This document shows, piece by piece, positions 1-64,000 of a stretch of 64,000 nucleotides of DNA (positions are counted from its first letter, which is position 1; every line of letters starts with the position of its first letter). The stretch lies in contig JBHHWG010000001.1 in assembly GCA_046756385.1 (NCBI GenBank), positions 7,272 through 71,271 of the forward strand, read 5' to 3'. Source of the DNA: Sphingomonadales bacterium (GTDB taxonomy: Bacteria; Pseudomonadota; Alphaproteobacteria; CAZZKF01). A program made the position numbers and the translations under genes. Under the pieces are notes generated by a model that saw only the letters and a list, made by a program, of their open reading frames with translations, searched no databases and was not told the origin of the DNA.

Positions 1-16
1 ATCAGGGAGGAACAAT

Positions 17-2323
17 ATGAGTATCTTTCTCGTACGTGCGACTCGTTCGATTGCAATTATGACGATGACTGCTTCGATCGCCTGGGCGGCGGGACCCGGT
101 GTGGCGGTGGCGGCTGAAGACATTTTCGAGATTGAGGAAATTGTCGTAACCGCGCAGAAACGAACCCAGAGCTTGCAGGATATCCCGCTCGCGGTGACCG
201 TCTTTAGCGGCGACGTCCTTCGCGAAGACGACATCACCAGCCTTCAGGATATCGGGAACCGGACGCCGGGGCTGGTATTTTCGGCATTTAGCGTCGGTCA
301 GCCGGAGATAACGATTCGCGGTATCGGCACCAAGGAGGATGGCGCCTCGGCCAGTGACTCGACGATCGTATCGGTTGACGATGTCTATATTGCGGCCCGG
401 ACGGCACAAGTGTTCGATATTTTCGACTTGGAGCGCATCGAGGTTTTGCGCGGCCCGCAAGGAACTCTGTACGGCAAGAACTCGATCGGCGGTTCGATCA
501 ACTTCGTGACCACGACACCCACCGAGGACACCAATATCCGTCTTCGCCAAACCGTCGCCAGCTATGGGCGCATCGATACGGCGGGGCTGCTGAGCGGCCG
601 GATAGCGGAAAATCTGTATGGCAAATTCTCGTTCAGCCGCCGCTCCCACGACGGCTATATTCGCAACATTCTGGTCGATGAACAGCAGGGCGAAAGCAAT
701 ACCTTCGCCTGGCGCGCCATGCTGCGGTGGCTTCCCAACGAAAATACCGAAGTAATCCTGAGCGTTGACTTCGCCGACGACGATTTGGGCGCCACTAACC
801 GCGAACCGGTGGGCAGCGCCGGGCCGTTGCATGACGGGCCCCATGCGTCCAACCCGATCGCGGTCAACGAAGCGCTGGGCGGTGCGGATGATCCGCATGA
901 CTCTCTTGCCGATGTAGAGGGCTTTACTGATCGTGAAGTGCGGGGTTACAGCCTCAAAATCAACTGGGATATCGGGAGCACGACCCTTACCTCGATCAGC
1001 TCCTATCGCGAGAGCGATTTCGACTGGATCGAGGATTCGGAAGGACTGCCGCCGTCGACCGCATTCGCCGATCTGACCGGGGCGTCGGGCAGTCCGGGAC
1101 CGGCCCTTACCGCCGACCCGTCGACGGGTTTCGCGTTTGATGTCAGTGACGCCGCCATTGAACACACCGAGCAGCTTACTCAGGAACTGCGCCTGACATC
1201 ATCGGCGGAGAACCGTTTAACCTGGGTGGGCGGCCTGTTCTACAGCCACGAGGAAATCGACCGAACCGAGACGTTTTTCTTCCCTTCGCTAGGCGGCCCC
1301 GGCTTGAATGCACCAAGCCTGAGCAGCTCTGACCAGTCCAATAACTCGGACTCCCTGGCGGCCTACGGGCAGGGCACCTTTGCCGTGAACGATCGGCTGT
1401 TGGTTACCGGTGGCGTGCGTTTCTCTTACGAGAAAAAGGACATCGGCATCGGCGCAAATATCATCACCGGACTGCCGTTATTGTTGCAAGGGTTCCCGTT
1501 TACCGAGGCAAGCGAGGACTGGAGCAACGTCACCGGCCGCTTTGCGGTTGACTATTCGGTGACCAACGATGTGTTGTTATATGCCGGTTTCTCGACCGGC
1601 TTTAAGTCTGGCGGCTTTACGGGTTCGGCCTCAACCGCCGAGCGTGGCACCACGCCGTTCGGTCCGGAAAACGCCAAGAACTACGAAGTGGGTATGAAAT
1701 CCAAATGGGCGGACAATCGGGTTCTGTTGAACCTGACCGCGTTTTTCACCGACTATGATTCCCTTCAGGTGACCCGCTTCTTTCAACCGCTCGGCAGCGG
1801 TTTTGGGCAGTTCATAACCGAGAATGCCGGCGCGGCGGAAATCAAGGGCATTGAAGCGGAGTTTGTCGCCCTGCTGACGGAGGGGCTGGAAGTTGGCGGC
1901 AACTATGCCTATCTGGATGCCGAGTTCACCGATTTTACCGGTACACCGTCGGTCACCGGCACAGGCGATTTTACCGGCAATCGCCTGCGATTGTCGCCCA
2001 AGCACAGCCTGAGCTGGTACGGCAAATATGCCTGGGTCATGGATATCGGCACCGTGAGCGCGAAGGTGAGCTACCGCTACCAGAGCCTGAGCTTCATGGA
2101 CCCCAACAACAATGCCATCACCACAATCCCGGCTTACGATATCTGGGACACCCGGGTGGCTTTTGAATCCGCGGACGGCCATTGGGAGGTCGCCGGCTGG
2201 GTCAAGAATCTGGGGGACGAAAAATACCGGACCCACGTATTTTCACAGCGCGGCAGCCGGATTGCTTTTGCCTTGTTTGGCGCGCCGAGAACCGGTGGCG
2301 TCACGGTTACCTATAACTATTAA
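17..2323 (+). CDS. TonB-dependent outer-membrane receptor
   Basis: 768 aa. Signal peptide, then plug-domain motifs (DIPLAVTVFSG, RIEVLRGPQGTLYG). Long beta-barrel region ending in an aromatic-terminated strand (VTYNY). AGGGAGG RBS about 7 nt upstream of the ATG. Confidence 0.85.
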   Translation: MSIFLVRATRSIAIMTMTASIAWAAGPGVAVAAEDIFEIEEIVVTAQKRTQSLQDIPLAVTVFSGDVLREDDITSLQDIGNRTPGLVFSAFSVGQPEITIRGIGTKEDGASASDSTIVSVDDVYIAARTAQVFDIFDLERIEVLRGPQGTLYGKNSIGGSINFVTTTPTEDTNIRLRQTVASYGRIDTAGLLSGRIAENLYGKFSFSRRSHDGYIRNILVDEQQGESNTFAWRAMLRWLPNENTEVILSVDFADDDLGATNREPVGSAGPLHDGPHASNPIAVNEALGGADDPHDSLADVEGFTDREVRGYSLKINWDIGSTTLTSISSYRESDFDWIEDSEGLPPSTAFADLTGASGSPGPALTADPSTGFAFDVSDAAIEHTEQLTQELRLTSSAENRLTWVGGLFYSHEEIDRTETFFFPSLGGPGLNAPSLSSSDQSNNSDSLAAYGQGTFAVNDRLLVTGGVRFSYEKKDIGIGANIITGLPLLLQGFPFTEASEDWSNVTGRFAVDYSVTNDVLLYAGFSTGFKSGGFTGSASTAERGTTPFGPENAKNYEVGMKSKWADNRVLLNLTAFFTDYDSLQVTRFFQPLGSGFGQFITENAGAAEIKGIEAEFVALLTEGLEVGGNYAYLDAEFTDFTGTPSVTGTGDFTGNRLRLSPKHSLSWYGKYAWVMDIGTVSAKVSYRYQSLSFMDPNNNAITTIPAYDIWDTRVAFESADGHWEVAGWVKNLGDEKYRTHVFSQRGSRIAFALFGAPRTGGVTVTYNY

Positions 2324-2355
2324 ACTGCCCCAAGCTCTGTTTCAGAGCGACTTGC

Positions 2356-2390
2356 GCCGGAACCCCTGGTTCCGGCGTTTTTCTTTTTGG
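2356..2390 (+). terminator. Rho-independent terminator after the TonB receptor gene
   Basis: GC hairpin GCCGGAAC-cccu-GGTTCCGGC followed by GTTTTTCTTTTT. Confidence 0.6.
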
Positions 2391-2407
2391 TCGCGGTGAA
2401 AGGGGTA

Positions 2408-2953
2408 TTACTCGAGGCCAAGAACTTTCAAAAGGCCTGTGTAGCTGTCTTTAACCCGCTTTCCGGACAACTCGAAGTATGTCTGGTCGCCCTCAACGCC
2501 GAGTCCTTCGACGAACCGATTCATGAAATTGAACAAGCAACAAACGGCAACGGCATCATGGAGCGTCTGTTCGTCCCATCCGGCGTCGAAAATGGCGTCG
2601 GCATCGGCTTGAGTCAGGCTGTCCGGCGCCTCGGTCAGTTTCTTCACGTATCTGAGAACCGGCATGAATTTCTCGTCAACAGCCGCGGTTTCGATATCTT
2701 CGTAGAGATCGTCGATCAAACCCTTCGGGACGCCATGGACCTCAGCCGTGACAGTATGCACACCGCGGCAGTAACGGCAGCCGTTCAGAGCGGATACATA
2801 GGCGGCGATGAGCTCCCGTTCCGCAACCGACAGCGTGGAAGGTCCGCGTAATACGATATCGTGATATTCGAGAAGCGGTTTCACCGGTCCCGGGAACTTC
2901 TCGAAGATGCTTATCAGTACGGGTTTTTTGGCCAGGGAAGGGAAAAACACCAT
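2408..2953 (-). CDS. carboxymuconolactone decarboxylase / AhpD-like family protein
   Basis: 181 aa. AhpD-core-like CxxC(x)3HT motif (NGCRYCRGVHT). Size and helical composition are typical of CMD family proteins. Confidence 0.65.
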   Translation of the reverse strand: MVFFPSLAKKPVLISIFEKFPGPVKPLLEYHDIVLRGPSTLSVAERELIAAYVSALNGCRYCRGVHTVTAEVHGVPKGLIDDLYEDIETAAVDEKFMPVLRYVKKLTEAPDSLTQADADAIFDAGWDEQTLHDAVAVCCLFNFMNRFVEGLGVEGDQTYFELSGKRVKDSYTGLLKVLGLE

Positions 2954-3151
2954 CTTGAAATCTATCTACCTCTCTGCTGACTGCCACATCCCGCGACGGG
3001 CTGGCAGGGGACGAAGTCACCGCACCACTACCATGCTGTATGGCGCCCTTACAATTAAATTTTCAGCGGCAAAAATCGACCGGTCAAATGAGTTTCTATC
3101 AAGGAAACTTGGTATAACAGTTATTCAAAACCAATATGAGGAGCGCGACCC

Positions 3152-3943
3152 GTGATCGTCGAACAAATCTGGACCGGTAACGCCTACCGAAACTTCAACT
3201 ACCTGATCGTTTGTCCGGAAACCGGCGACGCCCTGGCTATAGACCCGCTGGACCACGAAAAATGTCTGAAAGCCGCCACGGACAATGGCTGGCGGATCAC
3301 TCAGCTGCTCAATACCCACGAACATCACGACCATATCGCCGGCAACGATCCGGTAATCGCCGCGACGAACGCCAGGTTGTTGGCCCACGCCAATGCCCGC
3401 GATACCATTTCCGGCATCGATGTGGGACTCGCCGCAGGCGATGTCGTCAAGGTCGGCAAGACGGTCGAGCTCGAAGTATTGGACACGCCGGGCCATACAA
3501 TGAGCCACGTGTGCCTGTTGTCGCACACTGACACACCGGCCCTGTTCTGCGGCGATACCCTGTTTAACGCCGGCGCCGGCAATTGCCATGCGGGCGGTCA
3601 TCCGGCCGAGCTTTATAGAACCTTCGCCACCCAGTTCGTTAAGCTCCCCGATGCGACCCAGGTCTATCCCGGACATGATTACATCGCGCACAATCTGGCG
3701 TTTACACTGGATCGGGAGCCGGGCAATGAGCGGGCCCGCATGTTGTTGGAAAGCGTTGAAGACCAGGATCCCGCCAGGGCGATGGTGTTGACCCTGGGGC
3801 TTGAGAAGGAGATCAACACGTTTTTCCGGCTCCACAATCCCACGGTGATTGCGCGGTTGCGCAACGAATTCCCCGATTTGCCGGATGAGCCCGATCCCGA
3901 AACCGTTTTTGTGAAGCTCCGGGACCTCCGAAACAAGTGGTAG
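3152..3943 (+). CDS. gloB: hydroxyacylglutathione hydrolase (glyoxalase II), MBL fold
   Basis: 263 aa. THEHHDH metal-binding motif and DTPGHT motif; length typical of GloB. GTG start preceded by a GAGGAG RBS. Confidence 0.85.
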   Translation: MIVEQIWTGNAYRNFNYLIVCPETGDALAIDPLDHEKCLKAATDNGWRITQLLNTHEHHDHIAGNDPVIAATNARLLAHANARDTISGIDVGLAAGDVVKVGKTVELEVLDTPGHTMSHVCLLSHTDTPALFCGDTLFNAGAGNCHAGGHPAELYRTFATQFVKLPDATQVYPGHDYIAHNLAFTLDREPGNERARMLLESVEDQDPARAMVLTLGLEKEINTFFRLHNPTVIARLRNEFPDLPDEPDPETVFVKLRDLRNKW

Positions 3944-3980
3944 GGACGGGGGCCGCCCTCCCGGTTTGCTGGGGCGTTCG

Positions 3981-4367
3981 TCAGTAGCGACCAATGATGT
4001 AGCGGCTGCCCTGAACGACATAGGGTTCGCCATGCCGGTCGTAGCACATGGTGCCGCCGATACGAATTCTCCGTCCATGGTGGTCGTAGCCCGGCTTGCT
4101 CACGGGGTGGCAGGCGGGGGCAGGGTGGTGGCCGCTACCATAGACATGCCGCAGGGTATGGGCCGCGCCGCGGGCAATTTGATGGCCGATGGCGTGACCC
4201 AAAAAATGATGTGTGTGGCGCCGGCCGTGATGGCCATGATCCGAATGATGGCCATGGTGTCGCACGCCGTGGTGATGCTGGTCACTGGCCCGGGCGGCAT
4301 TGTTGAACGCCAGGCCGATGGCGACCGCGCCGGCGGCTACGGTAACGATCCTGATGAAATTGGTCAT
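3981..4367 (-). CDS. secreted histidine-rich protein, putative metal-binding
   Basis: Internal ATG at 4367 follows a GGGAG RBS and gives 128 aa. Signal peptide MTNFIRIVTVAAGAVAIGLAF, then a region with about 25 His (HHHGVRHHGHHSDHGHHGRRHTHH...) and two Cys. The longer 159-aa ORF start has no RBS. Confidence 0.5.
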   Translation of the reverse strand: MTNFIRIVTVAAGAVAIGLAFNNAARASDQHHHGVRHHGHHSDHGHHGRRHTHHFLGHAIGHQIARGAAHTLRHVYGSGHHPAPACHPVSKPGYDHHGRRIRIGGTMCYDRHGEPYVVQGSRYIIGRY

Positions 4368-4526
4368 CTGTAACTCCCTTGTGGCTGCAATCCATGGCCT
4401 CGCTGTGCCCAAGTCCGAATGTATGCGGGAGCGGCTGAACCGGAACTGAACGGGCGCCATTAGTGTGATACTATTTTTGAACTGCTGGTCCGACCGAACG
4501 GTTGCTTTATATTAAGAGGACGCCGC

Positions 4527-5075
4527 ATGCCCCCAATCGAAACCCACAGTATCCTTATCGCCATAACCGCCCCTGACCGAGTGGGTTTGATTTCCACGAT
4601 CACGGCGCGATTATTTGACCTCGGGATCAATCTGGCCGACACCTCGTTCGCTGTCCTCGGCTCGGGCTGCGAATTTACCTGCGTCGCACAGGCCCCCGTC
4701 GAGGTCTCCGTTAAAGACGTCAAGAACGAGCTTGTCGAGCTTGATGTGTTGAAAGGCGCCGATATCTCGGTAAGCGCCTATCGCTACCAACCGGGTCATG
4801 CCGAGAGCGCCCGGGTTACCCATCGGATCAGTGTCGGCGGTGGTGACCGCCCCGGCTTGATCGCCCGGTTATCGGAGGTGTTTGTCGAATTCGACGCCAA
4901 TGTGGTGCGCATGAACTCGACCCGCAACGAACTCAAGAGTGGGGAGGCCGTCTATCGGACCTGTTTCGACATTTCAATTCCAGAGGCGCGAGCCGCGTCT
5001 TGCCTGGCGGCGGTCAGTAATACGGCGGGGCAACTCAATCTCGATTGCAGTTGCCAGCGGCTGCAAGAGGAGTGA
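4527..5075 (+). CDS. tandem ACT-domain protein (GcvR-like)
   Basis: 182 aa. Two ACT-like beta-alpha-beta-beta-alpha-beta halves (ILIAITAPDRVGLISTIT... and ISVGGGDRPGLIARLSEVF...). AAGAGGA RBS. Confidence 0.5.
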   Translation: MPPIETHSILIAITAPDRVGLISTITARLFDLGINLADTSFAVLGSGCEFTCVAQAPVEVSVKDVKNELVELDVLKGADISVSAYRYQPGHAESARVTHRISVGGGDRPGLIARLSEVFVEFDANVVRMNSTRNELKSGEAVYRTCFDISIPEARAASCLAAVSNTAGQLNLDCSCQRLQEE

Positions 5076-5090
5076 TTGGAGCTGAAAGTG

Positions 5091-5759
5091 CTAGCCGCCG
5101 CTCGAGGCCTCAATCGCCACGGTTGGCGCCTGACGTGTGTCGTTCAACTTGTCACGTAGCCCGGTGAGCAGGCCATCAATACCGTCTTTCTGGACCACGG
5201 CCGAGAACTCCTCACGCTGGCTGATCGCCATGCTGATGCCCTCGACGCTCAGGTCAATCACCTTATACACCTCGTCCTTGACACGGATGCGCCAATCGAC
5301 CGAGACGGGCGGCCCGTTGCGGCGGATGATTTTTGACGCCACAATGATATCCTTCTTGCCGGCTGCACGGGCCTCGCCGATCTCTACCGTCTCGTCCGTA
5401 TATTCGTCCAGCCTGATCGAATAAGTCTCGATAATGAAGTCGCTGAACAGGTCCATATATTCCACTCGCTGCTCCGACGTGGCCTTGCGCCAGTGTCGGC
5501 CAAGCACAAACCGGCTGATATAATCGAGGGCGAATCCTTCGCGCAAATGGCCGGCGAGTTGATCCTTGCGCTCCTCGACCGCCAATGCCTTGTTGCGTAA
5601 AGCGCTTAAAGCGTTATCGACCAGTTCACTGACAAATTCCCTGGCGCCTTCCGACGTGGCCGGAATTTCGTCGGCGCTTGCGTTCTTGGCGGGAAGCGAA
5701 AGAACAATAAGGGCGGCAAGAGCGGAAATGCTGGCAAGAAACCGTGTTCGTTGAAACAT
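5091..5759 (-). CDS. mlaC: MlaC/Ttg2D family phospholipid-binding periplasmic protein
   Basis: 222 aa with a signal peptide. Composition and motifs of the toluene-tolerance Ttg2D/MlaC family (FALDYISRFVLGRHW..., YKVIDLSVEGISM). Confidence 0.7.
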   Translation of the reverse strand: MFQRTRFLASISALAALIVLSLPAKNASADEIPATSEGAREFVSELVDNALSALRNKALAVEERKDQLAGHLREGFALDYISRFVLGRHWRKATSEQRVEYMDLFSDFIIETYSIRLDEYTDETVEIGEARAAGKKDIIVASKIIRRNGPPVSVDWRIRVKDEVYKVIDLSVEGISMAISQREEFSAVVQKDGIDGLLTGLRDKLNDTRQAPTVAIEASSGG

Positions 5760-5856
5760 CGAAATCCTCTATCCGGTTCGGTCGGGATTTGCCCACTTGT
5801 TTTTAAGGCGGGAAGCGCCATGCTCCCATCATTTGCACATCATTGCAAATAACACA

Positions 5857-5887
5857 AAATTGAACACCCGCGACCCCTTATCGGCGT
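5857..5887 (-). terminator. Rho-independent terminator downstream of cytochrome c2 gene (minus strand)
   Basis: Perfect 10-bp inverted repeat CACCCGCGAC/GTCGCGGGTG with an 11-nt loop. On the minus strand it is followed by TTCAATTTTGTGTT. Confidence 0.5.
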
Positions 5888-5935
5888 CGCGGGTGCTAAA
5901 TCGGAAAGTGCCCCGGGATCAAGCGGGACGAAGTC

Positions 5936-6325
5936 CTACTTCGTGACTTCTTTCAGATAGGCGATCAGGTCGGCGCGCTGATCGGCTTTCTTGAGGCCCC
6001 TGAAGGCCATCTTATTCTTGGGGACGAAGCCCTTGGGGTCGGCCAGATATTTGTCTAGCGCTTCCGCCGACCACACGATCCCCGCGGCCTGCATGGCCTT
6101 GGAATATTTCTTGTAGCCGTTAGCGGTCCCCGAAGCGCGGCCGAAAAGGCCGTGCAGATTAGGGCCATTCTTGTGCTTTCCGCCTTGCGCAACGGTATGG
6201 CACATCTTGCACTTTACGAAGACCTTCTTGCCCTTGGTAGCGTCGCCCGCCATGGCGCCCGAGGTCAGGGCGCCGAATGCGATCATGCCGGCCGCGACAC
6301 CCAGGAGAATTTTTTTGTTCATCAT
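5936..6325 (-). CDS. cycA: cytochrome c2 (class I c-type cytochrome)
   Basis: Internal start MMNKKILL after an AGGAA RBS gives 129 aa. Signal peptide, single CKMCH heme-binding motif, distal Met region, and Lys-rich cytochrome c2-like sequence. Confidence 0.8.
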
Positions 6326-6482
6326 GATATTCCTGTAAACCAAGGCCCGAAGAATTCCGGGCCCAAACCAAATGGCCAAACTGGCTCGCCCGCTTTTTAA
6401 CAGATTTACACCACGGTTCAAGCCTTTGCGCCGAGACCAATCGTCGCAGACCAGGCACCGGCCTGCGACGAGAGGGTTCGGA

Positions 6483-8279
6483 TTAGGCCTCGGCAATACG
6501 TTGCACCCGATAGCTCTTGATCTCGCCACTGCGAATGCGCGCCATGTAGCTGGCAAGGTCGCGCTTGACCTCCGGCGCCATGATGTAGAGCCCCAGAATG
6601 TTGGGGAAAGCCATGGCGAAGATGGTGGCGTCGGAAAAATCGACCAGTCGCGAGATATCGATCGTCGGGCCGACCACGATCGCGATACAGATCATGGCCT
6701 TGAAGGCGATATCGAGGGCCTTGGAGTCACCAGTCAGATAGGCCCAGGACCGACTACCATAATAAGACCAGGTAATGGTCGTGGAAAACGCGAACAGCAC
6801 GACCGCAATCGCCAGAATGTAAGGGAACCAGCTAATGACCGAGGCGAAGGCGTTTGAGGTCAGCGTGACGCCGCCGATGCCATCGGTATCGGCTTGGTAG
6901 GCCCCTGTAATGACTATAACCAACGCTGTCATGGTGCACACGACCACGGTATCGATGAAGGGTTCCAGGAGCGACACCAGGCCCTCGGTAATCGGCTCGT
7001 TGGTACGGACCGCGGCGTGGGCAATGGCCGCTGAGCCAATGCCGGCTTCGTTGGAAAAAGTCGCACGCCGGAAGCCCTGGATCAACACGCCGATGAACCC
7101 GCCGCCGACAGCCTCGGGGCTGAAAGCGCCCTTGAGAATAATGGCCGCGGCGTCCGGAATGTCCCCGAAATGGGAAAATAAAACCACCAGCGCGGCGAGA
7201 ACGTAAATCCCGCACATGATCGGCACCAGCTTGTCGGTCACGCGGGCGATGCTCTTGATGCCGCCGATAATCACCGCGCCGACGAGGATCGAAATAACGG
7301 CGCCGAACATCCATCCCCGGTCGTGGAACAGGCTGGCACTGCCGCCTGTGACCGTTTCAAGCTGTTCGAATGCCTGATTGGTCTGAAACATGCCGCCGGC
7401 CCCCAACGCGCCCATCATGCACATCAAGGCCGCGAAAACGCCGAGGAACTTGCCGAAACGGGGTAGGCCGCGGTTGGCGAACCCCTTGGTCAGATAATAC
7501 ATCGGACCGCCCGAAACGACGCCGTGCTTGTTGATGTTCCGGTATTTGACACCCAGCGTACATTCAACAAATTTGGAAGACATGCCGAGAAGGCCGGCCA
7601 GGATCATCCAAACCGTGGCGCCGGGTCCGCCGACGCTTATGGCAATCGCCACGCCCGCGATATTGCCCAGCCCGACGGTGCCCGACAACGCGGCCGTCAG
7701 TGCCTGGAAATGTGATACCTCGCCTTTGTGGTCCGGATTTTGATAGTCGCCGCGAACGATACGGATGGCCTGCTTAAAGCCACGGAAATTGATGAAACCC
7801 ATATAGAGGGTCAGGATCAAGGCGGCGGAAAGCAGCCAGATCAGAATGACCGGAAGATCCGCGCCATAGGCCGCCTCTAAAGTCAGGGCCAAAGGCGCCG
7901 ATGCGGCCGAGACGGTAAGACCCTTGACCTGTTCTCCAGTCAGCCTCCAGAACCCGTCGCCCAAATCCTCGCCCTTGGAAAGGGTCACGTCCGCCGGAAG
8001 CCCCGAAATTGTCACGACATGCGGCGGCTCTTGCCCGCCGATAAGCCCCATGACGTCAAATACAAAGGGTTCGGTCTCGTGAGCGGGGACAGTAAACGTC
8101 CTGGTTTCAGTGTGTGTGGTGATCTCGAACGACGCAAAGATCGCGTCGGCAAAAATGTCGGTCAGTGGCAAGACGGTGCGTTCGATCAACGAGTCGAGCG
8201 ACTCTTCCTTTGTGTCCGCGGCGTGGGCCGTCGGGACAGCCATCACAATGAAAAATAACAAAGTAAGGATGCGTTTCAC
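6483..8279 (-). CDS. alanine/glycine:cation symporter (AGCS family) with N-terminal secreted extension
   Basis: 598 aa. The core matches AGCS signatures ([33 protein letters not shown], about 11 TM segments). It is preceded by roughly 150 aa carrying a cleavable-type signal peptide and a soluble segment. Confidence 0.8.
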
Positions 8280-8501
8280 TTATACCCCCAAGCACTTCGG
8301 CGCGCCCATTTTTGGCCTCCGCCTCCAATCCAAGCGGTCGGCATGCTAGCCCCAGACTGGTCCGCGCACAACTATTCATGCGAATTTCGCCAGGCGGGCG
8401 GTCGCTTGGCCTGTTCATCGGGACGCGGTCTGGATTATCGTTTTGCATGCTCCGGCGTATTATTTCGGGATGCGAAAAGCGGAAATGTCTTGGGTGCTAG
8501 G

Positions 8502-9443
8502 ATGAAACGAACATTGATTAACGGGGCGCTTGCCCTCGCGGTTTGCGCTTGTGCGACGGACGCTGAAGCAGCCACGGCCCTCGAAACTCAAGCGCCACCC
8601 GGTTTTCAAATTCCGGCGGTTGTTGAAATTCCGGCCGGGCCGTTCGTTCGGGGCTCGGATGCGGCGGAACGCGAGGCCGCTTACCGCCTCGACGAAGCGG
8701 CATACGGCCATGGATTGACTCGTTCCCAGCGCTGGTACGAGAAAGAATTTCAACGCGGCGTGGCACGGACAGGCCGCTATTGGATTAGCCGGACCCCCGT
8801 CACCAACGGCCAATATGCCGCTTTTATTCGTGAAACCGGCCATGCCGCGCCGGCCATGAACCGGGTTACCTGGGAAAGTTACCGCCTCGTTCATCCGTTC
8901 GATGCAACCTCGCGGTTTGTCTGGCGCGAGGTTGGGGCCAGCGGAGATTTCGCGCCGCCGCGGGGACGCGAAAACCATCCGGTGGTTCTGGTTTCCCTTG
9001 ATGACGCGGTGGCCTATGCCCAGTGGCTTTCAAGGCGAACCGGTCAACACTGGCGTCTGCCGACCGAGGAGGAATGGGAAAAAGCGGCACGGGGAACGGA
9101 GGGCTGGCGTTTCCCATGGGGCGACCGCTTTGATCCCGCCCACCTCAATAGCGCTGACGCCGGCCCTGAGGATACCGTTGCGGTGGGTCGTTCTTCCCCA
9201 ATAGCCAGTCCTTTCGGGTTGCTCGATGCGGCGGGCCAGGTGTATGAATGGACCGCGACTTCATCGGAATCCGGTCGGTATTTTGTAAAAGGCGGATCAT
9301 GGGACGACCGGGGCTGCGGCGTTTGCCGGGCCGCGGCGCGACATACCAGGCAACCGGATTTGCGGCACGTCATCATCGGGTTTCGTCTGGTTCGCGCGCC
9401 TGCCGATAATAGTGATCACGGTTTGAGACAAAGTCCGCGATAG
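8502..9443 (+). CDS. secreted formylglycine-generating-enzyme (FGE/SUMF1/PvdO) family protein
   Basis: Internal ATG gives 313 aa with a signal peptide MKRTLINGALALAVCACA. FGE-sulfatase domain motifs: RLPTEEEWEKAARG, GSWDD, and a C-terminal RQPDLRHVIIGFRLVR-type motif. Confidence 0.75.
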   Translation: MKRTLINGALALAVCACATDAEAATALETQAPPGFQIPAVVEIPAGPFVRGSDAAEREAAYRLDEAAYGHGLTRSQRWYEKEFQRGVARTGRYWISRTPVTNGQYAAFIRETGHAAPAMNRVTWESYRLVHPFDATSRFVWREVGASGDFAPPRGRENHPVVLVSLDDAVAYAQWLSRRTGQHWRLPTEEEWEKAARGTEGWRFPWGDRFDPAHLNSADAGPEDTVAVGRSSPIASPFGLLDAAGQVYEWTATSSESGRYFVKGGSWDDRGCGVCRAAARHTRQPDLRHVIIGFRLVRAPADNSDHGLRQSPR

Positions 9444-9448
9444 AAACG

Positions 9449-10171
9449 ATGCCAGATTTTAAACTGCTATCTCGAGCGGAACTCGAGATCATGAAAGCTG
9501 CCGGCGAGGAAGTTTTTGAATGCCAGCGCGTGCTCGGGAAGACGTCGTCAAATGCGGTCGCCGAGCTGCTGGCCGGCCAGGGCATGTTTTATGAACATAA
9601 TCACTATCCGAAGGGTGACGTCTACGATCAGGACACGCACAGCCAGTATTATTACCACGCCCATCGTGGCATGAATGGGGAGCATGGCCACCTCCATACT
9701 TTCCTTCGCGGCAAGGGCATGCCGGCGGACATCAAGCCCGCTGCCATTGACACTGTATCCGAACGACCGCTGGGCGATGAAGCGCTGAGTCACTTGATCG
9801 GAATATCCATGGATGCCCATGGTTTGCCGATGGGAATGTTCACGACCAACCGGTGGGTAACAGACGAAACCTGGTATGCCGCCGAGGACGTGGTCCGGAT
9901 GGTCGATATTTTTCTTGTTGACCACACCTTTCCGAACTGGGCAGTCAACAGATGGCTAAATGCCTTGTTCCGGCTATTCAAACCTCAAATACAACAACTG
10001 ATCCGGGAACGTGACGAGCGGATTGCCCAATGGCAGGAAGCGCACCCGGATCGGGATGCCTTTGAGGATCGCGATCTTGAGATTGTTTCGACAACTCCGA
10101 TTTCGGTGGTCGATCAGTTCGCGCGGATCATAAAGGCGCTCCGGAAACTGGACGATCACGCTCCCGATTAA
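9449..10171 (+). CDS. hypothetical protein, His/Tyr-rich N-terminal half, operonic with FGE-like gene
   Basis: 240 aa. Starts 5 nt after the FGE-like stop. Contains YEHNHYPKGDVYDQDTHSQYYYHAHRGMNGEHGHLHTF. I cannot place it in a named family. Confidence 0.5.
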   Translation: MPDFKLLSRAELEIMKAAGEEVFECQRVLGKTSSNAVAELLAGQGMFYEHNHYPKGDVYDQDTHSQYYYHAHRGMNGEHGHLHTFLRGKGMPADIKPAAIDTVSERPLGDEALSHLIGISMDAHGLPMGMFTTNRWVTDETWYAAEDVVRMVDIFLVDHTFPNWAVNRWLNALFRLFKPQIQQLIRERDERIAQWQEAHPDRDAFEDRDLEIVSTTPISVVDQFARIIKALRKLDDHAPD

Positions 10172-10239
10172 CATCCGATTAACCGATTGTTGCGACAATT
10201 ATTATCGATACTCGTCAGGGCTCGCGCCGCTCTGCGTGG

Positions 10240-11394
10240 ATGCTTTGCGGGCAGGTGGGGGTGATATTGTCAGAAAATAAGATCCTAGGCGTTGACGACG
10301 TCGCAAAGTTGCTGGCCAACCCGTCAGCCGAGAACCGCGCGGATGCCGTTTCCAGGGTTGGGGCGGAGTTTGCCCGTGGCAGCCTGGACGAAAAATCCCG
10401 TAAGCTTGCCCTCGAAATATTCAGCCTCGTTTTACATGATGTCGAACTTCGGGTGCGTCAGGCGCTCGCCGAATCCGTTAAGGATAATCCGTCAATACCG
10501 CACAACCTGGCCAACACCCTGGCCCAGGATGTCGCCGAAGTGGCGATCCCGATTCTCCAGAATTCGACCGTTCTGGATGACGCGGACCTGATGAATATCG
10601 TAAGGAATTTCGATTCAGACCATCAAGCCGCGGTGGCCATGCGGCCGCGGGTCTCAGAAACTGTCGCCGATGCGCTGGTTGAAACCGGCGATGAGAAGGT
10701 CGTTGCGACTTTGGTGTCCAATGACGGGGCGCAAATTGCGGAACAGGCGATGTCGACGGTGCTCGATAAGTACGGCGATAAAGAATCCGTTAATGCCCCC
10801 TTGGCGCGACGACGCGAATTGCCGATTACCATTGCCGAACGGCTGGTGACGCTGGTTTCCGAATCCTTGCGGGAGCATATCGTCACCCATCATGAAATTT
10901 CCGGCGATCTGGCGAGCAACCTGATCCTTGAGAGCCGGGAACGGGCGACCATCGGCTTACTCGGGCCGGACGATGAAAAAACGGATGTTCTGGATCTGGT
11001 TGACCAGCTTTACGACCATGGCCGGTTGTCCTCGACTTTAATCCTGCGTGCCTTGTGCATGGGGGACATTGATTTTTTCGAGGCGAGCCTCGCCAAGCGC
11101 GCCTCTATTCCGCTGACGCACGCCTATAAGCTGATCCAGGATGAAGGGCCGTTGGGGCTTCAGTCGTTATTCAGGAAGGCCGGGATTTCATTACGCCTTC
11201 TGGAACTGACTAAAGTCGCCCTGAAAGTGAAGCGGGAAACCGAATATGATGGCGGAGAAAATGACCGCCAGCGCTTCCGCTCAAGAATGATCGAACGGGT
11301 TCTCACGACCCTGGAGACCGGGATCGATCCTGAAAACCTGGATTATTTCATTTCGAAACTGGGGGCCGAAGACACTGGGACCGGCGCGTCTTAG
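10240..11394 (+). CDS. DUF2336-like helical repeat protein
   Basis: 384 aa, all-alpha with repetitive HEAT/ARM-like architecture. Resembles the DUF2336 proteins common in Rhodospirillales. Start codon uncertain (alternative GTG). Confidence 0.5.
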   Translation: MLCGQVGVILSENKILGVDDVAKLLANPSAENRADAVSRVGAEFARGSLDEKSRKLALEIFSLVLHDVELRVRQALAESVKDNPSIPHNLANTLAQDVAEVAIPILQNSTVLDDADLMNIVRNFDSDHQAAVAMRPRVSETVADALVETGDEKVVATLVSNDGAQIAEQAMSTVLDKYGDKESVNAPLARRRELPITIAERLVTLVSESLREHIVTHHEISGDLASNLILESRERATIGLLGPDDEKTDVLDLVDQLYDHGRLSSTLILRALCMGDIDFFEASLAKRASIPLTHAYKLIQDEGPLGLQSLFRKAGISLRLLELTKVALKVKRETEYDGGENDRQRFRSRMIERVLTTLETGIDPENLDYFISKLGAEDTGTGAS

Positions 11395-11403
11395 AACCTG
11401 GTT

Positions 11404-14385
11404 TTACTTTAATCGCCCCAGCGCCTGGGCGATCAAAACATAAACCTTGCCGATATTGGACGACAAAAACGTGACACTCAGCGCGCCGTCGCGGTCACAG
11501 GTCTTCGCCCGGGTCAACAGCTCCTCGAATTGTTCCATGAATCGTTGCGTATGGTTGCGGAATTCCGGATCAATCCGGTGTTTCCGGGCTATCTTGAGCC
11601 GCACGGCGCGGCTTCCCATATTCAATATCCGCCTCGAAAACAGACTGCGATCGCCCTCAACATAGCGATGCCAAAGCTTGTCGGAGATATCAGTCTCAAG
11701 AATTCGGCCGATATCGACGGCCAGCGAGTTGAGAGTCTCGATCACCGTTGTCGAATTGCGCAGGAAGGAGTCCCGCGTGACGTCGTTCTGCTCGTTCGCG
11801 AGCTCTTTTTTGCGCGTCAGCAAATCAGTTGCCGCCTCGGCCACCAAACGAGATTGTGCGGCGACGGTTTTGCCGGTCAGCTCGGCGGCTTGAGCGGCAG
11901 CCTGCGAAGCCATGGCCAGCTGATCCGTGCGGTCGGCCACGGATTGGGTGGTCTCCGCCAGGGTATCGGAGATTCGGCCGCTAACATCGACTAGCCCCTC
12001 CGCATGTTCGCGCGCCACCTTATCAGCGTCCTGAAGGCGCCGAGCAACCTTGTCGAACTCCTGCCACGTTTGCTCGCGAGTGGTCGTTAAGTCTTCCCGC
12101 GCTTCGCTCAGGCGGGTAATCAGTTGGCCGGCCTGGTCCGCTAGCTGGCCGGCCGCCTTGTTGAACCGTTGCTCCGCCTGTTCCGAGGCCGATGCGATCA
12201 AGTCGGCCCGGGCCACGAATTGATCGCCCAGCGCCTCTATTTCCGTAAAACGCACACTGACCTCGCCCAGCGCTTCCATGATTGCCGCAATGCGCTCGCG
12301 CCCGGTTTCCTCAAAGTCGAACAGTTGTGCGGCCTGCTTGCCAAGCTCGCTGCCCGCCTCGCTCACCTGGGATGCCGACTCGCGCGAGGTTTCGGACAGC
12401 TTCGCCATGTACCTGCGCAGCGCTTCAAGGGCGTCCTCGGCGGTCTTTTTGCCGTCATCGACAATCTCTCCAAGGCGTTTCCCCGCACCCTCGAACGCTT
12501 GTTCGGCTTCGCCAATTTCCAAAATCGAAGCGGCGGCGCCAGACCGCACGGCGTCAGCGGTTTGGACGAACTGGCCCTCGGCGGACGCCACTTTATCCAC
12601 GATATCGCTTAAAGCGGCAGCCAGGCCCTGGACATGCCCCTCAACTGTCTCGGCCGCCGCGGCCGTGGACTGGGCAATCTCGTCGGACAGTTCGCGCAGC
12701 CCAGCCGCCCCGGACTTAAACTTGCCCTGAAGGCCGTCAACGCGCTCCCCGGCGTCGGCAACTGCTTCGTTCAGATTATCCCTTGCCTGATCGAGCGATT
12801 GACCCAGAGTGGCGACGGTTTCGGCGGCGGTTGTGACCGCTTCGCCGAGGCCCTCGGTGGAACCGCTCAAGGCTTCCGACGACTGTTTGAAACGAGCGAG
12901 CGCCGCTTCGGCTTGTTTTTCGAGGTCCCTGGCGCTGGCTTCCAGGAAGTCGCGCGCCTGCTCGGTTCGGCTGACCATCCGGTCGGCGGAATGATCCGCG
13001 GTTTCGGAAACCTCCCTGGCTTGCTCCTGAAACTGGCCCACGGCGCTCGTCATCCGTTCCAGCGCGTCGTCGACCGAACCGCGCCACGCCGAGGTCACGT
13101 CTTTAGCCTTTTGCCCCATGTCCTCGGTGGCGGCCGAAATCCGCTCGGCGGCCGTGCTCGATGCCTCGGTCAGTTTGGCTGCCTGTTCATCGAAAGCCTC
13201 GCCGGATTTCGTAAACAGGCCCGCGGCCTCGGTCACGGCCGAGACCACACTTCCGGTCTGCTCGCTCAGGGTCTGGCCGGCCTCCACCGCTTTTTGAGTG
13301 ACCAGCTCGGTGTTTGAAGCCATGGCCTCGGCATGGCCGCCCACGGTCTTTTCGATTTCATCAGCGCTCGCGGCAACCGCTTTCGCGGTTTCGTTGAGTT
13401 GCTCCGCACTCTGGGACAAAGCGCCTTTGATCCGCTCTGTTTGGGTCGCCGTGTTTTCGGAAGCGGTCTGCAGTCCCTGGCACTGCTCCTGCAATACGCG
13501 ACCTAAACTTTCGGCTTTCTCCGCCGTATTTTCCGACGCGGAGTCGAGTATCCCCATGTGGAACTCCAGCCGCTCACCCAGCCCGGTCGCCTTTTCTCCG
13601 GTTTTCTCGATGATCTTTTCCAGGCTGTCCGCCTGGCTCTGCAACAATTCGCGCGCCTTTTCAGCCTGTTTGGCGGCCTTGCCGGTAGCCTCATCAAAAT
13701 CGGCGGCGCCTTTGGCGATCAAGTCTGAAGCCTGCGACGCCTGGCTGGTCAATTGCTTGGACAACCTGGCGAAATCCTTGGTGTCACCTTGCAGCGATTT
13801 CTTAATGCCGCCGGCTTGCTGTGCCGCCTCCGTGGCGGCTTGCCTGAGTTCCGTGATCTGGCCACGGAATATCGCCTCTATCCGTGCAATCTCGACCCGG
13901 GCATGACTGGTCGCCGCATTCAGCTCATTGACCTGCGTCCGCAGGCCATCCTTGATCGTTTGGACCTTGGCCTCGGCTTCCCCGGCGGGATAAAGAAAAT
14001 CGGACAGATTTTGCCGCAAAGCCGCCGCCTCGGCTTTCATCTCCCGACCTCGGCGCAAATAAAGGGCAATCAGCCAGAACACGGCGACCGGGGCGAAAAT
14101 GCCGGCCAAGGCCATCGCCATTTCATGTGGCGGGGCCGCAACGAAATCCGCCCAAGCCTGGCGCGAGTGTATATAAAGGCTCGTCAACGCAATCCAGACC
14201 AGGCTCGCTCCCAAGGCGACGAGAAACAGCCAGCCCCGTTCAGGCGCTTCTCCGAGATTTGGTGTCGCCACGGGCGCAGGCCCCTGGGGTTTTTTCCGGT
14301 TCGATTTTTGCTTGGCCATGAGGTTATCGATGATGGAAATCCCAAATGAAAATACATGGGAATTTCTCCCATTTCGCGCTAGCAT
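11404..14385 (-). CDS. membrane-anchored giant coiled-coil protein (TipN-like architecture)
   Basis: 993 aa. GAGGA RBS before the ATG at 14385. Two N-terminal TM helices, about 800 aa of low-complexity A/E/Q/T-rich coiled coil, and a distinct roughly 130-aa C-terminal globular domain (KLWHRYVEGDRSLFSRRILNMGSRAVRLKIARKHR...). Confidence 0.6.
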   Translation of the reverse strand: MLARNGRNSHVFSFGISIIDNLMAKQKSNRKKPQGPAPVATPNLGEAPERGWLFLVALGASLVWIALTSLYIHSRQAWADFVAAPPHEMAMALAGIFAPVAVFWLIALYLRRGREMKAEAAALRQNLSDFLYPAGEAEAKVQTIKDGLRTQVNELNAATSHARVEIARIEAIFRGQITELRQAATEAAQQAGGIKKSLQGDTKDFARLSKQLTSQASQASDLIAKGAADFDEATGKAAKQAEKARELLQSQADSLEKIIEKTGEKATGLGERLEFHMGILDSASENTAEKAESLGRVLQEQCQGLQTASENTATQTERIKGALSQSAEQLNETAKAVAASADEIEKTVGGHAEAMASNTELVTQKAVEAGQTLSEQTGSVVSAVTEAAGLFTKSGEAFDEQAAKLTEASSTAAERISAATEDMGQKAKDVTSAWRGSVDDALERMTSAVGQFQEQAREVSETADHSADRMVSRTEQARDFLEASARDLEKQAEAALARFKQSSEALSGSTEGLGEAVTTAAETVATLGQSLDQARDNLNEAVADAGERVDGLQGKFKSGAAGLRELSDEIAQSTAAAAETVEGHVQGLAAALSDIVDKVASAEGQFVQTADAVRSGAAASILEIGEAEQAFEGAGKRLGEIVDDGKKTAEDALEALRRYMAKLSETSRESASQVSEAGSELGKQAAQLFDFEETGRERIAAIMEALGEVSVRFTEIEALGDQFVARADLIASASEQAEQRFNKAAGQLADQAGQLITRLSEAREDLTTTREQTWQEFDKVARRLQDADKVAREHAEGLVDVSGRISDTLAETTQSVADRTDQLAMASQAAAQAAELTGKTVAAQSRLVAEAATDLLTRKKELANEQNDVTRDSFLRNSTTVIETLNSLAVDIGRILETDISDKLWHRYVEGDRSLFSRRILNMGSRAVRLKIARKHRIDPEFRNHTQRFMEQFEELLTRAKTCDRDGALSVTFLSSNIGKVYVLIAQALGRLK

Positions 14386-14545
14386 TCCTTATCCTCTCTG
14401 ATACGTCAATAACTTAGCACGCGACGCTGGGCTTCACGAGCGACTATTGCTAACTTGACGAGGGCGTCTTGCGCGACAAGGACAGCGGGCCAAATTCATT
14501 CGACGTGCTCTTTCGTCAGGAACAGCTATTGTATAGGCTCAGGCC

Positions 14546-14800
14546 ATGACCAAGGCGAGCAGACGGCAGGCGCGATCCATAAGTTCGGCGCAACGGCGCT
14601 ATTTGGAGCTAGGTTTGGCTCAGCCGGGCGGCAAATTGCCGCTGTTCGACCCCGACGGCCAGGAGATTGACGCGCGCACCATCCGTGCCTGCATCAAGCA
14701 TGGCTGGGCCGAGCCCTGGATCCAAAATCCTGTTAAAAGAGATTGGTTGGTGTGCCGGATAACGGAACAGGGACGTGAGGCTCTTGGCCAGAAAGATTAA
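14546..14800 (+). CDS. small hypothetical protein, possible winged-helix DNA-binding fold
   Basis: 84 aa; basic N-terminus. The C-terminal segment TIRACIKHGWAE...WLVCRITEQGREAL resembles a recognition helix plus wing. Weak RBS. Sits in a 450-bp gap upstream of the receiver gene. Confidence 0.35.
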   Translation: MTKASRRQARSISSAQRRYLELGLAQPGGKLPLFDPDGQEIDARTIRACIKHGWAEPWIQNPVKRDWLVCRITEQGREALGQKD

Positions 14801-14834
14801 CAGTTGGCTTTAACGGGACCAGCAGGGACGAAAT

Positions 14835-15386
14835 ATGACGTTGTACGATTTGGAGCGATTCTCCGTGCTGTTGGTCGAAGACAGTCCCTTCATGCGTTCG
14901 ATGATGCTGAATGCACTAAAGGTTTTGGGTGTCGGCACGGTCACGACGCTTGAGGACGGGGGCCGGGCGATCGATTTCCTGCATCTCGTGCATAGCAATC
15001 CAATGCGGGCGGGCGTCCAGACGGTCGACATCATCGTGTCCAACTGGGAAATGTCGCCGGTGGACGGCATGATGCTGTTGCGGTGGGTGCGTCGGCACAA
15101 GGATTCGGAAGACCGGTTCATACCGTTCATTATGGTTTCGGGCCATTCCGAGACAAACCGGGTCCAGCAAGCTCGCGACCTGGGCGTCACCGAGTTTCTG
15201 TGCAAGCCGTTCTCGATCAAGGCCTTGGGCGAAAAACTGCTTTCCGTCATCGACCGGCCCCGGCAGTTTGTTCATACCAAGGATTATTTCGGTCCCGATC
15301 GGCGGCGAACGGATTTGCCGTTTGAAGGGCCGGAAAAGCGCAAGCTGACTGACGAGAGCGAGGATGTGGAGATTGTCCATGGCTAA
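14835..15386 (+). CDS. CheY-like receiver domain protein with Asn replacing the phospho-acceptor Asp
   Basis: 183 aa. Aligns to CheY along its length. The acid pocket (LLVEDS), Ser/Thr87 (IMVSGHS) and Lys109 (LCKPF) are conserved. The D57 position reads VSNWEMSPVDG, i.e. Asn instead of Asp. A roughly 50-aa charged C-terminal tail follows. Confidence 0.75.
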   Translation: MTLYDLERFSVLLVEDSPFMRSMMLNALKVLGVGTVTTLEDGGRAIDFLHLVHSNPMRAGVQTVDIIVSNWEMSPVDGMMLLRWVRRHKDSEDRFIPFIMVSGHSETNRVQQARDLGVTEFLCKPFSIKALGEKLLSVIDRPRQFVHTKDYFGPDRRRTDLPFEGPEKRKLTDESEDVEIVHG

Positions 15387-15888
15387 ACCGGCGGTCAAGG
15401 TTCGGTTTTACCGGTTTCAGAATCGCCTCAAGAAAAAGGCTGGCGGGGCGGGCGCCAAGGGTGTCGGGGCGATCGCTCCGGAAGTTCTGCTGCGGGCCCA
15501 GCAGGCGCTGGACAGGGTGGCGGAGGATTATCCGGACTGGGTGTCGAAGTTGATCCGGAATCTCTATGAGGAACATGCGCATTGTCTGGAGACCACGGAA
15601 CGGCGGCGAGGCTATTTTGGCAACATCCACCGAATTGCCCATGACATGAAGGGGCAGGGCGGTACCTTCGGTTACGACCTGATTTCAACCTTTTCCGAAT
15701 CGCTGTGTGACGTTACCAGCCGGACCGCGGGAACCAGCGACAGCCATGTCGAGATCGTCAAAGCCCATATCGATGCCATGAACGCCGTGATCAAGGAGCG
15801 GGTCAAGGGTGACGGTGGGGAGGTCGGTCAGGCGATCGCCAAGAGCCTTCAGGACGCGATCGGCAAATTCGAAAACAGGAAACATTAG
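15379..15888 (+). CDS. Hpt (histidine phosphotransfer) domain protein
   Basis: About 170 aa with the HDMKGQGGTFG motif (HxxKGxxxxxG). The ATG at 15379 overlaps the receiver stop by 8 nt (ATGGCTAA); 15364 is an alternative start. Confidence 0.65.
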   Translation: MAKPAVKVRFYRFQNRLKKKAGGAGAKGVGAIAPEVLLRAQQALDRVAEDYPDWVSKLIRNLYEEHAHCLETTERRRGYFGNIHRIAHDMKGQGGTFGYDLISTFSESLCDVTSRTAGTSDSHVEIVKAHIDAMNAVIKERVKGDGGEVGQAIAKSLQDAIGKFENRKH

Positions 15889-15961
15889 ACACATTTCCAG
15901 GCATTTGATTCCATAAGAGCTGAAAGTGCTCTAAAGTTCGGAACCAAAAACAGAATTAGTC

Positions 15962-17533
15962 ATGGCCGCATCAAAACCCAAGCCCCGCAAGCGCCCATCG
16001 TCAGCCGCGTCAGCGACCGCCTTCAGAAAGCATTTACACAAGGGGCGGGCATTGATCGCCCGTAGCCGCTACCAGGACGCGATTAACGAGCTCGAGCGCG
16101 CCCACGGCATGCGGCCCGGCGACCCCGATGTGCTTTTCAGCCTCGCCGTGGTCTCAGACAGGTTGGGATCGCCGACCAAGGCCGCCGATCTATATGGCGC
16201 GGTGCTTCACAGGCGGCCTGATGCCGTCGAAGCAGCCAATAACCTGGGTAATGTTTTGGTTGCGATGGGCGAATATGAAGCCGCGGTGCAGACCCTGCGG
16301 GCAGCGATCGAACGGGAACCGGACGTTCCCGAGTTATGGCTCAGCCTGGGAAAGGCCCAGGCGGCCACGGCGGACAGGGCCAACGCCCGGATTTTTTATC
16401 AGCAGGCACTGAGCCTCAAGCCCAAATATGGCGAGGCTTATGCCAACCTGGCTGAGCTTTCCTGCGACGAAGGAAACCCGCGGGAGGCCATGGTTCATTT
16501 CGAAAAAGCCATGGCTCTTCTGCCCAAGGATCCCCAGGTGCGGTTCAATTTCGCGGTGACGCTGCTGGCGCTGGGGGATCTGGAGCGCGGCTGGGCTGAA
16601 TATGAATGTCGCCTGAAACCCGGAATGAGCCGTGCGATCGATTACCGTCACGGCCTGAACCGCTGGCGCGGCGAGCCGCTGGACGGTCGCACGGTCCTGG
16701 TCTGCGCGGAGCAGGGCCTTGGTGACCAGGTGTTGTTCGCGAGCTGTTTGCCCGATCTGATCGCCCGGACCGGCCACTGCATCATTGAATGTGAAGCGCG
16801 ACTGGTGGCCCTGTTCGAACAGTCGTTCCCCGAGGCTACGGTGCACGCCTACGAGGGCGGAAAGACCGATGGGCGTTGGGTGTTCTCCTACGACTGGCTG
16901 AGCGATGTGCCGCCGCCGGACTGCTATATCGAGCTTGGCGGTCTGCCGCTTTTGTTGCGGCGAAATATTTCCGATTTTCCGCGCCCAAACAAGTATTTAA
17001 AAGCGAAAGCGAATGTATCGGATGAATGGCGGGTCAAGCTTGGCGCGCTGGGGGACGGCCTCAAGGTCGGCATCTGCTGGCGCAGCATGTTGATGACCGC
17101 CGAACGGCGCAAGGATTATTCGGACCTCGACGACTGGGGTCCGATCCTGAGCCAGAAGAACGCCTGTTTCGTTAATCTCCAATATGACGAATGCGCCACT
17201 GAGCTCGATCGGGCGCGCAAGAAATTCGGGATCGAGATCCACGAGTTTCCTGACCTCGATCAAATGAACGACTTCCCCGGCGTTGCGGGCCTGATGTCGG
17301 CTCTAGACCTGGTCATTACGGCGCCGACCATGGTCTCGGGCCTGGCCGGCGCACTCGGCGTGCCGACCTTGCGCCTGATGCGAATGCGCGAATGGACCAC
17401 GCTGGGCAGCGATTTTGAGCCGTTCCAACCCTCGGTCACGCCGCTTTTCCCCGACACACCCGGCGACTGGGATGCGGTCCTGGAAAAGGCGGCGGCAAAG
17501 CTGGCGCACCTCGTTGGATCGCCGGGGCGTTAA
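15962..17533 (+). CDS. TPR-repeat protein fused to a GT9 (heptosyltransferase)-like C-terminal domain
   Basis: 523 aa. N-terminal TPR repeats. The C-terminal half has GT9 signatures (GLGDQVLF and the C-terminal LVITAPTMVSGLAGALGVPTLRL). Confidence 0.7.
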   Translation: MAASKPKPRKRPSSAASATAFRKHLHKGRALIARSRYQDAINELERAHGMRPGDPDVLFSLAVVSDRLGSPTKAADLYGAVLHRRPDAVEAANNLGNVLVAMGEYEAAVQTLRAAIEREPDVPELWLSLGKAQAATADRANARIFYQQALSLKPKYGEAYANLAELSCDEGNPREAMVHFEKAMALLPKDPQVRFNFAVTLLALGDLERGWAEYECRLKPGMSRAIDYRHGLNRWRGEPLDGRTVLVCAEQGLGDQVLFASCLPDLIARTGHCIIECEARLVALFEQSFPEATVHAYEGGKTDGRWVFSYDWLSDVPPPDCYIELGGLPLLLRRNISDFPRPNKYLKAKANVSDEWRVKLGALGDGLKVGICWRSMLMTAERRKDYSDLDDWGPILSQKNACFVNLQYDECATELDRARKKFGIEIHEFPDLDQMNDFPGVAGLMSALDLVITAPTMVSGLAGALGVPTLRLMRMREWTTLGSDFEPFQPSVTPLFPDTPGDWDAVLEKAAAKLAHLVGSPGR

Positions 17534-17578
17534 AAGAAAATCCTTGACCCGGCGAATCGGCCGTGATTCCCTGCGGGT

Positions 17579-17887
17579 ATGTCGCTGCTCCAGGAATTGA
17601 AACAAAAGGTAACGCAGGTCGCGGCTCCGGTATTCGGAGCGCTGGTCATCGTCTATTTCGGCTATCACACCATTGAGGGGCGATACGGGCTGATTGCCTT
17701 GCATCAGCTCAGGAGCGAAATCAGCGAGCTGCAAGAGCAGGCTCGCGGCCTTAAGGCGCGTCGTGAGGTGCTTGAGCATCGGGTGGCGATGCTGCGGCCC
17801 GACAATCTTGACCCCGATCTCCTGGAAGAGGAAGTGCGCAAGACGTTGGGATTCGTCCATAAGGACGAGATTGTCATCTTTCCCTGA
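17579..17887 (+). CDS. ftsB: septum formation initiator family protein (FtsB/DivIC-like)
   Basis: 102 aa with one TM helix and then a coiled coil. Lies immediately upstream of pdhA, as is conserved in alphaproteobacteria. Confidence 0.7.
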   Translation: MSLLQELKQKVTQVAAPVFGALVIVYFGYHTIEGRYGLIALHQLRSEISELQEQARGLKARREVLEHRVAMLRPDNLDPDLLEEEVRKTLGFVHKDEIVIFP

Positions 17888-18066
17888 CTGGCGCGCTGGG
17901 AAATGTATCCTTGCGACGCGACGATTAACCAAAATCAGGTTAATTGACGATTCCTGTTGGAAAAACAACCGGTTTGCTATTAATTGCATCTTTGCACGCG
18001 CGCATGCGATCACATTGGGCCCGCCCACGGACCCTGTGATCTCATGAGCGCATCGAGCCTGAAACG

Positions 18067-19113
18067 ATGCCCGGATTGAATATGGAAATGGCCAGAACAC
18101 CGCCCGCCAAGCCACCCGCCAAACGAAAACGCAAGGCCGCCGCGCCGACCTATGACGCCACGTCGGCCGAGTTGCTGGAGTTCTATCGGACCATGTTGCT
18201 GCTTCGCCGATTCGAGGAGAAGGCGGGGCAGATGTACGGCATGGGTCTGATTGGCGGATTCTGCCACCTTTATATCGGCCAGGAGGCGATCGCGGTCGGC
18301 ATGAAGGCCGCGTTGTCAAAATTAGATAACATAATCACCAGCTATCGCGACCACGGCCACCTGCTCGCGGCGGACGCAGACCCCAAGGCGGTGATGGCGG
18401 AGCTGACCGGACGCATCGGCGGCATTTCACGCGGCAAGGGCGGGTCGATGCATATGTTCGATCCGGACGCCGGATTTTACGGTGGCCACGGCATTGTCGG
18501 CGCCCAGGTGCCAATCGGAACCGGGCTTGCCTTTTCCCACCAGTACCGCAACACCGGCGGGGTCTCCGTCGTTTATTTTGGCGATGGCGCGGCAAACCAG
18601 GGCCAGGTCTACGAGGCCTTCAACATGGCCGAGCTCTGGTGCCTGCCGGTACTGTTCGTGATCGAAAACAACCAGTACGCCATGGGTACCTCGGTCAAAC
18701 GCTCGTCGGCACAGACACAGTTGTCGAGACGCGGAGACAGCTTCGGGATTCACGGGATTCAGGTCGACGGCATGAACGTGCTTGAGGTCAAGGCGGCGGC
18801 TGACGAGGCGCTGGCGTGGTGCCGGGCCGGGAAGGGGCCGCGAATTCTGGAAATGAAAACCTACCGCTATCGTGGGCATTCGATGTCGGACCCGGCCAAA
18901 TACCGGTCGCGGGAGGAAGTCCAGAAAATGCGCGCCGAACATGACCCGATCGATCAGGTGCGCCGCCGGCTGATTGACGGTGGCCATACCGATGAGGCGG
19001 CGCTGAAGGAAATCGATCGGCAGATCAAGGCGGTCGTGGCCGAGGCGGCCGAGTTCGCCCAGTCCAGTCCCGAGCCTGACCCCGAGGAGCTTTATGCCGA
19101 TGTCGTTCTTTAG
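18067..19113 (+). CDS. pdhA: pyruvate dehydrogenase E1 component alpha subunit
   Basis: 348 aa with a TPP-binding E1 alpha motif ([17 protein letters not shown]). Alternative ATGs at 18082 and 18088. Confidence 0.9.
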
Positions 19114-19166
19114 TGCCCAAAACAGCGGCCAGCATTATTCAAAATCAGCCAAGGCGGGGAATTGCA

Positions 19167-20495
19167 ATGGTCAGTGAAGTCCTCATGCCGGCCTTGTCGC
19201 CGACCATGACCGAAGGCAATGTCGCGCGCTGGCTGGTCGCCGAAGGCGCAAAGGTCGCGATCGGCGACGTGATTGCCGAAATCGAGACCGATAAGGCGAC
19301 CCTGGAACTGGAGGCGACCGAAGACGGGGTGCTCGCCAGGATACTGGTGGCCGAAGGCACGGACGGCATCGCCATCAATACCCCGATCGCGGTGATCCTG
19401 GCTGACGGCGAAGACGACGGCGCGCTTGAGGCTTTCCAGACGCCCGCCGTGGAGGTTAGTGATAGCGTATCGGAACCGGCTGTGACTGTAGCGCCCCACC
19501 CGGAGACCCGGATTGTCACGCTCAGCGTGCGGGAGGCACTGCGGGACGCCATGGCCGAGGAAATGCGCCGCGACGACCGGGTATTCCTGATGGGCGAGGA
19601 AGTCGCCGAATATCAGGGCGCATACAAGGTCAGTCAGACACTGCTGGAGGAGTTCGGCGCGAAACGGGTGATCGACACCCCGATTACCGAGCATGGTTTC
19701 GCCGGGCTGGGGGTCGGCGCGGCATTTGGCGGCCTTAGGCCGATCGTCGAATTCATGACTTTCAATTTCGCCATGCAGGCGATCGACCACATCATCAATT
19801 CGGCGGCCAAGACGCTTTACATGTCGGGCGGGGTTCTCGGCTGTCCGATCGTGTTTCGCGGCCCGAACGGCCCGGCGGCGCGGGTTGCCGCGCAGCATTC
19901 CCAATGCTTCGCCGCCTGGTACGCACAGGTGCCCGGGCTCAAGGTGATCGCGCCATATTCGGCCGCCGACGCCAAGGGCTTGCTGAAATCGGCGATCCGC
20001 GACCCGAATCCGGTCGTGTTTCTGGAGCATGAACTGCTCTACGGCCACACCTTCGAAGTCCCGGATGTTGAGGATCACACGGTTCCCATCGGCAAAGCCA
20101 AAGTGGTTCGCGAGGGGGCGGATGTTTCGATCATCACTTTTTCCCAGCCGGTCGGCGCGGCGCTGGAGGCGGCCGAGCAACTGGCGAAAGAGGGCATCGA
20201 CGCCGAGGTGATCGACCTGCGCACGCTCCGGCCGCTCGATACCGAAACCATTCTCGCCTCGGTGCGTAAGACCAATCGGGCGGTTGCGGTCGAGCAGGGC
20301 TGGGCGTTCGGCGGTATCGGCGCGGAAATTGCGGCGCTTATCAGCGAGCAGGCGTTCGACGATCTCGATGCTCCGGTGGCGCGGGTCGCCGGCGCGGACG
20401 TGCCGATGCCCTATGCCGCCAATCTGGAACGCCTCGCGACGGTCCAGCCTGAACAAATCATCGCGGCCGCCAAGGCGGTCTGTTACCGCGACTAA
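19167..20495 (+). CDS. pdhB: pyruvate dehydrogenase E1 beta subunit with N-terminal lipoyl domain
   Basis: Start at the internal ATG after the AAGGCGGGGA RBS. Lipoyl motif [12 protein letters not shown], then the transketolase-like E1 beta body. Confidence 0.9.
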
Positions 20496-20511
20496 CGCCA
20501 AAGGGGCCAAG

Positions 20512-21717
20512 ATGACCATAGAAATCACCATGCCCGCGCTATCGCCGACCATGACCGAGGGCAAGCTCGCGAAATGGTTGGTCCGGGAAGGCGACGCGGT
20601 CGCGGCGGGCGACGTGATCGCCGAGATCGAGACTGACAAAGCGACCATGGAAATCGAGGTCACCGACGATGGGGTGCTCGGTAAAATCCTGGTCGCAGAA
20701 GGCGCCGAGGAAATCGCCGTCGGCAGCCCGATTGCGCTAATAGCCGAGGACGGCGAGGATATCGCCGATCTCAACGCGCCGGCTCCCGCGCCCAAGGCCA
20801 TGGAACCGGAATCACCTCAACCGGCCGCGCCAACAGCCGACACACCGGCCCAGGCCAAGACCGGCCGCGTTGCCGCCAGCCCCCTGGCGCGCCGTCTGGC
20901 CGGGGAACGGAGTATCAATCTCGCCGAGGTGACCGGCAGCGGACCGCGCGGGCGCGTCGTCAAACGGGATATTGAGGCTTTCGAACCCGCCGCCCCGGCA
21001 ACGACACCGAAATTGGCGGCGCTCGGACCGGCGGCCGAATTCGAGGAGATCAAACTGTCGATGATGCGCAAGACCATCGCGCGGCGATTGTCCGAGGCCA
21101 AGCGCGACGTTCCGCATTTCTATCTTACTGTGGACATCGAAATCGACGAATTGCTGGAGCTTCGAAAAAAGCTTAATGCCCGCGCCGACGGCTTCAAGCT
21201 GTCGGTCAATGATTTCATCATCCGGGCCATGGCGGTGGCGCTGGCGAAGGTGCCCGACGCCAATGTCCAGTTCGCGGGCGACAAGCTGTTGCGTTTCAAG
21301 CGCGCGGATGTCTCAGTCGCGGTGGCGATCGAAGGCGGGCTGGTGACCCCGGTTGTGCACGCGGCTGAAACGAAGGGCCTGCGCCAGATTTCAGGGGAGA
21401 TGAAAGCCCTTGCCGAAAAGGCCCGCGCCGGTCGCCTGACGCCGGAGGATTATGAGGGCGGCGCCATCAGCCTGTCGAACCTCGGGATGTTCGGTATCAA
21501 GAACTTCGACGCGGTGATCAATCCGCCCCAGGCCGCGATCCTGGCGGTCGGCGCCGGGGAGCAGCGCGCGGTGGTCAAAGACGGCGCGCTTGCCGTGGCC
21601 ACTGTCATGAGCGCCACGATGTCGTGCGATCACCGGGCCATAAACGGCGCCACCGGCGCGCAATATCTCAACGCGGTCAAGGATCTGCTCGAAGATCCGC
21701 TGAGGCTGCTCATTTAG
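20512..21717 (+). CDS. pdhC: dihydrolipoamide acetyltransferase (PDH E2)
   Basis: Start at [14 protein letters not shown]. Lipoyl domain, peripheral subunit-binding domain, and catalytic DHRAINGA motif. Confidence 0.9.
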   Translation: MTIEITMPALSPTMTEGKLAKWLVREGDAVAAGDVIAEIETDKATMEIEVTDDGVLGKILVAEGAEEIAVGSPIALIAEDGEDIADLNAPAPAPKAMEPESPQPAAPTADTPAQAKTGRVAASPLARRLAGERSINLAEVTGSGPRGRVVKRDIEAFEPAAPATTPKLAALGPAAEFEEIKLSMMRKTIARRLSEAKRDVPHFYLTVDIEIDELLELRKKLNARADGFKLSVNDFIIRAMAVALAKVPDANVQFAGDKLLRFKRADVSVAVAIEGGLVTPVVHAAETKGLRQISGEMKALAEKARAGRLTPEDYEGGAISLSNLGMFGIKNFDAVINPPQAAILAVGAGEQRAVVKDGALAVATVMSATMSCDHRAINGATGAQYLNAVKDLLEDPLRLLI

Positions 21718-21726
21718 GAGGCCGCC

Positions 21727-23127
21727 GTGGCCCAGGATAGTTACGACGTCATCATCATTGGTGGCGGACCGGGCGGCTATGTCGCCGCGATCCGCGCCGC
21801 GCAACTGGGGCTAAAAACCGCCGTGGTCGAGCGCCAGCATTTGGGCGGCATTTGCCTTAACTGGGGATGCATTCCGACCAAGGCGCTGCTCAGGAGCGCC
21901 GAACTGCACCATACCCTTAATCGTCTGGACGAGTTCGGGCTGAGCGCCGAGAACATCAGCTTCGATCTCCAAAAGGTCGTGGCCCGAAGCCGCGCTATCG
22001 CCGGCCAACTGAACAAGGGCGTGGGCCATCTTCTGAAGAAAAACAAGGTTCCGGTAATCGAAGGCCATGGCCGGCTCGCTGGCGACGGACGTTTGATCGT
22101 CGGGAATGACGGCAAAAGCCGCGAACTTGCCGCGAGAAACATTATCATCGCCACCGGCGCACGGGCCCGCGAGCTGCCGGATCTGGAGGCCGACGGCAAG
22201 CTGGTGTGGACCTATAAGCACGCCATGACCCCCGACCGCATGCCCAAATCGTTGCTGGTGGTGGGCTCGGGCGCAATCGGCATCGAATTCGCGGCCTTTT
22301 ACCGGATGATGGGCGCGGACGTAACGGTGGTCGAGGTTCTGGACCGCATCCTCCCGGTCGAGGACGAGGAAATCTCCGCCCTTGCTGAAAAATCCTTCAA
22401 GAAACAGGGGATGCGAATTCACACCGGGGCCATGGTCAAGGCGCTGGACAAATCCGCTGATTCCGTCACCGCGACAATCGAGCTGGCGGGCAGGAAGACC
22501 GAAAAACTGACCGTCGACAAGGTCATTATGGCGGTTGGCATTACCGGCAATGTTGAAGATTTGGGCCTTGATGAGGCCGGTGTGAAGATCGAGAACGACC
22601 ATATCGTTACGGATGAATGGGGCGGAACCGGCGTGGCCGGAATATACGCCATCGGCGACGTCGCCGGGCCGCCGTGGCTCGCCCATAAGGCAAGCCACGA
22701 AGGCGTCGCCTGCGTTGAACGCGTCGCCGGTTTCGAGGGCGCCCATCCGCTCGATAAGTCGAATATACCGGGCTGCACCTATTCCACGCCGCAAATCGCC
22801 AGTGTCGGCCTCACCGAGGCTCAGGCCAGGGAGCGCGGCCACGACATCAAGGTCGGACGGTTCCCCTATATCGGCAACGGCAAGGCAATTGCCCTGGGCG
22901 AGCCGGAAGGGCTGATCAAAACGGTGCTTGACGCGAAAACGGGTGAACTGCTGGGCGCCCACATGATCGGGGCCGAGGTGACCGAACTGATCCAGGGCTA
23001 CGCTGTCGCCAAAACCCTGGAAACCACCGAAGCCGAACTGATGCAAACCGTGTTCCCGCATCCCACATTATCGGAGATGATGCACGAAAGCGTGCTCGAC
23101 GCTTTTGGCCGCGCGGTTCACTTTTGA
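21727..23127 (+). CDS. lpdA: dihydrolipoyl dehydrogenase (E3)
   Basis: 466 aa with GGGPGGY FAD-binding motif and redox disulfide GGICLNWGCIPTK. GTG start after an AGGAGG RBS. Confidence 0.9.
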   Translation: MAQDSYDVIIIGGGPGGYVAAIRAAQLGLKTAVVERQHLGGICLNWGCIPTKALLRSAELHHTLNRLDEFGLSAENISFDLQKVVARSRAIAGQLNKGVGHLLKKNKVPVIEGHGRLAGDGRLIVGNDGKSRELAARNIIIATGARARELPDLEADGKLVWTYKHAMTPDRMPKSLLVVGSGAIGIEFAAFYRMMGADVTVVEVLDRILPVEDEEISALAEKSFKKQGMRIHTGAMVKALDKSADSVTATIELAGRKTEKLTVDKVIMAVGITGNVEDLGLDEAGVKIENDHIVTDEWGGTGVAGIYAIGDVAGPPWLAHKASHEGVACVERVAGFEGAHPLDKSNIPGCTYSTPQIASVGLTEAQARERGHDIKVGRFPYIGNGKAIALGEPEGLIKTVLDAKTGELLGAHMIGAEVTELIQGYAVAKTLETTEAELMQTVFPHPTLSEMMHESVLDAFGRAVHF

Positions 23128-23164
23128 AGCGGCTTGAGTGGTAAACTCCGGTCGGAGCGAGTAT

Positions 23165-24115
23165 ATGAACGCCATGAGCAACGCGAACACCCTCAAGAGC
23201 GATGCCAACACCCTCACGAGAGACGGCCGCCTGCGCAAGCCGTCCTGGATTCGGGTGCGGGCTCCGATGTCGAACGAGTATCAGCAAACCCGCGCCCTGA
23301 TGCGGGGATTGAAGCTTCATACCGTTTGCGAGGAAGCGGCGTGCCCCAATATCGGCGAATGCTGGAAACAGCGCCACGCCACCTTCATGATTCTCGGTGA
23401 AATCTGCACCCGCGCCTGCACCTTTTGCAATGTCGCGACCGGCAAGCCGGGAAGGGTCGATAGCCAGGAGCCGATGCATTGCGCCGAGGCGGTGGCCGAA
23501 CTGGGGCTAAATCATGTCGTGATCACCTCGGTGGACCGCGACGATCTCGCCGACGGCGGCGCTGACCAGTTCGTGCAGGTGATCCACAGAATCCGCGAGC
23601 TGTCGCCAGATACCACGATTGAGGTGCTGACGCCGGATTTTCTGCGTAAACCGGGCGCGCTGGAGGCTGTCGTGGAGGCCCGGCCGGACGTGTTCAATCA
23701 CAATCTGGAAACCGTTCCCAGGCTCTTTCCGTCGATTCAGCCGAGCGCGCGATATTTCCACTCGCTCCGGCTGTTGCAGCGGGTCAAGGAACTCGACCCG
23801 ACGATGTTCACCAAATCGGGGATCATGGTCGGTCTTGGCGAGGGTAAACTGGAAGTCCATCAGGTGATGGACGATATGCGCTCGGCCGATATCGACTTTC
23901 TCACCATCGGGCAATATTTACAGCCCACGGCGCGCCACGCTCCGATCGAGCGGTTCGTGACGCCGGAGGAATTCGCCGGTCACAAAAAAATGGCTTATGG
24001 CAAGGGCTTCCTGATGGTTTCGGCCTCACCGCTGACCCGTTCATCCTATCATGCCGGCGCGGATTTTGAAAAACTACGGGAAGCACGCCAGGCCAAGCTG
24101 GCGATGGCCCGATAA
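23165..24115 (+). CDS. lipA: lipoyl synthase
   Basis: Radical-SAM CxxxCxxC (CTRACTFC) plus the N-terminal [12 protein letters not shown] cluster. The ATG at 23165 follows a GGAGCGAG RBS; the ORF extends to a GTG at 23138. Confidence 0.85.
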
Positions 24116-24170
24116 GTTGGACCACCGATAAAGTCGGGTTGCAGATTTAGGTATCGGGCGGCTTGAAATC

Positions 24171-24629
24171 ATGCCCACGCACGCTGAAAAACGAACCATT
24201 CCGTACTCATGCGAGCAGCTTTTCGCTTTGGTCGCTGACGTCTCCAAATACCCCGAGTTCCTGCCATGGTGCGTCGGCTCGCGGATCACGCGGCGGGTGG
24301 AAAATACGGTTTATGCCGATCTGATCATCGGTTTCAAGGTGTTCCGCGAGCGTTTTTCGTCGCGGGTAACGCTGCATCATCCCAACCGCATAGACGTGGC
24401 TTACCTCAAGGGGCCGCTCAAATACCTCAATAATCACTGGCTGTTCATCGACAACGGAGATGGTTCCTGCACCATCGACTTCTATGTCGATTTCGAATTC
24501 CACAGCCACCTGTTCCAAAAGCTGGTGGGCCCGCTGTTCAACGAGGCAGTCCGGCGGATGGTCGCGGCGTTCGATGCCCGCGCCCACGAACTTTATGGCC
24601 CACCGGGGGTTATATCACCCGGCGAATAA
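24171..24629 (+). CDS. SRPBCC/RatA-like (COQ10/polyketide-cyclase fold) protein
   Basis: 152 aa; typical RatA/YfjG family sequence. This gene is commonly adjacent to lipA in alphaproteobacteria. Confidence 0.7.
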
Positions 24630-25104
24630 GGCCAAGCGCCGTCTGTACCGCCTTCAGTCGCACAATGCTACGGCCGATATCGCCAAATTCATGGACTTCG
24701 TGAACGCTGGCGCCATCGCGCCTGTGAGCCGCGAAATGGACCAGTCCCACCGGTTTTGTCGCCGTGCCGCCGCCCGGTCCGGCAATCCCGGTGACCGCCA
24801 CCGCGATGTCGGCATGCGATCGCTCAACCGCGCCCACGGCCATGGCGCGAGCCACAGGCTCGCTGACCGCGCCATGGGTTTGCAATAGTAAGACCGGGAC
24901 TCCCAGCAGCTCCATCTTTGCTTCGTTCGAGTAAGTCACGAAGCCGCGTTCAACCGCGGCGGAGGACCCGGCCACTTCGGTCAGGCAGCCCACGATCAGA
25001 CCGCCGGTGCAGGATTCGGCAGTGGCGATTTTCAAGCCTCCGGCCTTGGCCGCGTCCAGCACAGCCGCCGCCTGGTCGAGCAGGGCTTTTGAAAACTCAG
25101 GCAC
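24610..25104 (-). CDS. CinA C-terminal domain family protein (PncC-like nicotinamide-nucleotide amidohydrolase)
   Basis: 164 aa with the TAESCTGGL motif. Confidence 0.8.
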
Positions 25105-25591
25105 CTTGCAGCGCCATCAGATATTGCGCGACCGCCATTCCGGCCATGCCATAAAGCGCCGCCAGAACATCGTCGACCATGACCCCAAGCCCGCCCTCGA
25201 TTGCGCGGTCGGCCAGATTGACCGGCCAGGGTTTGAAAATGTCGGCTACGCGGAACAAGACGAAACCCAATGCGTATAAAATAATATCAGGCGGAACGAA
25301 CAGCAGCACCAGCCATTGGCCGACCACCTCGTCGATCACGATTTCCGATGAATCCTTTTGACCGGCGAGCCGCTCGTAACGCCCGGCGGCCCACCAGCCG
25401 AGCGCGAAAAGCAGTAAGATCGCGGTACTAAGCCCCTCGGGACCGAATTGGCTTTGGATGATCCAGGCGATCGGTAACGCGGCGAGGGACCCCCAGGTGC
25501 CCGGCGCTTTTGGCAACAGGCCAACGCCGAACCAGGTCGCGGCCAATGTCGCGGGGTGTGTAATGGGGGGGCGGGCTGTCGGGTTGCTCAT
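25097..25591 (-). CDS. pgpA: phosphatidylglycerophosphatase A
   Basis: 164 aa with PgpA family motifs (PGTWGSL, DEVVGQW). Overlaps cinA by 8 nt. Confidence 0.8.
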
Positions 25592-26761
25592 TTAATTTTC
25601 CTGACTGGGCAGGCGGATGGTGGCGGTGGCCTGGGCCGCCAGCCCCTCCGACCGTCCGGTGAAGCCGAGATGTTCGGTCGTGGTGGCCTTGATGCTGACG
25701 CGCGATGGCGGCACACCCAGAATTTCTGCGACCCGCGCCTTCATTGCGTCCCGGTGCGGGCCGATTTTCGGCGCCTCGCAAATCAAGGTCACATCGATAT
25801 GGGCGACTCGCCCGCCGCGTTTGGCAACCAGATCGGCCGCATGGCGAAGAAACAGGCTCGACGCCGCGCCCCGCCATTTTTCGTCCGAAGGCGGAAAGTG
25901 ATCGCCGATATCGCCTTCTCCCAACGCTCCCAGAACCGCGTCGGTAATGGCGTGGAGGCCGACATCGGCATCGGAATGTCCGGCCAGCGCCGCCGTATGG
26001 GCGATCCTCACCCCGCACAGCATGACATGGTCGCCGTCGGTGAAGCGATGCACGTCGAATCCGCTGCCGACCCTGATATCGGTGAGCCGGCTTGAAAGCA
26101 GGCGCTCCGCGCGCTCCTGATCCTCGGTCATGGTCACTTTGAAATTTTCCTCGTCTCCCTCGACCAATGCAATCTTGAGTCCCGCATGCTCGGCCACGGC
26201 CGCGTCGTCGGTAAGCTCCAGGCCGATAACCTGGCGATGGGCCTCAAGTATTGCGTTGAAATGAAAGCCCTGGGGGGTCTGGGCGCGCCACAGGCCGGTC
26301 CGGTCCACGGTTTGCTCAACGAAACCGTCCCGACTCCGCTTGAGCGTGTCGCAGACCGCCAGCGCGGGCAGGGCGCAGGGTGCGCGGGCCAGCCCGTCGA
26401 TCACCCGGTCTATCAGGGCGGGTGACACAAAAGGACGCGCGGCGTCATGAATCAGAACAAATTTCGGCGCTTTCCGCCCGTCGGTTATCAGGCTTTCAAG
26501 GCCACGCAGGACCGATTCCTGCCGGCTGGCGCCCCCGTCTGCCGGTTCATCAAGATCCAGTCCGGCGACCGCCTCGTCGTATAGCGAACGATCCGCCGGG
26601 TTGATTACCACGACCACACGGTCAATCGCGGGATGGCCGGCGAACGCCGCGGCGGTGCGGTACAGCACCGGCTTGCCGGCGATTTCCACATACTGCTTGG
26701 GTAGTTCGCCGCCGAAACGCCGGCCCCGACCCGCAGCCACAATTATCGCCGCAACAGTCAT
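25592..26761 (-). CDS. ispDF: bifunctional 2-C-methyl-D-erythritol 4-phosphate cytidylyltransferase / 2,4-cyclodiphosphate synthase
   Basis: Start at MTVAAIIVAAGRGRRFG. The IspD N-terminal half and IspF C-terminal half (GHSDADV) are fused, as in alphaproteobacteria. Confidence 0.9.
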   Translation of the reverse strand: MTVAAIIVAAGRGRRFGGELPKQYVEIAGKPVLYRTAAAFAGHPAIDRVVVVINPADRSLYDEAVAGLDLDEPADGGASRQESVLRGLESLITDGRKAPKFVLIHDAARPFVSPALIDRVIDGLARAPCALPALAVCDTLKRSRDGFVEQTVDRTGLWRAQTPQGFHFNAILEAHRQVIGLELTDDAAVAEHAGLKIALVEGDEENFKVTMTEDQERAERLLSSRLTDIRVGSGFDVHRFTDGDHVMLCGVRIAHTAALAGHSDADVGLHAITDAVLGALGEGDIGDHFPPSDEKWRGAASSLFLRHAADLVAKRGGRVAHIDVTLICEAPKIGPHRDAMKARVAEILGVPPSRVSIKATTTEHLGFTGRSEGLAAQATATIRLPSQEN

Positions 26762-26970
26762 GATGAACGTCCCCCGATAGGCCCCGGCCTGTCTCGTCCG
26801 GGCACGGTGCAACCCTAAATCGCCTGCACCGGCTTGCCAAGCACAGTTGGGCCCAATTTTCGCTTGGAGCCGCTGTCGGGCCCGCGAACGCCTTGCTTCA
26901 AAGCGATCAATCGCGTACGGTCGTTTCCTTGGTGCCTATCTATTAGGCAGTTTTATCTGATGCCCAAGAA

Positions 26971-27972
26971 ATGACCAGCACACTTAAGCCTCTCGACCTC
27001 GGTGGGGTCACCATTGAAGACCCGGTTATCCTTGCGCCAATGTGCGGCGTGACCGATCTGCCTTACCGTCGACTCGTCAAGAAATACGGAGCCGGATTGG
27101 TGGTCTCGGAGATGATCGCCAGCCAGGCGATGATTCGCGCCAATCGCAAAACCATGCGCATGGCAAGCAACTGCGCCGAGGAATATCCGATGGCGGTTCA
27201 GCTCGCCGGATGTGAAGCCGGGGCGATGGCTGAGGCTGCCCGGTTAAATATCGACCGGGGCGCGGCGATCATCGACATCAATATGGGCTGCCCGGTCAAG
27301 AAAGTCGTCAACGGCTATTCCGGGTCGGCGCTCATGCGCGATCTGCCGCTGGCCACGAAGCTGATCGAGGCCACGGTCAAGGCGGCGCCGGCGCCGGTCA
27401 CGCTCAAGATGCGCACCGGCTGGGACGATGATTCCCGCAACGCGCCCGAGCTGGCGCGGATTGCCGAGAAAAGCGGTGTACGGATGATTACGGTGCATGG
27501 ACGCACCCGCTGTCAAATGTACAAGGGCCGGGCCGACTGGGACTTTGTCGGCGAAGTCAAGGACGCGGTCGGCTTGCCGGTTATCGTAAACGGCGATATC
27601 ACGACGCCGCGCGAAGCACGCGAAAGCATGGGTCGATCCGGGGCCGACGGGGTCATGATTGGTCGGGGCGTCTATGGCCGGCCCTGGCTTCTGAAACAGA
27701 TCATCCATTACTTGAAACATGGCACGGAACTCGCTGATCCGACAATTGAATTGCAAATGATGACGCTGCTGGAACACTTCGAGGACGTGATTGAGCATTA
27801 TGGCCCGGTGGTCGGCGTTCGCACGGCGAGAAAACATATCGGCTGGTACTCCAAGGGCCTTCCGGAGTCCGCCGAATTCCGCGGCCGCGTGTTTCATCTC
27901 AACGATCCGAATGAGGTCAAGGATGCGATCCGGCGGTTCTATGAGCCACTTGCGGAACGAGCCGCGGCATGA
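26971..27972 (+). CDS. dusB: tRNA-dihydrouridine synthase B
   Basis: 333 aa; NifR3/Dus TIM-barrel motifs (LAPMCGVTD, catalytic Cys region). First gene of the conserved dusB-ntrBC-ntrYX cluster. Confidence 0.85.
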
Positions 27973-29090
27973 AAGCGGACGCCGGGACGATGAAACCGGC
28001 GGCGAATCTGGCGCCGGTTGACGCCGACTTGATCCTGAGTTCGGTTCCCGATCCGATCCTGGTGATTGACACTGAAAACCGCATTCGATTCGCCAATCTG
28101 GCGGCGGAGACGATTCTGGGCGCCAGCTTCTCGACACTGCAAAAGGACTCCCTTGAAGCCCTGGTGCCGTTCGGCAGCCCGGTCCTGGCTCTTATCCAGC
28201 AGGTGCGCCGCTCAGGCCACTCAGTCTCGGAGTTCGGCGTCCATCTGGCCTCGCCGCGCATGGGCGATCACCTGGTCAATTTACATGTGGCCCCGGTCGG
28301 GGATGGCGACGATCTGATTGTGCTGTCGCTGCAGGAACGGAGTGTCGCCCAAAAGATTGGCGATCAGTTGATCCATCGCGGGGCCGCGCGTTCGGTTGCA
28401 GGAATGGCCGCGGTTTTGGCTCACGAGATCAAGAATCCGCTGTCAGGGGTGCGCGGCGCCGCCCAGCTTATTGAACAGAATGCCGACAGCGGCGACCGGC
28501 AACTGACAAGGCTGATTTGCGAGGAGGCAGACCGCATTTGCGCCCTGGTCGACAGAATGGAGATTTTTTCCGACCGGCAGCCGATCGAAAAAAAACCGGT
28601 CAACATCCATGAGGTGCTCGACCACGTTCGTGAACTGGCCCTGGCGGGGTTTGCCCGGACCATACGCTTTGTCGGGCATTATGATCCGTCCTTGCCCCAA
28701 GTGTGGGGCGACCGCGATCAGTTGGTGCAGGTTTTCCTCAACCTGGTCAAGAACGCCGCCGAGGCGGTATCGGCGGAAGACGGCGAAATCGTCCTGACCA
28801 CCGCCTACCGGCACGGGGTTCGGGTGAAGATACCGGGTACCGGGGAACGCCTGAGCCTGCCGATCGAGGTCTGCGTTTTCGACAACGGACCCGGCGTGCC
28901 CGAGGACCTGAAACCCTATCTGTTTGAAGCGTTCGTGTCCGCCAAAGCCGGAGGAACCGGTCTCGGGCTTGCGCTGGTGGCCAAGCTGATCGGCGACCAT
29001 GGTGGCATCGTGGAGTGCGAGAGCGAGCCGGGACAGACGGCCTTTCGGGTGTTGTTGCCTGCCATCAACCAGGCCGGGACAACGCCATGA
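27969..29090 (+). CDS. ntrB: nitrogen regulation sensor histidine kinase NtrB
   Basis: 373 aa with PAS, HisKA H-box (HEIKNPLSG) and HATPase. ATGA overlap with dusB. Confidence 0.85.
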
Positions 29091-30535
29091 CCGGACAGAC
29101 CATTCTGATCGCCGACGACGACCGGGCTATCCGAACCGTTCTTAGCCAGGCGCTGGGCCGGGCGGGTTACGAGGTGCGCGCCGCCAGCAATGCGGCCTCG
29201 CTGTGGCGCTGGATCGCCGCCGGTCACGGCGATTTGGTTATCACCGATGTGGTGATGCCGGACGAGAACGGCCTTGATCTGCTGCCCCGCATCCGCAAGC
29301 TGAGGCCTGAATTGCCGATCATCGTCATGAGCGCCCGCAACACTCTGATGACCGCGGTTACGGCGACCGAGAGAGGGGCTTACGACTATCTGCCAAAACC
29401 GTTTGATTTAGGTGTGTTAGCGCGTGTTGTTAAACAAGCGCTTGAGCCGCGAAAAGCAATCGGAGATAGCCCGCCGGTCGATGAAAACAGCAGCGACGAC
29501 ATGCCGATTGTCGGCCGGTCGCCAGCCATGCAGGCCCTGTTTCGGGTTTTGGCGCGCCTGATGCCAACCAATCTTACCGTGATGATCACCGGTGAGTCCG
29601 GGACCGGAAAAGAGCTGGTGGCGCGCGCGCTTCATGATTTTGGCAAACGGCGGCACGGACCGTTTGTGGCGATCAACATGGCCGCCATTCCGCGGGAGCT
29701 GATCGAGAGCGAACTGTTCGGCCATGAAAAAGGAGCCTTTACCGGCGCCGACAGCCGCCAAATCGGCCGCTTCGAGCAAGCCCAGGGCGGAACATTGTTT
29801 CTGGACGAAATCGGCGACATGCCGCCTGAAGCCCAGACCCGCCTGCTACGGGTGCTGCAGGAGGGTGAATATACCATCGTGGGGGGCCGGTCGCCGATCC
29901 GGGCCGATGTCCGCATTATCGCCGCCACCAACCAGGATTTGCGGGCGCTGATAAATCAAGGCCTGTTCAGGGAGGATCTGTTTTATCGCCTCAATGTGGT
30001 GCCGATCCGGCTGCCCGCGCTGAGGGAGAAGGTTGAGGATATCCCGGATCTGGCGAGTCATTTCCTTGACCTTGCCACCACGGAAGGGCTGCCGCGAAAA
30101 TCCCTTGGCGGCGCCGCCCTCAAGTGCCTCGTGCGGTACCGATGGCCGGGCAATGTCCGGGAACTCGAAAATTTGATGCGCCGAGTCGCCGCCCTTTATT
30201 CCGAAGACGTGATCGGGGCCGAGGTGATCGAGGCGGAATTGGCGCAGGTCGATCCGACGCCGGCCGACCAGAAACGGGACTTGGACTCAGAGAGCCTGGG
30301 CGAGGCGGTGGAACGCCATCTCGGACGATATTTCGCGGCCCACGCGGACGGCTTGCCGCCAAAGGGGCTGTATGCCAGGGTCATAAGGGAAATCGAGCGT
30401 CCGTTGTTGACAATTTCCCTGGCCGCGGCGCGCGGCAACCAACTGAGAGCGGCGGAGTTGCTGGGCCTGAACCGCAATACGCTACGAAAAAAAATTAGAG
30501 ACCTCGACATCACTATCGTTCGTGGCCTAAAGTGA
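29087..30535 (+). CDS. ntrC: sigma54-dependent response regulator NtrC
   Basis: Start at [12 protein letters not shown], in an ATGA overlap with ntrB. Receiver, AAA+ domain ([14 protein letters not shown]) and a Fis-type HTH. Confidence 0.85.
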
Positions 30536-30658
30536 TGCAAAATTGCAACATCGTGGCGATCGCAACCGCGGGGACCTAACCCGCTTGAGAGCGCGGGCGC
30601 GGCAGGGAACAAGCCACGACGAGGACCGGCCGAAAAACGGGTAGGGCAATCCAAAAGA

Positions 30659-32890
30659 ATGGTCGACATTCCTGAGGTCAATAGCAGCGCGTGGCTAAGC
30701 CGTCTGCGCCGGCGCGCCAGCGGTTTCGGGCTCGGCGGCAAGCTCGCCATCAGTGTTGCGATTGCGGCGGTGGTTTCGGTTGCGGCGACCTATATCACGG
30801 TTACCGACGAGGCGTTCAGCACCAAGCGCCAGACCATCCTGCCATTGCTGCTGGTCAATCTGATTCTGCTGCTGACCCTTGGTGCGCTGATCGCGCGGCG
30901 ACTGGTGACATTGTGGGCCGACCGACGGAGCGGACTCGCCGGCTCGGGGCTGCATGCCAGATTGGTGGCGTTGTTCAGCATCGTCGCGATCGCGCCGACC
31001 CTCGTAATGGCCATTTTTTCGGTGCTGTTCTTCCAGCTTGGCGTTGAAGTCTGGTTCAGCGACCGTGTGCGCTCGGTCGTCGACACGTCGGTCAAAGTCG
31101 CCGAGGCCTACACGGAAGAGCACCGCAAGGTGATCCGTGCCGATATTCTGACAATGGCCGCCGATCTCAATCGTCAGGCGCCTTTCCTGGTCGGCAACCC
31201 GAACCGGTTGCAGCAGGTCGTGAACGGTCAGGCGTTGGCCCGCTCGCTATCGGAAGCGGTAATGTTCAATTCCAGCGGGCAGGTGCTGGCCCATGCCAAT
31301 CTGACGTTCAGCCTGGGGCTCGACCGCCTGCCCATGAGCGTGCTGGTCGAAGCCGCCGATGGCAAGGCGGTAATGCTCGCCGACAATAGCGACGACCGGG
31401 TCAGTGCTCTAATTCGGCTGGACCGTTATCTCGACACCTATCTTTATGTCAGCCGGTTTCTGGATCCCCAGGTTCTGTCCTATGCCGAGGACACCCGCTC
31501 GACGGTTTCCGCCTATGAAAAGCTTGAGGACAATCTGGGTCAGAAGCAGACCATCTTCAACATGATTTATATCGTGCTTGCGGTGCTGGTGCTGCTTGCC
31601 GCGGTCTGGACCGGGTTATGGCTGGCCACGCGCCTGGTGGCCCCAATCACTGATTTGGTCAGGGCGGCCGAGCGGATCAGGGAAGGCGATCTCGGTGCCC
31701 GGGTTCCGGGGGAGGCCGACAATTCCGAGTTCGGCGCTTTAGCCCGGGCCTTCAATCGCATGACCAGCCAGCTCCAGAGCCAGCGGCATGAGCTGGTTTC
31801 CGCGAACCAGCAACTCGATATTCGTCGACGGTTCACCGAGACGGTACTGGCAGGCGTTACCGCGGGCGTGATCGGCCTGGATCAGGAAGGCACGATCAAT
31901 CTGACGAATCGCTCGGCCGTCACGCTGTTGGGGAGAACCGAAGACAGCCTGGCCGGCGCAAAACTTGCCGAACAGGTTCCCGAAATGGCGGCCCTCATCG
32001 AAAAGGCGCGTGCCCGACCCGCGCAGGTCGCCCAGGGTCAGGTTAATATCGAGCGCGAGGACCGGGCGACCAGCCTTCTGGTTCGGGTCGCAACCGAAAC
32101 TTTCGGGAAGGATATCAAGGGCTTTGTCGTTACGTTCGATGATATCACCGACCTTCTGGCGGCTCAGCGCACCGCCGCCTGGGGTGATATCGCGCGCCGC
32201 ATCGCCCACGAAATCAAGAATCCGCTGACGCCGATCCAGCTTTCGGCGGAACGCTTGAATCGCAAATACCAGAAGGAAATTAAAAGCGAGCCCGAGATTT
32301 TCATCCAGTGCACCGAGACAATTGTTCGGCAGGTCGGGGATATTCGGCGCATGGTCGATGAATTCTCCGCCTTCGCGCGCATGCCCGCGCCCGCATTCGA
32401 AACCTTGAATTTGTCTGAACTGGCCCGCCAGGCCCTGTTCCTTCAGGAGGTTGCGGCGCCCGAAATCGAAATGATTTTTAAAGCGCCCGATCAGGCTGTC
32501 GAGTTGCGCTGCGATCGTCGTCAGGTCAGCCAGGCGTTGACTAATGTGCTTAAGAACGCCGTCGAAGCGATCTCGGCACGCCGGCTGGGAAGCCAGGACA
32601 ACGGGACCGATCACGATTCCGGCCTCGTCGAACTGGCGCTGTACCATAACGACGAGCAGACGGTCGTCGAAATCTCTGACAACGGCCGAGGCCTGCCCGG
32701 CGAACTGAAGGACCGGCTCACCGAGCCTTATGTCACGACCCGCAACAAAGGTACCGGGCTTGGACTGGCAATCGTCAAAAAGGTCATGCAGGACCATGGG
32801 GGGCAGCTTGTTCTTGAAGACCGGGCCGCGGGCGGTGCGTGCGTGCGCCTCATGTTCCACCACGCACAACTTAGGGAGATGGGGATATGA
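30659..32890 (+). CDS. ntrY: sensor histidine kinase NtrY
   Basis: 743 aa. N-terminal TM region, HAMP, PAS, H-box HEIKNPLTPIQ, and HATPase. Confidence 0.85.
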   Translation: MVDIPEVNSSAWLSRLRRRASGFGLGGKLAISVAIAAVVSVAATYITVTDEAFSTKRQTILPLLLVNLILLLTLGALIARRLVTLWADRRSGLAGSGLHARLVALFSIVAIAPTLVMAIFSVLFFQLGVEVWFSDRVRSVVDTSVKVAEAYTEEHRKVIRADILTMAADLNRQAPFLVGNPNRLQQVVNGQALARSLSEAVMFNSSGQVLAHANLTFSLGLDRLPMSVLVEAADGKAVMLADNSDDRVSALIRLDRYLDTYLYVSRFLDPQVLSYAEDTRSTVSAYEKLEDNLGQKQTIFNMIYIVLAVLVLLAAVWTGLWLATRLVAPITDLVRAAERIREGDLGARVPGEADNSEFGALARAFNRMTSQLQSQRHELVSANQQLDIRRRFTETVLAGVTAGVIGLDQEGTINLTNRSAVTLLGRTEDSLAGAKLAEQVPEMAALIEKARARPAQVAQGQVNIEREDRATSLLVRVATETFGKDIKGFVVTFDDITDLLAAQRTAAWGDIARRIAHEIKNPLTPIQLSAERLNRKYQKEIKSEPEIFIQCTETIVRQVGDIRRMVDEFSAFARMPAPAFETLNLSELARQALFLQEVAAPEIEMIFKAPDQAVELRCDRRQVSQALTNVLKNAVEAISARRLGSQDNGTDHDSGLVELALYHNDEQTVVEISDNGRGLPGELKDRLTEPYVTTRNKGTGLGLAIVKKVMQDHGGQLVLEDRAAGGACVRLMFHHAQLREMGI

Positions 32891-32953
32891 TGTCGCATCC
32901 AGAGGAGGGAAAAGAAAGCTTGAGAGTACAGGTGAAACAGACGGCGGAATGCC

Positions 32954-34357
32954 ATGATGCGTGATATTTTGATTGTCGACGATGAGGCGGATATCCGTAA
33001 GTTGATTTCGGATATCCTCCAGGATGAGGGATTCGAGACCCGTTCGGCATGGGACAGTGATTCCACGCTGAACAAGATCGCGCAGCGATGTCCGCAACTT
33101 CTGATCCTCGACATCTGGCTTCAGGGTAGCCGGCTCGACGGACTTGAATTGCTCGATACCATTAAGCAGGACCATCCCGATCTGCCGGTAATCATGATCA
33201 GCGGGCACGGAAATATTGAAACCGCGGTCTCGGCAATCAAGCGCGGCGCTTTCGATTTCATTGAAAAACCATTCAAAACCGACCATCTGCTGCATCTGGT
33301 GGATCGGGCCACCGAAGTAAATCGGCTGCGCCGCGAGAACGAGCAGCTTCGCGGACGCGCGGTTGGCGACGACGAATTGATTGGCAAATCGCCGGTAATT
33401 CAGGCGCTGCGTCAAACCTTGGCCCGTGTGGCGCCGACCAATAGCCGGGTGCTGATCACCGGCCCCGCGGGGTCGGGCAAGGAAGTCACGGCGCGCAACC
33501 TCCACAATCTGTCGAAGCGGACGAACGGCCCGTTCATCGTCGTCAACGCGGCCAGCATCTCTCCGGAGAATATGGAAATCGTTCTGTTCGGCAGCGAGCA
33601 GAGCACGACCGGCAATCCTGGGAAACGAAAAATCGGCCTGTTTGAGCGCGCCCATGGCGGAACTTTGTTTCTCGATGAAATCGCCGAAATGCCCCACGAA
33701 ACCCAGAGCAAGATCTTGCGGGTGCTGGTCGATCAAACATTCGAACGGGTTGGCGGCAACACACGGATCGAGGTCGATGTCCGGGTGGTGTGCGCCACGA
33801 ACCGGGACCTGCGCCAGGAAATCGCCAGCGGGCGGTTCCGCGAAGATCTTTATCATCGTCTGAATGTTGTTCCGATCCATGTGCCGGCCCTGACCGAGCG
33901 GCACGACGATATCCCCATACTGGTTGACCATTTCATGGATCGCATTGCAGCCACCACGGGCCTGGCCAAACGCCGGATTGACGACGAAGTGATGGGCGCG
34001 ATACGGTCTTACGACTGGCCTGGCAATGTTCGCCAGTTGCGCAATGTGGTTGAGCGGCTGCTCATTTTGGCGGACGAAGATCTCGCGGGCTATGTCCGGG
34101 CTGATATGTTGCCGACGGAATTCAGCGCGCCATCGACCGATTCCCTGAAAACGGCAAACGGCGAATCCATAACCGCCGTGCCATTGCGCGAGGCTCGGGA
34201 GGCGTTCGAACGTGAATATCTGCGTACCCAGATTAACCGGTTTGGCGGCAATATTTCGCGAACCGCGTCATTCGTCGGCATGGAACGTTCAGCCCTTCAT
34301 CGCAAGCTCAAGTCGCTCGGCCTTCAGCCCGGCGAGCGACGCAAAAGCTCGCTATGA
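32954..34357 (+). CDS. ntrX: sigma54-dependent-type response regulator NtrX
   Basis: 467 aa with receiver, AAA+ (GPAGSGKE) and a C-terminal HTH. Confidence 0.85.
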   Translation: MMRDILIVDDEADIRKLISDILQDEGFETRSAWDSDSTLNKIAQRCPQLLILDIWLQGSRLDGLELLDTIKQDHPDLPVIMISGHGNIETAVSAIKRGAFDFIEKPFKTDHLLHLVDRATEVNRLRRENEQLRGRAVGDDELIGKSPVIQALRQTLARVAPTNSRVLITGPAGSGKEVTARNLHNLSKRTNGPFIVVNAASISPENMEIVLFGSEQSTTGNPGKRKIGLFERAHGGTLFLDEIAEMPHETQSKILRVLVDQTFERVGGNTRIEVDVRVVCATNRDLRQEIASGRFREDLYHRLNVVPIHVPALTERHDDIPILVDHFMDRIAATTGLAKRRIDDEVMGAIRSYDWPGNVRQLRNVVERLLILADEDLAGYVRADMLPTEFSAPSTDSLKTANGESITAVPLREAREAFEREYLRTQINRFGGNISRTASFVGMERSALHRKLKSLGLQPGERRKSSL

Positions 34358-34392
34358 TCCGAGACAACCTCTCCTGAAGCGGGATTTCCTCC

Positions 34393-35769
34393 ATGAAGGT
34401 CATAATTTGCGGCGCCGGTCAGGTCGGCTTCAACATCGCGAGGCAGCTTTCCGCCGAACATAACGATGTTACGGTTATCGATTCCGCGCCCGAACAGGTT
34501 CACCGGGCCAGCGATGTTCTCGATGTAAAGGCGCTAATAGGATATGCGTCACATCCAGACGTGCTTGAGCAGGCGGGCGCCGAGGGCGCCGACATGATCA
34601 TCGCGGTTACGCTCTCGGATGAAGTCAACATGGTGGCGTGTCAGATCGCCCATTCGCTGTTCAACGTCCCCACTAAAATTGCGCGGGTCCGCACTCGCAG
34701 CTATCTGGAGCCGATGTGGGCCGATTTGTTCAGTCGAGACAATATGCCCATCGACGTGATCATCTCGCCCGAGTACGAAGTGGCGCAAGCGATCGCGCGG
34801 CGGCTCGAAGTCCCTGGGGCGTTCGAGGTTGTGCCGTTCGCCGACGGCAAGGTGCGGATGGTGGGCGTGCACATCATCGAGGACTGTCCAATCATCGACA
34901 CGCCCTTGCGGCAGCTAACCGAGCTGTTTCCCGAACTCGAAATTGTGATCGTCGGAATTCTGCGCGAAGGACGCATGATGACGCCATCGGGCGACGATCA
35001 GATTTTGGTGGGCGACGATGTTTATTTCGTGACGTCGAGGGAGCATGTCGGCCGGTCACTTGCAGTGTTCGGCTCTGAGGAAAAAGAGGCGCGCCGGATT
35101 GTGATTGTCGGCGCCGGCAATATCGGCCTCTACCTGGCTCAGGCCCTCGAAAACGCTCAGCGCAATGTCAACGTCAAGCTGATCGAAATCAACAAGGAAC
35201 GGGCTCAGGTGGCGGCCGATCAACTGAACCGGGCGGTGGTTCTCAACGGCGACGCGTTGGATCACGATATCCTTCGTGAAGCCAATGTTCAGGAAGCCGA
35301 AGCGGTGATTTCGGTGGCCAATGAAGACGAAGTGAACATTCTTTCGGCCTTGCTCGCCAAGCGCGCCGGTTGCAAACGCGCAATTACCCTGATCAATAAC
35401 CCCACTTACGGGCCGCTGATCAATTCGTTGGGGATCGATGTATTCATCAATCCGCGGGCGACCACGGTGTCAACTATTCTCCAACATGTCAGGCGCGGGC
35501 GTATTCGCGGGCTTTACGCCCTGGCTGATGGTAAAGCCGAGGTGATCGAGGCCGAGGCGCTGGAAACATCCGGCCTCACCAACGTGCCGCTCCGGGAGCT
35601 GCGCATTCCGGCGGGAATAATTATCGGCGCGATTGTCCGGGATGGCGAGGTGCTGATTCCGCGCGGCGATACAGTGGTCAGGGTCGAGGATCGGGTCATT
35701 CTGCTGGCGCTGACAAATATGGTGAAGAAGGTCGAGGATTTGTTTTCAGTAAGGCTTGAGTTCTTTTAG
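34393..35769 (+). CDS. trkA: Trk potassium uptake system protein TrkA
   Basis: 458 aa; two tandem RCK N/C units (GAGQVGFNIA and GAGNIGLYLA). Confidence 0.85.
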   Translation: MKVIICGAGQVGFNIARQLSAEHNDVTVIDSAPEQVHRASDVLDVKALIGYASHPDVLEQAGAEGADMIIAVTLSDEVNMVACQIAHSLFNVPTKIARVRTRSYLEPMWADLFSRDNMPIDVIISPEYEVAQAIARRLEVPGAFEVVPFADGKVRMVGVHIIEDCPIIDTPLRQLTELFPELEIVIVGILREGRMMTPSGDDQILVGDDVYFVTSREHVGRSLAVFGSEEKEARRIVIVGAGNIGLYLAQALENAQRNVNVKLIEINKERAQVAADQLNRAVVLNGDALDHDILREANVQEAEAVISVANEDEVNILSALLAKRAGCKRAITLINNPTYGPLINSLGIDVFINPRATTVSTILQHVRRGRIRGLYALADGKAEVIEAEALETSGLTNVPLRELRIPAGIIIGAIVRDGEVLIPRGDTVVRVEDRVILLALTNMVKKVEDLFSVRLEFF

Positions 35770-35818
35770 CCAAGTCCGGCTTGCAAATTGCCCTGAGTCG
35801 AGTGAGATACCGCGCATT

Positions 35819-36676
35819 ATGTCAAGAATTGCCTATGTAGACGGTCGATACGTCCCGCATTTCGCTGCCGCCGTGCACATTGAGGATCGCGGCTATCAGT
35901 TTGCCGACGCGGTTTATGAGGTGTGTGCGGTCTGGGGCGGCGAGATTGTCGATTTCGATCCTCATGTCAGACGGTTGAGACGCTCCCTCAATGAGCTGCG
36001 CATCCCGTTCACGATGGGTAGCCCGGCTTTGTGGGCGATTATGCGCGAAACTGTCCGCCGCAACCGGATCAATAATGGCATCGTCTATCTGCAAATTTCC
36101 CGTGGCCAGGCCCGGCGCGATCACGGCTTTCCCCGGGCGGCCCACCCGGTTCTGGTTGTGACCGCGCGCGACATTTCGTTCGACAGCATCGAGGCGCGGG
36201 CCAAACAGGGCGTCGCCGTGGTCTCGACGCCCGATATCCGTTGGCGGCGTTGCGACATCAAATCGGTCTCATTGCTGCCGAACATATTGGCCAAGCAGAT
36301 AGCGCGCGACGCCGAGGCCTTCGAGGCCTGGTTTGTCGATGACGACGGCGCGGTTACCGAGGGCACGTCCACTAATGCCTGGATCGTCGACAAGAAGGGA
36401 AATCTGACAACGCGCTATCTGGACAATGCGATCCTTGGCGGAATTACCCGCGAAGTGGTGCTGGATATTGCCGGGCGCACCGGCCTTGGTTTGGTGGAAC
36501 GCGCCTTTACAATCGACGAGGCAAAGACGGCCCGCGAAGCCTTTGTGACCAGCACGACATCGCTGGTCCTGCCGGTCACGATGATTGACGGTGAATTGAT
36601 TGCCGATGGCAAGCCGGGACCCATAAGCAGTAAGCTGTTTGATGGATACAAGCATAGGCTAGCATCCATGACCTAG
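35819..36676 (+). CDS. dat: D-amino-acid (class IV) aminotransferase
   Basis: Start at MSRIAYVDGRYV. Fold-type IV PLP aminotransferase motifs (EVCAVWGGEIV, catalytic Lys region). Confidence 0.75.
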   Translation: MSRIAYVDGRYVPHFAAAVHIEDRGYQFADAVYEVCAVWGGEIVDFDPHVRRLRRSLNELRIPFTMGSPALWAIMRETVRRNRINNGIVYLQISRGQARRDHGFPRAAHPVLVVTARDISFDSIEARAKQGVAVVSTPDIRWRRCDIKSVSLLPNILAKQIARDAEAFEAWFVDDDGAVTEGTSTNAWIVDKKGNLTTRYLDNAILGGITREVVLDIAGRTGLGLVERAFTIDEAKTAREAFVTSTTSLVLPVTMIDGELIADGKPGPISSKLFDGYKHRLASMT

Positions 36677-36870
36677 CCGACGATGGTTATTTTCTTATAG
36701 CAATAGTTTGTGAAGCTGGTTAAATTTAACGATATACGGGATTTGTGACAGCAGGACTCCTGCTAAGCCGTTCCGTTGATTATATTAATATGAGCGAGTT
36801 GGCGTGCGCGAGCATGTCAGTGCTGAGAAGAGATCGTGACTTACAACAAAAACAAGGATGGGTATCCAAA

Positions 36871-37128
36871 ATGGCACCAGAAAGATCACAAAACGTCCAG
36901 GACGTCTTTCTCAATCACATTCGCAAAAACAAGACGCCGGTAACGGTGTTCCTGATTAACGGGGTCAAACTTCAGGGTGTGATCACCTGGTTTGACAATT
37001 TTTGCGTGTTGCTTCGGCGCGATGGTCACGTTCAACTTGTCTACAAGCACGCGATCTCGACCGTAATGCCGACAGTCCAGATTCAGCTGTTCGAGCCAGA
37101 GCCCCAATCGGCGGAAAGCGGGCGATAG
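36871..37128 (+). CDS. hfq: RNA chaperone Hfq
   Basis: 85 aa. Sm1/Sm2 motifs ([32 protein letters not shown]). AAGGATGGG RBS. The upstream 126 codons of the ORF are non-coding leader. Confidence 0.9.
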
Positions 37129-37129
37129 A

Positions 37130-38512
37130 TTGACCCACGCTTTTTCTGTAACAGGTTACGAGACGAGCGGCTCCGGGGCGCGCGCAACTGACGGCTCGCG
37201 CTCCGGCGCCCGGACACTGATCTTCCATCCTCACCTGATAGCGGAAGGCGCCGCTCGTCGGGAGGGGGCGGGCGTGACGCGCCCGCCGGCGGTGCGGTTG
37301 GCCGAGGCCGAAGGGCTGGCATCGGCGATCCGGCTTGATGTCGTGCACAGCCTGACCGTTGGCATCCGCCGAATTCGGCCATCCGCCTTGCTCGGCAAAG
37401 GCAAGCTGGAAGAGCTTGCGGCCGTGGTCAAGGCGGCGGACGTCGAGCTTATAATCGCCGACTGCGCGCTGTCGCCAATACAACAACGCAATCTGGAGCG
37501 CGAACTATCCGCCAAGGTGATCGACCGAACCTGTCTGATCCTTGAGATATTCGGGGAACGGGCGCGCACCCGCGAGGGCACGCTTCAGGTTGAACTCGCT
37601 CATCTGAATTACCAAAAGAGCAGGCTCGTGCGCTCCTGGACCCACCTTGAGCGCCAGCGTGGCGGTTTCGGTTTTCTCGGCGGTCCCGGTGAAACCCAGA
37701 TCGAAACCGACCGCCGGCTTATTTCGGAGCGCATCGGCAAGATCAAGCGCCAGCTTGAGACCGTCACACGCACCCGGGCGCTTCATCGCCAAAGCCGACG
37801 GCGGGTTCCTTATCCGGTAGTGGCCCTCGTCGGCTACACCAATGCCGGAAAATCCACGCTGTTCAACCGGCTCACGGATGCGGAGGTGTCGGCCGCCGAC
37901 CAGCTGTTCGAAACCCTCGATCCCACCATGCGCGAGTTGGTCCTCCCGTCGGGCCGGCGGGTGATGCTTTCCGATACCGTTGGCTTTATTTCAGACCTTC
38001 CGACACAACTGATCGCAGCCTTCCGGGCAACCCTGGAGGAGGTGATCGAGGCCGACATCATCCTGCATGTCCGCGACGTCGCGCATCCGGACAGCGGCGC
38101 CCAGCGTTACGATGTCGAGAAGGTGCTGACAGAGCTTGGCGTGGATGAAAGCGACGACCGGCCGATTATCGAAGCCCTGAACAAGATCGATTTGCTGGAC
38201 GATTCCGGGCGCAATACGATAATTAACCGTGCGCACCGTCAGACCTTGACCACCCCGATCTCGGCGGCCACCGGAGAGGGCGTGTCTCAAATTCTGGCCG
38301 CGGTCGATGAAATTCTGGCCCGAAGCCGCCAGGCCGTGGATGTGACGATCGAGCATGGGGACAGCGCCGCAATCGCCTGGCTCTATCGCCATGGCGAAGT
38401 GATCGAACGGGTTGACGACGACCATGCCACCCGCCTGAAGGTATTGCTCTCGCCCGCCAATTTGGGGCGGTTCAGGAAGCAAGGCGCCCCGGCGCAGGCT
38501 CCAGATAGCTGA
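37130..38512 (+). CDS. hflX: GTPase HflX
   Basis: 460 aa aligning to HflX throughout (N-terminal domain, G1 GYTNAGKST, G3 DTVGF, NKID). Apparent TTG start; 5' end uncertain. Confidence 0.85.
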   Translation: MTHAFSVTGYETSGSGARATDGSRSGARTLIFHPHLIAEGAARREGAGVTRPPAVRLAEAEGLASAIRLDVVHSLTVGIRRIRPSALLGKGKLEELAAVVKAADVELIIADCALSPIQQRNLERELSAKVIDRTCLILEIFGERARTREGTLQVELAHLNYQKSRLVRSWTHLERQRGGFGFLGGPGETQIETDRRLISERIGKIKRQLETVTRTRALHRQSRRRVPYPVVALVGYTNAGKSTLFNRLTDAEVSAADQLFETLDPTMRELVLPSGRRVMLSDTVGFISDLPTQLIAAFRATLEEVIEADIILHVRDVAHPDSGAQRYDVEKVLTELGVDESDDRPIIEALNKIDLLDDSGRNTIINRAHRQTLTTPISAATGEGVSQILAAVDEILARSRQAVDVTIEHGDSAAIAWLYRHGEVIERVDDDHATRLKVLLSPANLGRFRKQGAPAQAPDS

Positions 38513-38555
38513 TTTCTCCAAACGCTCAACATTGAAAAAAGTTCCAGAGGTTTGG

Positions 38556-38584
38556 TTGACAGTCTGTCATTGGCCACCTATATA
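38556..38584 (+). promoter_or_regulatory. sigma70-type promoter of groESL
   Basis: TTGACA, 17-nt spacer, TATATA. Lies immediately upstream of the CIRCE element. Confidence 0.5.
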
Positions 38585-38585
38585 G

Positions 38586-38612
38586 CTGGCACTCTCTGTT
38601 GAAGAGTGCTAA
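38586..38612 (+). promoter_or_regulatory. CIRCE operator (HrcA binding site)
   Basis: CTGGCACTC-N9-GAGTGCTAA matches the CIRCE consensus TTAGCACTC-N9-GAGTGCTAA. Lies about 60 nt upstream of groES. Confidence 0.75.
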
Positions 38613-38672
38613 AACACTGACACGTATTGTGAATATCGAACATAACAGGCTGGTTTTTTTGGAGGAATACAA

Positions 38673-40627
<1,955 letters not shown>

Positions 40628-40649
40628 GCCCAAGCCAACCAGGCAAAAA

Positions 40650-40682
40650 AGGGAAGGGGGCTCTTCGGGGCCCCCTTTTCTT
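40650..40682. terminator. bidirectional intrinsic terminator between groEL (+) and mazG (-)
   Basis: GGGGGC/GCCCCC hairpin flanked by AAAAAA upstream and TTTTCTT downstream. Confidence 0.6.
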
Positions 40683-40693
40683 ATGGGTCTTTT

Positions 40694-41551
40694 CTAGCTC
40701 CGCTCTCTTTCCGCCAGTTTAACCCGGTTCCACAGGGAATCCATTTCCTGGAGATCCGAATCCTCCGGGCATTTGTTTTGTTCGGCCAGCAATTTCTCGA
40801 TACCGCGGAAACGGCGCTCAAACTTGGCGTTTGCGCTACGGAGAGCGGTCTCTGGGTCGATGTCCAGGTGGCGCGCCAGATTGGCGTAGACGAACAGCAG
40901 GTCGCCGAACTCGTCCTCAATGCGCGCGTGCGCGGCGGAATTTTGGTCACCAGTTGATTCGGCTTTGCATTCAGCAAGTTCCGCCGCCAGTTCCGCCATT
41001 TCCTCATTGATCTTGTCGAGCACCTGGGCCGTCTCAGGCCAGTCGAACCCGACCCGGGCGGCGCGCCGTTGCAATTTAATCGCCCGCATCAATGCCGGCA
41101 GGCCGAGCGTCACGCCATCAAGCGCACTCGCCGGATCCTCGTCGCCCGAGGACCGAGCTTCGCGCTCCTTGGCCTTGTGACTCTCCCAGGCCTGTGTCTG
41201 GGCTTCGGCGTTTTCGATTTTGCTGTCGCCGAAAACGTGCGGGTGCCGACGCACCATTTTGTCGCAAACAGTCGTCACCACATCGGCAAAATCGAACGCC
41301 CCGGATTCCTCAGCTATGCGCGCGTGATAGACCACCTGAAACAGCAAATCCCCCAACTCGTCCTTTAGCGCGTCCATATCCCGGCGAGCGATCGCCTCAG
41401 CGACCTCGTAGGCCTCCTCGATGGTGTAGGGCGCGATGGTCGTGAAATCCTGCTCGACGTCCCATGGGCACCCACCATCCGGATTGCGCAAACGGGCCAT
41501 GATGGCGAGAAGATCTGTAATGCTGCGTGGTTTGGTCACAGGGCGCTCCAA
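40694..41551 (-). CDS. mazG: nucleoside triphosphate pyrophosphohydrolase MazG
   Basis: 285 aa; two tandem MazG/EE-motif domains (EEAYEV, ELGDLLFQVV). Confidence 0.85.
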   Translation of the reverse strand: MERPVTKPRSITDLLAIMARLRNPDGGCPWDVEQDFTTIAPYTIEEAYEVAEAIARRDMDALKDELGDLLFQVVYHARIAEESGAFDFADVVTTVCDKMVRRHPHVFGDSKIENAEAQTQAWESHKAKEREARSSGDEDPASALDGVTLGLPALMRAIKLQRRAARVGFDWPETAQVLDKINEEMAELAAELAECKAESTGDQNSAAHARIEDEFGDLLFVYANLARHLDIDPETALRSANAKFERRFRGIEKLLAEQNKCPEDSDLQEMDSLWNRVKLAERERS

Positions 41552-41827
41552 GGCAAGGGGACAACAAGGTCACATTTACACTGTCAGGCGTTATCACCGG
41601 TTATTCAAGCGGGGAAAAACCAATTAATTCCATGTCCGATCGTCCTGATTTGGCCGTCCAGCCCGCGGATCAAAAACGCGCATAATCTACATTATGGAAA
41701 ATATATGTATAAGAAATCCGATTAGCATTGCGTTCGAAGCGATTGAAAAATAACGCGAAATGCCCATTCGTTTTCGTTATGCCCATTCGTTGACACTGCC
41801 CGCCTATGTCACATAGCGTCGGAAGGC

Positions 41828-42610
41828 TTAGGCTTCGATCACCATGCCGTCAAAGGCCGGCTCTACGCCGTCGGGCAGTTTGGCGCGCAGGGTTTCATAG
41901 TCCATGTCCCACGCCATATGGGTCAGCACCGCGCGTTCGGGCTTTACCTGTTCCACAAACCGTAACGTCTGGTCGAGATGGACGTGTGTGGGGTGCGGAT
42001 CGTATCTCAGTGCATCGACGATCCACACCTTGACGCCTTTAAGGGCGTCGGTCGCCGGTTCCGAAAGATCATTAAAATCGGTCGAATAAGCCACCGGCCC
42101 GAAGCGAAAACCCAGCGAGCTTGAATTGCCGTGGATCTGAGGGATCGGCGAAATGTCGATGTCGCCTACCTTAAACGGTCCGTCGATGACATGGCCGTTG
42201 CAAAACGCCGGATACAGTTTCCTGGGCGTGAAAATATAATCAAACCGGCGCTGGATCGTCTCCAGGGTGCGTTGCTGGGCATAAACCTCGATGCGCCGGG
42301 CCATGTTGTAGGACAGCCCGCGCAAATCGTCGATGCCATGGGTGTGGTCAGCGTGATCGTGGGTGTAAAGCACGGCGTCAAGCGCCTCGATCCCGGCGTC
42401 CAGGGCCTGCTCGCGAAAGTCCGGCGAGGTGTCGACCAGCACGCTGGTGCTTTCGCTTTGAACCAGAATTGAGACCCGCCGCCGCCGGTTTCTCGGATTG
42501 TCTGGATCGCACGCCCCCCAAATGCCGCGCCCGCCAGGCCCACCGATGCGCGGCACGCCCCCCGAGGTGCCACAGCCTAATATCGTGACCTGGATGCCCT
42601 CCTTTTTCAT
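41828..42610 (-). CDS. MBL-fold metallo-hydrolase
   Basis: 260 aa with the HTHDHADH motif. Last gene of the tmk-holB-metG-tatD cluster. Confidence 0.7.
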   Translation of the reverse strand: MKKEGIQVTILGCGTSGGVPRIGGPGGRGIWGACDPDNPRNRRRRVSILVQSESTSVLVDTSPDFREQALDAGIEALDAVLYTHDHADHTHGIDDLRGLSYNMARRIEVYAQQRTLETIQRRFDYIFTPRKLYPAFCNGHVIDGPFKVGDIDISPIPQIHGNSSSLGFRFGPVAYSTDFNDLSEPATDALKGVKVWIVDALRYDPHPTHVHLDQTLRFVEQVKPERAVLTHMAWDMDYETLRAKLPDGVEPAFDGMVIEA

Positions 42611-43407
42611 GTCCCGGCCCCTGACGCAGGCGGTCGCGCCCTGGCGAACAGGCGGAAGAAATTGGCGGTTGTCGCGCGGGCGAATTCCTCCACGCCGATG
42701 CCCCTGACCTCGGCGACCCGGGCGGCGGTAAGTGCTGTGAATGCCGGCTCGTTGCGCTTGCCTCGTTTGGGAACCGGCGCCAGAAACGGTGCGTCGGTTT
42801 CGACCAGAATCCGGTCGAGCGGCAGGTCCGCCACGATGTCGCGCAGCGCCTCCGCCTTCTTAAAGGTGACGACCCCGGAAATTGACAGATACAGGCCAAA
42901 TTCCAACGCAGTTTCAGCGAGTTCCGATGACGAGCTAAAGCAATGCATGAGGCCGATGAAGGCGCCCTTCCCCATCTCGTCAGCCAGAATCTCCGCCATA
43001 TCCGCATCGGCATTGCGACTATGAATGATGATCGGCAGGCCCGTCCTTCGCGCGGCGTCGATGTGGGTGCGGAACACCTCCCGCTGCTTTTCGCGCGGGC
43101 TGCGGTCGTAATGATAATCAAGCCCGGTTTCGCCAATGCCGATTACCTTGGGGTGGTCCGACAGAGCCACCAGTCGGTCGACCGTTACATCCTCTTCGTG
43201 GGCGGCCTCGTGAGGATGGACGCCGACCGAGCACCAGACATCGTCGAATCGCTCAGCCACCGCACGCACCTGGTCGAAGCGTGACAAATGGGTGCAGATC
43301 GTCTGTAGCGTTGTGACGCCGGCGGCGCGGGCGCGGGCTACGATGTCATCCAGCTCATCCGCAAAGTCGGGAAAATCGAGATGGCAGTGACTGTCGACTA
43401 GCATCAT
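42607..43407 (-). CDS. tatD: TatD family hydrolase
   Basis: 266 aa; MMLVDSHCHLD N-terminus and TatD metal ligands. Confidence 0.85.
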   Translation of the reverse strand: MMLVDSHCHLDFPDFADELDDIVARARAAGVTTLQTICTHLSRFDQVRAVAERFDDVWCSVGVHPHEAAHEEDVTVDRLVALSDHPKVIGIGETGLDYHYDRSPREKQREVFRTHIDAARRTGLPIIIHSRNADADMAEILADEMGKGAFIGLMHCFSSSSELAETALEFGLYLSISGVVTFKKAEALRDIVADLPLDRILVETDAPFLAPVPKRGKRNEPAFTALTAARVAEVRGIGVEEFARATTANFFRLFARARPPASGAGT

Positions 43408-43412
43408 TCGTC

Positions 43413-44960
43413 CTAAGCGGCTTCGACGTGACGCGGAAAAACGCCCTGGGGCTTGGGCAACGCGGTTCCGGGATTCAGCCTTCCGCGCTCACCAAGATGC
43501 GTAAAGTCACGGGCGTCCCCGGGCACGCCCAACTGATCGAGCAGGCTGGAACAGGCTTGAGGCATGAAGGGTTGAGCCAGCACCGCGCAATGGCGCACGA
43601 CCTCGGCGGCCACATAGAGCACCGTGTTCATTCGCGCCGGATCAGTTTTCTTGAGGGCCCACGGCTCCTGCCTGGCGACATAGGAATTGGCGTCGCCGAT
43701 TAGCCGCCAGATAGCCTGCAACGCGATCTGGAAGCGCTGGCGGTCCAACGCTTCACGCATGGTCTCCAGAAGGCTCTCGGCGTGCTCGATCAGGACGCTG
43801 TCATCGGAGGTAAAGGCGCCGGGTTCGGGCATCCGGCCGGCGCGGTTCTTGGCGATCATCGAAAGCACTCGTTGCGCCAGATTGCCAAAATCGTTGGCCA
43901 GGTCGCCGTTGATGCGGCCGATGAAGGCGCGCCGCGAGAAATCGCCGTCGTTGCCGAACGGCACTTCGCGCAACAGGAAATATCGCAATTGGTCGAGGCC
44001 GAATTCATCGATCAGCGCCAGCGGGTCAATGACATTGCCCAGCGACTTGGAAATCTTTTGGCCCTCGTTCGTCCACCAGCCGTGAGCGAACACTCTCGCG
44101 GGCGGCTGCTCCCCGGCGGCGAGCAGGAAGGCCGGCCAATAGACGGCGTGGTGGCGCAGGATGTCCTTGCCGATCATGTTCAGGTCCGCCGGCCAGAACC
44201 TCGCGAAGTCGGTGGAGCCGTCCTCGCCGAAGCCGACATGAGTGATGTAATTGGTCAGCGCGTCGAGCCACACATACATCACATGGTCGTCCTGTCCCGG
44301 CACCGGAATGCCCCATTTGAAGCTGGTGCGCGAGATCGACAGATCGCGCAGGCCGCCGCGAACGAAACTGATGACTTCGTTGCGCCGGGTTTCGGGGCCG
44401 ACGAAGTCCGGATGTTTTTCGTAAAACTCGAGCAGCGGTTCGGCCCATTGGGACAGCCTGAAGAAATAGCTGGGCTCTTCAACCCACTCGACCGGCGCAC
44501 CTGATGGGGCCAGTTTTTCGCCGTTCGCACCCTTGATCAGCTCGCTCTCGGCGTAAAAGGTCTCGTCGCGGACCGAATACCAGCCCGAATAAACGTCCAG
44601 ATAAATCTGGCCCCGTTCCTCCAGCCGGTTCCAAAGCGCCTGGGCGGCTTTTTTATGCCGGTCCTCGGTGGTTCGGATAAAGGCGTCATTGGAGAAGTTC
44701 ATGGCCGCGGCCAGTTCGCGGAAATTTCCCGACACCCGGTCGCAGAATTCCAGCGGCTCCACACCGGCGGCCCGTGCCGATTTCTCGACCTTCTGGCCAT
44801 GTTCGTCGGTTCCGGTCAGGAACACGACATCATAACCGTCGAGGCGTTTGAAGCGCGCCAGCGCATCGCAGGCCAGCGTCGTGTAAGCATGCCCGATATG
44901 GGGCGCATCATTGACGTAATAAATCGGTGTCGTGATGTAATAGGGGGTGGCGTCCGTCAT
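43413..44960 (-). CDS. metG: methionine--tRNA ligase
   Basis: Start at MTDATPYYITTPIYYVN after a GGAGAAGG RBS. HIGH (PHIGHAYT) and KMSKS (KISKS) motifs; short form lacking the C-terminal dimerisation domain. Confidence 0.9.
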   Translation of the reverse strand: MTDATPYYITTPIYYVNDAPHIGHAYTTLACDALARFKRLDGYDVVFLTGTDEHGQKVEKSARAAGVEPLEFCDRVSGNFRELAAAMNFSNDAFIRTTEDRHKKAAQALWNRLEERGQIYLDVYSGWYSVRDETFYAESELIKGANGEKLAPSGAPVEWVEEPSYFFRLSQWAEPLLEFYEKHPDFVGPETRRNEVISFVRGGLRDLSISRTSFKWGIPVPGQDDHVMYVWLDALTNYITHVGFGEDGSTDFARFWPADLNMIGKDILRHHAVYWPAFLLAAGEQPPARVFAHGWWTNEGQKISKSLGNVIDPLALIDEFGLDQLRYFLLREVPFGNDGDFSRRAFIGRINGDLANDFGNLAQRVLSMIAKNRAGRMPEPGAFTSDDSVLIEHAESLLETMREALDRQRFQIALQAIWRLIGDANSYVARQEPWALKKTDPARMNTVLYVAAEVVRHCAVLAQPFMPQACSSLLDQLGVPGDARDFTHLGERGRLNPGTALPKPQGVFPRHVEAA

Positions 44961-45066
44961 CGCCTTCTCCCGGCTCGATTCTGAAATCACTGAAAGGGTT
45001 TGTTTAGCCGCTCGCACGGGGCGACAAAAGATTTAATTTGGGCCAATGCGCCGGGACTGTCCAGGA

Positions 45067-46131
45067 TCACCGCTGTGTTTCACGCATGCATGCCTGCAGG
45101 CGCGTGAAAATTGTGACCACGACCTGACGCTTATCAAGGTTTACCGCCGCGCAGCGCTCGATCAGTCGAGTCAATTCGTCCCATGTGCGGGTCCAGGGTT
45201 CGATGTCGCGGTCGGCTTGCCCGCCGGCGATCGCCCGTCTCTTGATGGCATCGGCAAGCCAGCCCTCCACCAGCCCGGTGAACAGGCGATAGCCGTCGTC
45301 AGCCCGCGTCAGCCGGTCAGCCAGGTCGTAGACCGCGCCGATGTCGAGATCTGGAAGCGGGTCCAGCAGCCCGGTAATGTCCCGGTAAAGCTCGACGCCC
45401 CCCTCGGCGGCCAGCGCCAGCGCCCGCCCCGGGCTGCCGCCCGCGAGCCGGGCCACCAGGGCCAAGTCGTGCTCGGTGAGGTCAGGATAATGGCGCGCCA
45501 CAATTCGGGAAACTTCGGAGTCCCGCAGCGGGCGCAAGGGCAACAGCCGGCAGCGCGAGCGGATGGTTGCGGGCAGCCTGCCTGGCGCGTGGGCCACCAG
45601 CAACAGAACGGCTCGGGCCGGCGGCTCTTCGAGTATTTTCAGCAGCGCGTTGGCGGCGTTGTTGTTCATTTCGTCGGCGGCGTCGACGACCGCTATTCGC
45701 CAGCCGCCTTCCGTGGCGGTCAGGCCGAAAAAGCCATGCAGCCGGCGGATATCATCGACCGCAATCGTACCGCGCAGCTTTTTCGTTTTCTGATCTATTG
45801 AACGCTCAACGGTGGTCAACCCGCCATGCCCGTTCGCCGTGATTCTTCTGAAGACGTCCGCATCCGGGTCGACATGCAGGCTGGCGCCGGGTTCGCCGAA
45901 TAGCCCGGCGGCCGAATTCGCGCCGCCGCCATTCAACAAATAGCGTGCGAATCGGTAGGCCAGAGTCGCCTTGCCGATGCCGCGCGGACCGGTGATCAGC
46001 CAACCGTGCGCCAGTCGGCCGGAGCTGTAGGCCTCGATGAGCGCCCGCTCGGCCTGGTCGTGACCAAAAAGGTCGGGATTTTCCCGCGGATGCGATGGCG
46101 CGAGCGCATCGGTATCGGCGGCGTTCACCAT
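45067..46131 (-). CDS. holB: DNA polymerase III subunit delta prime
   Basis: AAA+ clamp-loader fold (GPRGIGKATLA, SRC motif TIRSRCR). Start at 46131 chosen, 2 nt after the tmk stop. Confidence 0.8.
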   Translation of the reverse strand: MVNAADTDALAPSHPRENPDLFGHDQAERALIEAYSSGRLAHGWLITGPRGIGKATLAYRFARYLLNGGGANSAAGLFGEPGASLHVDPDADVFRRITANGHGGLTTVERSIDQKTKKLRGTIAVDDIRRLHGFFGLTATEGGWRIAVVDAADEMNNNAANALLKILEEPPARAVLLLVAHAPGRLPATIRSRCRLLPLRPLRDSEVSRIVARHYPDLTEHDLALVARLAGGSPGRALALAAEGGVELYRDITGLLDPLPDLDIGAVYDLADRLTRADDGYRLFTGLVEGWLADAIKRRAIAGGQADRDIEPWTRTWDELTRLIERCAAVNLDKRQVVVTIFTRLQACMRETQR

Positions 46132-46133
46132 TC

Positions 46134-46787
46134 CTACAGCCCGAAATGCCTTGCGACCTTGGCCCAAACGGCCGCCGCAACGCTATCGACATCGCCGGCT
46201 GCGTCGACGATAGCGCAGCGCTGTGGCTCGTTGCGGGCGATATCCAACAGGCCTTCGCGAAGCCGTTCGTGAAAAGCCAGGCCCATGCGTTCGAACCGAT
46301 CCTCAGCCGGGCCGTCGCCCGTTTCCACGCGACGGCCGGCGCGCGCAAGGCCGACTGTCGCGGGCAGATCCAGAATGATCGTAAAATCGGGCCGGAACGG
46401 CCCGACCACGATATTGTAAAGGTCGGATATGACATCGGTCCCCAGGCCATGGGCATGACCTTGATAAGCCATCGTCGAGTCGGCGAAACGGTCGCTGACG
46501 ACCCACTTGCCTTGTTTAAGCGCCGGCAGAATTGTGCGTTCGAGATGTTCCTTGCGGGCAGCGAACAGCAACAAGGCCTCGGTCATCGGGGTCCAGCGCC
46601 CGACGTCGCCGTCCACCAATAGCCGGCGGATCGCCTCGGCGCCATCCGAGCCACCGGGCTCCCGCGTTGCAACGACCCTGACGCCGCATTCCCGCAGGCG
46701 ATCGACCAGCAGCCCGACTTGTGTCGATTTCCCGGTCCCTTCGCCGCCCTCAAGGGTGATAAATCGGCCTTGAACCTGATCCGGCAT
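46134..46787 (-). CDS. tmk: thymidylate kinase
   Basis: Start at MPDQVQGRFITLEGGEGTGKST (P-loop), with a DRF motif; 217 aa. Confidence 0.85.
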   Translation of the reverse strand: MPDQVQGRFITLEGGEGTGKSTQVGLLVDRLRECGVRVVATREPGGSDGAEAIRRLLVDGDVGRWTPMTEALLLFAARKEHLERTILPALKQGKWVVSDRFADSTMAYQGHAHGLGTDVISDLYNIVVGPFRPDFTIILDLPATVGLARAGRRVETGDGPAEDRFERMGLAFHERLREGLLDIARNEPQRCAIVDAAGDVDSVAAAVWAKVARHFGL

Positions 46788-46791
46788 GGGC

Positions 46792-47982
46792 CTAACTACC
46801 TGACGCTGAGCCCCATAAAAGATAGCCAAAAGCGGCCTTGATCCGACCCAGCGGCCCCAAACCGCCAACGCTTGCATCCGCCAAAAGTGGCAGGGTGATG
46901 GTTTCGGTTTCCGGGGTCGAAATTTCGAGCCTGCCAATCTGCTGGCCGGCGGCTATCGGGGCCGCGACCGGCTCGTCCCGCACGACCTTGACCTTCAGCC
47001 CGCGCCGGGCGCGTCGACTGAGAGTAAGGGTTACGTCACTGGCCACCACGAGGCCGACTTTTTCCTGGTCCCCGAGCCATACATTAGCCTTGTCCACAGT
47101 CTCACCGGCGCGAAGAAGATCGAAATTATTGAAGTTACGGAATCCGAATTCGAGCAGGCGGCCGCTTTCTTGCTTGCGGGCGCGATCACTGTCGAGCCCG
47201 GCGATAACCAGGGTCAGACGCCGCCCTTCGCGAATCGCCGAAGCGGTAATGCTGTATCCGGCTTCCTCGGTATGTCCGGTCTTCAGGCCGTCGGCGCCGT
47301 TGTCATTGAACAACAACGGGTTACGGTTTCCCTGCGTGATCGGCTTTCCGGTCGAAACATCGATGCCGTAGGTAAAGGAGCGCTCGGCGAACAGCGGATA
47401 AAATTGCGGGAAGTCTTCGATTAACCGGCGCGCCAGCACGGCGAGGTCGCGGGCCGACATGTAGTGCCGGGGATCGGGCCAGCCGGTGGCGTTGGAGAAA
47501 TGGCTGTCGGTCAGGCCGATTTCGCGCGCGCGCTCCGTCATCAATTGAGCGAAATACTCTTCGGTTCCGGCCAGCCCCTCGGCCAACACGATGCAGGCGT
47601 CGTTGCCGGACTGAACGATCACGCCCCTCAAGAGGTCCTCGACCCGGATCCGGTCGCCGACTTTGACGAACATTTTGGATCCGCCCATGCGCCATGCCTT
47701 CTCGGTGACCGGAAGCGTGTCATCGAGTGTCAAGCCACCCTCCGCGAGCCGTTCGAATACCAGGTAGATGGTCATGAGTTTGCTCATTGACGCCGGTGGC
47801 ATCACGGCGTCTGCATTCTTCTCGAACAGCACCGTGCCGGTATCGTGGTCAACCAGCATCGCGTATTTGGCCGGGGTATCGAACGGCGGCGCGGCCACTG
47901 CATTGCCGGCCACAACCAGCAGGATCGCCGCTGCCAGCAACTGCACCGGCCGTCGCGCCAGGCGCAAAAAAACAATAGTCAT
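46792..47982 (-). CDS. D-alanyl-D-alanine carboxypeptidase (serine-type, PBP5/6 family)
   Basis: 396 aa with signal peptide, SxxK (SMSKLMT), SGN (SGND) and KTG (KTGHT) motifs. Confidence 0.8.
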   Translation of the reverse strand: MTIVFLRLARRPVQLLAAAILLVVAGNAVAAPPFDTPAKYAMLVDHDTGTVLFEKNADAVMPPASMSKLMTIYLVFERLAEGGLTLDDTLPVTEKAWRMGGSKMFVKVGDRIRVEDLLRGVIVQSGNDACIVLAEGLAGTEEYFAQLMTERAREIGLTDSHFSNATGWPDPRHYMSARDLAVLARRLIEDFPQFYPLFAERSFTYGIDVSTGKPITQGNRNPLLFNDNGADGLKTGHTEEAGYSITASAIREGRRLTLVIAGLDSDRARKQESGRLLEFGFRNFNNFDLLRAGETVDKANVWLGDQEKVGLVVASDVTLTLSRRARRGLKVKVVRDEPVAAPIAAGQQIGRLEISTPETETITLPLLADASVGGLGPLGRIKAAFGYLLWGSASGS

Positions 47983-48090
47983 AAATTCAACTCTCTTCCC
48001 GATAGGCGGTATTCGCTGTGTCTGACTAATTTCAGCCCGAGTTTATTCCGAGACCGGGGGGGCATCAACCAGTGTTCGTCGCGAATTGGG

Positions 48091-48906
48091 CTATTCGACC
48101 ACGATCCGGGCGTCGATGTCGCCAGTTGCCATTACCTCGTTAAGGACCGTATTGGCGTTCTCGATGGTGCTGAGCGGCCCGACCCGAACGCGATAGAACA
48201 GTTCGCCGTCGATTTCGACCCTGGTGATCCGAAGCGGGCCAATGCCGTCCAGTTCCGCCGCAACCCGCGTTGCATTGCCCGGGTCCAGGTAAGACCCGGC
48301 ATGGACGTAGAGCCCGGTCGGTGTCGCCGCGCCGGTCTCAACGCTGTCCGAGCGCTCGGCGACGTTGCGCTTCTTCCTCGGCCGCCCGTCGGCGTCGACC
48401 GCCTGAACCCTGACCCGGGTTACGCCTTGCTTCTCAAACCCCAAAATTTGGGCCGCCCTGCGCGATAGGTCAATAATTCGGCCGCGGGCATATGGTCCCC
48501 GGTCATTAACACGAAGCACCACGGATCGAGCGTTTTGCAGATTTGTCACACGCACCAGACTCGGCATCGGCAGCGTCGTGTGCGCCGCCGTCATCGCCCA
48601 CATGTCGTAGCGCTCACCATTGGCGGTTTGCTTGCCGTGGAACTTTGGTCCGTACCATGACGCCATACCGGTACGGTCATAATAGGGGTCGGCCTTCGGG
48701 TAATACCAGACACCGGCGATCTTGTAGGGCTTGCCTATTTTGACCGCGCCAGTCGGTTTCGAGGGCAATGGCGGCGCTTTGAAGCTCGGCCCGGCGCAGG
48801 CGGAGAGCCAGGCCGTCAGAAAAATCGCTGCCCACCCCTGCCGCACTGACAAGGTGCCGAATAAGGTGCCGAATTGGGCAGGCGCGGCGGCTTGTGACGG
48901 CGTCAC
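48091..48906 (-). CDS. rlpA: septal ring lytic transglycosylase RlpA family protein with SPOR domain
   Basis: 271 aa. DPBB domain (ASWYGPKFHGKQTANGERYD) and a C-terminal SPOR-like domain. Confidence 0.75.
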   Translation of the reverse strand: MTPSQAAAPAQFGTLFGTLSVRQGWAAIFLTAWLSACAGPSFKAPPLPSKPTGAVKIGKPYKIAGVWYYPKADPYYDRTGMASWYGPKFHGKQTANGERYDMWAMTAAHTTLPMPSLVRVTNLQNARSVVLRVNDRGPYARGRIIDLSRRAAQILGFEKQGVTRVRVQAVDADGRPRKKRNVAERSDSVETGAATPTGLYVHAGSYLDPGNATRVAAELDGIGPLRITRVEIDGELFYRVRVGPLSTIENANTVLNEVMATGDIDARIVVE

Positions 48907-49949
48907 CGCGCGATCCGATCCGCCAGGGCGCCGACGGCGATGGCGTAGAAATTGGAGCAGTTATAGCGCAGGATCGACCGGTAATTCCTGTAGGTCAGAT
49001 AAGCTGGCCCGTCCGTGCCCTGCGGCATGACCAGGGTTGCCTGAAGCGCCCTGTCCGGCAGGTCGCGCCCGTCAGCCCGGCGCACCCCGAGCGCTTGCCA
49101 TTCCGGCAGGCTCAGGGACACGGTATGATGTTTGAGCGCGCGGCGGCATGACTTTGGCTGTGTGCCGGGCTTGAGTTCGGCCAGCCTGTCGCCGAATCCC
49201 GGGGGCAGCTTGACCTCCCGGCCCCAGGTCTGATCGTCGCTCCAACCGTGGCGGGCCAGATAATTGGCGATCGAGGCGAACACATCGGCGCGATTGCCCC
49301 AGATGTCCGCGCGCCCGTCGCCGTCCTGATCGCGCGCGAAGGTCAGAAATGACGATGGCATGAACTGGCTTTGCCCCATCGCCCCGGCCCAGGAGCCGAG
49401 CATCTCGGAAAAACCAATATGCCCTTCATCTAAAACTTTAAGTGCGTTAAGTAATTCCTTGCGAAAAAAGGTGCTTCTCCGTCCATCAAAGGCCAGGGTT
49501 GCGAGCGCGCCGATGACCGGATAGCCGCCCATGAAGCTGCCATAGTTGGTTTCCAATCCCCATATCGCGGCAATGAAACGGGGCTGCACCTCATATTGTT
49601 CAGCAACGCGCGTCAACAGCGCCTTGTTCTCCGCCATCATCCGTTGGCCCCGTTCGATACGGGTCCTGGACAGACGCGCCGCCAGATACTGGGTAAAGGT
49701 CTGGGTGAACTCGGGTTGATGGCGATCCAGTTCTATGACGCGCGGGATCGGCTCAAGGCCGGACAGCGCCACCGACAGGATTTCTTTCCCGATACCGGCC
49801 GCCTCCGCTTCGGCACGAAGCCCCTCAAGCCAACGATCGAAATCGGCTGTGGAATTTGTCTCCGACGCCGCGGTTGTCTGGGCCAAAGGGCCGTTTTGGA
49901 AAACAACAGCAAGCGAAACCAGGAGGATCGCGAAACGGACTATGTGCAC
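48903..49949 (-). CDS. lytic murein transglycosylase (MltB/Slt35-like)
   Basis: 348 aa with signal peptide. MltB-family catalytic region; C-terminal PG-binding-like region. 4-nt overlap with rlpA. Confidence 0.75.
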   Translation of the reverse strand: MHIVRFAILLVSLAVVFQNGPLAQTTAASETNSTADFDRWLEGLRAEAEAAGIGKEILSVALSGLEPIPRVIELDRHQPEFTQTFTQYLAARLSRTRIERGQRMMAENKALLTRVAEQYEVQPRFIAAIWGLETNYGSFMGGYPVIGALATLAFDGRRSTFFRKELLNALKVLDEGHIGFSEMLGSWAGAMGQSQFMPSSFLTFARDQDGDGRADIWGNRADVFASIANYLARHGWSDDQTWGREVKLPPGFGDRLAELKPGTQPKSCRRALKHHTVSLSLPEWQALGVRRADGRDLPDRALQATLVMPQGTDGPAYLTYRNYRSILRYNCSNFYAIAVGALADRIAR

Positions 49950-50135
49950 CGTGGGGTCCCAACCTTGACGTTATCCATTCTAAAGACTTTGTGCCATAAT
50001 CGCGGGTGCCGGCGCAACAACCTCAATTCCCGGAAATCCACCAGAGTGCACGCTGATCTGCCGTGCCCGCCACGGAACGCATCGGCACAGTTACACTTGA
50101 CGTGGTCATGGACCGGGGCTAATTGCTAGGCTCGT

Positions 50136-50225
50136 GGATGGGTGGCCGAGTGGCTGAAGGCACCGGTCTTGAAAACCGGCAGGCGTGCGAGCGCCTCGTG
50201 GGTTCGAATCCCACCCCATCCGCCA
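50136..50225 (+). tRNA. tRNA-Ser (anticodon TGA)
   Basis: 90 nt. 7-bp acceptor stem GGATGGG/CCCATCC, anticodon loop CTTGAAA, long variable arm, GGTTCGAATCC T-loop, 3' GCCA. Confidence 0.85.
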
Positions 50226-50234
50226 ACAACGAAT

Positions 50235-50483
50235 TTAGCGAGCCAAGCGGGCTTCGGCGAGTTCCAGATTGCGCCGGATCAGGTCGGTGATCGCGCCCGA
50301 ATTTGGCTCCAGCTCAAGTGCGCTGTGATAATCTCGAATGGCGTCCTCAAGCTGGTTCGTGACGAGCCGCGCCGTGCCCCGGTTTACGAATGCCTGCCAT
50401 CGGCCGGGAAAGAGTTCGATCGCGCGGTCGCAAGTGGCGAACGCCTCGGCAGCCTCACCGCTGGCGCTCAGCGCGACACACAA
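50235..50483 (-). pseudogene. possible N-terminally truncated TPR-protein remnant
   Basis: 82-aa ORF with two TPR-like repeats. It begins in the middle of a repeat with no RBS, and lies between two tRNA genes. Confidence 0.3.
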
Positions 50484-50604
50484 CGCATTAAGGCCGAAAT
50501 AGCGATGAATCGCGTTATAACTGGTGCAGCATTACACCAAAATGGCCAACCAAAAGGTGCTCGCGATCCGCGCAATCACAAAAAGAGCGGAACACGATCG
50601 AAAC

Positions 50605-50642
50605 AAAAGTGCGAAACTTTCTGGAAAAAGTGCGAAACTTTC
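50605..50642. repeat. 17-nt tandem direct repeat (2 copies, 21-nt period)
   Basis: AAAAGTGCGAAACTTTC occurs at 50605-50621 and 50626-50642 in an AT-rich tract between the two tRNA genes. Confidence 0.6.
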
Positions 50643-50700
50643 CGAAAAGAACAAACCGTGTCCACCGGCAAGCGATTGATCGCATTGAGAAAAAGAGAAG

Positions 50701-50776
50701 TGGCGACCCCTACGGGACTCGAACCCGTGTTGCCGGCGTGAAAGGCCGGTGTCCTAGGCCACTAGACGAAGGGGTC
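50701..50776 (-). tRNA. tRNA-Glu (anticodon TTC)
   Basis: 76 nt on the minus strand. Acceptor GACCCCT/AGGGGTC, anticodon loop CTTTCAC, T-loop GGTTCGAGTCC, 3' GCCA. Confidence 0.85.
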
Positions 50777-50877
50777 TTTATGTGAGCCGGGGAGTGATCT
50801 AAATGGTCCGGTCCGGTCCGTCAAGACAAATTGCCCGCTTTTTGAAAACTGCGTCCCATCAGGGAGCTTTATACTGG

Positions 50878-52701
50878 TTATACCCGCGTCGCATCATCGA
50901 TCGTGAACTGGACCCGGGGCTTGCCCTGCCAGCTATCGGCCCGCAGGCGGCCCGCAATGTGGAGCGCGCCTCGCGCCGTCACCAGGGTTTGACCCAGCGC
51001 ATTGTCCGCGGCCCGAAAGGCGATCGCCGTCAGTCGGCCGCCATCGTTTCCCGACAGCACACAACGCACATGGTTACGCCCGACCATGTCGGCGCGGACC
51101 ACACTGACGCGGGACAACACGAACCGGGGTTCGGGATTTCCAGCGCCAAACGGCCCGGCCTGCGCAAGTTGATCGGCGAGTTCCACAGTGGCGCCGCGCA
51201 GCGCCAAAGCGCCGTCGATGCCCAGGCTGGCGTTCGCAACCGCGGCTTGCACGCTCGGGGCCAGGCGTTCACACAAAAATGCTTCCAGCTCAGCGAGGCG
51301 TGTCGTCTTGACGGTAAGGCCGGCGGCCATGGCGTGACCGCCGCCGCCAACCAGCAGACCGGCCTGCCGGGCCGCCGTCACCGCCGCGCCCAGATCGACC
51401 CCGGGGATCGAGCGGCCCGACCCCTTGCCCTCCCCGTCCGCCAGCGCGATCACGAAAGTCGGGCGTCCAAGCTTTTCCTTTATCCGGCTGGCCACAATGC
51501 CGATCACGCCCGCATGCCAGCCCTCTGAAGCGACACACACCACCGGCGGCGGCGTTCCATCGTCCGAAAGCCGGGCCATCGCCAACCCCAGGGCGGTTTC
51601 CTCGACCGCTGCTTCGATTTCCTGGCGCTGTTTGTTGAGCGCATCGAGTTCCAGGGCGATGCGCTGCGCTTCCTCCGCGTCGCGGGTGGTCAATAGACGC
51701 ACGCCCAAATCGGAGGCGCCGACCCGTCCCCCGGCATTGACGCGCGGGCCGAGCAGGAAACCGGCGTGATAGGTTCCAGGCGGCTCTGTAAGCCGGCTGA
51801 CATCCCCCAGGGCCGCCAGCCCGGTATTGCGTCTCTTGGCCATGACCTTGAGCCCCTGGGCCACCAGCGCCCGGTTGAGACCCGTAAGCGGCACCACGTC
51901 GCACACCGTGCCCAGCGCGACCAGATCGAGCCACTGCAACAGCCCCGGCTCGCGCCGGCCGCCGCCGGAGCTGTACCAACCGGCGGCGCGCAAGGCCCGA
52001 TTGATCGCCACGACCAGCACAAAGGCGACACCAACTGCCGCGAGATTGCCGTATTCGCCGTCTTCGTCGAGGCGGTTGGGGTTTACCACCGCCAACGCGG
52101 TCGGCAGGTCCGGTCCGGTCTGGTGATGATCAACAACCACGATATCGAGCCCCGCCGCGGCGGCCTCGGCAAGCGGCTTATGAGCCATCGTTCCGCAGTC
52201 GACCGTGACCACTAGCGAGACGCCTTCGTCCTTTAGCGCCAGCAACGCGGGCGCAGTGGGCCCGTACCCCTCCTTGAGCCGATCAGGGATGTAGACCCGA
52301 AGGTCCCGGCCCACCGCCTCGAAAAAGCGAGCCAGCAAGGCCGATGAAGTTGCGCCATCAACATCATAATCGCCGAACACAGCCACTTTTTCGCCGGATA
52401 TTATCGCCTCCGCGATGCGTTGGCCGGCGAGGTCCATATCCTTGAAGCGGGACGGGTCGGGCAGGCTTTGCTTGAGTGACGGACTCAGATAATCGGCGGC
52501 GGCATCGACCGCGACCCCGCGCGCCGCCAGTACCCGGCCGATAATTTCGGCCACGCCAAGGCGCTGGGAGATCGCGATCGCGGCACGTTCGTCCGTAAGG
52601 CGGCTTCGCCATCGGCGTCCGGTCGCCGATTGATCGACGCCCAGAAACGCCGGAAGATCGGCGTCGGTCGCGTCGGGTGAGGCCTCCATCTCTTTATTCA
52701 C
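50878..52701 (-). CDS. recJ: single-stranded-DNA-specific exonuclease RecJ
   Basis: 607 aa; DHH and DHHA1 motifs (VDHHQ, GGGHAMAAG). Confidence 0.9.
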   Translation of the reverse strand: MNKEMEASPDATDADLPAFLGVDQSATGRRWRSRLTDERAAIAISQRLGVAEIIGRVLAARGVAVDAAADYLSPSLKQSLPDPSRFKDMDLAGQRIAEAIISGEKVAVFGDYDVDGATSSALLARFFEAVGRDLRVYIPDRLKEGYGPTAPALLALKDEGVSLVVTVDCGTMAHKPLAEAAAAGLDIVVVDHHQTGPDLPTALAVVNPNRLDEDGEYGNLAAVGVAFVLVVAINRALRAAGWYSSGGGRREPGLLQWLDLVALGTVCDVVPLTGLNRALVAQGLKVMAKRRNTGLAALGDVSRLTEPPGTYHAGFLLGPRVNAGGRVGASDLGVRLLTTRDAEEAQRIALELDALNKQRQEIEAAVEETALGLAMARLSDDGTPPPVVCVASEGWHAGVIGIVASRIKEKLGRPTFVIALADGEGKGSGRSIPGVDLGAAVTAARQAGLLVGGGGHAMAAGLTVKTTRLAELEAFLCERLAPSVQAAVANASLGIDGALALRGATVELADQLAQAGPFGAGNPEPRFVLSRVSVVRADMVGRNHVRCVLSGNDGGRLTAIAFRAADNALGQTLVTARGALHIAGRLRADSWQGKPRVQFTIDDATRV

Positions 52702-52723
52702 GCGGTCGTACCGCTGGCGGTTT

Positions 52724-53686
52724 TCAGCCCGAATACCGGTGACGGCCCTTGATCATGCGCACGGTGCCGCTTGAAGAGCGCATGACCATGGTTTCGGTGG
52801 AGTAGCCGCCCGGGATCAGCTTGACGCCTTCGAGCATCGAGCCGTTGGTCACGCCTGTCGCGGCGAAGATGACGTCGCCTGACGCCATATCCTCAAGTTC
52901 ATATTTGCGGTCGAGGTCGGTGATGCCCCATTTGCGCGCCCGGGCCTTCTCGTCGTCGTTTCTAAACAATAGCCGGCCCTGGATCTGGCCGCCGATACAA
53001 CTCAGCGCCGCGGCCGCCAGCACCCCTTCCGGCGCGCCGCCCGAACCCATATAGATATCGATTCCGGTGGCCGAATCGGTCGTTGCGATCACCCCGGCGA
53101 TATCGCCATCGCCGATCAGCGTCACCCGGGCGCCGCATTCGCGGATTTCGCGGATCTTTTCGGCATGGCGCGGCCGGTCCAGCAGGCACGCCATGATCTC
53201 GGAGACCGGCACGCCCTTGGCCTCGGCCAGCGAGCGGATATTCTCCGCCGGCGAGCGGTCAAGGTCGACGATTCCCTTCTCATAGCCGCCGCCGATCGCA
53301 ATCTTGTCCATATAAACATCGGGCGCCTTGAGGAGTTTCCCGTCCTCGGCCAGCGCGATTACGGCCAGTGCATTGAGCATTGCCTTGGCGGTGATGGTGG
53401 TCCCTTCCAGCGGGTCCAGCGCGATATCGATTCTCGGTCCTCTCCCGGTGCCGACTTTTTCGCCGATATAAAGCATCGGGGCGGCATCCCGTTCGCCCTC
53501 GCCGATAACCACCGTGCCGTCGATATCGATCGAATTCAGGACTTTTCGCATGGCGTCGACCGCAGCCTGATCGGCCGCTTTTTCGTCTCCACGACCCACC
53601 AGCGCGGAGGCTGCCAGTGCCGCTGCTTCTGTTACCCGCGCCAGTTCGAGAACGAGAATGCGGTCGAGTGTTGCTTTTTGCGACAT
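52724..53686 (-). CDS. glpX: class II fructose-1,6-bisphosphatase
   Basis: 320 aa; GlpX family throughout. Confidence 0.9.
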   Translation of the reverse strand: MSQKATLDRILVLELARVTEAAALAASALVGRGDEKAADQAAVDAMRKVLNSIDIDGTVVIGEGERDAAPMLYIGEKVGTGRGPRIDIALDPLEGTTITAKAMLNALAVIALAEDGKLLKAPDVYMDKIAIGGGYEKGIVDLDRSPAENIRSLAEAKGVPVSEIMACLLDRPRHAEKIREIRECGARVTLIGDGDIAGVIATTDSATGIDIYMGSGGAPEGVLAAAALSCIGGQIQGRLLFRNDDEKARARKWGITDLDRKYELEDMASGDVIFAATGVTNGSMLEGVKLIPGGYSTETMVMRSSSGTVRMIKGRHRYSG

Positions 53687-53706
53687 GGATGGTCTTCCCC
53701 TATCGG

Positions 53707-54999
53707 TCAGAATTGTTCGATACGTAACATGGCCGGTGTCTCGGTCACAGTTTCGATCGCGGCGATCCGCTTGAGTGCCCGTTGCATCGCCGCCTCTTGA
53801 CAGTCATGAACCGTCAGGACCACGGAGACCACTTCATCCGGTGCGCGGCCACGCTGGATCAATGCCTCCATTGACACCTGCTCGTCCCGCAGCACCGCGC
53901 TTATGTCGGCGATTACACCCGGTCTGTCAACAACCTTCAAGCGCACGTAATAAGCGCCGACGTGACGCTCCATCGGCGAAGCCGGCATGTCCTCCAGATT
54001 CGCCGCCGGGACAGAGAACGCAGGCGCGCGCAGGCCCCGGGCGATATCGACCAGATCGGCGACCACCGCCGACGCCGTGGGGCCTTCGCCGGCCCCCCTG
54101 CCCTCGAACACCGTTTGATCGGCAAAGTCGCCTTGTGCGACGACCGCGTTGAACACACCGTCAACCTGGGCGATCGGGGCGTCGGCGCGGACCATGCAAG
54201 GATGGACCCGTTGTTCGAGCCCCGTCTCGGTCAGGCGGGCGATTCCAAGAAGCTTGATCCGATAGCCCAACTCCTCGGCGTATTCGATGTCCTCGGCGCA
54301 GAGATGGCTGACCCCTTCGGTATGAATGGCCTCGAAATTGACCCGCGTGCCAAACGCCACAGCCGCCAGAATCGCCAGCTTGTGGGCCGTGTCGATGCCG
54401 TCGATGTCGAAACTCGGGTCCGCTTCGGCATATCCGAGTTCCTGGGCTTCCAGCAGCACATCGTCAAAGTTTCGGCCGCTTCGCTCCATATCGGTGAGGA
54501 TATAGTTGCAGGTGCCGTTGAGGATGCCGTAAACGCGGGTAAGCCGATTTGCCGCGAGCCCTTCTCGCAATGCCTTGATAACCGGGATTCCACCAGCCAC
54601 GGCGGCCTCGAAATTAAGCGCGACACCGGCCCTTTCGGCGGCTTTGGCCAACTCGTTGCCGTGGCGGGCGATCAGCGCTTTATTGGCGGTCACGAATGCC
54701 TTGCCCGAGGCGAAGGTAGCGTCGGCCAGTCGCTTGGCGATGCCGTCCGCCCCCCCGATCAGTTCGACCACCACGTCCAGGTCACCATCGGCCGCCAATT
54801 GCACCGCGTCGTCGTGCCAACGGACCCCGGAGAGGTCGACACCGCGATCCAGGTTGCGCCTTCGTGCACTGACCGCGACGACCTCGATCCTCCGGCCGCA
54901 GCGCTTCGCCAGTAAATCGCGATGACTGCCCAGCACCTTCAGGACGCCGGCGCCGACAGTGCCTAAGCCGGCAACACCTACTCTAAGTGGATTGTTCAA
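53707..54999 (-). CDS. hom: homoserine dehydrogenase
   Basis: 430 aa; NAD-binding GLGTVG and a C-terminal ACT domain. Confidence 0.9.
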   Translation of the reverse strand: MNNPLRVGVAGLGTVGAGVLKVLGSHRDLLAKRCGRRIEVVAVSARRRNLDRGVDLSGVRWHDDAVQLAADGDLDVVVELIGGADGIAKRLADATFASGKAFVTANKALIARHGNELAKAAERAGVALNFEAAVAGGIPVIKALREGLAANRLTRVYGILNGTCNYILTDMERSGRNFDDVLLEAQELGYAEADPSFDIDGIDTAHKLAILAAVAFGTRVNFEAIHTEGVSHLCAEDIEYAEELGYRIKLLGIARLTETGLEQRVHPCMVRADAPIAQVDGVFNAVVAQGDFADQTVFEGRGAGEGPTASAVVADLVDIARGLRAPAFSVPAANLEDMPASPMERHVGAYYVRLKVVDRPGVIADISAVLRDEQVSMEALIQRGRAPDEVVSVVLTVHDCQEAAMQRALKRIAAIETVTETPAMLRIEQF

Positions 55000-55091
55000 C
55001 GCGTAATTATCCCGTATTCGGTTCCATACTCGGAAGCTAACCTAGCACAATGCAAGGGCTGTTCGGGTTAAAAGATGATAAGAGCAGGCGG

Positions 55092-55637
55092 TTAATCGCC
55101 GTCCTGGAGATAGGACTGAGCGAGCTTGGCGTAATTGGCCACGGCCACCGGGATATTCGCCATTTCTTCGTCGGTCATATCGCGAAGAAAACGTGCCGGC
55201 CTGCCAGCCCACAGTTGCCCTCGCGGCACTCGCTTGCCTGGGGTGACAAGGGCCCCGGCCGCCACCATGGCGCCGCTTTCAACCACCACGCCGTCCATCA
55301 AGGTGGCCTGCATGCCGATGAAGCAGCCATCCTCGAGGATGCAGCCATGAATCAGGCAGCTATGGCCGATAAGTATGTTATTTCCGATCGTTGTCCCAAA
55401 TTGTTCATGTGTTACATGAACGACTGTTCCGTCCTGAATATTGGTTCCGGCGCCGACCCGGATGGAATGCACATCGCCGCGCAGGACGCAGTTGAACCAA
55501 ATGCTGGCCTCGTCCCCAATCTCGACATCGCCGATGATTTTGGCGCCGGGAGCGATGAAGGCGTCGTGCCCGATTTGCGGCATTTTGCCCTGATAGGGAA
55601 ACAGCAGGCCACCGCCGGCATGTCGCGTGCTTTTCAC
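55092..55637 (-). CDS. gamma-carbonic-anhydrase family hexapeptide-repeat protein
   Basis: 181 aa left-handed beta-helix of the YrdA/CaiE type, with His ligands in the gamma-CA pattern. Confidence 0.75.
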   Translation of the reverse strand: MKSTRHAGGGLLFPYQGKMPQIGHDAFIAPGAKIIGDVEIGDEASIWFNCVLRGDVHSIRVGAGTNIQDGTVVHVTHEQFGTTIGNNILIGHSCLIHGCILEDGCFIGMQATLMDGVVVESGAMVAAGALVTPGKRVPRGQLWAGRPARFLRDMTDEEMANIPVAVANYAKLAQSYLQDGD

Positions 55638-55647
55638 GTCTATTTAC

Positions 55648-56769
55648 TCACAAAAACAAGGGTTGATGGTCGAGCCCGGTGGTCTCGGGCAGTCCGAGAA
55701 TCAGGTTCATGTTCTGGATCGCCTGCCCGGCCGCGCCTTTGACCAGATTGTCGATCACCGAGACAATGACCGCGGTTCCATCGCGTCGGCCCGCAAAGAC
55801 ATTGATGAGGCATCGGTTGGCGCCCCTGACCTGCCGGGTATCCGGCACCACACCCTCGGGCAACAACTGAACAAAAGGTTCGTCGCGATAGCTATCGTCG
55901 AGCGCGTCGCGCAGCTGCGCCATTGTGGCGCCTTCGGTCAGCTGGACATAAATCGTTTCAAGAATGCCACGGTTCATGGGCACGAGATGAGGTGTGAAAC
56001 TTACGGCGACCTCAGCGCCCGCGGCAGCCGTCAGTTCCTGCTCGATCTCTGGCGTGTGGCGATGTCCCTGAAGGCCATAAGCGCGTATGCCCTCGCTCAC
56101 CTCGGCAAACAGGTTGGCTTCCCTGGCCGCCCTTCCCGCCCCGCTGACACCGGACTTGGCGTCGATAACGATATTTTGCGGCGCCACGAGGTCAGCGGCC
56201 AGCAGCGGAATAAGAGGAAGCAGCGCGGTGGTCGGGTAACAACCCGGATTGGCGACCAGGCTGGCTTCGGCGATGGCTTCCCTGTTGATTTCACTTAGTC
56301 CGTACACCGCGATATTTTGCAGTTCCGGCGCACGATGATCTTCACCATACCACTGCTTGTAGACCGCTGGATCACCTAGCCTGAAATCCGCCGACAGATC
56401 GATCACCTTGACCGGCCTGGCGATGCTGGCAATGAGATCCTCGGTGGTTTCAACGATCATCTCGTCGACAAAGCTGTGGCCGGACGCGTGGAACAGGCCA
56501 CGCACGATTGTTTGAGTGGTGGCATGGGGCAGCGCGCAGAACACTACATCGACATCGAGTCCCGCCCATTCGACCTCATCAAGAGCCATCAGTTGCGGCA
56601 GGTCGTCCGAACCGAGGCCTGGAAACACCGCGCCCAGGGGCTTGCCGGCCTGGCGTTCCGCCGTTAACAGGACAATATCCGCCGCCGGGTGATGGCTCAG
56701 CAGCCGCACAAGTTCCCCGCCGGCATAGCCGCTTGCGCCGAGGATTGCGATTCTCGTTTTATCCATCAT
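55648..56769 (-). CDS. argC: N-acetyl-gamma-glutamyl-phosphate reductase
   Basis: 373 aa with the IAILGASGYAGGEL Rossmann motif and a catalytic Cys region. Confidence 0.9.
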   Translation of the reverse strand: MMDKTRIAILGASGYAGGELVRLLSHHPAADIVLLTAERQAGKPLGAVFPGLGSDDLPQLMALDEVEWAGLDVDVVFCALPHATTQTIVRGLFHASGHSFVDEMIVETTEDLIASIARPVKVIDLSADFRLGDPAVYKQWYGEDHRAPELQNIAVYGLSEINREAIAEASLVANPGCYPTTALLPLIPLLAADLVAPQNIVIDAKSGVSGAGRAAREANLFAEVSEGIRAYGLQGHRHTPEIEQELTAAAGAEVAVSFTPHLVPMNRGILETIYVQLTEGATMAQLRDALDDSYRDEPFVQLLPEGVVPDTRQVRGANRCLINVFAGRRDGTAVIVSVIDNLVKGAAGQAIQNMNLILGLPETTGLDHQPLFL

Positions 56770-56985
56770 GCTATCTGGCCAATTTTCCTAAACTCGTATC
56801 ATTAAAACAAAAATTAGTGCTCTTAAAAAGATCGATGCCCTAAATTCGCTAATAATTCGATCAGCTTTTCGGTATTGTATAACCGCATGCGCCGAGGCTT
56901 CTCAAGGCGTCTTCCCACAGGAAAGCAGCGGTCGATTACGGAAAATGGCTTCCGCCAAAGCGATTCGAGACAGGAGGTTTCACCA

Positions 56986-58146
56986 ATGAGCATGATCAGG
57001 GACCCAAGGCTGGCCGCCGCGCTGACCGATGAGGAATTGGCGTGGCTGAAGTTCATTTGCCCGGTGACGGAGCATTATGGACGCGCGGTCCGGGCGCTTG
57101 ATTTGCAAGGCCTGACGCTAGCCTGTTGGCAACACGTATTGCCCGACACGGTTCTGTCTTTAATGCCCTTTGTGGAGGCCGGTGCGCGGGTGCGCCTTGG
57201 CGCCTGCAGTCCGGACAGCACCGATGACCGGGTTGCGGCCTGGCTGGCCAAAAACGGTGTCGAGGTGTTTGCCAAGAGCGGCATGACCGATGCCGAATAT
57301 CGCGCCAACCTGGCGGAAATGGCATCCGGTCCGGTGGATATTATTTGCGACATGGGCGGCGAATTGATCGAAGCGATCGCCAACGAGGGTCACACGGTTT
57401 TGGGCGCGCTGGAGGCAACCACCACCGGAGTTCACCGCATCAAGGATCGCGCCCTGCCGTTCCCGACCTTTAACTGGAACGACATCGTGCTCAAGGATGC
57501 GCTCCATAATCGCTACCATGTCGGCGATACCGTGTGGCCGGTGTTTTCCGCCCTCACCAACATGTCGCTTTATGGCCGATCGATCCTGATCATCGGCTTT
57601 GGCCCGGTCGGGCGTGGCATGGCCGAGCGCGCGCGGGCGATCGGCGGAGTCGTGTCGGTGGTGGAGCGCGACCCGGTGCGCCGTCTGGAGGCCCAGCATT
57701 TCGGATGCCGACCGGTCACGTTGGAGGACGGTCTGGCAAGCAACAGCATCATCGTCACTGCCACCGGGATACCAGGCATACTGACCGGCGAAAAGCTGTC
57801 GCTCGTTCGTGACGGGGCAATTCTGGTTAATGTCGGCCACGGTAACCGCGAGATCGATGTCAACTGGCTTGAGCGGCACCCGAAGACCGTCATGAAACGC
57901 CATGTCGAGCGGTTCGATATTTCCGGCAAGAGACTTTATCTGCTTAACCGGGGCAGCCTGCTCAATCTGGCGGCGGGCTCGGGCCGCTACGGCTCCGACT
58001 GCTTCGATCCCTACAACGCGGTGATGCTGAGCGGCCTGAGCTGGATCGGACAAGGCGGCGCGGCGAGCCATGAGCCGGGCTTCCATCCCTTCCCAAGGGA
58101 ACTGGAACTGGAAATCGCCGAGTTGACCGCGCAAAGCCGGGGGTGA
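56986..58146 (+). CDS. adenosylhomocysteinase-like (SAHH-fold) NAD-binding protein with non-canonical active site
   Basis: ATG at 56986 follows AGGAGG with an 8-nt spacing; 386 aa. Aligns to SAHH across both the substrate and NAD domains (TTTGVHR, GFGPVGRG, VERDP, NVGH). The human-numbering catalytic residues D131, E156, K186, D190 and H353 read M, A, A, H and R. The C-terminal NAD-capping tail is absent. Confidence 0.7.
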   Translation: MSMIRDPRLAAALTDEELAWLKFICPVTEHYGRAVRALDLQGLTLACWQHVLPDTVLSLMPFVEAGARVRLGACSPDSTDDRVAAWLAKNGVEVFAKSGMTDAEYRANLAEMASGPVDIICDMGGELIEAIANEGHTVLGALEATTTGVHRIKDRALPFPTFNWNDIVLKDALHNRYHVGDTVWPVFSALTNMSLYGRSILIIGFGPVGRGMAERARAIGGVVSVVERDPVRRLEAQHFGCRPVTLEDGLASNSIIVTATGIPGILTGEKLSLVRDGAILVNVGHGNREIDVNWLERHPKTVMKRHVERFDISGKRLYLLNRGSLLNLAAGSGRYGSDCFDPYNAVMLSGLSWIGQGGAASHEPGFHPFPRELELEIAELTAQSRG

Positions 58147-58184
58147 CCGCCCCCTCGTCCCGTATCACGCTTCAATATTTACAC

Positions 58185-58204
58185 CGTACGCTTCACGTAC
58201 TACA
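58185..58204 (+). promoter_or_regulatory. putative higBA promoter/operator
   Basis: Palindrome GTACGcttcaCGTAC (overlapping an ACGCTTCA direct repeat) abuts a TACAAT -10 element about 10 nt before higB. Confidence 0.35.
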
Positions 58205-58212
58205 ATGCTGCG

Positions 58213-58506
58213 ATGATTGTAAGTTTTGCGGACACTGACACCCGTACGCTCTATGAAAGCGCGGTGTGTCATAGGCGCTGGAAGTCATTTAAAAAGGTGG
58301 CGCTTCGCAAGCTGGATATGATCGATTATGCCGCCGACCTTCGTGATTTAAGATCGCCGCCTGGTAACCGGCTTGAAAACTCAAGGGGGACCGCAGGAGG
58401 CAATACAGCATCCGCATTAACGACCAGTGGCGGAGATGTTTTACATGGAAAGATGGCAACGCTCACGATGTCGAAATTACGGATTATCATGACTGGGGAT
58501 ACCTAA
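58213..58506 (+). pseudogene. higB: higB (RelE/ParE-superfamily toxin) disrupted by a frameshift
   Basis: The N-terminal 55 aa (MIVSFADTD...VALRKLDMIDYAADLRDLRSPPGNRLE) match HigB. The conserved C-terminal half (KLKGDRRRQYSIRINDQWRRCFTWKDGNAHDVEITDYH) is encoded in the -1 frame, starting at an A4 run near 58376-58379. Confidence 0.65.
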
Positions 58507-58508
58507 CC

Positions 58509-58787
58509 ATGCTTCGTCTACAAACCCACCCGGGAGAAATTCTCCGAGAGGAATATTTGCTCCCTCTGGGCCTGTCCGCCAATGTGCTCGCCGGCGAGCT
58601 TGGCGTGCCCGCAAACCGTATAAGTCTTCTTGTGCGGGAAAAGCGTTCAATAACCGCCGACACGGCTCTGCGGCTTGCTAAGCGATTTAAAACAACGCCC
58701 GAATTTTGGATGAATGCACAGTCCAACTATGACCTTTCGGCGACCCGCATGAAGGCGACAGAGGAACAAAAATTGGCGTATGCCTAA
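58509..58787 (+). CDS. higA: HigA antitoxin (XRE-family HTH)
   Basis: 92 aa beginning MLRLQTHPGEILREEYL, with an HTH (LSANVLAGELGVPANRISLLV). Confidence 0.8.
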   Translation: MLRLQTHPGEILREEYLLPLGLSANVLAGELGVPANRISLLVREKRSITADTALRLAKRFKTTPEFWMNAQSNYDLSATRMKATEEQKLAYA

Positions 58788-58904
58788 TTGGGTATCAGTC
58801 ACGCGCCAGGGCCGCAACATGTACGGGCGCATGCCGATTCGGGTGTTCAAGGCATGCCTCCCGGACCGGAAATCACCACAGAAAAACACCAAGGGGGACA
58901 GCAT

Positions 58905-58940
58905 GAAAAAGGCCGCCCCACAAGGGAACGGCCTTTCCTG
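58905..58940 (-). terminator. intrinsic terminator after rpsI (minus strand)
   Basis: AAAGGCCG/CGGCCTTT stem with an inner CCC/GGG pair, followed by TTTTTCAT on the minus strand. Confidence 0.5.
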
Positions 58941-58965
58941 AGATCGTCGCCTTTTGAAGCGCGAA

Positions 58966-59451
58966 TTACCGCTTCGAGAACTGGAAGCTACGCCGCGCCT
59001 TGCGTCTGCCGTATTTCTTACGCTCGACCACACGGGCGTCGCGGGTCAGGAAGCCGCCCGATTTCAGGGCTGGCCGCAGCCCCGGTTCGAACAGGCTCAG
59101 CGCCTTGCTGATGCCGTGGCGGACCGCGCCGGCTTGCCCCGACAGACCGCCGCCCTTGACCGTGCACCAAACGTCGTAATGGTCCTTGCGGCCGGTCACG
59201 TCGAACGGCTGGGCGATAATCATGCGCAGCACCGGGCGGGCGAAATAGGTATCCTGGTCGCGGCCGTTGACCACGACTTTGCCGTTTCCGGGCTTGATCC
59301 ACACCCGGGCAACCGCGTTTTTACGTTTGCCGGTAGCGTATGAGCGCCCCTGGGCGTCAATTTTCGGCTCCACAACCTCGGGCGTCTCGGCCTCCGCGAC
59401 GGTACCCGCGAGATCCTTGAGATCCTTAAGCGTTTGGGTCTCTTCGGCCAT
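58966..59451 (-). CDS. rpsI: 30S ribosomal protein S9
   Basis: 161 aa with the C-terminal [18 protein letters not shown]. Confidence 0.95.
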
Positions 59452-59453
59452 GG

Positions 59454-59918
59454 TCAGGCACTCCTCTTATTCTTGGGGTTCAACGCCGCGACATCGAGCA
59501 CCTCGGGCTGCTGAGGCCCATGAGGATGATCGGAAGTGGCGTAAACGCGCAGATTGCTGAACTGCTGACGGCCCAGCGGCCCGCGCGGGATCATCCGCTG
59601 CACGGCCTTGAGCACCACACGCTCGGGATGCTTGCCGTCGAGAATTTGGCCGGCGGTTGCCTGGCGAATGCCACCCGGATAGCCGGTGTGGCGGTAGTAA
59701 ACCTTGTCGGACCGTTTGCGGCCGGTGAGGCGCACCTTGTCGGCGTTGATCACAATGACATTATCGCCGCAGTCGATGTGCGGCGTGTAGGTTGGCTTGT
59801 GCTTGCCGCGCAACAGATTGGCGACGATGGCGGCGAGCCGCCCCAGCACCAGGCCGTCGGCGTCGATCAGCAGCCATTTTTTCTCCACGTCGGAGGGTTT
59901 GGCCGAATAAGTCTTCAT
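59454..59918 (-). CDS. rplM: 50S ribosomal protein L13
   Basis: Start at [20 protein letters not shown]; about 154 aa. Confidence 0.95.
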
Positions 59919-60059
59919 CATTTGCTCCATGATCGGGCATCGCGCGGCCGTACAACGGGTGCCGACAGCCCTTCGAAGGCGCGGATTATGTCACAGAAAA
60001 TTTCAGTGTCAATCGTAAATCGCCGAAAATACGATGCATTTTCAGGCGCTTATTATAAC

Positions 60060-60073
60060 GGTAATATATTACC
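60060..60073. promoter_or_regulatory. perfect 14-bp palindrome upstream of rplM-rpsI
   Basis: GGTAATATATTACC. A second inverted repeat GAAAATacgatgcATTTTC lies at about 60023-60045. Confidence 0.35.
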
Positions 60074-60154
60074 GCTACTTTGGGCAACAGCCTGCATACC
60101 CCGGCGGGCAATCATCCGGGCGGCCGGCTGTCAGGCCGACCGCCCGGCATTAAA

Positions 60155-60526
60155 TTAAACGGGTTGAAGGGCCTCAGTCTGGTCCCCCCGAACGCCGCGC
60201 CGGCGCTTCTTGCGGATATGCACCCGCAGTTGCCTGAGCGCCGCCTGGAACGAATCGCGGATCGCCACATAAACATCTTCATGAGCGTGATTTTGATTCT
60301 CGCTCTTATTGACGACGATTTCACCGCCGTCGACCAACGGGAGATAGATATGGGCCTCGAATAGCCGACCCTTGTGCTGACTGCGATGGGGTTCGCAGAT
60401 CACCACCCGGCAATTGGTGATCCAATCACTGTAGCGGTCGAAGCGGCTTACTTCGTCTTTGATGCGGGATTCTACGGCGGGGGAAGGAGGAAAATCTTGA
60501 AACACTAGCTGAAAGGCTACGGCCAT
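60155..60526 (-). CDS. hpf: ribosome hibernation promoting factor / RaiA family protein (short form)
   Basis: 123 aa aligning to E. coli HPF/YfiA (FDRYSDWITNCRVVI, VDGGEIVV, EDVYVAIRDSFQAALRQL), with a basic C-terminal tail. Confidence 0.6.
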   Translation of the reverse strand: MAVAFQLVFQDFPPSPAVESRIKDEVSRFDRYSDWITNCRVVICEPHRSQHKGRLFEAHIYLPLVDGGEIVVNKSENQNHAHEDVYVAIRDSFQAALRQLRVHIRKKRRRGVRGDQTEALQPV

Positions 60527-60664
60527 GAACCAACTCCGTTCTAACCAAGACTACGACATCATGGTACCGGCGAATCGGGAAAAAGTCGAGAAGATTGCCG
60601 GTTCCAATCAAAGTGTGGCCCCTGCCCTTGGGCCAGGCTTTGACATCGGTCAATGACAAGGAAG

Positions 60665-61003
60665 CTACTTTGGGGTATTGCTGGCCCCGGTTTCGCTACC
60701 GAGCCACTCCAGATAATCCGGATTGCCGGCCACGATCGGCCAGGCGACGATGCACGGGCAGCTATAGCTGTGGAGCTCGCGAACCCGCTCTATCACCTGG
60801 TCGACAAGTTCGGCGCGGGTCTTGACCAGCACGGCGACTTCCCGGTCCTCGCAAAGCGCGCCTTCCCACCGATATATGGAGGTCATTGGACTCAGGATAT
60901 TGACGCAGGCCGCCAGATTGCTGGCCACGAGGTTTTTGGCGATGCGCGTGGCTTCGTCGGTCTCGTGGCTTACGGTTATGTACACCGAGCTGAAACCGGT
61001 CAT
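60665..61003 (-). CDS. cutA: divalent-cation tolerance protein CutA
   Basis: 112 aa from an internal ATG after a GGAGAGG RBS (LAACVNI, SIYRWEG, ELHSYSCPCIVA). ATGA overlap with the ctaA stop. The longer 183-aa ORF 5' part overlaps ctaA and is non-coding for cutA. Confidence 0.85.
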   Translation of the reverse strand: MTGFSSVYITVSHETDEATRIAKNLVASNLAACVNILSPMTSIYRWEGALCEDREVAVLVKTRAELVDQVIERVRELHSYSCPCIVAWPIVAGNPDYLEWLGSETGASNTPK

Positions 61004-62049
61004 GGGTTGCCCTCTCCTTTCAAATGGAAAACGGTGAACAACGCCGCCGTGAACACCAGCAAAGCGCCGCCCTGATGGGCCAGGCCGAGCGCCACCGGTA
61101 CAGCGTTTACAAGCGTAATCACCCCTAACGCCGCCTGTCCCAACGCCAGCAGTGCCACCAGCCCCGGCCCAGGTCCGGCTGACCGCGGCTTTGACCCTCG
61201 GCGCGCCCGCCACCAAAGCGCCACCGCAAGGATGACCGTCAGATAGCCAAGCATCCGGTGCATGAACTGCACGGCGAGGATATTCTCAAATATACCGGTT
61301 CCCGGCGGAGCGCCATCCAGCAGGCCGGTCGGAATCAGGGCGCCGTCGATCAGCGGCCATGTGTTGTAGGCGTGCCCGGCATTGAGCCCCGCGACCAGCC
61401 CGCCCGACAAAATCTGTAGAAACACCGCGCTTGCGACAAGCCAGGCATGGCCCCTGAGATATTCCGTTCCGCGCGGTTTGAGATTGACCAAAAGGCCCAA
61501 CGCGACCCAGAAGATATAGCCAAGGATAGCGACCGCCAGACCGAGATGGGCGGTCAATCGATAGGGGCTGACGTCGGGCCGGTCGACCAGGCCGCTTTTG
61601 ACCATGAACCAGCCCAGCCCGCCCTGGACCGCGCCCAGAATGAACATCAGCGCCAGCTTCGGCCGCAGCGCGGGCGAAATTCGTTTGGTCACCGTGAAAA
61701 TCAGGAACGGGATCAGGAATGCCAGACCGATCAGCCGCCCCAACATGCGGTGCGCATATTCAACCAGATAAATCGCCTTGAAGGCCGCTACGTCCATCCA
61801 GCTATTGAGTTTCTGAAATTCCGGGAATTGCTGATAACGGGCGAATTCGGCTTGCCACGCTTCGGCGTCAAGCGGCGGCAAGAGCCCGGTCACCGGCCGC
61901 CAGTCGGTCATCGACAGCCCGGATTCTCTTAGCCGCGTATAGCCGCCCAGCAGCACCATGGCGAAAATCAGACCACACAGGAACAACAGCCAGATCGCGA
62001 CCGGCCGGCTGGCTGAAGGGTCGTTTTTTCCGTCTCGTTTTTCCAGCAC
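61000..62049 (-). CDS. ctaA: heme A synthase (COX15/CtaA family)
   Basis: 349 aa; 8 TM helices with conserved His pairs in the type-2 CtaA pattern. Confidence 0.8.
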   Translation of the reverse strand: MLEKRDGKNDPSASRPVAIWLLFLCGLIFAMVLLGGYTRLRESGLSMTDWRPVTGLLPPLDAEAWQAEFARYQQFPEFQKLNSWMDVAAFKAIYLVEYAHRMLGRLIGLAFLIPFLIFTVTKRISPALRPKLALMFILGAVQGGLGWFMVKSGLVDRPDVSPYRLTAHLGLAVAILGYIFWVALGLLVNLKPRGTEYLRGHAWLVASAVFLQILSGGLVAGLNAGHAYNTWPLIDGALIPTGLLDGAPPGTGIFENILAVQFMHRMLGYLTVILAVALWWRARRGSKPRSAGPGPGLVALLALGQAALGVITLVNAVPVALGLAHQGGALLVFTAALFTVFHLKGEGNP

Positions 62050-62117
62050 TATCCGCTCCCGTCACGGCCAGAGTGAGCGGGCAGCTTAACGGGCTTCACC
62101 CGGCCTGACTAGTGGGC

Positions 62118-63509
62118 CTATTTGCTGATATGGAGTTGGCGCAAATCGTTGCCTATGGCTCTAAAGGCGGTGCGTAAATCTTCGTTGGATGGGGAGTTGA
62201 AATATTTGGATGAATCGCTGGCGCACTGGCGATAGAGGTTTTGCGTGGTTGCGTTGTTGAGGGCGAAGGTGATCGTGTAGATGACGATGCCCTTGGCTTT
62301 CATGTTGGCGCACACTTCGGCCAGACGGCTGTCCAGCACCGCCGTGGCGCCGGAATAGGAAGCGGTGCCCAAAACCCGATCATCGAGATATTTATATGCC
62401 GTGTAGTCCGACCGGTAGGGCGAGTAAAATATTCTTTTGCCAAACTGATTGACGCCGTCTGTCATCAGAATGGCGGCCTTGGTGTTGTCATCTTCGGCGT
62501 AGGCCCGGCCTTGAGTGAACGGACGCTCGGGCGAGAGCACCCGCCACCCCCAGACCATTCCCAGGTTGCTGAACGTGCCGCCCCACCAAATCTCCATGGC
62601 GTCGATCGCGGCGGTGATCTTCGACTTGGTGCCGGTCAGCGGCGCAATTGGCGTCGGGCAGGCGACATTCGGTCCTCTGACCCGCCAGGGATAGAACGAT
62701 CGGATGACCACCGGCGGCCACCGGTTGTCGACGCCACTGTCGTAGCGATAAACCTTCCATTTGTTGCCGGCGTTCATCGGACTGTCGAGCACGTCATTGG
62801 GGTAAGGTCGCGCCAGGACGCAGCCTTTCCATTTTGTGTTGTTGCTGGGGTCAAAAAATCCCTGTCCAACCTGCGTAACCAGGTTTGGCGCGTCAGCCCC
62901 GACATTGACCGCCGCGGCATAAGGCACGACACCGACCCGGAGCTGATCGTGCACCAAGGCGTCTCCGAACAGAATGTCGACGAGTTCGCGGGCCGCCAGG
63001 CGCAGGGTTTCAAGCTTTTGACCGCGCATCGAGCCGGTATTGTCCAGCACCAGCACGACTTCCATGGCGCTTTCCTCGCGCACGATTTCGGTCGCCGCCG
63101 CGATCGTCAGGTGATCGAACCCGGCCAGCTTCATGAAGCTCGTTTCCATTTCAATCCGCGCGGACACGCGAACGACCGAACCATCGACCTCGACCACCGA
63201 TTGCCCCTTGAGCGCGGCCGCGGCATTTGGATAATTCGCGTTCATGAAGCGATCGAATACGGCCTGTGGCGTCGCGCCGGAATCAAGCGAGGCGCCGACC
63301 GCCAGCCCCGCCGCGTCCAACGCGTGGGATAGCCGGGCGCGTGCGTGATAAGCACGGCTGACATCGACCGCGACCCCCGCGGAAAGCATCAGCGGAACCG
63401 TGGCAAGAGCCAGGTAACTGGTGATCCCGCCCCGCCGGTCGCCGAGCAAACGGTTCCAACCTGCTCGAAGGGCCGCGGGCAGCTTTTTTGTTATCGATAG
63501 TATCGCCAT
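62118..63509 (-). CDS. TadE/TadG-like Flp-pilus assembly protein with vWA domain
   Basis: N-terminal TadE-like hydrophobic segment (GGITSYLALATVPLML), then a vWA domain with MIDAS motif VVLVLDNTGSM. Start is the ATG at 63509 or the upstream ATG at 63563. Confidence 0.7.
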   Translation of the reverse strand: MAILSITKKLPAALRAGWNRLLGDRRGGITSYLALATVPLMLSAGVAVDVSRAYHARARLSHALDAAGLAVGASLDSGATPQAVFDRFMNANYPNAAAALKGQSVVEVDGSVVRVSARIEMETSFMKLAGFDHLTIAAATEIVREESAMEVVLVLDNTGSMRGQKLETLRLAARELVDILFGDALVHDQLRVGVVPYAAAVNVGADAPNLVTQVGQGFFDPSNNTKWKGCVLARPYPNDVLDSPMNAGNKWKVYRYDSGVDNRWPPVVIRSFYPWRVRGPNVACPTPIAPLTGTKSKITAAIDAMEIWWGGTFSNLGMVWGWRVLSPERPFTQGRAYAEDDNTKAAILMTDGVNQFGKRIFYSPYRSDYTAYKYLDDRVLGTASYSGATAVLDSRLAEVCANMKAKGIVIYTITFALNNATTQNLYRQCASDSSKYFNSPSNEDLRTAFRAIGNDLRQLHISK

Positions 63510-63783
63510 TTTTCGTCTGTTCAGAATGGCTTCAGCCCCACCCGGACTGCGCGTCGCTCTCACGGAATGCCCGGACTTGGCGCCGAGGTCGCGACCATTA
63601 GATTTATTGCTATCAACGGTATATAAACAACTCGTTAGGAATCGTTAAAATTCTTCGGGCCATTCCCACCACGGCCCAGCATGCTGTCGGATTTCTTTAC
63701 AGGCTGCTGTATCGGTAACCAATTGAATTTCATGGATATTTTGTCAGACGTGCTCCGAACCAACCCATCCGGAGCCGCCGCAC

Positions 63784-63801
63784 TGTAAAGCGGACTTTAC
63801 A
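63784..63801. promoter_or_regulatory. operator-like perfect inverted repeat
   Basis: TGTAAAG-cgga-CTTTACA, about 65 nt upstream of the sigma54-type element. Confidence 0.35.
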
Positions 63802-63865
63802 CTTTCCTACACTTGCAGCGCGGCAATCGTCGTCAACCCGTTGAAATGCAGGCGATTGCCACTGT

Positions 63866-63880
63866 TGGCACGTATATTGC
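63866..63880 (+). promoter_or_regulatory. sigma54 (RpoN) -24/-12 promoter
   Basis: TGGCAC-gtata-TTGC matches TGGCAC-N5-TTGC with GG-N10-GC spacing. The predicted TSS is about 12 nt downstream, just before the RBS AAAGGAGAGG of the next gene. Confidence 0.5.
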
Positions 63881-63908
63881 GTGCCCTTTCCGCAAAGGAG
63901 AGGTCACA

Positions 63909-64000
63909 TGAAAGCTTTCATCAAATGGCTGCCCGTGCTTGCGCTGGCAATGGCGTTGGTCGCACCGGAAAAGGGCTTGGCTTTGCCAATCGATCCCGGT
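63909..64000 (+). CDS. secreted protein, 5' partial (window end)
   Basis: ATG 6 nt after an AAAGGAGAGG RBS. The N-terminus MKAFIKWLPVLALAMALVAPEKGLA is a signal peptide. Truncated by the window edge. Confidence 0.5.

Follow-up and report, generated by a model that had tools for sequence, protein, structure and literature searches.

The window analysed here, a stretch of 64,000 nucleotides from a Sphingomonadales bacterium, carries on its + strand two overlapping genes, the first (14835..15386) encoding a Cle-like CheY-type receiver of 183 aa and the second (15379..15888) a stand-alone CheA-P1-like Hpt protein of 169 aa. The ATG of the Hpt gene lies at 15379 and the TAA of the receiver gene at 15384-15386, hence an overlap of 8 nt, as the sequence-only reading of this DNA had claimed; the public annotation of the contig gives the Hpt protein (P0121, 169 aa) the identical start. 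At this coupling junction (15366..15386, + strand) a GTGGAG Shine-Dalgarno sequence lies within the receiver codons Val178-Glu179. Receiver and Hpt are neighbours in 79 of the 80 genome loci. The 8-nt overlap is itself retained across several orders: of 78 related loci, 76 have an ATG or GTG start codon at precisely this distance from the end of the receiver stop codon, with an embedded GGAG.

A small conserved ORF of 84 aa (14546..14800, + strand), detected by tblastn in about 45 of 80 loci, precedes the receiver by 34 nt; it matched no Pfam family, and a homologue sits upstream of the receiver-Hpt fusion of Oceanibaculum. This ORF is probably co-transcribed with the receiver and is possibly a third component of the module. 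Small ORF, receiver and Hpt gene probably form one operon which encodes a two-protein signalling module with conserved translational coupling. A scan for promoters and terminators from 14300 to 16100 gave no signal stronger than in shuffled sequence, and the operon showed no internal terminator on the + strand. The opposite-strand ORFs 14916-15398, 14810-15250 and 15247-15642 were judged spurious high-GC ORFs, because the homology support is entirely on the + strand. The module is flanked on one side by the divergent gene of a membrane-anchored coiled-coil protein of 993 aa (11404..14385, - strand), syntenic with it, and on the other side by the gene of a TPR protein (15962..17533, + strand), whose homologues flank flbT-flaF-flagellin genes in relatives. 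The TPR protein had been labelled “GT9-like”, for which we found no basis, its C-terminal domain being without any sequence match in Pfam or the PDB.

No histidine kinase is found near the module, as had been noticed: NtrB and NtrY, the only ones in the window, are at least 12 kb away and belong to a conserved ntrBC-ntrYX cluster, and no kinase was seen in three annotated related loci. The 64-kb window contains no flagellar, che, GGDEF or EAL gene either. In about 30 of 80 related loci, flagellin, flbT or flaF lies within about 5.5 kb of the module, and because of this adjacency a flagellar link fits better than the “cell-pole or envelope signalling” function which the sequence-only reading had deduced from the neighbourhood.

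The receiver matches the Pfam family Response_reg (PF00072) with an E-value of 1e-16 and 61.5 bits, the cutoff being 30.2. Its AF2 model has the (beta-alpha)5 fold with Asn70 closing beta3, and CheY structures are the best PDB matches of this model in Foldseek (TM 0.83-0.87, E about 4e-9). When aligned by BLASTP with E. coli CheY, Asn70 (codon AAC, 15042..15044, + strand) falls on the phospho-accepting Asp57, Glu15/Asp16 on Asp12/Asp13, Ser102 on Thr87 and Lys124 on Lys109. Among the five catalytic residues of receivers the phospho-Asp is thus the sole absentee, which bears out the claim of an Asn at the acceptor position of an otherwise intact receiver; and in the split family, where receiver and Hpt are separate proteins, the acid pocket, the Ser/Thr and the Lys are each present in 120 of 120 clusters. 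The protein lacks the Asp at the end of beta3 that defines canonical phospho-accepting receivers, and is an aspartate-less or pseudo-receiver in the sense of a receiver fold that misses one or more of the five catalytic residues (PMC12632262). We found 414 homologues, with a length of about 183 aa throughout.

The acceptor residue of these homologues is only Asn (about 77%) or Asp: Asn in 94 and Asp in 26 of the 120 metagenomic clusters, Asn in 61 and Asp in 19 of the genome loci (the window and 79 readable related loci). Across orthologous pairs the Asn is conserved in part (60 of the 79 related loci), Asp taking its place in the rest; Luteithermobacter and Emcibacter have Asp-type orthologues. 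The Asn is encoded by AAC in 37 and by AAT in 24 of the window and these 60 loci, and the Asp by GAC or GAT. Ala, Gly, Glu, His, Tyr and Val, all one mutation away, never occur at this site in about 200 sequences. We discarded a sequencing error or a pseudogene as the origin of Asn70, since both Asn codons are in use and the protein is highly conserved. On neighbour-joining trees, on which our inference of ancestral states is based, the acceptor residue switched at least three times, and ancestors with Asn apparently gave rise to Asp again on three occasions.

The partner protein bears AHDMKGQGGTFGY, where H88-D-M-K-G represents the HxxKG motif. The Pfam Hpt model gives 22.9 bits for the window protein, below the cutoff of 24.6, and matches 42 of 44 members of its family at E <= 0.01 (best 1.9e-7). 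A comparison of the family profile with CheA P1 by hhalign reaches a probability of 84% and places His88 (codon CAT, 15640..15642, + strand) on the CheA His48; an HMMER alignment to chain C of 8C5V places Lys91 on the CheA Lys51 and Glu107 on Glu70, the residue at the latter position being acidic in 104 of 120 clusters. The AF2 model is an all-helical bundle (pLDDT 82.8), whose best natural PDB matches in Foldseek are CheA P1 domains, with a TM of about 0.7 and weak E-values (0.08-0.6), as is usual for helical bundles. All 120 split clusters have the His, as do the readable loci with a single exception; homologues of the protein number 443. Altogether, the assignment of this product, which the sequence-only reading had called an Hpt-domain protein, to the CheA-P1-like Hpt proteins is well supported, with His88 as the putative site of phosphotransfer.

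In seeing an anonymous pseudo-receiver, this first reading overlooked a C-terminal tail of 43 residues. The only PDB match to this tail (phmmer, E 1e-4) is 6SFT, the peptide of Caulobacter CleD. Its arginine-rich region (residues 141-173, 15255..15353, + strand) reads RPRQFVHTKDYFGPDRRRTDLPFEGPEKRKLTD and includes two repeats, YFGPDRR (151-157) and FEGPEKR (163-169), that both fit the tandem [YF]xGP[DE][RK]R; this tandem, with a conserved Arg and Asp on its flanks, is the published motif of the Cle proteins (PMC5677366). In the window receiver the flanking residues are Arg143 upstream and Asp173 downstream, the latter one residue later than in CleD; the equivalent of CleD D172 varies across the family. 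Many orthologues have a degenerate second repeat. The first one ([YF]xGPxRR) is present in 147 of the 150 nearest representatives at 50% identity. A further hallmark of Cle proteins is an arginine of helix alpha4, R113 in CleD, which contributes to c-di-GMP binding (PMC5677366). Its counterpart is Arg114 (15174..15176, + strand; AF2 helix 107-115), found in every one of the 120 split and 117 fused relatives, and in 145 sequences of an alignment of 151 (the window receiver and 150 representatives). D155, R156, R157 and R169 are likewise invariant in the 120 split and about 117 fused relatives, and outside the active site the tail is the most invariant portion of the receiver. The arginine-rich region has a low pLDDT in the AF2 model, as expected since such a peptide folds on its ligand (PMC7382256). 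That the receiver belongs to the Cle type of CheY-like proteins is well supported by these resemblances; its putative c-di-GMP binding site is proposed from motif conservation.

The nearest relatives of the window family are REC-ARR-Hpt fusions, i.e. proteins joining a receiver, the arginine-rich region and an Hpt domain. They number more than 1000 in Rhodospirillales, for more than 400 split and translationally coupled gene pairs, and make up 46 of the 150 nearest representatives of the receiver. Pfam mostly misses this Hpt domain, a precomputed Hpt match appearing in only 2 of 120 fusions among the matches listed, and this is probably why the link between c-di-GMP and Hpt has been overlooked. 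In the fusions, Asp occupies the acceptor position in 116 of 117 cases, and the His of the Hpt is lost in 31 of 117, Leu replacing it in 28. The losses are thus reciprocal: Asp gives way to Asn and the His is kept in the split clade, whereas His gives way to Leu and the Asp is kept in the fused clade. It follows that direct His-to-Asp transfer within the pair is dispensable, the pairing itself being kept.

The Cle proteins of Caulobacter crescentus (CleA-E) consist, like the window receiver, of a single CheY-like receiver with the C-terminal tandem motif and the alpha4 Arg. They are activated by c-di-GMP and associated with the flagellum, and the window receiver is likened to them in its sequence and gene context. 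The CleD peptide wraps an intercalated c-di-GMP dimer and, together with the alpha4 arginine, activates the receiver without phosphorylation. Activation of Cle proteins requires c-di-GMP, neither phosphorylation nor the acceptor residue, and Cle proteins bind FliM (PMC5677366). With the Cle-type tail the receiver would have an input signal at hand, and the Cle proteins set the precedent of activation in the absence of phosphorylation. The acceptor Asp is missing from CleD too, which has a Glu at the identical residue number, 70; by contrast the acceptor in the window family is Asn or Asp and the full phospho-pocket is kept. The window family moreover forms a separate clade, at most 40% identical, and has an Hpt as coupled or fused partner, a term absent from the Cle study (PMC5677366). 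We found no literature joining Cle-type tails with Hpt domains, and nothing informative on DUF2336.

On the Hpt side, the helical bundle, the AHxxKGxxGTFG motif, the His/Lys/Glu triad and the CheY-like partner recall CheA P1 and the CheA3P1-CheY6 complex of Rhodobacter sphaeroides (3KYJ). Unlike CheA P1, the window Hpt is a free protein of 169 aa with an extra conserved basic N-terminal helix and without kinase domains, and its partner receiver is, in most lineages, unable to accept a phosphoryl group. HmrX (CC_1220; UniProt A0A0H3C6Y4) of Caulobacter crescentus is also a stand-alone Hpt, predicted to be CheA P1-like; it is genetically linked to the motile-sessile switch and to c-di-GMP, and has been proposed to partner with the hybrid kinase HmrA (PMC11481889). 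The window Hpt resembles it in being stand-alone and P1-like, and HmrX is not reported beside a Cle gene. Other orphan genes encode a receiver fold without a phosphorylatable Asp, such as RitR, FrzS, ChxR and HP1043 (PMC4395418, PMC12632262). In receivers of that kind the pocket has usually degenerated further and Glu most often stands in for the Asp, whereas the window family has a single isosteric Asp-to-Asn change, evolutionarily reversible, in an otherwise perfect pocket, and a dedicated Hpt partner. An analogy also exists from the other side of the relay: in the plant pseudo-Hpt AHP6, an Asn replaces the phospho-His and the protein acts by competitive binding. AHP6 shares with the window receiver an Asn at the phospho-site of a relay component, and differs from it in being eukaryotic, the opposite relay partner, and devoid of a second-messenger site.

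The conserved pairing, which extends over hundreds of alphaproteobacteria, suggests that c-di-GMP is linked to a phosphorelay in a way not yet described, probably at the flagellum. The explanation that we favour, and hold to be moderately probable, is that a Cle-type receiver and a P1-like Hpt compose a module through which c-di-GMP is coupled to a motility-controlling phosphorelay. The receiver would dock on the Hpt as CheY does on P1. In the lineages with Asp70, phosphoryl groups could pass between receiver and His88; in the Asn70 majority, window included, the receiver would be a non-accepting pseudo-substrate partner of the Hpt, and c-di-GMP on the tail might govern its binding or release. 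As the His of the Hpt is still under selection, phosphate exchange with third parties may be presumed: the Hpt would presumably be phosphorylated by, and donate to, the product of a gene lying elsewhere, either a hybrid kinase or the kinase core of a CheA-type protein. The c-di-GMP level and the state of the phosphorelay would be read jointly, the likely output being the control of the flagellar motor or of motility. The idea, put forward in the sequence-only reading, of a phosphorylation-independent receiver regulating or sequestering an Hpt is compatible with all these findings. Our computations bear on domain identities, motifs and the patterns of conservation, coupling, fusion and synteny; from these we infer the mechanism: that c-di-GMP binds, that receiver and Hpt form a complex, which way phosphoryl groups flow and that the output is flagellar.

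The Asn70 receiver might still accept phosphate, on the neighbouring Ser/Thr69. Appleby & Bourret reportedly observed in 1999 that CheA phosphorylates E. coli CheY D57N on Ser56 (a study cited in PMC8828458). In the window family a Ser or Thr precedes the Asn in 92 of the 94 Asn-type clusters, and no exception occurs at the metal-binding acids, Ser/Thr102 or Lys124. However Ser69 is just as common in the Asp-type orthologues (23 of 26) and exists in CheY, so that it appears inherited rather than co-selected; two Asn-type clusters have Ala or Cys there, phosphorylation of CheY D57N on Ser56 is reportedly slow and observed only without the phosphatase, and Cle proteins need no phosphorylation. 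The alternative residue envisaged in the sequence-only reading is in this form possible, weakly supported, and we give it little probability. A functional uncoupling of the two proteins is also unlikely, to a slightly lesser degree. The receiver would then be a c-di-GMP effector with a decayed phospho-site and the Hpt a member of an unrelated relay, adjacency and overlap being leftovers of a once fused or phosphotransferring pair. With such leftovers one would hardly reconcile an acceptor limited to the isosteric Asp and Asn in about 200 sequences, a receiver active site conserved at 100%, a receiver more conserved than the Hpt across loci (57-72% vs 47-62% identity), an exact 8-nt overlap held in 76 of 78 loci of several orders, and the occurrence of independent receiver-Hpt fusion proteins; on the other hand each phospho-site can indeed go, through Asn in the split family and, in 28 of 117 fusions, through a Leu replacing the His, and no kinase linkage was found in the window and the three annotated related loci.

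Taken at its word, the sequence-only reading describes a ligand-free pseudo-receiver: the tail would have no small-molecule role, and the Asn70 receiver would constitutively bind or sequester the Hpt. The invariance of the tail, the highest outside the active site, and its match to an experimentally defined c-di-GMP site make this doubtful, even if the receiver-Hpt pairing and the Asn are both real and receivers inhibiting P1 have a precedent in the CheY domain of FrzE, which controls P1 in Myxococcus; we rank it as low as the phosphorylation of Ser/Thr69. Much less probable still, indeed barely credible, is a pro-receiver whose Asn70 would be turned into Asp by enzymatic deamidation, restoring a canonical acceptor on demand: we know of no precedent for a deamidation-activated receiver, no deamidase gene was found in the loci inspected, and an Asn followed by Trp lends itself poorly to spontaneous deamidation. 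Such a conversion would nevertheless agree with the tolerance of only Asn or Asp, with the seemingly threefold regain of Asp from Asn ancestors and with the intact catalytic pocket. In a last possibility, about as unlikely as the uncoupling, the Asn70 receiver would read the phosphorylated state of the Hpt non-covalently: the His88 phosphoryl group would enter the intact Mg2+/Ser102/Lys124 pocket without being transferred, and Hpt~P would switch the receiver by binding alone, gated by c-di-GMP on the tail. If so, the module would detect the coincidence of a phosphorelay signal with a second messenger, and the apparent repeated re-gain of Asp would reflect lineages toggling between “reading” and “accepting” modes.

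Coming back to the proposed coupling of c-di-GMP to a phosphorelay, the window locus belongs to a large sister clade of Cle proteins tied to a P1-like Hpt, either split or fused, in which the reciprocal losses are an experiment of nature on the function of such a pair once transfer is abolished. The pair is also a concrete and testable entry to the convergence of c-di-GMP and His-Asp signalling on motility. Cultured hosts exist for each state of the acceptor, among them Kordiimonas for Asn and Luteithermobacter for Asp.

The receiver gene (14835-15386, + strand, 183 aa) is recognised by the Pfam receiver model (E 1e-16), and BLASTP aligns its VSNWEM with the ISDWNM of E. coli CheY, which places Asn70 at the phospho-accepting Asp57; Glu15/Asp16, Ser102 and Lys124 correspond to Asp12/Asp13, Thr87 and Lys109. 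The AlphaFold model (34 homologues as input) places Asn70 at the C-terminal tip of beta3 within a (beta-alpha)5 fold, and its closest PDB structures are CheY (TM 0.83-0.87). Carrying Asn70 instead of the acceptor Asp, the protein falls outside the canonical response regulators and is by definition an aspartate-less receiver, atypical among these in departing by a single isosteric change only. Its stop codon (TAA, 15384-15386) lies within the start of the Hpt gene (15379-15888, + strand, 169 aa, containing AHDMKGQGGTFGY), whose ATG at 15379 creates an 8-nt overlap. The Hpt scores marginally below the threshold of the Pfam Hpt model (22.9 bits for 24.6), a model matched by 42 of 44 members of its family; HMMER on PDB sequences and hhalign both align His88, Lys91 and Glu107 with His48, Lys51 and Glu70 of CheA P1. 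Its model is a helical bundle (pLDDT 82.8), best matched among natural structures by CheA P1 domains, among them that of the CheA3P1-CheY6 complex. This Hpt is P1-like, with the His, Lys, Glu triad. The sequence-only reading had announced a receiver with Asn in an otherwise intact pocket, an 8-nt overlap and an Hpt partner: the Pfam match and CheY alignment confirm the first, the ATG and TAA positions the second, and the family matches, P1 alignments and bundle model uphold the third.

That reading overlooked the 43 residues following helix alpha5, RPRQFVHTKDYFGPDRRRTDLPFEGPEKRKLTDESEDVEIVHG. Compared alone with all PDB sequences, this tail finds a single match, the c-di-GMP-sequestering peptide of the Caulobacter CheY-like protein CleD (6SFT, E 1e-4); the structure of the Cle tail peptide is described in PMC7382256. 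The Cle arginine-rich region is defined by a tandem [YF]xGP[DE][RK]R motif, preceded by a conserved Arg and followed by a conserved Asp, the definition also taking in a conserved Arg of helix alpha4 (PMC5677366). The receiver displays YFGPDRR then FEGPEKR, flanked by Arg143 and by Asp173 (in CleD the Asp stands one position earlier), and Arg114 within helix 107-115 of the model; at the sequence level it thus has every feature of the Cle family. It shares with this family the tail motif and the alpha4 Arg, whereas CleD has Glu at position 70 and the receiver Asn. The isolated Cle peptide has an affinity of about 100 nM for a c-di-GMP dimer (PMC5677366), and the low order of our tail in the model (pLDDT 54-67) is consistent with a peptide unfolded before ligand binding.

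The receiver has 414 close homologues, nearly all of about 183 aa and 57-76% identical, in Kordiimonas, Emcibacter, Pedomonas, Iodidimonas, Eilatimonas, Luteithermobacter and many alphaproteobacterial MAGs. In this split family (receiver and Hpt as separate overlapping genes), each of the 120 clusters keeps the acid pocket, Ser/Thr, Lys, Arg114, Arg156, Arg157 and Arg169, and the acceptor is Asn in 94 and Asp in 26, with no third residue. As to the conservation of Asn across orthologous pairs, a point raised by the sequence-only reading, the related genome set (80 loci with flanks, acceptor readable in 79) gives 60 Asn and 19 Asp, either residue being encoded by both its codons. The use of both synonymous codons across loci indicates that selection, not accident, accounts for the Asn. 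At least three acceptor switches are needed on a neighbour-joining tree built from both proteins without the acceptor column. Parsimony rooted on the fused relatives, all Asp, makes Asn ancestral in the split family (3 changes versus 5 for an Asp ancestor), and we tentatively propose an Asn ancestor with three Asn-to-Asp reversions, in the Emcibacter clade, in locus L012 and in loci L051/L061. With either ancestor, the acceptor toggles solely between the isosteric Asn and Asp, six other amino acids being one mutation away.

The Hpt follows the receiver in 79/80 loci, the remaining one lying on a truncated contig, and an ATG or GTG stands exactly 8 nt ahead of the end of the receiver stop codon in 76/78. 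The GTGGAG at 15366-15371 (+ strand) encodes Val178-Glu179 of the receiver and doubles as Shine-Dalgarno of the overlapping Hpt start; these residues are invariant in the split family but not conserved in the two fusions read, which suggests that the stretch is constrained both as protein code and as Shine-Dalgarno sequence. When 1.8 billion cluster representatives were searched exhaustively, 147 of the nearest 150 relatives had the first [YF]xGPxRR repeat or more of the motif, and 46 of the 150 were one chain of about 350-375 aa ordered receiver-arginine-rich region-Hpt; a further search gave more than 1000 such fusions, those named being Rhodospirillales (Aestuariispira, Oceanibaculum, Marivibrio, Curvivirga). 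No promoter or + strand terminator signal splitting the operon was found. That the two are fused in some relatives, and in others strictly adjacent with conserved translational coupling, is strong evidence that receiver and Hpt function as one unit, and we consider their pairing shown to be obligate. The first 24 residues of the Hpt (15379-15450) form a basic helix of low model confidence with invariant Arg9, Arg12, Asn15 and Leu17, resembled by an RLPxxLRxKL stretch in the linker of the fusions; this helix could serve to bind a partner, a membrane or a nucleotide.

The phospho-sites are lost reciprocally. In the split family the acceptor is Asn in about 77%, otherwise Asp, and the Hpt His is present in 120/120 clusters and in all readable loci but one; in the fused family (n=117) the acceptor is Asp in 116 and Glu in 1, and the Hpt position is His in 86, Leu in 28, Arg in 1 and Asn in 1. 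About half of the more distantly related fused representatives have another residue for the His, and all variants with a Glu or Ser acceptor are without it. The exceptional split-family locus, L012 (MAG of an uncultured Sphingomonadales), has Phe for His in its Hpt motif, RRIAFDMKGQGG, and its receiver is among the few with Asp. These losses in either partner indicate that transfer between receiver and Hpt is repeatedly dispensable while the pairing is kept; the site retained by a given clade is under tight purifying selection. In Asn lineages the retained His must then serve a third party. For comparison, aspartate-less receivers amount to about 2% of all receivers and Hpt domains without His to about 0.9% of Hpt domains (PMC12632262).

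We propose that c-di-GMP would be taken up by the tail and Arg114, setting the receiver conformation, and that the receiver would dock onto the Hpt as CheY docks onto P1. Asn70 being presumably unable to take a phosphoryl group, the receiver would act as a c-di-GMP-controlled pseudo-substrate that gates, sequesters or senses the Hpt, which proteins encoded elsewhere would charge and discharge; the output would probably be flagellar. Genuine phosphotransfer could be an added function in Asp-type lineages and in fusions having both Asp and His. By its description, the published protein that comes closest as a functional analogue is HmrX of Caulobacter, a P1-like Hpt that stands alone, in the motile-sessile and c-di-GMP network (PMC11481889); we found no paper joining Cle-type tails to Hpt domains.

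Other explanations were weighed. Adjacency might be historical and without function, which is unlikely beside the fusions and the coupled starts; still less probable is that the receiver sequesters the Hpt without any ligand, set against its Cle-type tail. Ser69, next to Asn70, might be phosphorylated instead, a reading we hold equally improbable, and deamidation of Asn70 is hardly credible. The locus is relevant to specialists of both two-component and c-di-GMP signalling.

No histidine kinase lies near the pair, as the sequence-only reading had stated: the sole ones in the window, NtrB and NtrY, belong to a canonical ntrBC-ntrYX cluster at least 12 kb away. A small ORF (14546-14800, + strand, 84 aa, no Pfam match) ends 34 nt ahead of the receiver; its homologues occur in about 45/80 related loci and, at 9220-9468 of locus L082, upstream of the Oceanibaculum pacificum REC-ARR-Hpt fusion, and it is a possible third member of the module. 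Divergent from the module, a 993-aa membrane protein (11404-14385, - strand) has two hydrophobic segments in its N-terminal part, a long coiled coil and, at the C-terminal end, a conserved region of about 120 aa without Pfam match; together with the neighbouring DUF2336 protein (10240-11394, + strand) it is syntenic with the module in most loci. Downstream of the Hpt, the TPR protein (15962-17533, + strand) had been called GT9-like, which its C-terminal half (303 aa) leaves unconfirmed, matching nothing in Pfam or PDB sequences. It is 31% identical (E 2e-70) to a Luteithermobacter TPR protein (locus L083, 14491-16179), in a locus where DUF2336, the coiled-coil protein, receiver and Hpt are followed, a few genes on, by the TPR protein, flbT, flaF and flagellins. 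In loci of Luteithermobacter and Emcibacter, TPR homologues adjoin flbT-flaF-flagellin genes, a hint that the protein may have a role connected with flagellin; flagellin, flbT or flaF lie downstream, inside the 5.5 kb retrieved, in about 30/80 loci. The 64-kb window itself contains no flagellar, che or GGDEF/EAL genes, its remaining genes being core housekeeping (ftsB-pdh-lipA, ispDF, dusB-ntrBC-ntrYX, metG, recJ). Two long ORFs on the - strand, 38609-40633 (674 aa) and 3125-4078 (317 aa), match no Pfam family at E <= 1e-3, and a TadE/G-like and VWA-domain protein (62118-63563, - strand) suggests a Flp/Tad pilus locus at the right edge.

What the first reader, a model, noticed from the sequence alone, without database searches (positions are those of the whole stretch)
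56770..58146. Adenosylhomocysteinase-fold paralog with a rewritten active site, in an islet between argC and rpsI
The 386-aa protein aligns with S-adenosyl-L-homocysteine hydrolase over both domains. The NAD-binding determinants are intact: TTTGVHR, GFGPVGRG, the acidic residue in VERDP, and the NVGH His301 equivalent.

Five residues that SAHH needs for catalysis are changed, in human numbering: D131 reads Met (ICDMGGE), E156 reads Ala (ALEATTTG), K186 reads Ala, D190 reads His (LKDALHN) and H353 reads Arg. The C-terminal tail that caps NAD of the partner subunit is missing.

This is therefore not a functional SAHH. It is either a pseudoenzyme or a neofunctionalised NAD(P)-dependent enzyme. 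It follows a 216-bp AT-rich divergent promoter region and precedes a decaying higBA module. The whole unit sits between the core genes argC and rpsI, which suggests a small acquired islet.
Basis: partly seen in the sequence, partly recalled or inferred. Interest (0 to 1): 0.7.

Follow-up and report, generated by a model that had tools for sequence, protein, structure and literature searches.

The report
SAH-hydrolase-like enzyme with rewritten active site
This gene encodes an intact, evolutionarily constrained relative of S-adenosylhomocysteine hydrolase that keeps the NAD-binding and alcohol-oxidising parts of the active site but has lost the residues that hold and cleave SAH, so it belongs to a large, uncharacterised enzyme clade that databases mislabel as adenosylhomocysteinase.

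Summary
The ORF is real: window 56986-58146 (+), 386 aa, with GGAGG 8 nt upstream. It has the SAHH fold (AF2 pLDDT 93; TM 0.93 to archaeal SAHH/SIHH). It scores below every NCBIfam ahcY cutoff.

The fifth is wrong. Lys186, the catalytic base, is retained as K170 and is invariant in 120/120 homologs; the Ala sits at position 188.

His55, His301, Asn181, Asn191, Thr157 and all NAD ligands are also kept. The nucleobase fingerprint (HxTxE or HxExK) reads HxLxD, and the GHF gate reads GHG.

The protein belongs to a monophyletic, tail-less clade with at least 23 clusters at 50% identity (Alphaproteobacteria, Actinobacteria, Chloroflexi; marine, sediment, soil). Orthologs give a median dN/dS of 0.09. 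About 25 independent loci share no neighbour gene, and no riboswitch, viral copy or publication was found.

Best reading: an active NAD-dependent enzyme acting on a substrate other than SAH. It is neither a decaying gene nor an ordinary ahcY, and the substrate is unknown.

The 2.2-kb block (this gene, a frameshifted higB, and higA) interrupts an rpsI-argC junction that is contiguous in the closest relative. Only higBA is compositionally foreign.

The parts
56986..58146 (+). SAHH-like CDS, 386 aa plus stop. It belongs to an uncharacterised tail-less clade of the SAHH superfamily.
56770..56985 (.). 216-bp divergent intergenic region between argC (-) and the SAHH-like gene (+). GC is 0.444. The RBS GGAGG lies at 56973-56977.
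   Evidence: No Rfam family matched and no sigma-70 consensus site was called here.
57133..57147 (+). H50-V-L52-P-D54, the position of the nucleobase fingerprint motif. SAHH has HxTxE/Q and SIHH has HxExK. Here it is HxLxD. His55 is kept.
   Evidence: motif definition from PMC10978960
57349..57354 (+). D122-M123, equivalent to human D130-D131. The C4'-H base and 5'-OH ligand Asp131 is replaced by Met (119/120 in the family).
   Evidence: role of the Asp from PMC13406329
57412..57438 (+). E143-A144-T145-T146-T147-G-V-H-R. The 2'-OH ligand Glu156 is replaced by Ala (120/120). The Thr157-159 contacts to NAD and the 3'-OH are kept.
57478..57513 (+). N165...K170...H174-N175-R176. Asn181, the catalytic Lys186 and Asn191 are retained and invariant. 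Asp190 is replaced by His (101/120; Glu in 19).
57595..57666 (+). The GFGPVGRG dinucleotide-binding loop and E227, the acidic ligand of the NAD adenosine ribose (E or D in 120/120).
57829..57843 (+). N282-V-G-H285-G286. His301 is kept. The Phe of the GHF 'molecular gate' is replaced by Gly (Ser in 100/120 of the family).
   Evidence: gate definition from PMC13406329
58178..58206 (+). Sigma-70-like promoter (TTTACA-17-TACAAT) immediately upstream of higB.
   Evidence: This is a consensus match only.
58213..58508 (+). higB pseudogene. The reading frame shifts at the A-run near 58375-58380. No in-frame stop precedes higA after frame correction.
   Evidence: PF05015 scores 31.4 bits as it stands and 70.6 bits over the full model after frame correction. 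The sequence is identical in two further assemblies.
58509..58787 (+). higA antitoxin, intact, 92 aa.
   Evidence: TIGR02607, 102 bits against a cutoff of 47.7
55648..56769 (-). argC (N-acetyl-gamma-glutamyl-phosphate reductase), the left flank of the inserted block.
58966..59451 (-). rpsI (ribosomal protein S9), the right flank. A hairpin followed by a T-run after its stop (about 58905-58940) aligns with the same element in relative L098.

Best explanation
The gene encodes a functional, NAD-binding enzyme. It belongs to a large uncharacterised clade of the SAHH superfamily, here called 'clade I'. Members are about 385 aa, lack the C-terminal tail, and carry Met/Leu/Ile at position 131, Ala/Gly at 156 and His/Glu at 190.

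The most likely mechanism is inferred, not shown. NAD+ accepts a hydride from a secondary alcohol of the substrate. Lys170 (=Lys186) acts as general base, tuned by Asn165 and Asn175 (=Asn181 and Asn191), with Thr145 (=Thr157) holding the hydroxyl. This is the first half-reaction of SAHH.

The protein cannot carry out the SAHH reaction on SAH or SIH. It lacks the C4'-H base Asp131, both carboxylates that grip the ribose 2'-OH, the purine-recognition motif and the His-Phe gate.

The retained His50/His285 pair and the new His174 remain available as acid/base groups. The chemistry after oxidation could therefore be plain dehydrogenation, with NAD exchangeable because the tail clamp is missing. It could also be a redox-neutral reaction through a keto intermediate.

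The substrate is unknown and is probably not adenosine or SAH. The gene is expressed on its own, not as part of a conserved operon.
For: SAHH fold and NAD site (shown):
- Pfam PF00670 6.6e-28 and PF05221 1.4e-14.
- AF2 pLDDT 93.1; Foldseek TM 0.91-0.93 to 7r39/7r37/7r3a.
- GxGxxG, E227, T145-147 and N327 are invariant.

Oxidation machinery kept (shown): K186, N191, H55, H301, T157 and E155 are 120/120, and N181 is 118/120. The same holds in 21-23 of 23 clade-I representatives.

SAH-specific residues lost in a conserved way (shown):
- M131 in 119/120, A156 in 120/120, H190 in 101 and E190 in 19.
- HxLxD replaces HxTxE/HxExK (PMC10978960).
- GH[S/G] replaces GHF (PMC13406329).
- ahcY equivalog models score below cutoff.
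- Alanine mutants of the equivalent Asp129 and Asp188 abolish activity in the SAHH-family enzyme AgmF (PMC8599513).

Functional constraint (shown):
- 50 invariant columns among 60 sequences at about 55% identity.
- Median dN/dS 0.09, maximum 0.33, over 364 ortholog pairs.
- The ORF is intact in three assemblies.

Distinct lineage (shown): a monophyletic clade of 23 clusters at 50% identity in an NJ tree, all with the altered signature.

The mechanism itself is inferred from residue roles described in PMC13406329.
Against: - There is no experimental datum and no ligand model. I could not read the model's coordinates, so 'lines the pocket' rests on homology to SAHH positions.
- Genome context gives no substrate clue. 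About 25 dereplicated loci share no neighbour family except generic ABC ATPases.
- Loss of three active-site carboxylates is also what a pseudoenzyme would show.
- Two loci have a PNP_UDP_1 nucleoside phosphorylase gene as the immediate same-strand neighbour (L066, L082). A nucleoside-type substrate is therefore not excluded.
Confidence: 0.6

Rival explanations
1. Pseudoenzyme. The protein is a catalytically dead SAHH-fold protein that only binds NAD(H) or a nucleoside and acts as a sensor, regulator or scaffold, as AHCYL1/IRBIT does in animals.
For: Three active-site carboxylates (D131, E156, D190) and the purine-recognition elements are gone. No metabolic operon partner was found. The NAD site is intact.
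Against: - The residues needed for hydride transfer and acid/base chemistry (K186, N181, N191, T157, H55, H301) are invariant across sequences that are only about 50-60% identical. A pure binding protein has no need for them.
- The replacement residues are themselves conserved (M131 119/120, A156 120/120, H/E190). This indicates a re-specified site, not a relaxed one.
- The protein has no extra regulatory domain.
- Sister members are fused to a metal-cupin domain, which is typical of enzymes.
Confidence: 0.15
2. A divergent but genuine SAH or SIH hydrolase (ordinary ahcY function) of the short, archaeal type.
For: - Public annotation calls it 'adenosylhomocysteinase'.
- The best PDB and NCBIfam hits are SAHH/SIHH.
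- Archaeal enzymes also lack the K426/Y430 tail and are active (PMC10978960).
- Two loci have PNP-family neighbours.
Against: - It scores below all ahcY equivalog cutoffs.
- Asp131, Glu156 and Asp190 are absent. All 54 canonical representatives keep D131 and D190 by the definition used, and also K186.
- The equivalent Asp-to-Ala mutants kill AgmF.
- The fingerprint motif and the GHF gate are not met.
- The clade is separate from SAHH/SIHH in the tree.
Confidence: 0.05
3. A nucleoside-directed enzyme that uses the 3'-keto intermediate differently. One example is His174 abstracting the C2' proton so that the C1' substituent is eliminated, a GH4-like redox-assisted cleavage of the glycosidic bond. 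Another is an enzyme acting on a 2'-deoxy or 5'-hydrophobic nucleoside.
For: - The 3'-OH ligands Thr157 and Lys186 and the 5'-side histidines are kept, while the 2'-OH ligands are replaced by Ala and His.
- SAHHs already release free base as a side reaction (PMC10978960).
- PNP_UDP_1 genes are immediate same-strand neighbours in 2 of about 25 independent loci.
Against: - The purine-binding motif, the 353 loop and Met358 of the hydrophobic cage are not conserved.
- The PNP neighbours are not conserved even within their own ortholog groups.
- L066 is a mixed accessory region.
- No nucleoside transporter or kinase recurs near the gene.
Confidence: 0.15
4. A decaying remnant carried on a degenerating mobile islet, like the neighbouring higB.
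For: The adjacent higB is frameshifted. The block interrupts the rpsI-argC junction.
Against: - The ORF is full length with a strong RBS, and every one of the 50 family-invariant residues is present.
- GC3 is host-like.
- The family is under strong purifying selection.
Confidence: 0.03

Closest known systems
S-adenosyl-L-homocysteine hydrolase / S-inosyl-L-homocysteine hydrolase, short archaeal type (PDB 7r39, 7r37, 7r3a; TIGR00936, NF004005)
   Same: - Same two-Rossmann-domain fold (TM 0.91-0.93, about 30% identity).
- Same NAD-binding residues.
- Same Lys186/Asn181/Asn191/Thr157 oxidation set and the His55/His301 pair.
- No 40-residue insertion and no K426/Y430 clamp, as in the archaeal enzymes.
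   Different: - D131 is Met, E156 is Ala and D190 is His.
- The nucleobase motif is HxLxD, not HxTxE/Q or HxExK.
- GHF reads GHG.
- The 353 loop is variable.
- The C-terminus is about 20 residues shorter than even P. furiosus SAHH.
- Family-specific invariants are W180, R192, H194, V195 and R248.
- Scores are below the equivalog cutoffs.
AgmF, the NAD+-dependent psicofuranine (angustmycin C) dehydratase of the SAHH family (PMC8599513)
   Same: It is an SAHH homolog annotated as SAH hydrolase that does not accept SAH and uses bound NAD+ for a different reaction. It is a precedent for neofunctionalisation of this fold.
   Different: - AgmF keeps all the SAHH catalytic residues (H56, D129, K184, D188, H299; each is essential). 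It still binds an adenine nucleoside and sits in a biosynthetic cluster.
- The window protein lacks the D129 and D188 equivalents and has no cluster.
AHCYL1/AHCYL2 (IRBIT), the eukaryotic SAHH-like pseudoenzymes (PDB 3mtg, 3gvp)
   Same: SAHH fold with NAD binding but without SAH hydrolase activity.
   Different: - They are eukaryotic and carry an N-terminal regulatory extension.
- They are less similar to the query (E = 1e-35 against 1e-53 for archaeal enzymes; TM 0.72).
- The window protein has no extension and keeps the catalytic Lys and His set.
D-isomer-specific 2-hydroxyacid dehydrogenases (PF02826)
   Same: Related NAD-binding domain (43.5 bits, residues 186-287). These are two-domain enzymes with a cleft active site that oxidise a secondary alcohol.
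   Different: Only the NAD domain matches. The substrate domain and the overall topology are those of SAHH. The His/Glu/Arg catalytic triad of that family was not identified here.

Membership tests
Adenosylhomocysteinase (ahcY; EC 3.13.2.1) | Two-domain SAHH fold (PF05221 plus PF00670) | tested here: met
   (both Pfam families are above cutoff, although PF05221 matches only residues 39-133). (TM 0.93).
Adenosylhomocysteinase (ahcY; EC 3.13.2.1) | Score at or above the curated NCBIfam equivalog cutoff | tested here: not met
   NF004005 scores 232.7 against 275, TIGR00936 scores 225.1 against 497.6, and the other models score 77-123 against 440-512.
Adenosylhomocysteinase (ahcY; EC 3.13.2.1) | General base Lys186 with Asn181 and Asn191, plus Thr157 at the 3'-OH | tested here: met
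K170, N165, N175 and T145.
Adenosylhomocysteinase (ahcY; EC 3.13.2.1) | Asp131, the C4'-H base and 5'-OH ligand | tested here: not met
   M123; Met in 119/120 family members.
Adenosylhomocysteinase (ahcY; EC 3.13.2.1) | Glu156 and Asp190, the bidentate ligands of the ribose 2'-OH | tested here: not met
   A144 (120/120) and H174 (His 101, Glu 19).
Adenosylhomocysteinase (ahcY; EC 3.13.2.1) | His55 and His301 | tested here: met
   H50 and H285, both 120/120.
Adenosylhomocysteinase (ahcY; EC 3.13.2.1) | Nucleobase fingerprint HxTxE/Q (SAH) or HxExK (SIH) | tested here: not met
   H50-V-L-P-D54. In the family, Leu occupies position 57 in 101/120 and Asp occupies position 59 in 100/120. Motif from PMC10978960.
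Adenosylhomocysteinase (ahcY; EC 3.13.2.1) | The GHF His-Phe molecular gate | tested here: not met
   GHG in the query; Ser 100, Gly 10 and Thr 7 of 120 in the family. Motif from PMC13406329.
Adenosylhomocysteinase (ahcY; EC 3.13.2.1) | NAD binding: GxGxxG, acidic residue 243, Asn346, Thr157-159 | tested here: met
   Binding itself was not measured.
Adenosylhomocysteinase (ahcY; EC 3.13.2.1) | C-terminal tail with Lys426 and Tyr430 clamping the NAD of the partner subunit | tested here: not met
   The protein ends at about human position 403. This feature is not decisive, because active archaeal enzymes lack it too (PMC10978960).
Adenosylhomocysteinase (ahcY; EC 3.13.2.1) | Reversible hydrolysis of SAH | not testable with these tools
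   An enzyme assay is needed.
AgmF-type NAD+-dependent nucleoside dehydratase | All SAHH catalytic residues conserved (H56, D129, K184, D188, H299), and location in an agm-type cluster | tested here: not met
   The D129 and D188 equivalents are Met and His. No cluster is present. Definition from PMC8599513.
AHCYL/IRBIT pseudoenzymes | Eukaryotic protein with an N-terminal IRBIT extension on an SAHH-like domain | tested here: not met
   The 386-aa protein aligns from residue 2 with SAHH models and has no extension. It is bacterial.
D-2-hydroxyacid dehydrogenase (PF02826/PF00389) | Catalytic-domain match and the His/Glu/Arg triad | tested here: inconclusive
   Only the NAD domain matches (PF02826, 43.5 bits, profile positions 25-130 of 178). 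There is no catalytic-domain hit. The triad was not mapped.
HigBA type II toxin-antitoxin (neighbouring module) | Intact HigB (PF05015) followed by HigA (TIGR02607) | tested here: not met
   HigA is intact (102 bits against 47.7). HigB matches the full model only after a frame correction.

The most novel reading that the evidence does not exclude
Clade I of the SAHH superfamily has at least 23 clusters at 50% identity and is widespread in marine, sediment and soil Alphaproteobacteria, Actinobacteria and Chloroflexi. Under this reading it catalyses a reaction not yet described for this fold, on a non-adenosyl substrate. It would use the retained NAD/Lys186 oxidation step with a new acid/base set (His190, His55, His301) in place of Asp131, Glu156 and Asp190. 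All its members are currently mis-annotated as adenosylhomocysteinase.
Probability: 0.45. Interest if true: 0.6.

Novelty: new variant of a known kind. Interest (0 to 1): 0.5.

Why it matters
SAHH is one of the most conserved enzymes known and is usually treated as single-function. AgmF and the SIH hydrolases are the only characterised departures I found, and both keep the catalytic residues.

This clade is large and under purifying selection. It keeps the redox half of the machinery but replaces the elimination and ribose-binding half. That makes it a clear target for enzyme discovery.

It also exposes a systematic annotation error. Genomes in which this is the only 'ahcY' hit would be wrongly credited with a complete methyl cycle.

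The signature (Met131, Ala156, Lys186, His/Glu190, Trp180, no tail) gives a simple rule for separating these proteins from true SAHH.

Tried and rejected
- **Genome context.** I collected 96 loci: 3+6+6 from genomes and assemblies and 80 from metagenomes. After all-against-all BLAST of flanking ORFs and dereplication into 25-27 groups, only generic ABC ATPases recur. The nearest neighbours are mostly divergent, convergent or distant. There is no operon partner.
- **Riboswitch or leader RNA.** Nothing was found upstream in the window at E <= 1. Nothing relevant was found in eight homologous loci.
- **Viral origin.** No relative exists in IMG/VR.
- **Defence function.** There is no PADLOC hit.
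- **Cupin fusion in sister members P0130 and P0162.** It is a generic metal cupin. The DMSP-lyase hit (24 bits) is below cutoff and gives no specific lead.
- **PNP_UDP_1 neighbours.** They occur only in L066 and L082 and not in other loci. L066 is a mixed accessory region.
- **Target-site duplication or tRNA at the islet borders.** None was found. The 22-nt repeat 56725-56746 / 56879-56900 does not extend. The nearest tRNAs are 6 kb away.
- **Exact look-up of RpsI.** It is not on record.
- **Foldseek against AFDB.** The library was unavailable.
- **Literature.** Seven full-text searches found no description of this clade.
- **Canonical ahcY.** There is no second SAHH homolog in the window or in any fetched locus. 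The rest of the genome could not be examined.
Full report
**1. The gene**

The 423-codon TTG ORF listed at 56875-58146 contains an ATG at 56986. A GGAGG lies 8 nt upstream of it.

Pfam finds AdoHcyase_NAD (6.6e-28) and AdoHcyase (1.4e-14, residues 39-133 only). NCBIfam ahcY equivalog models align end to end, but all score below their cutoffs: 232.7 against 275, 225.1 against 497.6, and lower for the rest.

The best solved relatives are archaeal SAHH/SIHH, with 7r3a at E = 1e-52. An AlphaFold2 model built on 60 homologs has mean pLDDT 93.1 and pTM 0.88. It superposes on 7r39, 7r37 and 7r3a with TM 0.91-0.93 at about 30% identity. No solved structure is closer.

**2. The active-site positions**

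I aligned 120 homologs with human AHCY.

| Human position | Query | Family (n = 120) |
|---|---|---|
| H55 | H50 | H 120 |
| D130 | D122 | D 120 |
| D131 | M123 | M 119 |
| E155 | E143 | E 120 |
| E156 | A144 | A 120 |
| T157 | T145 | T 120 |
| N181 | N165 | N 118 |
| K186 | K170 | K 120 |
| K188 | A172 | variable |
| D190 | H174 | H 101, E 19 |
| N191 | N175 | N 120 |
| E243 | E227 | E 94, D 26 |
| H301 | H285 | H 120 |
| N346 | N327 | N 120 |
| H353 | R334 | variable |

The H353 position lies in a loop with pLDDT below 50.

The stretch NWNDIVLKDALHN aligns without gaps to NVNDSVTKSKFDN, both in HMMER alignments to three PDB chains and in MAFFT.

The residue roles come from the 2026 SAHH review (PMC13406329):
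- The Lys deprotonates the 3'-OH and is tuned by the two Asn.
- The Asp equivalent to D131 abstracts H4' and binds the 5'-OH.
- The Glu and Asp equivalent to E156 and D190 bind the 2'-OH.
- The His equivalent to H55 protonates the leaving sulfur.

Two further SAHH hallmarks fail:
- The nucleobase fingerprint is HxTxE/Q for SAH and HxExK for SIH (PMC10978960). Here it is HxLxD.
- The GHF gate is GHG here and GHS in most of the family.

The protein ends near human position 403. The missing K426/Y430 clamp is shared with active archaeal enzymes, which simply bind NAD more weakly. The missing tail is therefore not evidence of inactivity.

**3. A conserved family, not a one-off**

The word-indexed search returned more than 120 clusters at 90% identity, with 50-62% identity to the query and lengths of about 385 aa. 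Named sources include Thalassospira, Devosia, Bauldia, Tabrizicola, Nocardioides, Ilumatobacteraceae, Hoeflea, Lacibacterium, Inquilinaceae and Anaerolineae.

An exhaustive phmmer search of 1.84 billion representatives gave 134 hits at E <= 1e-30. I scored 113 near-full-length representatives for the catalytic signature and built an NJ tree.

The query falls in a monophyletic group of 23 representatives, each standing for a cluster at 50% identity. All of them have a hydrophobic residue at 131, a small residue at 156, Lys186 and His or Glu at 190. Nearly all have W180, V195, H55 and H301.

Two other altered groups also exist beside the canonical SAHH/SIHH sequences: 'HTL..T..I..K..E' with 10 representatives, and 'HEK..N..E..K..E' with 8.

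Sixty family members share 50 invariant columns. Nei-Gojobori dN/dS over 364 ortholog pairs of 80-97% amino-acid identity has a median of 0.09 and a maximum of 0.33. The pairs are not independent, but the signal is unambiguous. The family is maintained by selection, and the replacement residues are part of what is maintained.

**4. What it most likely does**

- Shown: the fold, an intact NAD site with an acidic residue that favours NAD over NADP, and retention of the Lys/Asn/Asn/Thr set that carries out the oxidation half-reaction.
- Also shown: retention of the two histidines, and conserved loss of the groups that bind the ribose diol, abstract H4', recognise the purine and gate the homocysteine channel.
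- Inferred: the protein still oxidises a secondary alcohol next to nicotinamide C4, but on a substrate other than SAH, SIH or adenosine.

Without the tail clamp, NAD may be exchangeable, which would give a true dehydrogenase. Alternatively, His174, His50 and His285 could process a keto intermediate in a redox-neutral cycle.

AgmF shows that this fold can be re-used, but it keeps every catalytic residue. This clade is a more radical departure.

I could not read the model's coordinates. Statements about which family-specific residues line the pocket rest on positional homology only.

**5. Searches for a substrate clue that led nowhere**

- About 25 independent loci share no neighbour, and the gene is usually monocistronic.
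- No Rfam element lies upstream.
- There are no viral copies and no defence-family match.
- Two sister-subclade proteins carry a C-terminal generic metal cupin.
- Two loci have a PNP_UDP_1 phosphorylase gene as the immediate same-strand neighbour. This is a weak pointer that a nucleoside-like substrate is not excluded. It is not conserved, and one of the two loci is a mixed accessory region.
- Seven literature searches found no description of the clade.

**6. The surroundings**

argC (55648-56769, -) and rpsI/rplM (58966-59930, -) flank a 2196-bp block on the opposite strand. The block contains the 216-bp, GC 0.444 intergenic region, the SAHH-like gene, higB and higA.

higB is a pseudogene:
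- As it stands, it matches only positions 2-59 of PF05015 (31.4 bits).
- Shifting frame at the A-run near 58375-58380 restores a match to positions 2-91 of 91 (70.6 bits). No stop then precedes higA.
- The same sequence occurs in two further assemblies of the organism, so an assembly error is unlikely.

higA is intact (TIGR02607, 102 bits).

The closest relative with a long contig has 66% ArgC identity. It carries rplM-rpsI-(96 bp)-argC-hexapeptide contiguously, and the terminator-like hairpin after rpsI is alignable between the two. An insertion in the window lineage is therefore the simplest reading.

Emcibacter and Kordiimonas keep only argC-hexapeptide, with other genes upstream. This junction is generally fluid.

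Composition separates the block into two parts. The SAHH-like gene has GC 0.618 and GC3 0.752, like argC, rpsI, hom and glpX. higB and higA have GC 0.50-0.53 and GC3 0.51-0.55. No other locus pairs the two. The higBA module is therefore a separate, more recent arrival. The SAHH-like gene is either older or came from a donor of similar composition.

The organism itself is isolated: the best non-self ArgC hit is 75% identical. The 62% best hit for the SAHH-like protein therefore says little about transfer.

**7. Verdict**

The interpretation 'not an SAH hydrolase' stands. 'Neofunctionalised enzyme' is favoured over 'pseudoenzyme'.

This is a new variant of a known kind. It is a well-populated, uncharacterised and mis-annotated clade of the SAHH superfamily. 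The substrate remains unknown.

Noticed in passing
window 58213-58508: higB is frameshifted at an A-run near 58375-58380, and after frame correction it has no stop before higA. The same lesion is present in two independent Logan assemblies (L096, L097). higA (58509-58787) is intact, so this is an orphan-antitoxin situation.
   Followed up: yes
window 58147-58965 compared with 56986-58146: higBA has GC 0.50-0.53 and GC3 about 0.51-0.55. The adjacent SAHH-like gene has host-like GC3 of 0.75. The 'islet' is therefore composite and does not represent a single acquisition.
   Followed up: yes
proteins P0145, P0151, P0176, P0190, P0195, P0197, P0230, P0237, P0247 and P0147, P0150, P0161, P0175, P0182, P0209, P0222, P0256: Two further groups of short SAHH-like proteins have different altered signatures: T131/I156/E190 with motif HxTxL, and N131/E156/E190 with motif HxExK. 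Both appear uncharacterised.
   Followed up: partly
proteins P0130, P0162, P0243, P0251, P0164, P0128, P0129, P0166: Domain fusions occur in the SAHH superfamily: clade-I SAHH-like plus C-terminal Cupin_2, EamA transporter plus SAHH NAD domain, SAHH plus a PLP-dependent (PALP) domain, SAHH plus SnoaL-like, and roughly 800-aa tandem double-SAHH proteins.
   Followed up: partly
L066 4539-5180 and L082 1709-2410: PNP_UDP_1 (nucleoside phosphorylase superfamily) genes lie immediately next to the SAHH-like gene on the same strand in two unrelated metagenomic loci. They are not conserved in other loci.
   Followed up: partly
window 56725-56746 and 56879-56900: A 22-nt direct repeat (19/22 identical) has one copy inside the argC start region and the other in the intergenic region. 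It does not extend on alignment and is probably chance.
   Followed up: yes
window 55648-56769 (argC): The MAG is labelled Sphingomonadales, but its ArgC is closest to Emcibacter and Kordiimonas (62-66%). The best non-self hit is only 75%, so the organism has no close sequenced relative.
   Followed up: partly
L013 11490-14674: In one homologous locus, a SIR2_2-domain gene and neighbours that look like a defence system lie downstream of polA, about 3 kb from the SAHH-like gene. This is probably unrelated.
   Followed up: no
L002 9612-9992 and L014 6604-6984: In Devosia-type loci, a DUF2200 gene ends 9-17 bp before the SAHH-like start and is preceded by a LysE-family exporter gene. This is a possible lineage-specific operon.
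   Followed up: no
window 60155-60526, 60665-61216, 61000-62049: Downstream of rplM lie a ribosome-hibernation-factor-like gene (S30AE), cutA and ctaA (COX15). The listed cutA ORF overlaps ctaA by about 200 bp, so the true cutA start is probably further in. The CutA1 domain begins at residue 78.
   Followed up: no
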